Of a stretch of DNA of 26,381 nucleotides, positions 1 to 26,381 are shown in pieces. A program made the position numbers and the translations under genes. Each line of letters begins with the position of its first letter. The first letter of the stretch is position 1. The stretch is from a virus (lineage: Duplodnaviria; Caudoviricetes): IMG/VR virus record IMGVR_UViG_3300048030_000249, positions 1-26,381 of that record; one strand, 5' to 3'. The notes below the pieces were generated by a model. It was not told where the DNA came from and made no database searches. It worked only from the letters and a program-made list of their open reading frames with translations.

Positions 1-145
1 ATTGTCTGCCTGGCAATGAACAACTTTCTACTCGTATACCCTCTAAGGAGAAACCGAGTTTAGGACAATGAATATCAACAGAGAATCTATTGCTTCTTGC
101 ACCTTGGTCAAAGTTGAACTTGAATTTATCTATTGATGTTCCCAT
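1..145 (-). CDS. Partial (5' end) baseplate tail-tube initiator, gp54/gp19-like
   Basis: Not in the ORF track. The ATG at 145-143 overlaps the gp2 stop (TAATG). Manual translation MGTSIDKFKFNFDQGARSNRFSVDIHCPKLGFSLEGIRVESCSLPGRQ stays open to the window edge and has the GAR.N.F.V...P...LPG pattern of T4 gp54/gp19-type tube proteins. Position after gp2 fits. Confidence 0.7.
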   Translation of the reverse strand, partial: MGTSIDKFKFNFDQGARSNRFSVDIHCPKLGFSLEGIRVESCSLPGRQ

Positions 146-735
146 TAAAATTGTTTCCTACTGTCTTTGTAAACTGTTAACGTATTCGTACCCTTTCCAA
201 ATCTTGCACTTGGTAATTGTGAAACCAAACTCCAATGTATGGGTAGAACTCTTTCTAGTTGTCCGTCAATATGGGATGTTAGGTATCTTTTTACACAAGG
301 TTTCCCATACTTGAACCTCGATACTTTACTGATTAGACCATACGATAATTTAAATCGTGTTTCACTATCTAATTCTTCATCACTAATTAAGGTGAAGAGT
401 TCTTCCAATAGTATTGCTCTGTACTTGGGTGCAATGTAATGTAAGTTCAACCCTATAAAACCATTGTTAGTAAAATCCATTGGAATCACTAAAGGAAATC
501 TATCGTAATACGGTAGAACGTCTTTATACAATGCATCATATACAAACATATACATGTGTCCTATGATATCATCTCTTACATTATCAGTTTCAGTTTCTTC
601 GCTAAGTAAGTTTATGTTCTTTAACTTAGACCTACTCATTTTCTGAAGTGCTTCCTTAAACCATTCTATTCCTTCTTTGGAATTAGACTCTATGTCTGCA
701 GGTTTAGATAATAGTACGTCAGTAAAGATTCCCAT
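145..735 (-). CDS. 2: DNA end protector protein (T4 gp2-like)
   Basis: 196 aa. Motifs YMFVYDA.YKDVLPYYDRFPLVI, GFIGLNLHY and PCVKRYL are typical of T4 gp2. Adjacent to gp4. Confidence 0.9.
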   Translation of the reverse strand: MGIFTDVLLSKPADIESNSKEGIEWFKEALQKMSRSKLKNINLLSEETETDNVRDDIIGHMYMFVYDALYKDVLPYYDRFPLVIPMDFTNNGFIGLNLHYIAPKYRAILLEELFTLISDEELDSETRFKLSYGLISKVSRFKYGKPCVKRYLTSHIDGQLERVLPIHWSLVSQLPSARFGKGTNTLTVYKDSRKQF

Positions 736-740
736 ACTTC

Positions 741-748
741 TATTTATG
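741..748 (-). promoter_or_regulatory. T4-type late promoter (CATAAATA) for gp2
   Basis: The minus strand reads CATAAATA-GAAGT-ATG. It lies in the gp4-gp2 gap and is a variant of the T4 gp55-dependent TATAAATA consensus. Confidence 0.7.
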
Positions 749-751
749 TCT

Positions 752-1183
752 TTAGGTTAAATCGTCTTCAGTTAAAATACGAAATTTATACTTTCTATCT
801 TTACAATACTGGTCTGCTGCTTTGAACTTTGCTTCGTTGACTGCATAAGTGGTAATCTCATTTAGATACTTCTTAGTTTTTCTTTGTTGGGGTTTGGGTG
901 GCATCGTCTGTCTTTTAGGTTTGACTTCGATTATTTCTCTCATAATCTTTCCCGTTGCACTTTTATACTTGATAAAGAAGTCGGGAAAGTATCTATGTAC
1001 TCTTTTATCAAGTGGTGATATGTAAGGAATCACTATTTCTTCACTATTCCATTCTAAAATTGCTGGGGACTTATCACAATATATCATGAAGTTTCTTTCC
1101 CATGACGACCTATAGAAGATTTTTGTAGAATCTCCTTTATACTTTTTATAGTTCTTCGGTTTGAACCTACCCTTATGTTGCAT
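752..1183 (-). CDS. 4: Head completion protein/nuclease (T4 gp4-like, PD-(D/E)XK fold)
   Basis: 143 aa. Motifs KGRFKPKN..KYKGD...I.YRSSWE, W.SEEIVIPY.SP.D...HRYFPDF and IEVKP. Confidence 0.92.
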   Translation of the reverse strand: MQHKGRFKPKNYKKYKGDSTKIFYRSSWERNFMIYCDKSPAILEWNSEEIVIPYISPLDKRVHRYFPDFFIKYKSATGKIMREIIEVKPKRQTMPPKPQQRKTKKYLNEITTYAVNEAKFKAADQYCKDRKYKFRILTEDDLT

Positions 1184-1188
1184 AAATA
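1181..1188 (+). promoter_or_regulatory. T4-type late promoter (CATAAATA) for the gp48 operon
   Basis: CATAAATAGAAGT lies upstream of gp48 and overlaps the gp4 start codon. Confidence 0.6.
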
Positions 1189-1213
1189 GAAGTGTACATA
1201 ATTAATTTAATAC

Positions 1214-1221
1214 TATTTATA
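1214..1221 (-). promoter_or_regulatory. T4-type late promoter (TATAAATA) for gp4
   Basis: The minus strand reads TATAAATAGTATTA, the same 14-mer found at 6566 and 12983. Confidence 0.75.
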
Positions 1222-1231
1222 GAGATTCTCA

Positions 1232-2326
1232 ATGGCATCTATCGACAAACTAATTTCAAAAATCAATAAAGCGAAGTCTGCTATCAATTCTTTCAAAGGT
1301 ATTGCAAGTAAGTTCAGTAGTAAAAACTTCACCTCTGCATTAGATAAACTTGGAGAAAATGCAGAAAAGGCAAAACGACAATTAGAGAGTCGAAGGAAAA
1401 CACTTGAAGCAAGTGTTGCAGGGAACAAAGCAAAATATAAATTAGACCATCCCGATGTCGATAGAGGATTAGAAGAGTTAAAGTATCCACTGAAAGATGA
1501 TTTGGATAACTATATTGTTTTCTCAACAAGACTTAGAGCAAAACGAGAAGGAACTAATGCTCAAAATATATACGGTGATACTGGAGTAGAAATTGCATTG
1601 TATGTTCCCGATGGATTATCATCAACATCACAAGTTTCTTTTAGTGGACAGGACTTTGGATTTGGTTCTAGAACAATCAATGAGATACGAGAAGCAGAAG
1701 GTTTCGGTGAGACCATTGGAGAAACAGGTGAAGCAATCAAAGCCATGGGTGCAAAGGCAATGAATGCATTAGGGAATAAATTGACTGGTGGTATAGGAAA
1801 CCTTAGAGATGGTAGAGCAGTCAATCCTATGCAAGAACAAACACTGGAAGGAGTTTCATTTAGAAGTTTTGCATTTGAATACGAGTTCTGGCCGAAGAGT
1901 CAAGAAGAAGCAGATGAGATTAATAAAATCATGTATGCATTTAGAACTGCTATGTTGCCCGATACCTTTGGGTCTAGTGATGAGAATGATGTAGAGAACT
2001 TCTTTAACTATCCAAACATATTTGATGTAGAATTTGAAGGGCCGATACGAAATGTCTTAGATGGTTTTTTACCTATGGTGTGTACCAAGTGTGACATAGA
2101 CCATTTCAATGGACAAAAGTTTGCAGTCTTTGAGGGTGGACAACCTATCTCTTCTAAAATGTCATTAGAGTTTGTAGAAATCAAAATATTATCTCAAGAA
2201 AATTATCAACAAATTTCTCCATTAGGAGACAAATCAATTAAAGGAATGCCAAGTATTGTTGATGATTATTCTAATGAGGCAGATGTAGTAAAACCTAAAA
2301 TTAGTAGTGGTAGTGGGAGAGGATAA
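1232..2326 (+). CDS. 48: Baseplate tail-tube cap (T4 gp48-like)
   Basis: 364 aa. Motifs LKYP, IALYVP, NP..EQTLEGVSFRSFAFEYEFWPKS..EA..I..I...FR..MLP, YPNIF and P....MSLEF.E. Confidence 0.85.
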   Translation: MASIDKLISKINKAKSAINSFKGIASKFSSKNFTSALDKLGENAEKAKRQLESRRKTLEASVAGNKAKYKLDHPDVDRGLEELKYPLKDDLDNYIVFSTRLRAKREGTNAQNIYGDTGVEIALYVPDGLSSTSQVSFSGQDFGFGSRTINEIREAEGFGETIGETGEAIKAMGAKAMNALGNKLTGGIGNLRDGRAVNPMQEQTLEGVSFRSFAFEYEFWPKSQEEADEINKIMYAFRTAMLPDTFGSSDENDVENFFNYPNIFDVEFEGPIRNVLDGFLPMVCTKCDIDHFNGQKFAVFEGGQPISSKMSLEFVEIKILSQENYQQISPLGDKSIKGMPSIVDDYSNEADVVKPKISSGSGRG

Positions 2327-3033
2327 TGTCAAATAAATATTTTAGTAATTTTCCCGAAATACAATACACCTTAAACACTGGTAAGATAATTACTATAAAG
2401 GATTTCTTTAGAAAGTCTATTATAGAAAGAGAGTCGGTCAATAGTTATATTGAATATGCAAAATATGAAATCTTAGATGGAGAAAGACCTGATGCAATAG
2501 CATCTAAACTCTATGGAGACTCACAATTACATTGGACATTTTTCTTAGTTAATGAATTAGAAAACTATTATGATTGGCATATGGACTCTGAAACATTTAA
2601 CAATTACATAAAAGAAATGTTTGAGGGTCAATCACTTACTGCAACAGAAATATCTGATATCATAACATCTGATTCTAAATTTCTTGTTGGAGAAAAGATA
2701 ACATCTAACACAGGTAATAGTGGTAATGTATTAGAAGTTGATGGTGCTGAGAAACGACTTACTGTTAGTGGTGTATTCTCAACTGGAGATGTTGTAACAG
2801 GTTCTAGGAGTGGTAAGTCATTCACAGTTCAGTCTGTAGTAGACCATAAAGATGATGTTGCATATTATGAGAATGCAGACGGCATCAAAAGAAATTATGG
2901 TGGAAGTGGTTGGAATCAAGTCTCCCACTATGATGATGAGTGGACAAAGAATGAGTCAAGAAGAACCATAAAAATTATTAAACCCGAAAGGATTAAAAGA
3001 GTAGTATCAGAATTTGAACGTGTGATGTCATAA
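2326..3033 (+). CDS. 53: Baseplate wedge subunit (T4 gp53-like)
   Basis: 235 aa. Motifs YFSNFPEI.Y, Y.I.DGERPD.IA.KLYGD..LHW...LVN and C-terminal NE.RR.IKIIKPE. Confidence 0.9.
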   Translation: MSNKYFSNFPEIQYTLNTGKIITIKDFFRKSIIERESVNSYIEYAKYEILDGERPDAIASKLYGDSQLHWTFFLVNELENYYDWHMDSETFNNYIKEMFEGQSLTATEISDIITSDSKFLVGEKITSNTGNSGNVLEVDGAEKRLTVSGVFSTGDVVTGSRSGKSFTVQSVVDHKDDVAYYENADGIKRNYGGSGWNQVSHYDDEWTKNESRRTIKIIKPERIKRVVSEFERVMS

Positions 3034-4484
3034 TGAGTAATTTTCAATCAGGTGAATTTCAATTAGAGTCTTTAACTATTGTCAACTCTGAAAAAGAGTC
3101 AGTAGACTTATCTACAGATTTAGCAATTAATCTTAGATTATATGAATCCATCTATAGTAAATTTGTAACTGGTGATGTTTCTGTTTTAGACGGACTCAAT
3201 CTATTAAAGAACTTTAAATTTACAGGTCAAGAAAGTTTAACAATTCGTATGAGACAAAAAGAAGGAGTTGCAGACTTATCTTCAAATGAGTTTTCGATTG
3301 AGAAGACATTTAGAATTTATAAAGTTGTTAACATACAGAGACCATTGAATAATACATTAACATATCAATTAAAGTTCTGCGACCCAAGAATGTTTTCTGC
3401 AAGGACAACTAGAATAAGTCAAACTTTAAGAGGTTCTTATACTGATATGTTATATCAAGTGTTACAAGACCCTAAAGGTGTTAACATTAAACCAAATGAA
3501 ATTGAGTCGTGGGAAGAGACAAGTCCTGATAAGATGCAATTCATATGTCCTAATTGGTCAGTTGCAGAACTTACAGACCACATAGTATCAGAAGCATCTG
3601 TTGGTGGAGGAGAACAGTCATGGAAAAATGGTATGTTCTTCTTTCAGACAATCAACGGTGGATTTAGATTTACAAGTATAGACACAATGTTCTCAATGGA
3701 GTTCCCATTAGTATTCTCATATAAACCAAGAAATGCAAATATAAAAACTAAAGATATGGACATTAATGATTACAGTGGTCTGAACACTGAAATTATGCAT
3801 GTAGAAAAACCAGCTCAGTTTGATACACTTAGAGGTGTTCTGAATGGTGCATATGCATCATCAATGAAAGTATATGACCCTATAAGAAAACTAGAATCTG
3901 ATATTGTATATGATATGGATGAAACATTTAAAAGAGGACAACATGTTTCAGGATTCCCTTTGATAAGAACAAACATTGAAGAACAGACAAATACTGCAGA
4001 CGTACTAAAGGACGATTTCACCCCAGCAGATTCGAAAGAGTTTACAAACCATCTCTCAATGAATAAAGCATTTGAAAGTGTAGTGTATTATGACTGTAGT
4101 AATGCACATGACTTTGACAATGCAGAAAACCTATCAGACAATGAAACATTTCAAACAGATGTTATTAGAGATAATGCAGTACTAGAAAGGAAAGGATTAT
4201 TAGAAACACTACAACAACATCGTATTGTTGTTACCGTACCTTTAAGAACAGATTTGACAGTTGGTCAAATCATAAGGTTAAACATACCTGAACCTGAATC
4301 TCAACAGTCTAAGCAATCAACGAAAGATAACCTAAATGATAATAGATATTTAATAATAGACTTATGTATTAATGCAGACCCTATTCACAATAGAGGTGTT
4401 TGTTATTTAGAATGTGTTAAAGAAAGTTATGCAATGGATATAGAAAGTGCAGAAGTAACAGACACAATTCCTAGGAGTATATAA
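3033..4484 (+). CDS. Putative baseplate hub protein (gp27/late control D-like)
   Basis: 483 aa between gp53 and gp5. Motifs LYESIYS.FVTG...V.D, FFFQT..GF.F.SID and C-terminal L.VGQII.LNIP...YLI. The assignment rests mainly on synteny and hub-like motifs. Confidence 0.6.
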   Translation: MSNFQSGEFQLESLTIVNSEKESVDLSTDLAINLRLYESIYSKFVTGDVSVLDGLNLLKNFKFTGQESLTIRMRQKEGVADLSSNEFSIEKTFRIYKVVNIQRPLNNTLTYQLKFCDPRMFSARTTRISQTLRGSYTDMLYQVLQDPKGVNIKPNEIESWEETSPDKMQFICPNWSVAELTDHIVSEASVGGGEQSWKNGMFFFQTINGGFRFTSIDTMFSMEFPLVFSYKPRNANIKTKDMDINDYSGLNTEIMHVEKPAQFDTLRGVLNGAYASSMKVYDPIRKLESDIVYDMDETFKRGQHVSGFPLIRTNIEEQTNTADVLKDDFTPADSKEFTNHLSMNKAFESVVYYDCSNAHDFDNAENLSDNETFQTDVIRDNAVLERKGLLETLQQHRIVVTVPLRTDLTVGQIIRLNIPEPESQQSKQSTKDNLNDNRYLIIDLCINADPIHNRGVCYLECVKESYAMDIESAEVTDTIPRSI

Positions 4485-5488
4485 TGAAAACTTTTTATGG
4501 TATAGTTGAAGACAGACAAGACCCTCTAAAGATTGGTAGAGTCAGAGTTCGTTGTTATGGTATCCATACAGCAAACAAACAACTTATTGCTACACCCGAC
4601 CTTCCATGGGCTCAAGTGTTACTACCGACTACCTCTGCAGGGTTATCGGGTTTTGGAACACAACACGGACTTGTGGAAGGTTCTACAGTATTTGGTTTCT
4701 TTAGAGATGGAGATACGTGTCAACAACCAGTAGTCCTTGGTTCAACTGCAGGTATTCCACAAGTAGGATATAAGGAAGGACTTGATAAGAAACTTATAGA
4801 ACGAAAAGTTAAGACAGGTTTTAATGACCCAAGAGAATTAACCGTTGCAGATTATGAAGAAACACCTGATGGGCCGAATCCAAAACAAGATGCAAGAAGA
4901 GGGTTTGGGTTAACCACTGCACTAGACACTGCACCAACTAAACCTGAAACCCTTGAAATCAATTATGATGGAACAGGTTCTAAAATTACAAATCCAACAG
5001 TCACCGAACTTCCAAAGTATCCATTATACATAGAAGAGTCAGACCTATCCAAGTTTGCAAGAGGTGAGGGTGATTACACTTCAAGAGACACTAGTAGTGC
5101 AAATGGTATTCCATCAAAAGCAAAACCAGTTTATCCTTACAACAAAGTTTTAGAATCTGAATCAGGTCATGTGTTGGAGATTGATGATACACTAGATGCA
5201 GAAAGAATTGCAGTAGAACATCGTTCAGGCACATTCCATGAAATACATCCTGATGGAAGTCAGGTAACTCGAATCGTAAACGACAATTACACTGTAGTGT
5301 GTAAAGACGATGAAGTGCATGTCGGTGGCAAAGTAAATGTTAAGGTGCTTGGAGATGCAACATTCGATGTTGGTGGAGATGCAAAGATTACTGTTGCAAA
5401 GACAACTGCAATAGAGTCTACAGGAAACCTATCAGTCGTTGCACCACAAATAAGTTTAGATGGTACAGTTATTAAGTTGAACTCATAA
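4484..5488 (+). CDS. 5: Baseplate central spike gp5 (OB-fold plus beta-helix, no lysozyme domain)
   Basis: 334 aa. N-terminal G.VEDRQDPLKIGRVRVRC.G.H...LPWAQV..P and GFFRDG..QQPVVLG, then YPYNKV.ESESGHV.E.DDT...ERI...HRSGTF.EIHPDG, then short beta-repeats ending VIKLNS. Confidence 0.9.
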   Translation: MKTFYGIVEDRQDPLKIGRVRVRCYGIHTANKQLIATPDLPWAQVLLPTTSAGLSGFGTQHGLVEGSTVFGFFRDGDTCQQPVVLGSTAGIPQVGYKEGLDKKLIERKVKTGFNDPRELTVADYEETPDGPNPKQDARRGFGLTTALDTAPTKPETLEINYDGTGSKITNPTVTELPKYPLYIEESDLSKFARGEGDYTSRDTSSANGIPSKAKPVYPYNKVLESESGHVLEIDDTLDAERIAVEHRSGTFHEIHPDGSQVTRIVNDNYTVVCKDDEVHVGGKVNVKVLGDATFDVGGDAKITVAKTTAIESTGNLSVVAPQISLDGTVIKLNS

Positions 5489-6570
5489 TGGCAACAACCT
5501 TACCTACAATACCAAATACATTTCCATGTCCCGATGGTACAGTTATTAATCTACCATCTAAGGCAGACTTAACAAATAGTATTGCAAAGATTGGAGACAT
5601 ACCCAGTCAACTAAAAGTATATCTTGTAACACATGCAGACGAGATAGAAGAAGATGCAAAAAAGGATATAGAAAAGGTCATAGAAGATGTAGAAGGTTTT
5701 ATGGATAAACTTGCAGATATTGCTTCTCCTTATTGGGAGAAAGGGAAAGTTCGTAATTGGGGCAAAGAAGCAAGAGAAGCTGTAGAAGAAATGTTACAAG
5801 AGTTTCATATCTATGTTCCAGTGAAGATTATGGAACTGATAGGAGATATAATTCCAGTATCCTTTGAGGTTACTATCTTAGGAATAGAAATAGACGTACT
5901 TAAAATCTTAACTAAAGAAGAACAAAAAGATATCAAAGACCAAATAGGTGCAAAGGTAGATGAGTTTTATGCATTGATTCCCGATGAGTATAAATGTTTT
6001 GACGGGGACTTTGGTATAGAATGTGATGAGTGGAAAGCAAAAGTTACATGGAAGTATCTAAAAAGTGAAATCATGGATTGGGTGTCTAACTCTTTATTCA
6101 AGTTAGGAGAGAAACTCATAAAGAAGTTTAAAGAGATATGGGATGCATTAGGTCTTCCAAGTATACCCGACATATTTGATTTTGATTTAGGTGCATTAAT
6201 CAATCAATGGAAGGCAGAAGCAGAAGCAAAGTATGGTAAGGGGTCTAAAGACTATAGAGAGTATATCAAAAAGAAACTTGAAAATCTATCCATAGCAGGG
6301 TTTAGTCTCTCTGATATTACAGGTGGAGACATTGAGTTAAGTGTTCAGTCTTTAGATGATAAGATTAACGAAATGATTTCAGACTTTAGAGATTTTAAAA
6401 TTAACTGGAAGAAGAAACTACTCTTGGAGTGGACAGAAATTGTAGAAAAGTTCTTTAAAGCAATAGGACTTGGTAAGATATTTGATTTTATCAATTTAAC
6501 ATTTTGTGATTTGTTAAAACTTATAGGTTTTCCTCAATCAATCGACATAACAGTTCCTAAGAGTGTATAA
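5488..6570 (+). CDS. Uncharacterised alpha-helical protein coupled to gp5
   Basis: 360 aa with a TAATG overlap with gp5. Lys/Glu/Asp/Ile/Leu/Trp-rich amphipathic pattern; no family recognised. Confidence 0.8.
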   Translation: MATTLPTIPNTFPCPDGTVINLPSKADLTNSIAKIGDIPSQLKVYLVTHADEIEEDAKKDIEKVIEDVEGFMDKLADIASPYWEKGKVRNWGKEAREAVEEMLQEFHIYVPVKIMELIGDIIPVSFEVTILGIEIDVLKILTKEEQKDIKDQIGAKVDEFYALIPDEYKCFDGDFGIECDEWKAKVTWKYLKSEIMDWVSNSLFKLGEKLIKKFKEIWDALGLPSIPDIFDFDLGALINQWKAEAEAKYGKGSKDYREYIKKKLENLSIAGFSLSDITGGDIELSVQSLDDKINEMISDFRDFKINWKKKLLLEWTEIVEKFFKAIGLGKIFDFINLTFCDLLKLIGFPQSIDITVPKSV

Positions 6571-6573
6571 ATA
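6566..6573 (+). promoter_or_regulatory. T4-type late promoter (TATAAATA) for gp25
   Basis: Exact consensus followed by GTATT-ATG. Confidence 0.8.
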
Positions 6574-6578
6574 GTATT

Positions 6579-6998
6579 ATGGCAATAGATGTAGTAAACA
6601 ATGCAAAGGTAGTTGCAACCAAAAACAATTATAGGGACTTGGATTTACTTTTCAAAGCACATCCAATAACTGGAGATGTTACAACTAGAAGTGATGTCGA
6701 AGCAGTTAAGAGGTCAGTTAAGAATATCATATTAACAAACAATTATGAGAGACCATTCAAGCCAGGGTTTGGTGGTTCTATAAGAGATTTACTATTTGAA
6801 TTGAATACTGCAAGAAAGATAAGAAAGGTTGAAAAAAGAATAGTAGACATGTTAGAAACATTTGAACCTAGAATCTCCAACATACAAGTAAGAGTCGGAG
6901 ATACCGATACAAATGCAGTTAACATGCAAGTCTTTTACACTATTAAAAATACAGAAAGAAAACAAGAAGTAGATTTCAAAATAACAAGGGCAAGATAA
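6579..6998 (+). CDS. 25: Baseplate wedge subunit (T4 gp25-like)
   Basis: 139 aa. Motifs YRDLDL.F..HP.TGDV, AVKRSVKNIILTN.YERPF.P.FG..I..LLFE and FEPRI. Confidence 0.93.
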   Translation: MAIDVVNNAKVVATKNNYRDLDLLFKAHPITGDVTTRSDVEAVKRSVKNIILTNNYERPFKPGFGGSIRDLLFELNTARKIRKVEKRIVDMLETFEPRISNIQVRVGDTDTNAVNMQVFYTIKNTERKQEVDFKITRAR

Positions 6999-8869
6999 TG
7001 GCAATTAAGAGTTCACAAATAAACATTACTGATTTAGATTTCGAAAACATAGCAGATAATCTTAAATCCTATCTACAAGGACAAGACCATTTAAAGGATT
7101 ATGACTTTGAGGGTTCAACCATGTCAGTGTTAGTAGACCTTCTTGCATACTCATCACATATTGGTGCAATCAATACAAACATTGCAGGGTCAGAGTTATT
7201 TTTAGACTCTGCACAAATGAGAAAGAATGTAGTATCTCGTGCAAAGGATTTAGGATTTGTCCCTGCATCCGAAAAGGCATCTAGTGCTATTGTTGATGTT
7301 TCAATAAAAAATGTTAGAAATGCAGATGGAACTTACCCGACAGTTAGTGAAATGGCAATGACAAGAGGAACTAGACTATCTACAGTATTTGATGGATTGA
7401 CATATGAGTTCGTAGTTCCCAATACAATAAATCCATCACAAAATGGAACAACATACACTTACTCTAGTGTTCCTATTATACAAGGAACATATGCAACAGA
7501 CCAATTTGTGTTTGATGGACAAGTACCAAATCCAAAATTTGTATTATCAAATGAAAGAGTTGACAGAACACAACTCAATGTTTCTGTAAACTCTGCTGGA
7601 ACATCAGACACTTATACACTTTCAACAGATGTATCTAATATCACTACAACTTCTAAAGCATATTATGTGCAAGAGAATGAAGATGCATTTGTTGAAATCT
7701 ATTTTGGAGATGGTGTATTAGGTAAACAATTACTTGATGGTGATGTTATTACTGTTACTTATATCATAGTTGATGATATTCATTGTGATGGTTCAAGGGA
7801 CTTTGTATTAGAAAGTTCTATTAATGGATATACCGACTCTACTATCACGACAACTTCAGTTTCTACAGGTGGTGCAGAAAAAGAAAGTATAGAGTCAATC
7901 AAATTTAAAGCAACAAAGTTTTACACTTCACAAAACAGACTGGTAACACTGAATGACTACAAAGCAAAAGTCAGTGAGTATTACCCGAATGCAGATGCAG
8001 TTGCAGTATGGGGTGGTGAAGACAACAATCCACCCGAATATGGTAAAGTATTTCTTGCTATCAAACCATTAAACTCTGATTACTTATCAGATACAGAGAA
8101 GACTGCAATCAAAGGTAAATTGAACTCTCTAAATATGTTGACAGTAAGACCAGTTATTGTAGATGCAGAAATCGTCAAGGTTCTTATTTCAACAACATTT
8201 AAATATAACGATAGAGCAACAACTCTTTCACAAGGAGAGTTAGAAACATTGGTAGAGTTAACAATTAATAATTTTGATAGAGATAACTTAACTAACTTTG
8301 ATTCTATATTCAGACATTCAAATCTAATTAAAAATATTGATGATTGTGAAGGTTCTATTCTTTCTAATACAACAAACATAAGATTGAAAAAGAGTTTAGC
8401 AATAAAGGCAGCACAACTAATAGGATACTCATTAACAACTGGTAACGGATTATATAATCCAACAACTGGTTACAACAAAGAAAATGGTGGGATAACATCG
8501 ACAACTGGATTTTATGCCCAAGGTGATGCAACCAACATTCAATACTTTGACGATGATGGGTCAGGAAACTTGAGAAGATTCTATCTATCAGGTGCAACAA
8601 GAATTTATACGGATAATTTTGCTGGTACAGTAGATTATTCTACAGGACTTTTATCGGTCAATGCCATCAACATAACTTCAACAGTGAATGTAGATAGTAC
8701 GATTGATTTTACCTTAATACCGAGCAGTAACGATGTTGTTGCGACAAGAGGAATCTTAATTGATATCTCTAGTTCTGATATCTCGGTTAAGGCAGAAGTA
8801 GACACCATCGCAAGTGGTGAAAGTAGTGCAGGTGTTGGATATTCTTCAACATCTACATCAACATATTAA
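6998..8869 (+). CDS. 6: Baseplate wedge subunit (T4 gp6-like)
   Basis: 623 aa. Motifs LDFENI..NLKSYL, DYDFEGS.MSVL.DLLAY, ELFLDSAQ.RKNVVS.AK.LG, EIYFGDG.LGK, QNRLVT..DY and WGGEDN.PP.YGKVF. Confidence 0.95.
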   Translation: MAIKSSQINITDLDFENIADNLKSYLQGQDHLKDYDFEGSTMSVLVDLLAYSSHIGAINTNIAGSELFLDSAQMRKNVVSRAKDLGFVPASEKASSAIVDVSIKNVRNADGTYPTVSEMAMTRGTRLSTVFDGLTYEFVVPNTINPSQNGTTYTYSSVPIIQGTYATDQFVFDGQVPNPKFVLSNERVDRTQLNVSVNSAGTSDTYTLSTDVSNITTTSKAYYVQENEDAFVEIYFGDGVLGKQLLDGDVITVTYIIVDDIHCDGSRDFVLESSINGYTDSTITTTSVSTGGAEKESIESIKFKATKFYTSQNRLVTLNDYKAKVSEYYPNADAVAVWGGEDNNPPEYGKVFLAIKPLNSDYLSDTEKTAIKGKLNSLNMLTVRPVIVDAEIVKVLISTTFKYNDRATTLSQGELETLVELTINNFDRDNLTNFDSIFRHSNLIKNIDDCEGSILSNTTNIRLKKSLAIKAAQLIGYSLTTGNGLYNPTTGYNKENGGITSTTGFYAQGDATNIQYFDDDGSGNLRRFYLSGATRIYTDNFAGTVDYSTGLLSVNAINITSTVNVDSTIDFTLIPSSNDVVATRGILIDISSSDISVKAEVDTIASGESSAGVGYSSTSTSTY

Positions 8870-8872
8870 TTT

Positions 8873-8924
8873 ATGGATAAAGTGGTCTAAGACTGTAGGT
8901 TCAGTGCTTAGAGTAGCATCCCAT
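8873..8924 (+). other. Imperfect long stem-loop in the intergenic leader
   Basis: TCTAAG-ACTG (8886-8895), loop TAGGTT, CAGT-g-CTTAGA (8902-8912). An outer ATGGAT (8873-8878) can pair with ATCCCAT (8918-8924). Confidence 0.55.
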
Positions 8925-8953
8925 TAATTTGGTTTTTATAGGAGTAAACTAAA

Positions 8954-9442
8954 ATGGCAGATAAAAAAATAAGTGCATTAACACAAGTATCAGATTCTGA
9001 TATCGGTGCAGATGACCTTCTACATATTGTAGACAACCCAGGCGGAACACCCGTCAACAAGAAAATGACTATCGGTCAAATGTTTGAAAACATCCCAACT
9101 CACTTAGCAGTTGACGATATCACAACATTGACTGCAACTGCAAGTAACCTTGCAAGTTCTTTTGCAACTGCAATCGACCTTTCAGGTGCATCAGCAGATG
9201 TCGCTTTCACATTAGACAACGGAACAGACGTTGGTCAGTTAAAAGTAATTTATGCTTCAACTGAACCTGCATCTTCATACGTTGCAAATATAACTGTAAC
9301 TTCATGGGGTACAAGTGCGACTGGTTCAAACCAAATCGTTCTTTCAACTCTTGGTGAAGCAGTTATTTGTTTTTGGTCAGGAACTAAGTGGTTTGTAATC
9401 GCTGATTCAGGATTAACAGCATCAAGACCTGCAATAACATAA
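8954..9442 (+). CDS. Virion structural protein with MADKKIS.L N-terminus
   Basis: 162 aa with a strong SD (AGGAG). N-terminal MADKKISALT...DLL.IVD......NKK.T is a motif common in phage fibre/decoration proteins. The C-terminus is beta-rich. Confidence 0.8.
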   Translation: MADKKISALTQVSDSDIGADDLLHIVDNPGGTPVNKKMTIGQMFENIPTHLAVDDITTLTATASNLASSFATAIDLSGASADVAFTLDNGTDVGQLKVIYASTEPASSYVANITVTSWGTSATGSNQIVLSTLGEAVICFWSGTKWFVIADSGLTASRPAIT

Positions 9443-9454
9443 GGATAATAACTA

Positions 9455-12400
9455 GTGTCTAAGAATCATACTTTAAAGGAGAGACTCTCATACAGACTTC
9501 CTTCATTACTTCCCGAGTACTTGAAGTCAGAAGCACCTGCATTTGAATCATTTCTTAAAGCATATTTTGAATTCTTAGAAGCAGAAGTATTAACTTTAAC
9601 AGAACAGGGCGATTTAGATGGTATCGCAAACGAAGACGGTACGGGTTCTATTTTTTTAGAAACTGCTACCGTCTCACCATCTCCCGATAAAGACACATCA
9701 AAAATTATTTTTGAACAGACTGCAACAAATAGAAATGCAAGTGCAGACCCCTTTACTATTGGGGAGTATGTTGTTGGTTCAAAAAGTAAATCAGTTGCAA
9801 AGGTAGAAGTTATCAACGGTAATGTACTTTACCTAAAATCAGTTTCTGGCAATGGGTTTTCAAAAGGAGAACTCGTAACTGGAAGAGATTCTAATCAAAC
9901 AGGAACAGTTGGTTCTTATAAAGAGAACTCTATACTTGCAAACAACAGATTATTGGACTATTCAGATATTGATGAAACAACAGAGGAGTTCTTACAGTAT
10001 TTCCAAAAAGACTTCATGCCATCAATTGACCTTGCAACTTTACAGAATAGTCGTCTAACAATTAAAAACATAACAGACCTTTATAAGAAGAAAGGTACTG
10101 GTGAGTCATTACAATTCTTAATGAGACTCTTGTATGCACAAGATGCCGAGATAAGATATCCAATCAATGAGACGATTCATGTAAGTGAGTCAGGTTATTC
10201 TCAACAAAGAAGAATGAGAATATCAATGACTTCAGGAATACCCGAAGCAAATGATAAGATAACACAATATGCACTTGATGGTAAAACCATTGTTGCACAA
10301 GCAATTATTGAAAATGTGTATACTGATAATTCAGAAACAGGATTATACTCATTAGAAATAATAAACAATCATGTAGGAGAATTTACTAAAGGTTCTAGTG
10401 TTACTATTTTAGATAGAGATGGAATAACAGCACTTACTGCAACAGTCAATGGTATTATATCTGATATTACAGTTGGGTCTTCTACCTATGTTGCACATAA
10501 TGACAATGGAGATATCTTATTAGAAGATGGATACGGACTATTATATGAAACAAAATCAAAACCTTTCGGTTCATTATATACATTAAACGATAAGATAAAC
10601 ATTGTTGGTGGTAAAGCAGATACAGACACTACAGAATGTCTATCAGTTGTCAATGGTTTACATGAGGGTGGAATTACAGAAATCCTGATTGAAAATTCAG
10701 GTGATGATTATTCTGCAGGTGATTTAATAATATTTGAAGGTGGACAGGGTTTCGGTGGAGAAGCAATCATAGGTTCAATCAACGACACTATTCTACTTGA
10801 ACAAGGAACTAAAGACCAAAACAAACCAGCAGTTACCGAATGGGAGTTTACTGCAACTTCAGGACAAACAGTATTTGGAGGGCCAAGTGTAGTTGACGAT
10901 AAAGGAGACTTAGTATTTTTTAACGACAGTGCAATACAAGTGTTTGTAGATGGTTTAGAGATGACTAGAACTACAGAGTTCACATCTAAAAATGACAGAG
11001 TAACTTTAGTGTCTGCTCTAAATGCAGGTCAAGTACTAAACATATACACCGAGTTTAATAACATAGTGTATGAAGATGGTAGTATTATCAATCATGAAAC
11101 TGCAACAGGTGAAATTAAGAGTATTAAAATTACTTCAGGTGGTCAATACACTTCAATACCTAAAGTATTTCCAGGCGGATACATTTACTTCGATGACCTA
11201 TCAGGGTTCTTAGTTGGAGAGAGTGTAACTGGTGGAACTTCAAATGCCACTGGTATTATTTCTAGTATTGATACAAAGAATAAAAGACTAGTAGTTAAAA
11301 GACTACCAACGGATACTGGTGCATTCCAAAACTTAGAATTAATTACAGGTGGAAGTTCAGAGACAGAAAGAAACAATACACAAGTAAATATCACAAGTGG
11401 TTCAGGTGCATTGATGTATGCATTCTCGGATACTATTGGTGGTATCTCTTCTATCAACATACAAGACCAAGGTAATATGTTTGATGCAAACGGAGTTGTA
11501 TCAACATCATCACATCACCCAATGGTTATCAGTACACCTAGTGCAACACTTACACGAGATTTAACATTTACAGGAGTGCTATCAGGGTCTACAGCAAAGG
11601 TTGTTTCGTATGATATTGATAGACACATCTTGACATATACTTCTTTAGAAGGAGATTTCTTTGAAAATGAAGTTGTTACATTCAACTCTACTGATTCATT
11701 CAAAGTATTGAAGAGTAATAAGTTTGATGGACAAGGACTATTTAACGGTGAGGGTATAATCGAAGAACAGATGGTTGGAGATTATGGAACGATAGATGCG
11801 AGTGCTTCAAGAGTTCAAGATGGTAAATTCTATCAGACTCACTCATATGTTGTCAAGGTTGGAGAGTCAATTAACAAGTGGAGAGGTATCGTTAAGGATT
11901 TACTTCACCCTGCAGGACACATCTTCTTTGGTGAGGTTGCAATCAAAAATACAATTGATACAACTGTAGAAGACCAAGTAAGATTTAGACCAACAGTTAT
12001 TATACCAACAAATGCTGTGTTAGGTGTTCCAACTCCATTCACAAACTCTATGAGAGAGATAGAGATTTATACACTATCTTCTGAAATAGACCCAGTTACA
12101 ATTGCAGAACTAAAAGATGCAGGTGTTCCAAATGTAGGAACAGACCCAAGAACAGGTGGTTCAATAACAGAACCTTATACTGAATATGGAGACTCATCTC
12201 ATAGAAACAGACATTTCAATATCAATATCATTCAGTCCCATGCTCTTGGAACAACACAAGTCGGAATGCATTCACATGATGGCATACCTACAGTTCTTTC
12301 ATTAGATTCTGCAGATAATGGATATCTAGTTAGAAGTACGGAGAGAAGACCATCAAACAAAGGTAAAATATTTCAAGTATGGGAAGCAGGTGAAGAGACC

Positions 12401-12979
12401 CTACTTATGGAAGATGGTTCATTGATAGAATTAGAAGATATTCCAAACTATCTGAAGTTTGAACCTAGGTTAACTGAAAATGTTTACTTCCAAGGAACTG
12501 AAGGTGAGAGAATCATTACAGAAGACGGAGTGGATATAATTAACTTAGAAGATGCAAGTGTTCCTGTTCACCATGTGGGTTATTTTGTTTCAGAAAGAAA
12601 CACACAAATTGATGGTGGCATATACTTCGAAGATGGGGATAGAATAATAAGTGAAGATTCAACTGCATTTATGCAAGAAGGATTATCAGAAAGTGGTATC
12701 TCATCTTTTGTGCCTTTTGGTTCGACTTATAGAACCCTAAATACAATTACAGGACAACGAGTTTATGACATATCATATTATCTTAAAGATGAGACTGATG
12801 CAGATGACTTATTATTAGAAGATGGAACTGGAAATGTGTTAAGTGAAGAATCAAATCCCGAAGGGCTACGAATTTCAGACTTAGACACCTATTTCCCAAA
12901 TCATTACATGAGTGAATTTGACTCTCATGCAAGAAAAAGAACAAATATAACATTTAGTGCATATATAAAGTCTGCATAG
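9455..12979 (+). CDS. 7: Baseplate wedge initiator (T4 gp7-like)
   Basis: 1174 aa with a GTG start and AAGGA upstream. Motifs F..FLKAYFEFLE, IKNI.DLY.KKGT.ESL.FL.RLLY and QD..FYQ.HSYVVK..ESI.KW...VK.LLHPAG..FFG. Lies between gp6 and gp8. Confidence 0.8.
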   Translation: MSKNHTLKERLSYRLPSLLPEYLKSEAPAFESFLKAYFEFLEAEVLTLTEQGDLDGIANEDGTGSIFLETATVSPSPDKDTSKIIFEQTATNRNASADPFTIGEYVVGSKSKSVAKVEVINGNVLYLKSVSGNGFSKGELVTGRDSNQTGTVGSYKENSILANNRLLDYSDIDETTEEFLQYFQKDFMPSIDLATLQNSRLTIKNITDLYKKKGTGESLQFLMRLLYAQDAEIRYPINETIHVSESGYSQQRRMRISMTSGIPEANDKITQYALDGKTIVAQAIIENVYTDNSETGLYSLEIINNHVGEFTKGSSVTILDRDGITALTATVNGIISDITVGSSTYVAHNDNGDILLEDGYGLLYETKSKPFGSLYTLNDKINIVGGKADTDTTECLSVVNGLHEGGITEILIENSGDDYSAGDLIIFEGGQGFGGEAIIGSINDTILLEQGTKDQNKPAVTEWEFTATSGQTVFGGPSVVDDKGDLVFFNDSAIQVFVDGLEMTRTTEFTSKNDRVTLVSALNAGQVLNIYTEFNNIVYEDGSIINHETATGEIKSIKITSGGQYTSIPKVFPGGYIYFDDLSGFLVGESVTGGTSNATGIISSIDTKNKRLVVKRLPTDTGAFQNLELITGGSSETERNNTQVNITSGSGALMYAFSDTIGGISSINIQDQGNMFDANGVVSTSSHHPMVISTPSATLTRDLTFTGVLSGSTAKVVSYDIDRHILTYTSLEGDFFENEVVTFNSTDSFKVLKSNKFDGQGLFNGEGIIEEQMVGDYGTIDASASRVQDGKFYQTHSYVVKVGESINKWRGIVKDLLHPAGHIFFGEVAIKNTIDTTVEDQVRFRPTVIIPTNAVLGVPTPFTNSMREIEIYTLSSEIDPVTIAELKDAGVPNVGTDPRTGGSITEPYTEYGDSSHRNRHFNINIIQSHALGTTQVGMHSHDGIPTVLSLDSADNGYLVRSTERRPSNKGKIFQVWEAGEETLLMEDGSLIELEDIPNYLKFEPRLTENVYFQGTEGERIITEDGVDIINLEDASVPVHHVGYFVSERNTQIDGGIYFEDGDRIISEDSTAFMQEGLSESGISSFVPFGSTYRTLNTITGQRVYDISYYLKDETDADDLLLEDGTGNVLSEESNPEGLRISDLDTYFPNHYMSEFDSHARKRTNITFSAYIKSA

Positions 12980-12982
12980 TGT

Positions 12983-12990
12983 TATAAATA
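12983..12990 (+). promoter_or_regulatory. T4-type late promoter (TATAAATA) for gp8
   Basis: Intergenic TATAAATAGTATTA, followed by an AGGAG SD and the ATG at 13019. Confidence 0.8.
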
Positions 12991-13018
12991 GTATTACAAA
13001 TAATCGTAGGAGATTAAA

Positions 13019-14479
13019 ATGGCAGCAATTATTACCGAAAAGTTTAGAATCCATAATGCTAAACAATTCAAAGAAGATTTTGGAGAGAGTGCCTCTTCAT
13101 CATATATATTCATAGGTCGTCCATATCCATGGGCAGATGACACATCCCCACCTTCACCTGCAAATGCAGTTGGAGAAGAGATAGATTCATATTCTGATAT
13201 GTTAGCATTGAAGAAAGTTGGTTCTTCAGATGTATCTCATGGGTTGACAAGATATGATTGGGACTCAACAGGAAGTACTAAGTACGATGAGTATGCACAT
13301 GACTATAGTGCAAGTAACACTTCTCCTGCAACATCATCAAACAATCTTTACGATTCAAGATTCTTTGTTATAACAGACGAGTATCATGTATACAAGTGTA
13401 TCAGAACAGGAAGAAATTCTTCAGGTGTTGTTGTTAACTCAACAGTTAAACCAACTGGAACTTCTGCAACTGCATTAGTAGAGACTTCAGATACAGGTGC
13501 AGCTACAGGACGTGGTTATATATGGAAATACATGTATACTGTTTCTGCTTCAGAGACAATCAAATTTGTAACAAACGACTTTATACCAGTTAAAACAATT
13601 GGTGCTCAAACAGAAATTGATGGTACTTCGGGTGCATTAGGAACTGCTGCTTCTGATGACGGAACATCACAATGGGATGTTGAGAACTCTGCAGTGGACG
13701 GAGGAATTCACCATGTAGTAGTAACAGCAGGTGGTTCAAGTTATAACGATGGAACATATACTTCAGTTGCAATAGACGGAGATGGTTCAAGTGGTGTATG
13801 TACAGTGGTTGTATCTTCAGGTGCAATTTCACATGTAAACATAACTGCTGCAGGAACTGGATACAAACGTGCATCAATTGATATTGCAAATATATCAGGT
13901 ATTGGTTCAGGTAGTGGTGGGGTTGCAAAACCTATTATATCACCACTAATCGGACACGGTGCAGACCCAATCCAAGAACTTGGTGGAAACTATGTAATCG
14001 TTAACTCTAGATTAGAGTTCGGTGAAGGTTCAGGTGATTTCCCAACAGATAATGATTTCAGAAGAATCGGACTTTTACAAGACCCATTCAATGCTGGTAC
14101 AACAACTGTATCAACATCTCCAACATTAGCTGCATACCATAAAATGACACTTTCAAGTGTTAGTGGTCTTAGTGTTGATGACATTATTTTAAATGCAAAC
14201 TCAAACGGAAATGGAGTTGCAGTATCAAGAGTTATCTCAATCACTGGTAATGTCGTATCTCATATTCCTCAAGCAAATAGTGAGGGTGGATATGTAAACT
14301 TTGTTAGTTCAAACACTGTATATGTTGGTAATACAACAATAGGAACTATCTCAGCAGTCGATGCTTCTTTCCCTGAAGTTGAAAAATATTCAGGTCAAGT
14401 GATGTATGTTGAGAATAGAGGTGCAGTAACAAGAGCTGCAGACCAAATAGAAGATATTAAATTAATCATTGAAATGTAA
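13019..14479 (+). CDS. 8: Baseplate wedge subunit (T4 gp8-like)
   Basis: 486 aa. Motifs MAAIITEKFRIHNAKQF, YIFIGRP.PW, VYKCI, GYIWKYMYT, FVTNDFIPV, GHGADP..ELG, NDFRRIGL..DP and C-terminal YVENR..V.RA.DQIEDIKLIIE. Confidence 0.92.
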   Translation: MAAIITEKFRIHNAKQFKEDFGESASSSYIFIGRPYPWADDTSPPSPANAVGEEIDSYSDMLALKKVGSSDVSHGLTRYDWDSTGSTKYDEYAHDYSASNTSPATSSNNLYDSRFFVITDEYHVYKCIRTGRNSSGVVVNSTVKPTGTSATALVETSDTGAATGRGYIWKYMYTVSASETIKFVTNDFIPVKTIGAQTEIDGTSGALGTAASDDGTSQWDVENSAVDGGIHHVVVTAGGSSYNDGTYTSVAIDGDGSSGVCTVVVSSGAISHVNITAAGTGYKRASIDIANISGIGSGSGGVAKPIISPLIGHGADPIQELGGNYVIVNSRLEFGEGSGDFPTDNDFRRIGLLQDPFNAGTTTVSTSPTLAAYHKMTLSSVSGLSVDDIILNANSNGNGVAVSRVISITGNVVSHIPQANSEGGYVNFVSSNTVYVGNTTIGTISAVDASFPEVEKYSGQVMYVENRGAVTRAADQIEDIKLIIEM

Positions 14480-14483
14480 TCAT

Positions 14484-14499
14484 GAGGGGTCAACCCCTC
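14484..14499 (+). other. GC-rich hairpin after gp8 (stabiliser or weak terminator)
   Basis: GAGGGG-TCAA-CCCCTC, extendable by AATGTA/TACATT. No U-tract follows. Confidence 0.5.
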
Positions 14500-14531
14500 T
14501 ACATTCAATATTATAAACAAGTTAGGAAACT

Positions 14532-17500
14532 ATGGCTGAAAAAACTGATTTAAATGTATCCCCATATTACGATGATTACAGTGAAGATAAAAATTTTCAC
14601 AAGGTATTATACCGTGCAGGTAGGGCTCTACAATCTAGAGAATTAATCCAATCACAATCTATATTACAAAATCAGATTGAAAGATTTGGTGGTCATATGT
14701 TTAAAGAGGGTTCTATTGTTCAAGGAGCTCAGACTGATATTAACATGGAATTATACTATGTTAAAGTTGACTCTGCAAATCCAAATTCACTAGGTGATAC
14801 AAATGCAGAAACTTATAGACAATCATTCCACGGAAAATTTCTTAAAGGTAAAACAACAGGAGTTGTTGCAAAGGTTATAACTTCATCTGCAGAAACTACA
14901 GACGATTCTTTAACACTATTTGTTAAATACCAATCACAAGGAACAGACACATCAAACTCATTCACATTCAGTTCTGCAGAAGAGTTGCAGGAAGTAACTG
15001 TAGATGGAGATGGTGTTGTTGCACTTAATACAACTAACTATAATGAGTTTACAGTTGGAACAGAAACAACAATCAATAGTGTTAATGGACTAGCATCTAT
15101 TGCAAATATATCAGAAGGTGTTGTATTCATAAGAGGATTCTTTATTAAAGTTCCTGCACAAGAGTTAATACTAGAAAAGTATAGTGGGAGACCTTCATAT
15201 AGAGTTGGTTTAACTATTGTTGAATCTGCAATCAATTCAGCAACAGATGATTCATTAAATGATAATGCAACAGGAACTACTAATGAGAATGCGCCAGGTG
15301 GTGATAGATTATCAATTGCATTAACATTAAGTAAGTATGCACTTACTACTACTGATGACTCAGACTTTGTTGAAACAATGAGAGTTAACAATGGTATTAT
15401 TGAATTAGAAGTCAATAGACCAATGTACAATGAAATAGAAAACACACTTGCTAGAAGAACATTCGATGCAAATGGTGATTTTGTTGTAAACCAATTTACA
15501 CATAGTTTAAGAGAACATTTAGACGATAGTACTAATAGAGGTTTTTATGCATCTTCCCAAGGTGGAGATGAAAGTCAATTTGTAATGCAAGTATCGCCAG
15601 GCAAAGCATATGTTAAAGGTTATGAGATTGATAAAGTTGGAACTACAACAATTCCTTTCTCAAAGGCAAGAACTACAGTTTCTTTAGATAATGCAAATAC
15701 ACCTATCAGATTAGGAAATAAATTAAAAGTTAAGAACATTCATTCATTACCCGAATTTGGTAATGAAGCAGGAGACGATGCAATGTCTCCATTTGCACCA
15801 TGTGAATTATGGAACACATCTATATCTTCAGCAGGTACAAAACCAACAACATTACAAATTGGAACTGCAAGAGTAAGAAACATTGATTTGGACAGTGGTT
15901 CAGATTCAGGTGATGTTTACACAAATGCATCCGTATTTAACTTGTATATGTTTGACATCAAAATGTTCACTAGAATTAGTGGTACATTAAGTGGAACATT
16001 TAGTACTGGAGATAGAGTTGTTTCTAGTAGTGGTGCAACTGCAATCGTATCACACACTGATGGTGCTGAATTGTTTGTACATGATGTTGTAGGAACATTT
16101 GTGATTGGGAATTCAATAACAACAGAAGGTGTAACTTCAGGTACAACAACAGTAACTGCAGTTAGGTCTTACAATGTTGACCGTGCAAGGTCAATTACAC
16201 AAACAGCAAAAAACACAAACAGAGAAATATTCACTGCAGACTTAGTTGCAGATTCGGACAAAACACTAACAGGTTCTTTAACTATGACTACAGGTGGTAC
16301 TGGAGTAACTGGTTTTGGAACTAAGTACTTGTCTGAATTAAAAGAAGGTGATATCATTGTCGACCAAGCAGGTAATGAGAATGTTGTTGCATCAGTTACC
16401 GATGATTTAAGTTTAACATTAACAGGTAATGGTTCAACTGCATTTAGTGGAAATGCAACAAGACGAAGAGTCAGAATCTTTGACCAAGACCAAACTGCTG
16501 CAATATCATCATGGCCGAGAGATTGGATATCATCACATACTGCAGAGTCTATTCAAGTAAGAAGACAAGAAGTTGTAACTGTTGCATCTAACGAAGTCCA
16601 GTTATCAACTGGTTCAAATGGTGTATTCGGTGCAAAGAATACTGATAACTTTACAATTGCAGTTATAGAAGCTGCAACAGGTTATGCACAAGGAGACCTT
16701 CTAAACATAGAAGACTTTGGTGGTTCACCACAATCTTCAGGTTCGGGTCAAACATTAACATTGACAGGATTTGATTCTGCTGACAATGGTGCAGTTCTAA
16801 GAGTTACTTCTACTATCACGATTACCGACCCAGTCAATAGAGACAAAACAATAAGACATGCAAGACTACTTAAAGTTGGTTCTGCAAGAAGTGCTGGTGG
16901 AAAATATGGTACTGCATATGACGATAGAGAAATATCGTTAGGTGTTGCAGATGCATTTAAAATCAGAGGAATCTATGAGGGAGTTGGAGGAACAACACCT
17001 CTACCACCTAGTGCAACATTTACAGTGTCTAGTGGGACATTCGTAAACTATGAAAAATTTATTGGACAAACATCTAATGCACATGGTATAATAATAACAA
17101 CAGGTGGAACAACATACTTCTATTATGTATCAGGAACATTTGTAGATGCAGAAACAGTTGTTGGTCAAACATCTAAATCAGTTGCAACATTAAGCAATGT
17201 ATCTCAAGGTTCATCAAACATAACATCTAGATATTTCTTTGACAATGGTCAGAGAGACGGTTTCTATGACTTAGGAAAACTTACACTTAAGACTGGTTCT
17301 GCTAAACCTTCAAATCCTATATTGATTTGTTTCGATTACTTTACACCGTCAGGAAGTGGAGACTTTTTTGATGTTGAATCATATGCATCAATAGACTATA
17401 GAGACATTCCAGTCTACTCACCAAATAAAGTGGACTTAGGTGGATTAGAGCCCGATGGAACATTTGAACTTTCAGATTCACTAGACTTCAGACCAGTTTG

Positions 17501-20500
17501 TGGTCAGATACTTGGTACATCTACATTCGGTAGTAATAATGCACAAGACCCAACAAATCCAGTAAACTTATCAACAGATGCTCAATTTGCACCGTTTGGT
17601 TATACTACTGGTAGAAACTTTGAAGGAAGTAGAACAGGTATTTCTTCAACTGGTGCTAATGCAACAGACACACCCGTTACTGGTTCAAGTTTTGTTGGAG
17701 ACATCTCATTCTATGTTGGAAGATACGATAAAGTATTCTTACATAAGTCAGGGTCATTCCAAACTTCAGTTGGAACACCAAGTCTAACTCCTTCTAAACC
17801 AAAGGGTGTTGATGAATCAATAGAGTTGTTTGAACTTTATGTTCCACCATATACTTTAAATCTTTCTAACATAAGAGTTAGGTCTCAAGACCATAGAAGA
17901 TTTACAATGAAAGATGTAGCAAGAATTAATAACAGAGTTACAAACTTAGAAAGAATTACTTCTTTATCTTTATTGGAGAAAGACACTCAAACAAAACAAA
18001 TAATAGATGAAGACGGACTAGACAGATTTAAGTCAGGTTTCTTAGTAGACAACTTCAGAGGACATAGAGTTGGAGATGTAAATCATCCCGATTATAATGT
18101 TGCTATAGATACTAAACTAGGTGCAATGAGACCTAAATCATATCAACAGTTCTTTGACATATCTTTGAATACTGCAACGTCATCTAGTTATACTAAGACT
18201 GGAGATTTGATAACACTACCATTTAGTGAATCATCTTTTGTCAATCAAGATAAAGCATCTAGAACAATCAATGTAAACCCATATAATGTCTTTGCATTTA
18301 TAGGAAACATCAAGTTAACGCCAGGCACAGATGTCTGGCAAGATACAGACCAACTACCCGAAGTAAGAATTAACAGGGAAGGAAACTTCGATGCAATTCA
18401 AGCATTAAATGAAAATGCACTTGGAACAGTTTGGAACTCATGGCAAACAACATGGGTTGGAGAACCTGCACAGGTTTCATCAGAGGTTGAATCAACTTCT
18501 AATGGTTCATGGAGTGGAGACCCAACACAAGGTGGTGAATGGGTTGCTGGACAACAAATAACAAGAGAGATTACAGAAACTGTTGAAACACAAACAAGAA
18601 CTGGTGTTACAACAAGTGTAGTCGAAGACTTTGTAGAAACAAGAAATGACAGAGTTGTAAGTGTAACACTTATACCATTCATGCGTGCTAGAACAATTGA
18701 GATTGATGCAGATAACTTAAAACCAAATACAAACCACTATGTGTTCTTTGATAACATGAGAGTGGATGAATACACTAGACCATTTAGTGCAACGTATTCA
18801 CAAGATGGTGGAGTAACAGCAACATCATTCTTAAAAACAGATGGAAATGGAAGACTTCGTGCATACTTTGATTTACCAAATACAGATAAACAAAGATTCC
18901 CAACAGGAATGAGAGAAGTTAAGATAACTTCAAGTTTCTATAATTTAAGTAATCCACCTTCAAGTGGAACTGAAATATATCAAGCACAAGGATTACTACA
19001 ATCTTCACAAACAGAAGTAGTATCTACAAGAAATGCAAGAGTTATAACTGGTTCTACAACTGGTGACAGAACAATAACAAGAAGGGGTGAGATATTGAAT
19101 ACTGAAGTATTTGATGATGTTGCACCTATTATACCTATTGATATTATTCCACCAGTAATAATAGACCCACCTATTGTGTCTCCATTATTACCTCCAGTTG
19201 TTCTTCCACCATTACCGATTGAACCACCATTACCTCCATTTATAGGTATTGGTAGAAGAAGAAGGTTCGAAGATTTCGAAATGAGATTTGACTTGGAAGA
19301 TTTGGAGCCAAGATGGAGAGACCCTCTTGCACAATCATTCATGGTAGAATCAAACGGTGGTATGTTTGTATCTTCAATAGATGTATTCTTTGAGACAAAG
19401 GATGCAACATTGCCTGTATCTGTAGAAATCAGAAACATGGTAAACGGATATCCTGGCCAGCTGGTCATGCCATTCTCTATTGCAACTAAAACACCTTCAC
19501 AAGTTAACACTTCAACAGATGGTTCAGTTGCAACAACATTTACATTTGATTCACCAGTGTATCTAAAACAAAACCAAGAGATGTGTTTTGTTGTATACTC
19601 AAACTCAAATGAATATAATGTGTTCATATCTAGAATGGGTGAAACAGACCTTGCAACAGGACAGACAATTGCAGGACAACCATATGCTGGTTCATTATTC
19701 ATGTCTCAAAATGCATCTACATGGACTGCAGAACAGACTGATGATTTGAAATTCAATCTTAAGAAGTGTAAATTCGATATTACTAAGACACCACTTCTTA
19801 AATTTGATAACGATACATTACCAGTTCATACATTACAGAACAATCCAATCGAAACATTTAGTGGACAAAACTATGTAAGAGTGATAAACTATCTACATGG
19901 AATGTATACCACATCATCCAACACGACTGTAGCAAGTGTAGTTGGAGATAAACAGGGGTCTGTATTAACTATTGGAACACCAGTAGTTTCAGGAACACCT
20001 GCAAACGGAACTTATACTAATGTTGCAACTACTACTACTGGAAGTGGAGTAGGATGTACGGTTGATGTTATTGTTACAGATAGTGCTGTATCATCATGTG
20101 TTATTAGTGGAACTGGAAGTAATTATACTGAATCAGATTCATTAACTATAACAAACTTTGATGGTGGAACTACAGATGCAACTATTGCTATCGACTCTAT
20201 TGGTGAGACACTAGGTGGTATTCCAGTAAGTGCTATCAATTCAACATTTACTGCAATTTCAAATATTGCTATCGACTCATTTACAGTGATTCCCGATTTA
20301 TCAGCATTCGATTTAAAAGCAGGATATGTTGCAGATAATAGTACACTAGGTGGTGGAAGTGTTGCAACTGCATCAAGAGATTACTACTTTGATTCATTAC
20401 ATACAATGATTCCAAGCACACAAGTTGAGGGAACAAGAATTGTATCTTCAGTAAACTTGACTCCTGCAACTTCACCCGAAGGATACATAAATGGAACTGC

Positions 20501-21137
20501 ATATACTAAGAGACTTGATAATGACTTTATCACTTTGAATGATAATGCATTCTTAGGTTTCCCAAGTATGGTTGCATCATCAATAAATGAAACAAACGAA
20601 ATGAGTGGTGCTAAATCATTTACAACTGTATTACAAATGCAGTCGTTTAATAATAATATTTCACCAGTTGTGGATGTATCATCTATTGGTGTGATTGGAA
20701 TCGGAAACAGATTAAATCAAATCAATAGTTCTAGCGACCTATCAATTGCAACTGATTATGTCTCATCTACAGAAAGTGATGCAGACAATAATGCAATGGT
20801 ATACTGTACTAGAAAAGTAAATTTAAAGACTCCTGCATCATCCGTTAAGGTTATTGCAGATTTCTTTAGACCACCAACTACAGATTTAAAAGTTATGTTC
20901 AAAGTGTTATCAAATGATGATTCAACACCTTTTGATGAACTGGATTGGAGATACTTCAATACAGATGGTTCACCCGATATAACTACAGAAAGAGATGCAA
21001 GAAACTTTAAAGAATATGAGTTTACTGCAGAGAACTTACCCGAGTTCAGTGCATTTGCAGTTAAGATAGTTGGACAGGGAACTAACACTTCAGTAGTACC
21101 ATTGGTATCTGCTCTTAGGTGTTTAGCACTTGCATAA
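14532..21137 (+). CDS. Large baseplate/virion protein, DUF4815 (VrlC-like)
   Basis: 2201 aa. N-terminal LNVSPYYDDY...KNFHKVL.R.GR.LQ.REL.Q.QSILQNQIE.FG.H.FKEGS; also APG.DR, GKAYVKGYE, RFKSGF.VDNF and DPLAQSF. Follows gp8 as in marine T4-like phages. Confidence 0.85.
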   Translation: MAEKTDLNVSPYYDDYSEDKNFHKVLYRAGRALQSRELIQSQSILQNQIERFGGHMFKEGSIVQGAQTDINMELYYVKVDSANPNSLGDTNAETYRQSFHGKFLKGKTTGVVAKVITSSAETTDDSLTLFVKYQSQGTDTSNSFTFSSAEELQEVTVDGDGVVALNTTNYNEFTVGTETTINSVNGLASIANISEGVVFIRGFFIKVPAQELILEKYSGRPSYRVGLTIVESAINSATDDSLNDNATGTTNENAPGGDRLSIALTLSKYALTTTDDSDFVETMRVNNGIIELEVNRPMYNEIENTLARRTFDANGDFVVNQFTHSLREHLDDSTNRGFYASSQGGDESQFVMQVSPGKAYVKGYEIDKVGTTTIPFSKARTTVSLDNANTPIRLGNKLKVKNIHSLPEFGNEAGDDAMSPFAPCELWNTSISSAGTKPTTLQIGTARVRNIDLDSGSDSGDVYTNASVFNLYMFDIKMFTRISGTLSGTFSTGDRVVSSSGATAIVSHTDGAELFVHDVVGTFVIGNSITTEGVTSGTTTVTAVRSYNVDRARSITQTAKNTNREIFTADLVADSDKTLTGSLTMTTGGTGVTGFGTKYLSELKEGDIIVDQAGNENVVASVTDDLSLTLTGNGSTAFSGNATRRRVRIFDQDQTAAISSWPRDWISSHTAESIQVRRQEVVTVASNEVQLSTGSNGVFGAKNTDNFTIAVIEAATGYAQGDLLNIEDFGGSPQSSGSGQTLTLTGFDSADNGAVLRVTSTITITDPVNRDKTIRHARLLKVGSARSAGGKYGTAYDDREISLGVADAFKIRGIYEGVGGTTPLPPSATFTVSSGTFVNYEKFIGQTSNAHGIIITTGGTTYFYYVSGTFVDAETVVGQTSKSVATLSNVSQGSSNITSRYFFDNGQRDGFYDLGKLTLKTGSAKPSNPILICFDYFTPSGSGDFFDVESYASIDYRDIPVYSPNKVDLGGLEPDGTFELSDSLDFRPVCGQILGTSTFGSNNAQDPTNPVNLSTDAQFAPFGYTTGRNFEGSRTGISSTGANATDTPVTGSSFVGDISFYVGRYDKVFLHKSGSFQTSVGTPSLTPSKPKGVDESIELFELYVPPYTLNLSNIRVRSQDHRRFTMKDVARINNRVTNLERITSLSLLEKDTQTKQIIDEDGLDRFKSGFLVDNFRGHRVGDVNHPDYNVAIDTKLGAMRPKSYQQFFDISLNTATSSSYTKTGDLITLPFSESSFVNQDKASRTINVNPYNVFAFIGNIKLTPGTDVWQDTDQLPEVRINREGNFDAIQALNENALGTVWNSWQTTWVGEPAQVSSEVESTSNGSWSGDPTQGGEWVAGQQITREITETVETQTRTGVTTSVVEDFVETRNDRVVSVTLIPFMRARTIEIDADNLKPNTNHYVFFDNMRVDEYTRPFSATYSQDGGVTATSFLKTDGNGRLRAYFDLPNTDKQRFPTGMREVKITSSFYNLSNPPSSGTEIYQAQGLLQSSQTEVVSTRNARVITGSTTGDRTITRRGEILNTEVFDDVAPIIPIDIIPPVIIDPPIVSPLLPPVVLPPLPIEPPLPPFIGIGRRRRFEDFEMRFDLEDLEPRWRDPLAQSFMVESNGGMFVSSIDVFFETKDATLPVSVEIRNMVNGYPGQLVMPFSIATKTPSQVNTSTDGSVATTFTFDSPVYLKQNQEMCFVVYSNSNEYNVFISRMGETDLATGQTIAGQPYAGSLFMSQNASTWTAEQTDDLKFNLKKCKFDITKTPLLKFDNDTLPVHTLQNNPIETFSGQNYVRVINYLHGMYTTSSNTTVASVVGDKQGSVLTIGTPVVSGTPANGTYTNVATTTTGSGVGCTVDVIVTDSAVSSCVISGTGSNYTESDSLTITNFDGGTTDATIAIDSIGETLGGIPVSAINSTFTAISNIAIDSFTVIPDLSAFDLKAGYVADNSTLGGGSVATASRDYYFDSLHTMIPSTQVEGTRIVSSVNLTPATSPEGYINGTAYTKRLDNDFITLNDNAFLGFPSMVASSINETNEMSGAKSFTTVLQMQSFNNNISPVVDVSSIGVIGIGNRLNQINSSSDLSIATDYVSSTESDADNNAMVYCTRKVNLKTPASSVKVIADFFRPPTTDLKVMFKVLSNDDSTPFDELDWRYFNTDGSPDITTERDARNFKEYEFTAENLPEFSAFAVKIVGQGTNTSVVPLVSALRCLALA

Positions 21138-21346
21138 TGAAGGTAGAAGGACATAGTAATCTTATAAGAGATGAACATTCTTCTGCTATTGTAAGTACAG
21201 ATTATAATGGGTATCTTGCAGTAAAGAAGAGACGTGAGTTACAAAAGAAAACGACAGAGGATATAAATACATTAAAGGAAGAGGTGGGAGAGATTAAAAA
21301 TCTACTTTCAGACTTAATAGAGAAATTACATGGCAAAGACAGTTAA
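21137..21346 (+). CDS. Small conserved T4-like phage protein with C-terminal coiled coil
   Basis: The likely start is the ATG at 21137 (TAATG overlap) rather than 21119, giving 69 aa: MKVEGHSNLIRDEHSSAIV...INTLKEEVGEIKNLL. Confidence 0.75.
   Translation: MKVEGHSNLIRDEHSSAIVSTDYNGYLAVKKRRELQKKTTEDINTLKEEVGEIKNLLSDLIEKLHGKDS
21262..21269 (+). promoter_or_regulatory. Possible internal late promoter for the fibre genes
   Basis: Exact TATAAATA about 60 nt upstream of 21330. It lies inside a CDS and lacks the downstream G seen at most other sites. Confidence 0.35.
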
Positions 21347-22514
21347 TCAGTTTAGTACTATAGAAGACTTCAGAAAGAAGTATAACGAACTTGCAATTGA
21401 TGTAGGGGATAAGAGTGGATTAAGAACAACCAACTCTTCTACATTGGTCGATGCAGTAAATTCACTAGAAGATAAATCATTCTTCTTCCAAGAATTTGTT
21501 TATATTGCAACTGCTGGACAAACTGCTTTTAGTGGTGACGATTCATTTGGAAACTCTTTAGAGTTCCGTGCAAATAGAATCCAAGTGTTCAAAAATGCAC
21601 AACATTTAATTGAAGGAACAGACTTCACAATTAGTGGTGCAAGTGGAAACAAACACACTATTATAACTTTAACTTCAGGTGCAACAGTATCTGATAAAGT
21701 TGTAATCTATTCATTTACAGGTTCTTACTTAGGAACAAACATTGGTTCAGGTAGTGGAGTTGCAGGACAGTTTACAGAGACTGCTGCAAATACTATTTAC
21801 AATATCAATGATTCAGGTGTTATTCTAAATGGAGAAGGTTCTCCAAATCAAACAACATCATTACAGAGTGGATTCAATATTCAACTTGCAGGAAAGACTT
21901 ATGCAGAAGATGATATAACACTTGCAAGTGGTAAAACTCTAACAGCATCAACACTAACAGATGGAACTGCATCTATTTCAGGTGGAGTTGGAACAGGTTT
22001 TAGTTCTATAACATCAACATCATTAGTAGGTGCATTAACAGGTAATGCAACAACATCATCAACAACATCTTCTATATCAAACCATGCAGTAAGTGGTTTG
22101 AGTGATGTGCAAACTAGTTCACCACAAAATGGACAATTGATGGTTTGGAACAATTCTGCAGGATATTGGGAAAACCAAAATGCAGCTGCAACTTATACAA
22201 ATGAAGATGCAATGGATGCTGCTGCTGGAATGATTACTAGTGCAACACATAGTAACATAACTGTAAGTTATGATGATGCAAATAACACACTGGCATTTTC
22301 TGCAGCTGCACAATATGGTGATTCAGATGCAAGAAGTGCTATTTCGGGTGGAGATGGTTTAACTTATAACTCATCTAATGGTGTGATGGCTGCAAATACA
22401 TCAAATGGTGTTAAGATAGACTCAGATAATATTGAATTAGACTATGAAGTCGTTAGTAATGCCCCTTCGGGAGTTGGGTCAACATCAACTGGACACTTAT
22501 GGTTCGTTATATAA
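21330..22514 (+). CDS. Fibre/whisker-like structural protein
   Basis: 394 aa. N-terminal T.EDFRKKYNEL..DVGD...L......LV.AVN, an ATAGQT.F beta module, a Gly/Ser/Thr-rich shaft, an LSDV....PQNGQ.MVWN....W module and C-terminal APSG.....GHLWFVI. Confidence 0.7.
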   Translation: MAKTVNQFSTIEDFRKKYNELAIDVGDKSGLRTTNSSTLVDAVNSLEDKSFFFQEFVYIATAGQTAFSGDDSFGNSLEFRANRIQVFKNAQHLIEGTDFTISGASGNKHTIITLTSGATVSDKVVIYSFTGSYLGTNIGSGSGVAGQFTETAANTIYNINDSGVILNGEGSPNQTTSLQSGFNIQLAGKTYAEDDITLASGKTLTASTLTDGTASISGGVGTGFSSITSTSLVGALTGNATTSSTTSSISNHAVSGLSDVQTSSPQNGQLMVWNNSAGYWENQNAAATYTNEDAMDAAAGMITSATHSNITVSYDDANNTLAFSAAAQYGDSDARSAISGGDGLTYNSSNGVMAANTSNGVKIDSDNIELDYEVVSNAPSGVGSTSTGHLWFVI

Positions 22515-22523
22515 GATTATGCT

Positions 22524-23771
22524 ATGTCAGATGAAATTTATATAAACACTGGGACAACGATACAACAACCCTTTAATCAGAGAAACCCTGCACAAGGAAC
22601 TACACCGACAACTGCACAGAGGACTGCTCAACAACCTGCAATTGCACAACAGCCAGGCACTTATAGTAACAGGTCTCCTTTTACATATAGACATCCTGCA
22701 AATGGACAACAACCCTACATAGCAAATGCTCAGCAACCGTATCCTTACATTGCTAATGCACAAAATCCTTATCCTGCAAATGCACAACAACCGTATCCAT
22801 ATATAGCAAATGCACAACAACCGTATCCATATATTGCAAATGCAAGGCAACCTTATATAGCAAATGCACAACAACCGTATCCATATATTGCTAATGCACA
22901 AACATCGTATCCTGCAAATGCCCAACAACCTTATCCGTATATTGCAAATGCCCAACAACCTTATCCGTACATTGCTAATGCACAAAATCCTTATCCTGCA
23001 AATGCTCAGCAACCTTATCCGTATATTGCAAATAGTCAAAGTCCGTACTCATATAACCAACCATCAACATATAGTAGACAGGGAACTACTGTAACGAATG
23101 TATCATATACTGAAACATTAACTGCCCAAGATACACTTAGTTTTAGTGGACATGGGGATAATCATGTTAGATTTGATATAGCTAATGTAAGTAGTAGACA
23201 GTTTGAAATTATTGATGGTCGAGTCAACTTTCTTATAACTATTTCTACATCGGGGTCTAATACTATTTTTAATATGGATGTTCGATATCAAACTCATTTT
23301 GGTGATGGATTTAGTGGTTTTGTTGGAGTTAGTGGAACACCTTCTAGTATCTCATTGCCCACAAACCAAACTTATAGAGATGTATTCCAATACTCGTTCC
23401 CAACATCAACAGCACCCACAACTTTTGGATACGAAGAAACCGATGCACCTATTTTCACCAAGTTTCCAAATTATTCATCACATTCTGTAGGTCATGTGTG
23501 GGCAGCTGGAGTTGGTTCTACATACACTTTGTCAGAAGGAACTACTAATTCGACAGTGCAAAATGGTACTTTTGCATTTGGTTGTGGTTTCACCCATTCT
23601 AGAGCCCCTAGTGGAAATACTAACTTTAGTGCTTATGGAGAAGGAAGTGTTGCATTTGACTTGAAATTTAACAGAAGTGGATTTCCTGAATTATCATCAG
23701 AAGAAATACACGTGATGGCCACATTTGAAAATGAGTATTCAGGTAGTAGTGGTGGTGGAGGGCCGTTCTAA
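22524..23771 (+). CDS. Repeat fibre protein A: QQPYPYIANA array plus unique C-terminal (putative receptor-binding) domain
   Basis: 415 aa. Residues 62-171 are twelve 8/10-aa repeats. Residues from about 190 to 415 are non-repetitive and aromatic/beta-rich. Confidence 0.8.
   Translation: MSDEIYINTGTTIQQPFNQRNPAQGTTPTTAQRTAQQPAIAQQPGTYSNRSPFTYRHPANGQQPYIANAQQPYPYIANAQNPYPANAQQPYPYIANAQQPYPYIANARQPYIANAQQPYPYIANAQTSYPANAQQPYPYIANAQQPYPYIANAQNPYPANAQQPYPYIANSQSPYSYNQPSTYSRQGTTVTNVSYTETLTAQDTLSFSGHGDNHVRFDIANVSSRQFEIIDGRVNFLITISTSGSNTIFNMDVRYQTHFGDGFSGFVGVSGTPSSISLPTNQTYRDVFQYSFPTSTAPTTFGYEETDAPIFTKFPNYSSHSVGHVWAAGVGSTYTLSEGTTNSTVQNGTFAFGCGFTHSRAPSGNTNFSAYGEGSVAFDLKFNRSGFPELSSEEIHVMATFENEYSGSSGGGGPF
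22707..23036 (+). repeat. Coding tandem array A, 12 units of 24/30 nt
   Basis: Unit lengths in aa are 8,10,8,10,10,8,10,8,10,10,8,10 (total 110 aa). Nucleotide core resembles caacaacc(g/t)tatcc(a/g/t)tatattgcaaatgc. Confidence 0.95.
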
Positions 23772-24463
23772 TGCCTATTTGGACATCAAACCCATCTCCG
23801 TATCCGTATATTGCTAGTGCGCAGAGTCCTGCAATAGGTCAATCTCCTTCTACATATTCTAGACAAGGTCAAACACCGTTTACGTATATTGCAAGACAAC
23901 CTACTACTTATTCAAGACAGGGTCAAACACCGTTTACGTATAATGCAACAGGAAGAACCCCTTTTACGTATATTGCAAGACAACCTAGTACATATGCAAG
24001 ACAAGGTCAGACACCTTTTACGTATCAAGCAAGGTCTCCTTTTACATATGAAAGACAGGGTCAAACACCGTTTACATATCAGAGAACTGGTAGAACACCA
24101 TTTACGTATATTGCAAGACAACCTAGTACATATGCACGACAAGGACAAACACCTTTTACATATCAAGCAAGGTCTCCAATCACATATAGACATCCTGCAT
24201 CAGCACAACAACCTTATATTGCAAACTCACAAACTAATGTTGTATATCAAGTTACCTATAATACACCTTATACATTCCAAGCACCATACATATATCAACA
24301 ACCCTCAATTGCAACTAGAGGAGTAGGGCCAGTTGCAAAGGTTAAAGGTGTATATGTAAATGATAATGGAACTCTAAGAAAATTATCAGAAGTATATGCA
24401 AACAATAGTGGAACGGTAGAAAAAATACATCAGTCTGTACCTACTTCTCAGTTTAGTAATTAA
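23771..24463 (+). CDS. Repeat fibre protein B: TPFTY..RQGQ array
   Basis: 230 aa with a TAATG overlap and GGAGG SD at 23757-23761. Residues 25-134 are twelve 8/10-aa repeats. C-terminal VKGVYVNDNGTLRK..EVYANNSG. Confidence 0.8.
   Translation: MPIWTSNPSPYPYIASAQSPAIGQSPSTYSRQGQTPFTYIARQPTTYSRQGQTPFTYNATGRTPFTYIARQPSTYARQGQTPFTYQARSPFTYERQGQTPFTYQRTGRTPFTYIARQPSTYARQGQTPFTYQARSPITYRHPASAQQPYIANSQTNVVYQVTYNTPYTFQAPYIYQQPSIATRGVGPVAKVKGVYVNDNGTLRKLSEVYANNSGTVEKIHQSVPTSQFSN
23843..24172 (+). repeat. Coding tandem array B, 12 units of 30/24 nt
   Basis: Unit lengths in aa are 10,8,10,10,8,10,8,10,10,8,10,8 (total 110 aa). tattgcaagacaacctagtacatatgca occurs at 23971 and 24109, a 138-nt period. Confidence 0.95.
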
Positions 24464-24468
24464 AAACG

Positions 24469-24476
24469 CATAAATA
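24469..24476 (+). promoter_or_regulatory. T4-type late promoter (CATAAATA)
   Basis: Intergenic CATAAATA-GTTAT-ATG. Confidence 0.7.
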
Positions 24477-24481
24477 GTTAT

Positions 24482-24814
24482 ATGGCTATACTTGCAAACA
24501 TTTTTATCGACCAAGGAACAGACTTCAGTATTACAGTAGATGTAACCGATTCTGCAGGTGATGTGTTGAATATGACTAATTACACTTCTGCAGGTCAAAT
24601 AAGAAAAACATACACCTCCTCAACTGTTAGTGCAACCTTTACCACAAGTATTAATGCAGCTGCAGGTCAAGTAACATTATCTTTAAACGATACTACAACT
24701 TCAGGATTAGAAGCAGGTAGATACGTTTACGATTTAAATATAACATCAGGTGGAGGACAAACCACAAGAGTGGTTGAAGGACAAGCAATAGTCACACCTG
24801 GCGTAACGAGGTAG
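24482..24814 (+). CDS. Conserved virion structural/adaptor protein (Ig/BppU-N-like)
   Basis: 110 aa. Motifs N..IDQGTDF, QIRK.Y, G.V.LSL....T..L.AGRYVYD and RVVEG...VTPGVTR, typical of small structural proteins of marine T4-like phages. Confidence 0.75.
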   Translation: MAILANIFIDQGTDFSITVDVTDSAGDVLNMTNYTSAGQIRKTYTSSTVSATFTTSINAAAGQVTLSLNDTTTSGLEAGRYVYDLNITSGGGQTTRVVEGQAIVTPGVTR

Positions 24815-24817
24815 ATT

Positions 24818-25063
24818 ATGTCAAACATTAAAGGAACATTAAGTAGAGTTGCCACAATAGGTGGTAGAGTAGCAGGAACAGGAAATGTTCGTGCAAAACA
24901 AGTTGCAATAGGTTCAGGTTCAAGTGGAACGGATTTAAGTCAAAAATCTCTTAACGAATTAGCAGACGTAAATGCATCAGAAACAGACGATGGATTATTG
25001 TCTTACGATGCATCATCAGACAAGTGGACAACTACTACAAATTTAGATGGTGGAACATTCTAG
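24818..25063 (+). CDS. Small fibre-associated protein
   Basis: 81 aa with a GAGG SD. Contains L.ELADV......DGLL.YD....KW and ends in LDGGTF. Confidence 0.7.
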   Translation: MSNIKGTLSRVATIGGRVAGTGNVRAKQVAIGSGSSGTDLSQKSLNELADVNASETDDGLLSYDASSDKWTTTTNLDGGTF

Positions 25064-25066
25064 TTG

Positions 25067-25074
25067 TCTAAATA
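25067..25074 (+). promoter_or_regulatory. Variant late promoter (TCTAAATA) for the tail fibre
   Basis: Lies just after the stop of the 81-aa gene, at the start of a 140-nt intergenic region. Confidence 0.5.
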
Positions 25075-25091
25075 CTAGTACAAAAATCAAG

Positions 25092-25169
25092 GTGTCATCC
25101 AATGAGACACGACCCACATAGTGAGTGGACAGGTATATTATGTAATCACGACTCGGATAGTGAAGAGTC
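25092..25169 (+). ncRNA. Candidate structured 5' leader with three hairpins
   Basis: GTGTC/GACAC (25092-25110), CCAC/GTGG (25114-25128) and GACTC/GAGTC (25150-25169). The loops of the second and third hairpins both contain ATAGTGA. Confidence 0.5.
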
Positions 25170-25203
25170 ATTTATAACAATTAAATTTTTATAGGAAATA
25201 AAA

Positions 25204-26381
25204 ATGGCAACAGTAATTCAAATTAAAAGAAGTACAGGTCTAACTGCCCCAACGACATCTAACTTGTCAGAAGGTGAATTAGCATATGTACAGGATAGAG
25301 CGAATTCAGGTGCATCAGCAAAACTATACATTGAATCAGTAGATTCTGATAACAGTACTGCATTAATCCACTCAATCGGTGGTAAGTACTACACAGATAT
25401 CTTAGAAGGTTCATCTGCAACTCCTGCTAACTTAAAAGTTGGTAATGGTTCAACTGCAGGTGCAAGTGTACAGTTAATGGAAGATTCAGACAATGGAACA
25501 AACTTTGTTGCATTAAAATCTGCAGATTCTCTTGCTAGCTCTGTGACATTTACTCTTCCATCAGCAGACGGTTCTGCAAACCAAGTAATTGGTACTGATG
25601 GTTCAGGTGTTTTATCATTCTTGTCAACTACATCTACATTAGCAGGTGCAGACGACACTAATATCACATCACCAGCAGACGGTGGTATGTTATTATATGA
25701 TGCAGATACATCAAAATGGATTGACAATGTAATGTCAGGTGATGCTACTTTAACAGACGGCGGTGTTTTAACACTTGGTGCTGATGTTGTAGACGGAACA
25801 AACATTGCAGACGATTCAATCGACTCAGAACATTTAGTAGACGGTGGTATTGATACAGCTCACATTGCTAACTCAGCAGTAACAGTAGGAAAAATCGACT
25901 TCTTAGTAGACGAAGACAATATGGCTTCAGACTCTGCAGTTAAAGTTCCTTCTCAACAATCTGTTAAAGCATATGTGGATTCACAAGTAACAGCACAAGA
26001 CTTAGACATGGCTGGTGATTCAGGAACTGGTGCAGTCGACTTAGACTCACAGTCAATCACATTTACTGGTGGAACTGGTGTAACAACTTCTGTTTCAGGT
26101 CAAGCAGCGACTTTCGCTATTGGTCAGGCAGTTGCAACAACAGATAACGTAACTTTCAACAACGTAGACGTTGATGGAACACTTACATCTGATGACATCA
26201 CATCTACAAACATTGCAGCTTCAGGAAACTTAACTGTTTCAGGAAACTTGACAGTAAACGGAACAACAACAACAGTTAACTCTACAACAGTAGAAATTGA
26301 TGACCCTGTATTTGAAATCGGTGAAGGAACTTCAGACGATAACTTAGACAGAGGTATCAAATTCAACTGGCACAATGGTTC
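25204..26381 (+). CDS. Partial long tail fibre protein
   Basis: Not in the ORF track because there is no stop in the window. Begins MATVIQIKRSTG..AP....L.EGELAY; later T.TLP.ADG...QV..TDGSG.LSF, VPSQQSVKAYVD and GNLTVSGNLTVNGTTTTVNSTT...D, all fibre motifs. SD AGGA. Confidence 0.85.
   Translation, partial: MATVIQIKRSTGLTAPTTSNLSEGELAYVQDRANSGASAKLYIESVDSDNSTALIHSIGGKYYTDILEGSSATPANLKVGNGSTAGASVQLMEDSDNGTNFVALKSADSLASSVTFTLPSADGSANQVIGTDGSGVLSFLSTTSTLAGADDTNITSPADGGMLLYDADTSKWIDNVMSGDATLTDGGVLTLGADVVDGTNIADDSIDSEHLVDGGIDTAHIANSAVTVGKIDFLVDEDNMASDSAVKVPSQQSVKAYVDSQVTAQDLDMAGDSGTGAVDLDSQSITFTGGTGVTTSVSGQAATFAIGQAVATTDNVTFNNVDVDGTLTSDDITSTNIAASGNLTVSGNLTVNGTTTTVNSTTVEIDDPVFEIGEGTSDDNLDRGIKFNWHNG

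Follow-up and report, generated by a model that had tools for sequence, protein, structure and literature searches.

Genes at the locus and their genomic setting

The window, by which we mean the whole 26,381-nucleotide stretch of viral DNA analyzed here, carries T4-like baseplate genes in the order tail tube cap, wedge subunits, gp5-like hub, gp25, gp6, and gp8, a series that ends with a 2201 amino acid protein identified by PHROG and Pfam matches as phrog_358/DUF4815 and encoded by what we take to be a VrlC-like gene. Around residues 1535-1600 of this large baseplate protein (gene 14532-21137), a low-complexity Pro/Ile-rich insert is followed by a run of arginines. Two adjacent repeat genes, here called A and B, lie directly behind the baseplate block and the large VrlC-type gene, and are accompanied by an upstream fibre-like gene and a conserved downstream gene:

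14532..21137, + strand, large baseplate protein (phrog_358, DUF4815)
21330..22514, + strand, upstream fibre-like gene, 394 aa, ending in ...GHLWFVI; candidate for docking the A/B base
22524..23771, + strand, gene A, 415 aa: N-terminal anchor, putative outgoing repeat strand, and C-terminal tip domain
22572..23084, + strand, residues 17-187 of A, a gapless mirror of B residues 181-11 at i+j=198 (local alignment)
22707..23036, + strand, A core array, aa 62-171: 12 units (QQPYPYIANA / xxPYxANA)
23085..23768, + strand, A tip domain, aa 188-415: candidate adhesin, predicted all-beta sandwich
23771..24463, + strand, gene B, 230 aa: putative returning repeat strand and conserved C-terminal base module
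23843..24172, + strand, B core array, aa 25-134: 12 units (xPxTYxRQGQ / TPFTYxAR)
24326..24460, + strand, B C-terminal module (GPVAKVKGVYVN...), matching phrog_13729, which terminates the fused forms as well
24482..24814, + strand, conserved downstream gene, 110 aa (phrog_1084; phrog_3304, 'L-shaped tail fiber protein assembly')

The stop of A and the start of B have one base in common (23771), and because contigs from two other studies bridge this junction with 0 and 1 differences, the A/B stop is a real split. RNA-library contigs, which are unable to show transcription, also span parts of the locus.

The gp8-like protein has its best cultured relatives in Pelagibacter phage HTVC008M (38.8%) and then in cyanomyophages, and the runs that hold the locus best are seawater or marine metagenomes, with at least half of the words in 14 runs, of which 3 are flagged as a possible source. 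In the available text of PMC7029224, the variable region behind the VrlC gene of pelagi- and cyanomyophages is the host recognition cluster, and this is the position that A and B occupy. We conclude that the genome is that of an uncultured marine T4-like myophage and that the A/B locus is its host-recognition region. Searches of cultured phages returned no match for A and matched the base modules only at E=7-9; four Pseudomonas phage matches to B were discarded for weak E-values, the two records inspected being regulatory or replication regions. Prokaryote genomes yielded a single match (L165, JAAXIF010000105.1), which runs along the whole of a fused A/B protein of the kind described below; the contig, 121 kb long and binned in a Sphingobacteriales MAG, is probably of phage origin and is not used here as evidence of the host.

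The mirror in the window and in related gene pairs

The sequence-only reading had described two arrays of 12 units and 110 aa each, with unit lengths of 8,10,8,10,10,8,10,8,10,10,8,10 in A and exactly the reverse (10,8,10,10,8,10,8,10,10,8,10,8) in B, and recomputation reproduced all of this. So too did the prolines behave as reported: Pro-Pro matches reach their maximum of 17 at i+j=200, compared with 13 at the next best sum and 14 at the best parallel offset, the single exception within the arrays is A-S128 opposite B-P72, and the motif types are swapped at the array ends. Nor is the symmetry one of DNA, as had been noted; the arrays do not form an inverted repeat, and ungapped identity between A and the reverse complement of B does not exceed 42%. 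The gapless alignment of A 17-187 with B 181-11 was obtained with a pairing matrix trained without the window's own cluster. In a chance test, only 1 of 2000 unit-order shuffles of B attained the observed pairing score of 215.0 (null mean 111, sd 29). Unit lengths in the window alone hardly tell direction, because reversing the pattern 8,10,8,10,10 gives the same series, cyclically shifted. A 46-aa block underlies both arrays (DNA self-identity maxima of 0.80 and 0.82 at a 138-nt lag), and it is this higher-order repeat that yields 14 Pro-Pro matches at a parallel offset. As far as sequence can speak to it, the antiparallel direction is settled by the related pairs, beyond the lengths seen in the window.

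IMG/VR searches, from which the best 80 of 264 and the best 80 of 203 related stretches were taken, gave 159 loci. Two complete repeat genes were present in 140 of these, representing 65 distinct pairs (the window's pair being one) and 35 clusters at 80% B identity; the 19 loci left out comprise 4 with a fused gene and 15 with one or a cut repeat gene, mostly near a contig edge. The pairs fall into two subfamilies, of 24 and 41 pairs, whose end modules differ. Several results bear on conservation of the mirror: i) the best antiparallel Pro-Pro register exceeds the best parallel register in 65 of 65 distinct pairs; ii) using a residue-pair matrix learned each time without the tested cluster, A and B align gaplessly in 61 of the 65, and the mirror is unbroken through the arrays in 63, the gap in L039 and L051 lying before the array; iii) the cognate B outscores all B proteins from other clusters in 64 of 65 cases, L011 falling just behind (268 vs 270), while Pro-Pro overlap alone ranks the cognate best for only 56 of the 65 A proteins and 61 of the 65 B proteins; iv) array spans, each protein being measured alone, are correlated across the 35 clusters (Pearson 0.91, Spearman 0.79); and v) aperiodic arrays of up to 533 residues are mirrored without a gap.

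Close relatives mostly gain or lose units in the two genes together. Among 25 comparisons of relatives, picked by hand and not independent of one another, both arrays differ by an identical net indel in 16 (for example +18/+18, -46/-46, -16/-16, and +2/+2), 4 show no indel, 1 is ambiguous, and 4 belong to two exceptions. A is 18 aa shorter in L065 than in the near-identical L052, with B equal in length, and 20 aa longer in L104 than in L057, with B identical, so that in both the mirror is broken inside the array; these mismatches may be assembly slips or real intermediates. The expectation that unit number and order in A always mirror those in B thus survives in the 63 unbroken pairs and fails by 18-20 residues in L065 and L104. 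Close homologues of A with shortened arrays exist as well, their partner B unseen. Judged by these alignments, the A/B mirror is real, conserved, and well beyond chance, and pairing of the A and B chains is strongly implied; because the mirror is kept in dozens of pairs and in one-gene fusions, A and B likely zip head-to-tail.

The neighborhood of the pairs has features of its own. The 110-aa downstream gene stands behind B in 23 of the 24 subfamily-1 pairs and in all 4 fused loci, and a gene of 499-543 aa stands behind B in all 41 subfamily-2 pairs. The same contig as the window's pair (L003) holds a second mirror pair, of subfamily 2 (272/224 aa, L150:5905-7437), which has a KV..W beta module at the A N-terminus; a similar-looking module occurs at the B C-terminus in subfamily 1. 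Behind this second pair is a cassette (L150:7480-11955) that includes a weak match to a GT8 glycosyltransferase together with two 2OG-Fe(II) oxygenases; its products might modify either the host surface or the fibre. In 14 of the 65 pairs, one or two small genes (82-100 aa) are inserted between A and B (loci L034:5687-5938, L047, L070, L108:7185-7487, L123, and L153); the two that were searched have no Pfam match, and it is possible that such genes encode tip caps or chaperones.

A proposed pairing code, fused genes, and the two ends

Mutual information between the arrays of the 65 pairs is maximal (1.31 bits) at an offset of -2, compared with 0.93 at the Pro-Pro register, and the best-covarying register in the window is i+j=198, which among sums from 180 to 219 scores 206 while the next scores 8. 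Since covariation peaks differ from contacts, we infer the exact register, and consider 198 more likely than 200 at the level of residues. At register 198, positions of the proline parity place Pro opposite Gln or Arg (91%) and Asn opposite Thr (75%), Arg itself being opposite Pro in 97% of cases at the best-covarying register; positions of the other parity place Phe opposite Ala (76%) and Tyr opposite Ala or Gly (60%), and aromatic-aromatic pairs account for 8 of 5752 at the best-covarying register. Three complementary unit pairs dominate, a 6-mer (PFTYRN with PVNAQT-type units), an 8-mer (PFTYQNRQ with PYIANAQQ), and a 10-mer (PGTYARQGQT with PYPYIANSQT), and either member of a pair is found in either gene.

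Proline in a two-stranded antiparallel beta-ribbon is confined to non-hydrogen-bonded positions, where it blocks the free edge. The single parity of the prolines fits this demand: 4997 of 4999 share one parity, as against 225 of 431 in tip domains, and matched Pro-Pro intervals are all even, mainly 6, 8, and 10. Pro, Ala, Gln, and Tyr are abundant in the arrays; one face of the predicted ribbon is 32% Tyr/Phe, and of the positions that would have to donate NH groups to close a barrel, 28% are prolines. Paired spans range from 159 to 533 residues.

Fused single-gene versions, foreseen as a check on the pairing, do exist. Four loci (L043, L049, L056, and L060) have a single gene with the N-end of A and the C-end of B, flanked by the same genes as in the split loci, and 40 of the 120 homologues listed for the L043 protein are fusions with the same two ends, a share biased by the choice of L043 as query. 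Fusions have self-mirror scores of 37-196 (median 78.5), compared with a median score of 18 among the 47 proteins that have only the A end. Because a fused self-mirrored gene often fills the same genomic slot, A and B together appear to be a split hairpin. An unrooted tree of the base modules (47 rows and 90 columns, without L037, P0003, P0033, and identical rows) requires a minimum of two switches between the split and the fused state. AlphaFold2 gave no confident ribbon model of a fused protein (pLDDT 37.6), and the long strands that it did place, 17-38 and 416-437, have a sum of 454, which is the sequence-predicted register and lends weak support, from modeling, to a ribbon.

More distant relatives were sought with a B profile, which returned 267 clusters (50% identity, E<=0.001) with unrelated repeat proteins among them; long eukaryote-like and bacterial repeat proteins from this search were discarded as compositional matches. 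P0229, P0217, and P0199 are distant forms that keep the same end modules and use a different repeat vocabulary of Arg/Val/His-rich units. The mirror is kept at the anchor register in P0229, with 9 Pro-Pro matches, and is not evident there in P0217, a distant fused relative whose arms are apparently unequal.

At the presumed base, the offset of the B C-terminus to the register is nearly constant inside each subfamily, although register sums span 185-596. The motif G-H/D-L/M/I-W, followed by three or four more residues, terminates the upstream gene in 63 of 65 pairs, the other 2 loci having no upstream gene, and in 4 of 4 fused loci; in the fetched loci this motif occurs 75 times at protein ends and never internally. 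No intact one-chain version of the motif was found among the fetched loci, so the idea of a split docking site is drawn from position only.

At the far end, the A tip of the window is modeled as a beta-sandwich (pLDDT 57, pTM 0.51). Fold searches with it gave no Foldseek match at E<=0.001 and a best Z of 4.9, below significance, the likeness being to beta-sandwiches in general with fimbrial adhesin domains among the top rows; in the Atlas, the tip had no usable match and B matched only viral clusters scoring <0.9. The window's tip has 11 homologues, and most relatives have some other sequence in its place. The far end of A measures 170-343 aa in subfamily 1, and in subfamily 2 either 139-169 aa (25 of 41 pairs) or at most 17 aa (16 of 41). 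The proposal that A carries a unique domain at the tip is thus not general, since the 16 short subfamily-2 pairs have no tip domain. A Hint (intein-like) domain forms the C-terminal tip of several A proteins (e.g. L038:993-2753 and L055:2505-3911), and many of the Hint-tipped proteins end in VLVHN-like motifs. P0125 and P0130 combine a subfamily-2 N-terminus with the window's subfamily-1 tip, and are either tip swaps by recombination through the repeats or assembly chimeras.

Proposed architecture, rival explanations, and known systems

We propose that A and B each make up one half of a split gene which occurs as one self-mirrored gene in related phages. Residue i of A would lie opposite residue 198-i of B in a two-stranded antiparallel beta-ribbon forming a thin tail-fibre stalk; prolines would occupy non-hydrogen-bonded positions opposite Gln or Arg and shield the free edges, and Tyr or Phe would fit Ala or Gly at hydrogen-bonded positions as knob and hole. 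The base would consist of the A N-terminus together with the B C-terminal module, and would dock on the G-H/D-L-W motif at the end of the upstream fibre protein. Changes in length might proceed in two steps, in which one array slips and the resulting bulge is tolerated until a compensating change or recombination follows in the other. We consider it most likely that A leaves the base and B returns, and that a beta-ribbon stalk of ~171 residue pairs (~56 nm, assuming 0.33 nm a residue) projects the variable domain of A hostward. The outgoing and returning strands of the sequence-only reading are favored, by inference, by the antiparallel preference of 65 out of 65 pairs, the matched indels, the proline parity, and the fusions, with a beta geometry that is itself a prediction. 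A 1:1 complex prediction of A(1-195) and B, with alignments, reached 0.04 and 0.10 against a mark of 0.32, and speaks neither for nor against the pairing. We lean, with less assurance, toward a more general statement: the stalk would be a protein duplex with a base-pair-like code, in which 6/8/10 unit pairs in any order make a free beta-ribbon of up to ~175 nm, and whose genes can split, fuse, lengthen both strands together, and swap tips.

Four other explanations were weighed. The window's length pattern, with a 46-aa period resembling its own reverse, is what one might expect were the mirror due to chance, to periodic repeats as a by-product, or to DNA-level inversion or gene conversion; the lack of an inverted repeat, the 1 in 2000 shuffles at the observed score, the gapless mirroring of aperiodic arrays to 533 residues, and the matched indels refute this explanation, whose probability we regard as negligible. 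Fibre chaperones are common, and B, matched to A in length, might serve as a ruler or folding template, pairing with A while the fibre assembles and missing from the finished virion, as the variable tip on A and the Hint domains of some A proteins, which could self-process, would allow; yet the B part is covalently joined to A in 40 of the 120 homologues listed, B ends in a conserved module, and A is little more than an array in 16 of 41 subfamily-2 pairs, so that we think a transient role for B very unlikely.

Upstream fibres of T4-like phages are usually trimers, and a ribbon face that is 32% Tyr/Phe could pack on partners. Three A/B ribbons might close into a six-stranded antiparallel needle with a trimeric tip, in keeping with the gp37-like trimer that the sequence-only reading had suggested, and would share the out-and-back topology of the gp37 needle (PMC7291167, in its available text). 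This part of the earlier proposal is not supported: PHROG, Pfam, and PDB-chain searches gave no sequence match to gp37, there are only 5 HxH motifs in 65 pairs, prolines fill 28% of the sites at which NH groups would have to close the barrel, and aromatics face small residues within the pair, which makes it look self-complementary already; closure into a needle is unlikely. The pairing could alternatively be antiparallel and not beta, for example polyproline-II against helix. Arrays rich in Pro, Ala, Gln, and Tyr would suit such a pairing, and the available text of PMC3178794 describes an out-and-back stalk of A and P repeats in antigen I/II; against it, both chains are punctuated by proline, and the even Pro-Pro intervals and a parity kept by 4997 of 4999 prolines indicate a period of two residues rather than three or 3.6, leaving little room for a non-beta pairing, which we hold to be highly improbable. 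We therefore retain the two-stranded beta-ribbon as the preferred reading.

If this reading is true, a fibre would be made of two gene products held in register across hundreds of residues by a small readable code, which permits sharp tests of cognate against scrambled partners. The arrays would let compensatory indel evolution between two genes be followed in nature, designers would gain a programmable beta-zipper, and the locus would mark an organ of host recognition in uncultured marine myophages, which turn up repeatedly in seawater metagenomes.

One of the closest known systems is the T4 gp37 needle, in which each chain folds back and iron is bound through HxH motifs. The available text of PMC7291167 describes an elongated antiparallel beta-strand shaft with a receptor-binding part at its end, and A/B would resemble gp37 (and the lambda Stf tip) as a phage fibre with such a shaft, here predicted, and a putative receptor-binding part at its far end. 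gp37 is one gene and a six-stranded needle, whereas A/B are two genes or one fused gene with 6/8/10 units and a complementarity code; both strands lie in one chain, as in gp37, only in the fused relatives and are divided between two genes in the window, and the iron-binding motif of gp37 is not a feature of the paired regions, with 5 HxH in all 65 pairs. A has no PHROG or Pfam family, B has only phrog_13729, and a B profile found no PDB chain at E<=1, results compatible with a remote kinship to gp37 or Stf. Streptococcal antigen I/II (SpaP/SspB/AspA) also pairs two different repeat regions out-and-back to project a variable head (PMC3178794, available text), but does so with an alpha-helix and a polyproline helix in one chain, and that text describes neither a reshufflable unit code nor a two-gene form; in A/B both chains are proline-punctuated with a two-residue period, rather than an Ala-rich helix with a polyproline-II helix. 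In the fibre of Pseudomonas podophage A1002, as far as the available text of PMC13730344 describes it, a gp39 rope carries gp40/gp41 dimers with beta-augmentation between chains; more than one gene product builds that fibre, as we propose for A/B, but globular dimers are strung on a rope protein and there are no mirrored repeat arrays. The host recognition cluster of pelagi- and cyanomyophages contains fibre genes and GT8 glycosyltransferases after the large VrlC-type gene, and A/B share its position, while the main text of PMC7029224, in the part available, does not mention such repeat proteins; nor was the A/B pair found in any cultured phage by our cultured-phage searches. A literature search, mostly of openly accessible main texts, found no description of mirrored repeat pairs, in line with the sequence-only reading, which knew of no fibre whose two strands come from separate genes with a length-matched repeat code. 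On the evidence of its genes, the locus would encode a two-gene, unit-coded antiparallel fibre of a design for which we found no described precedent.
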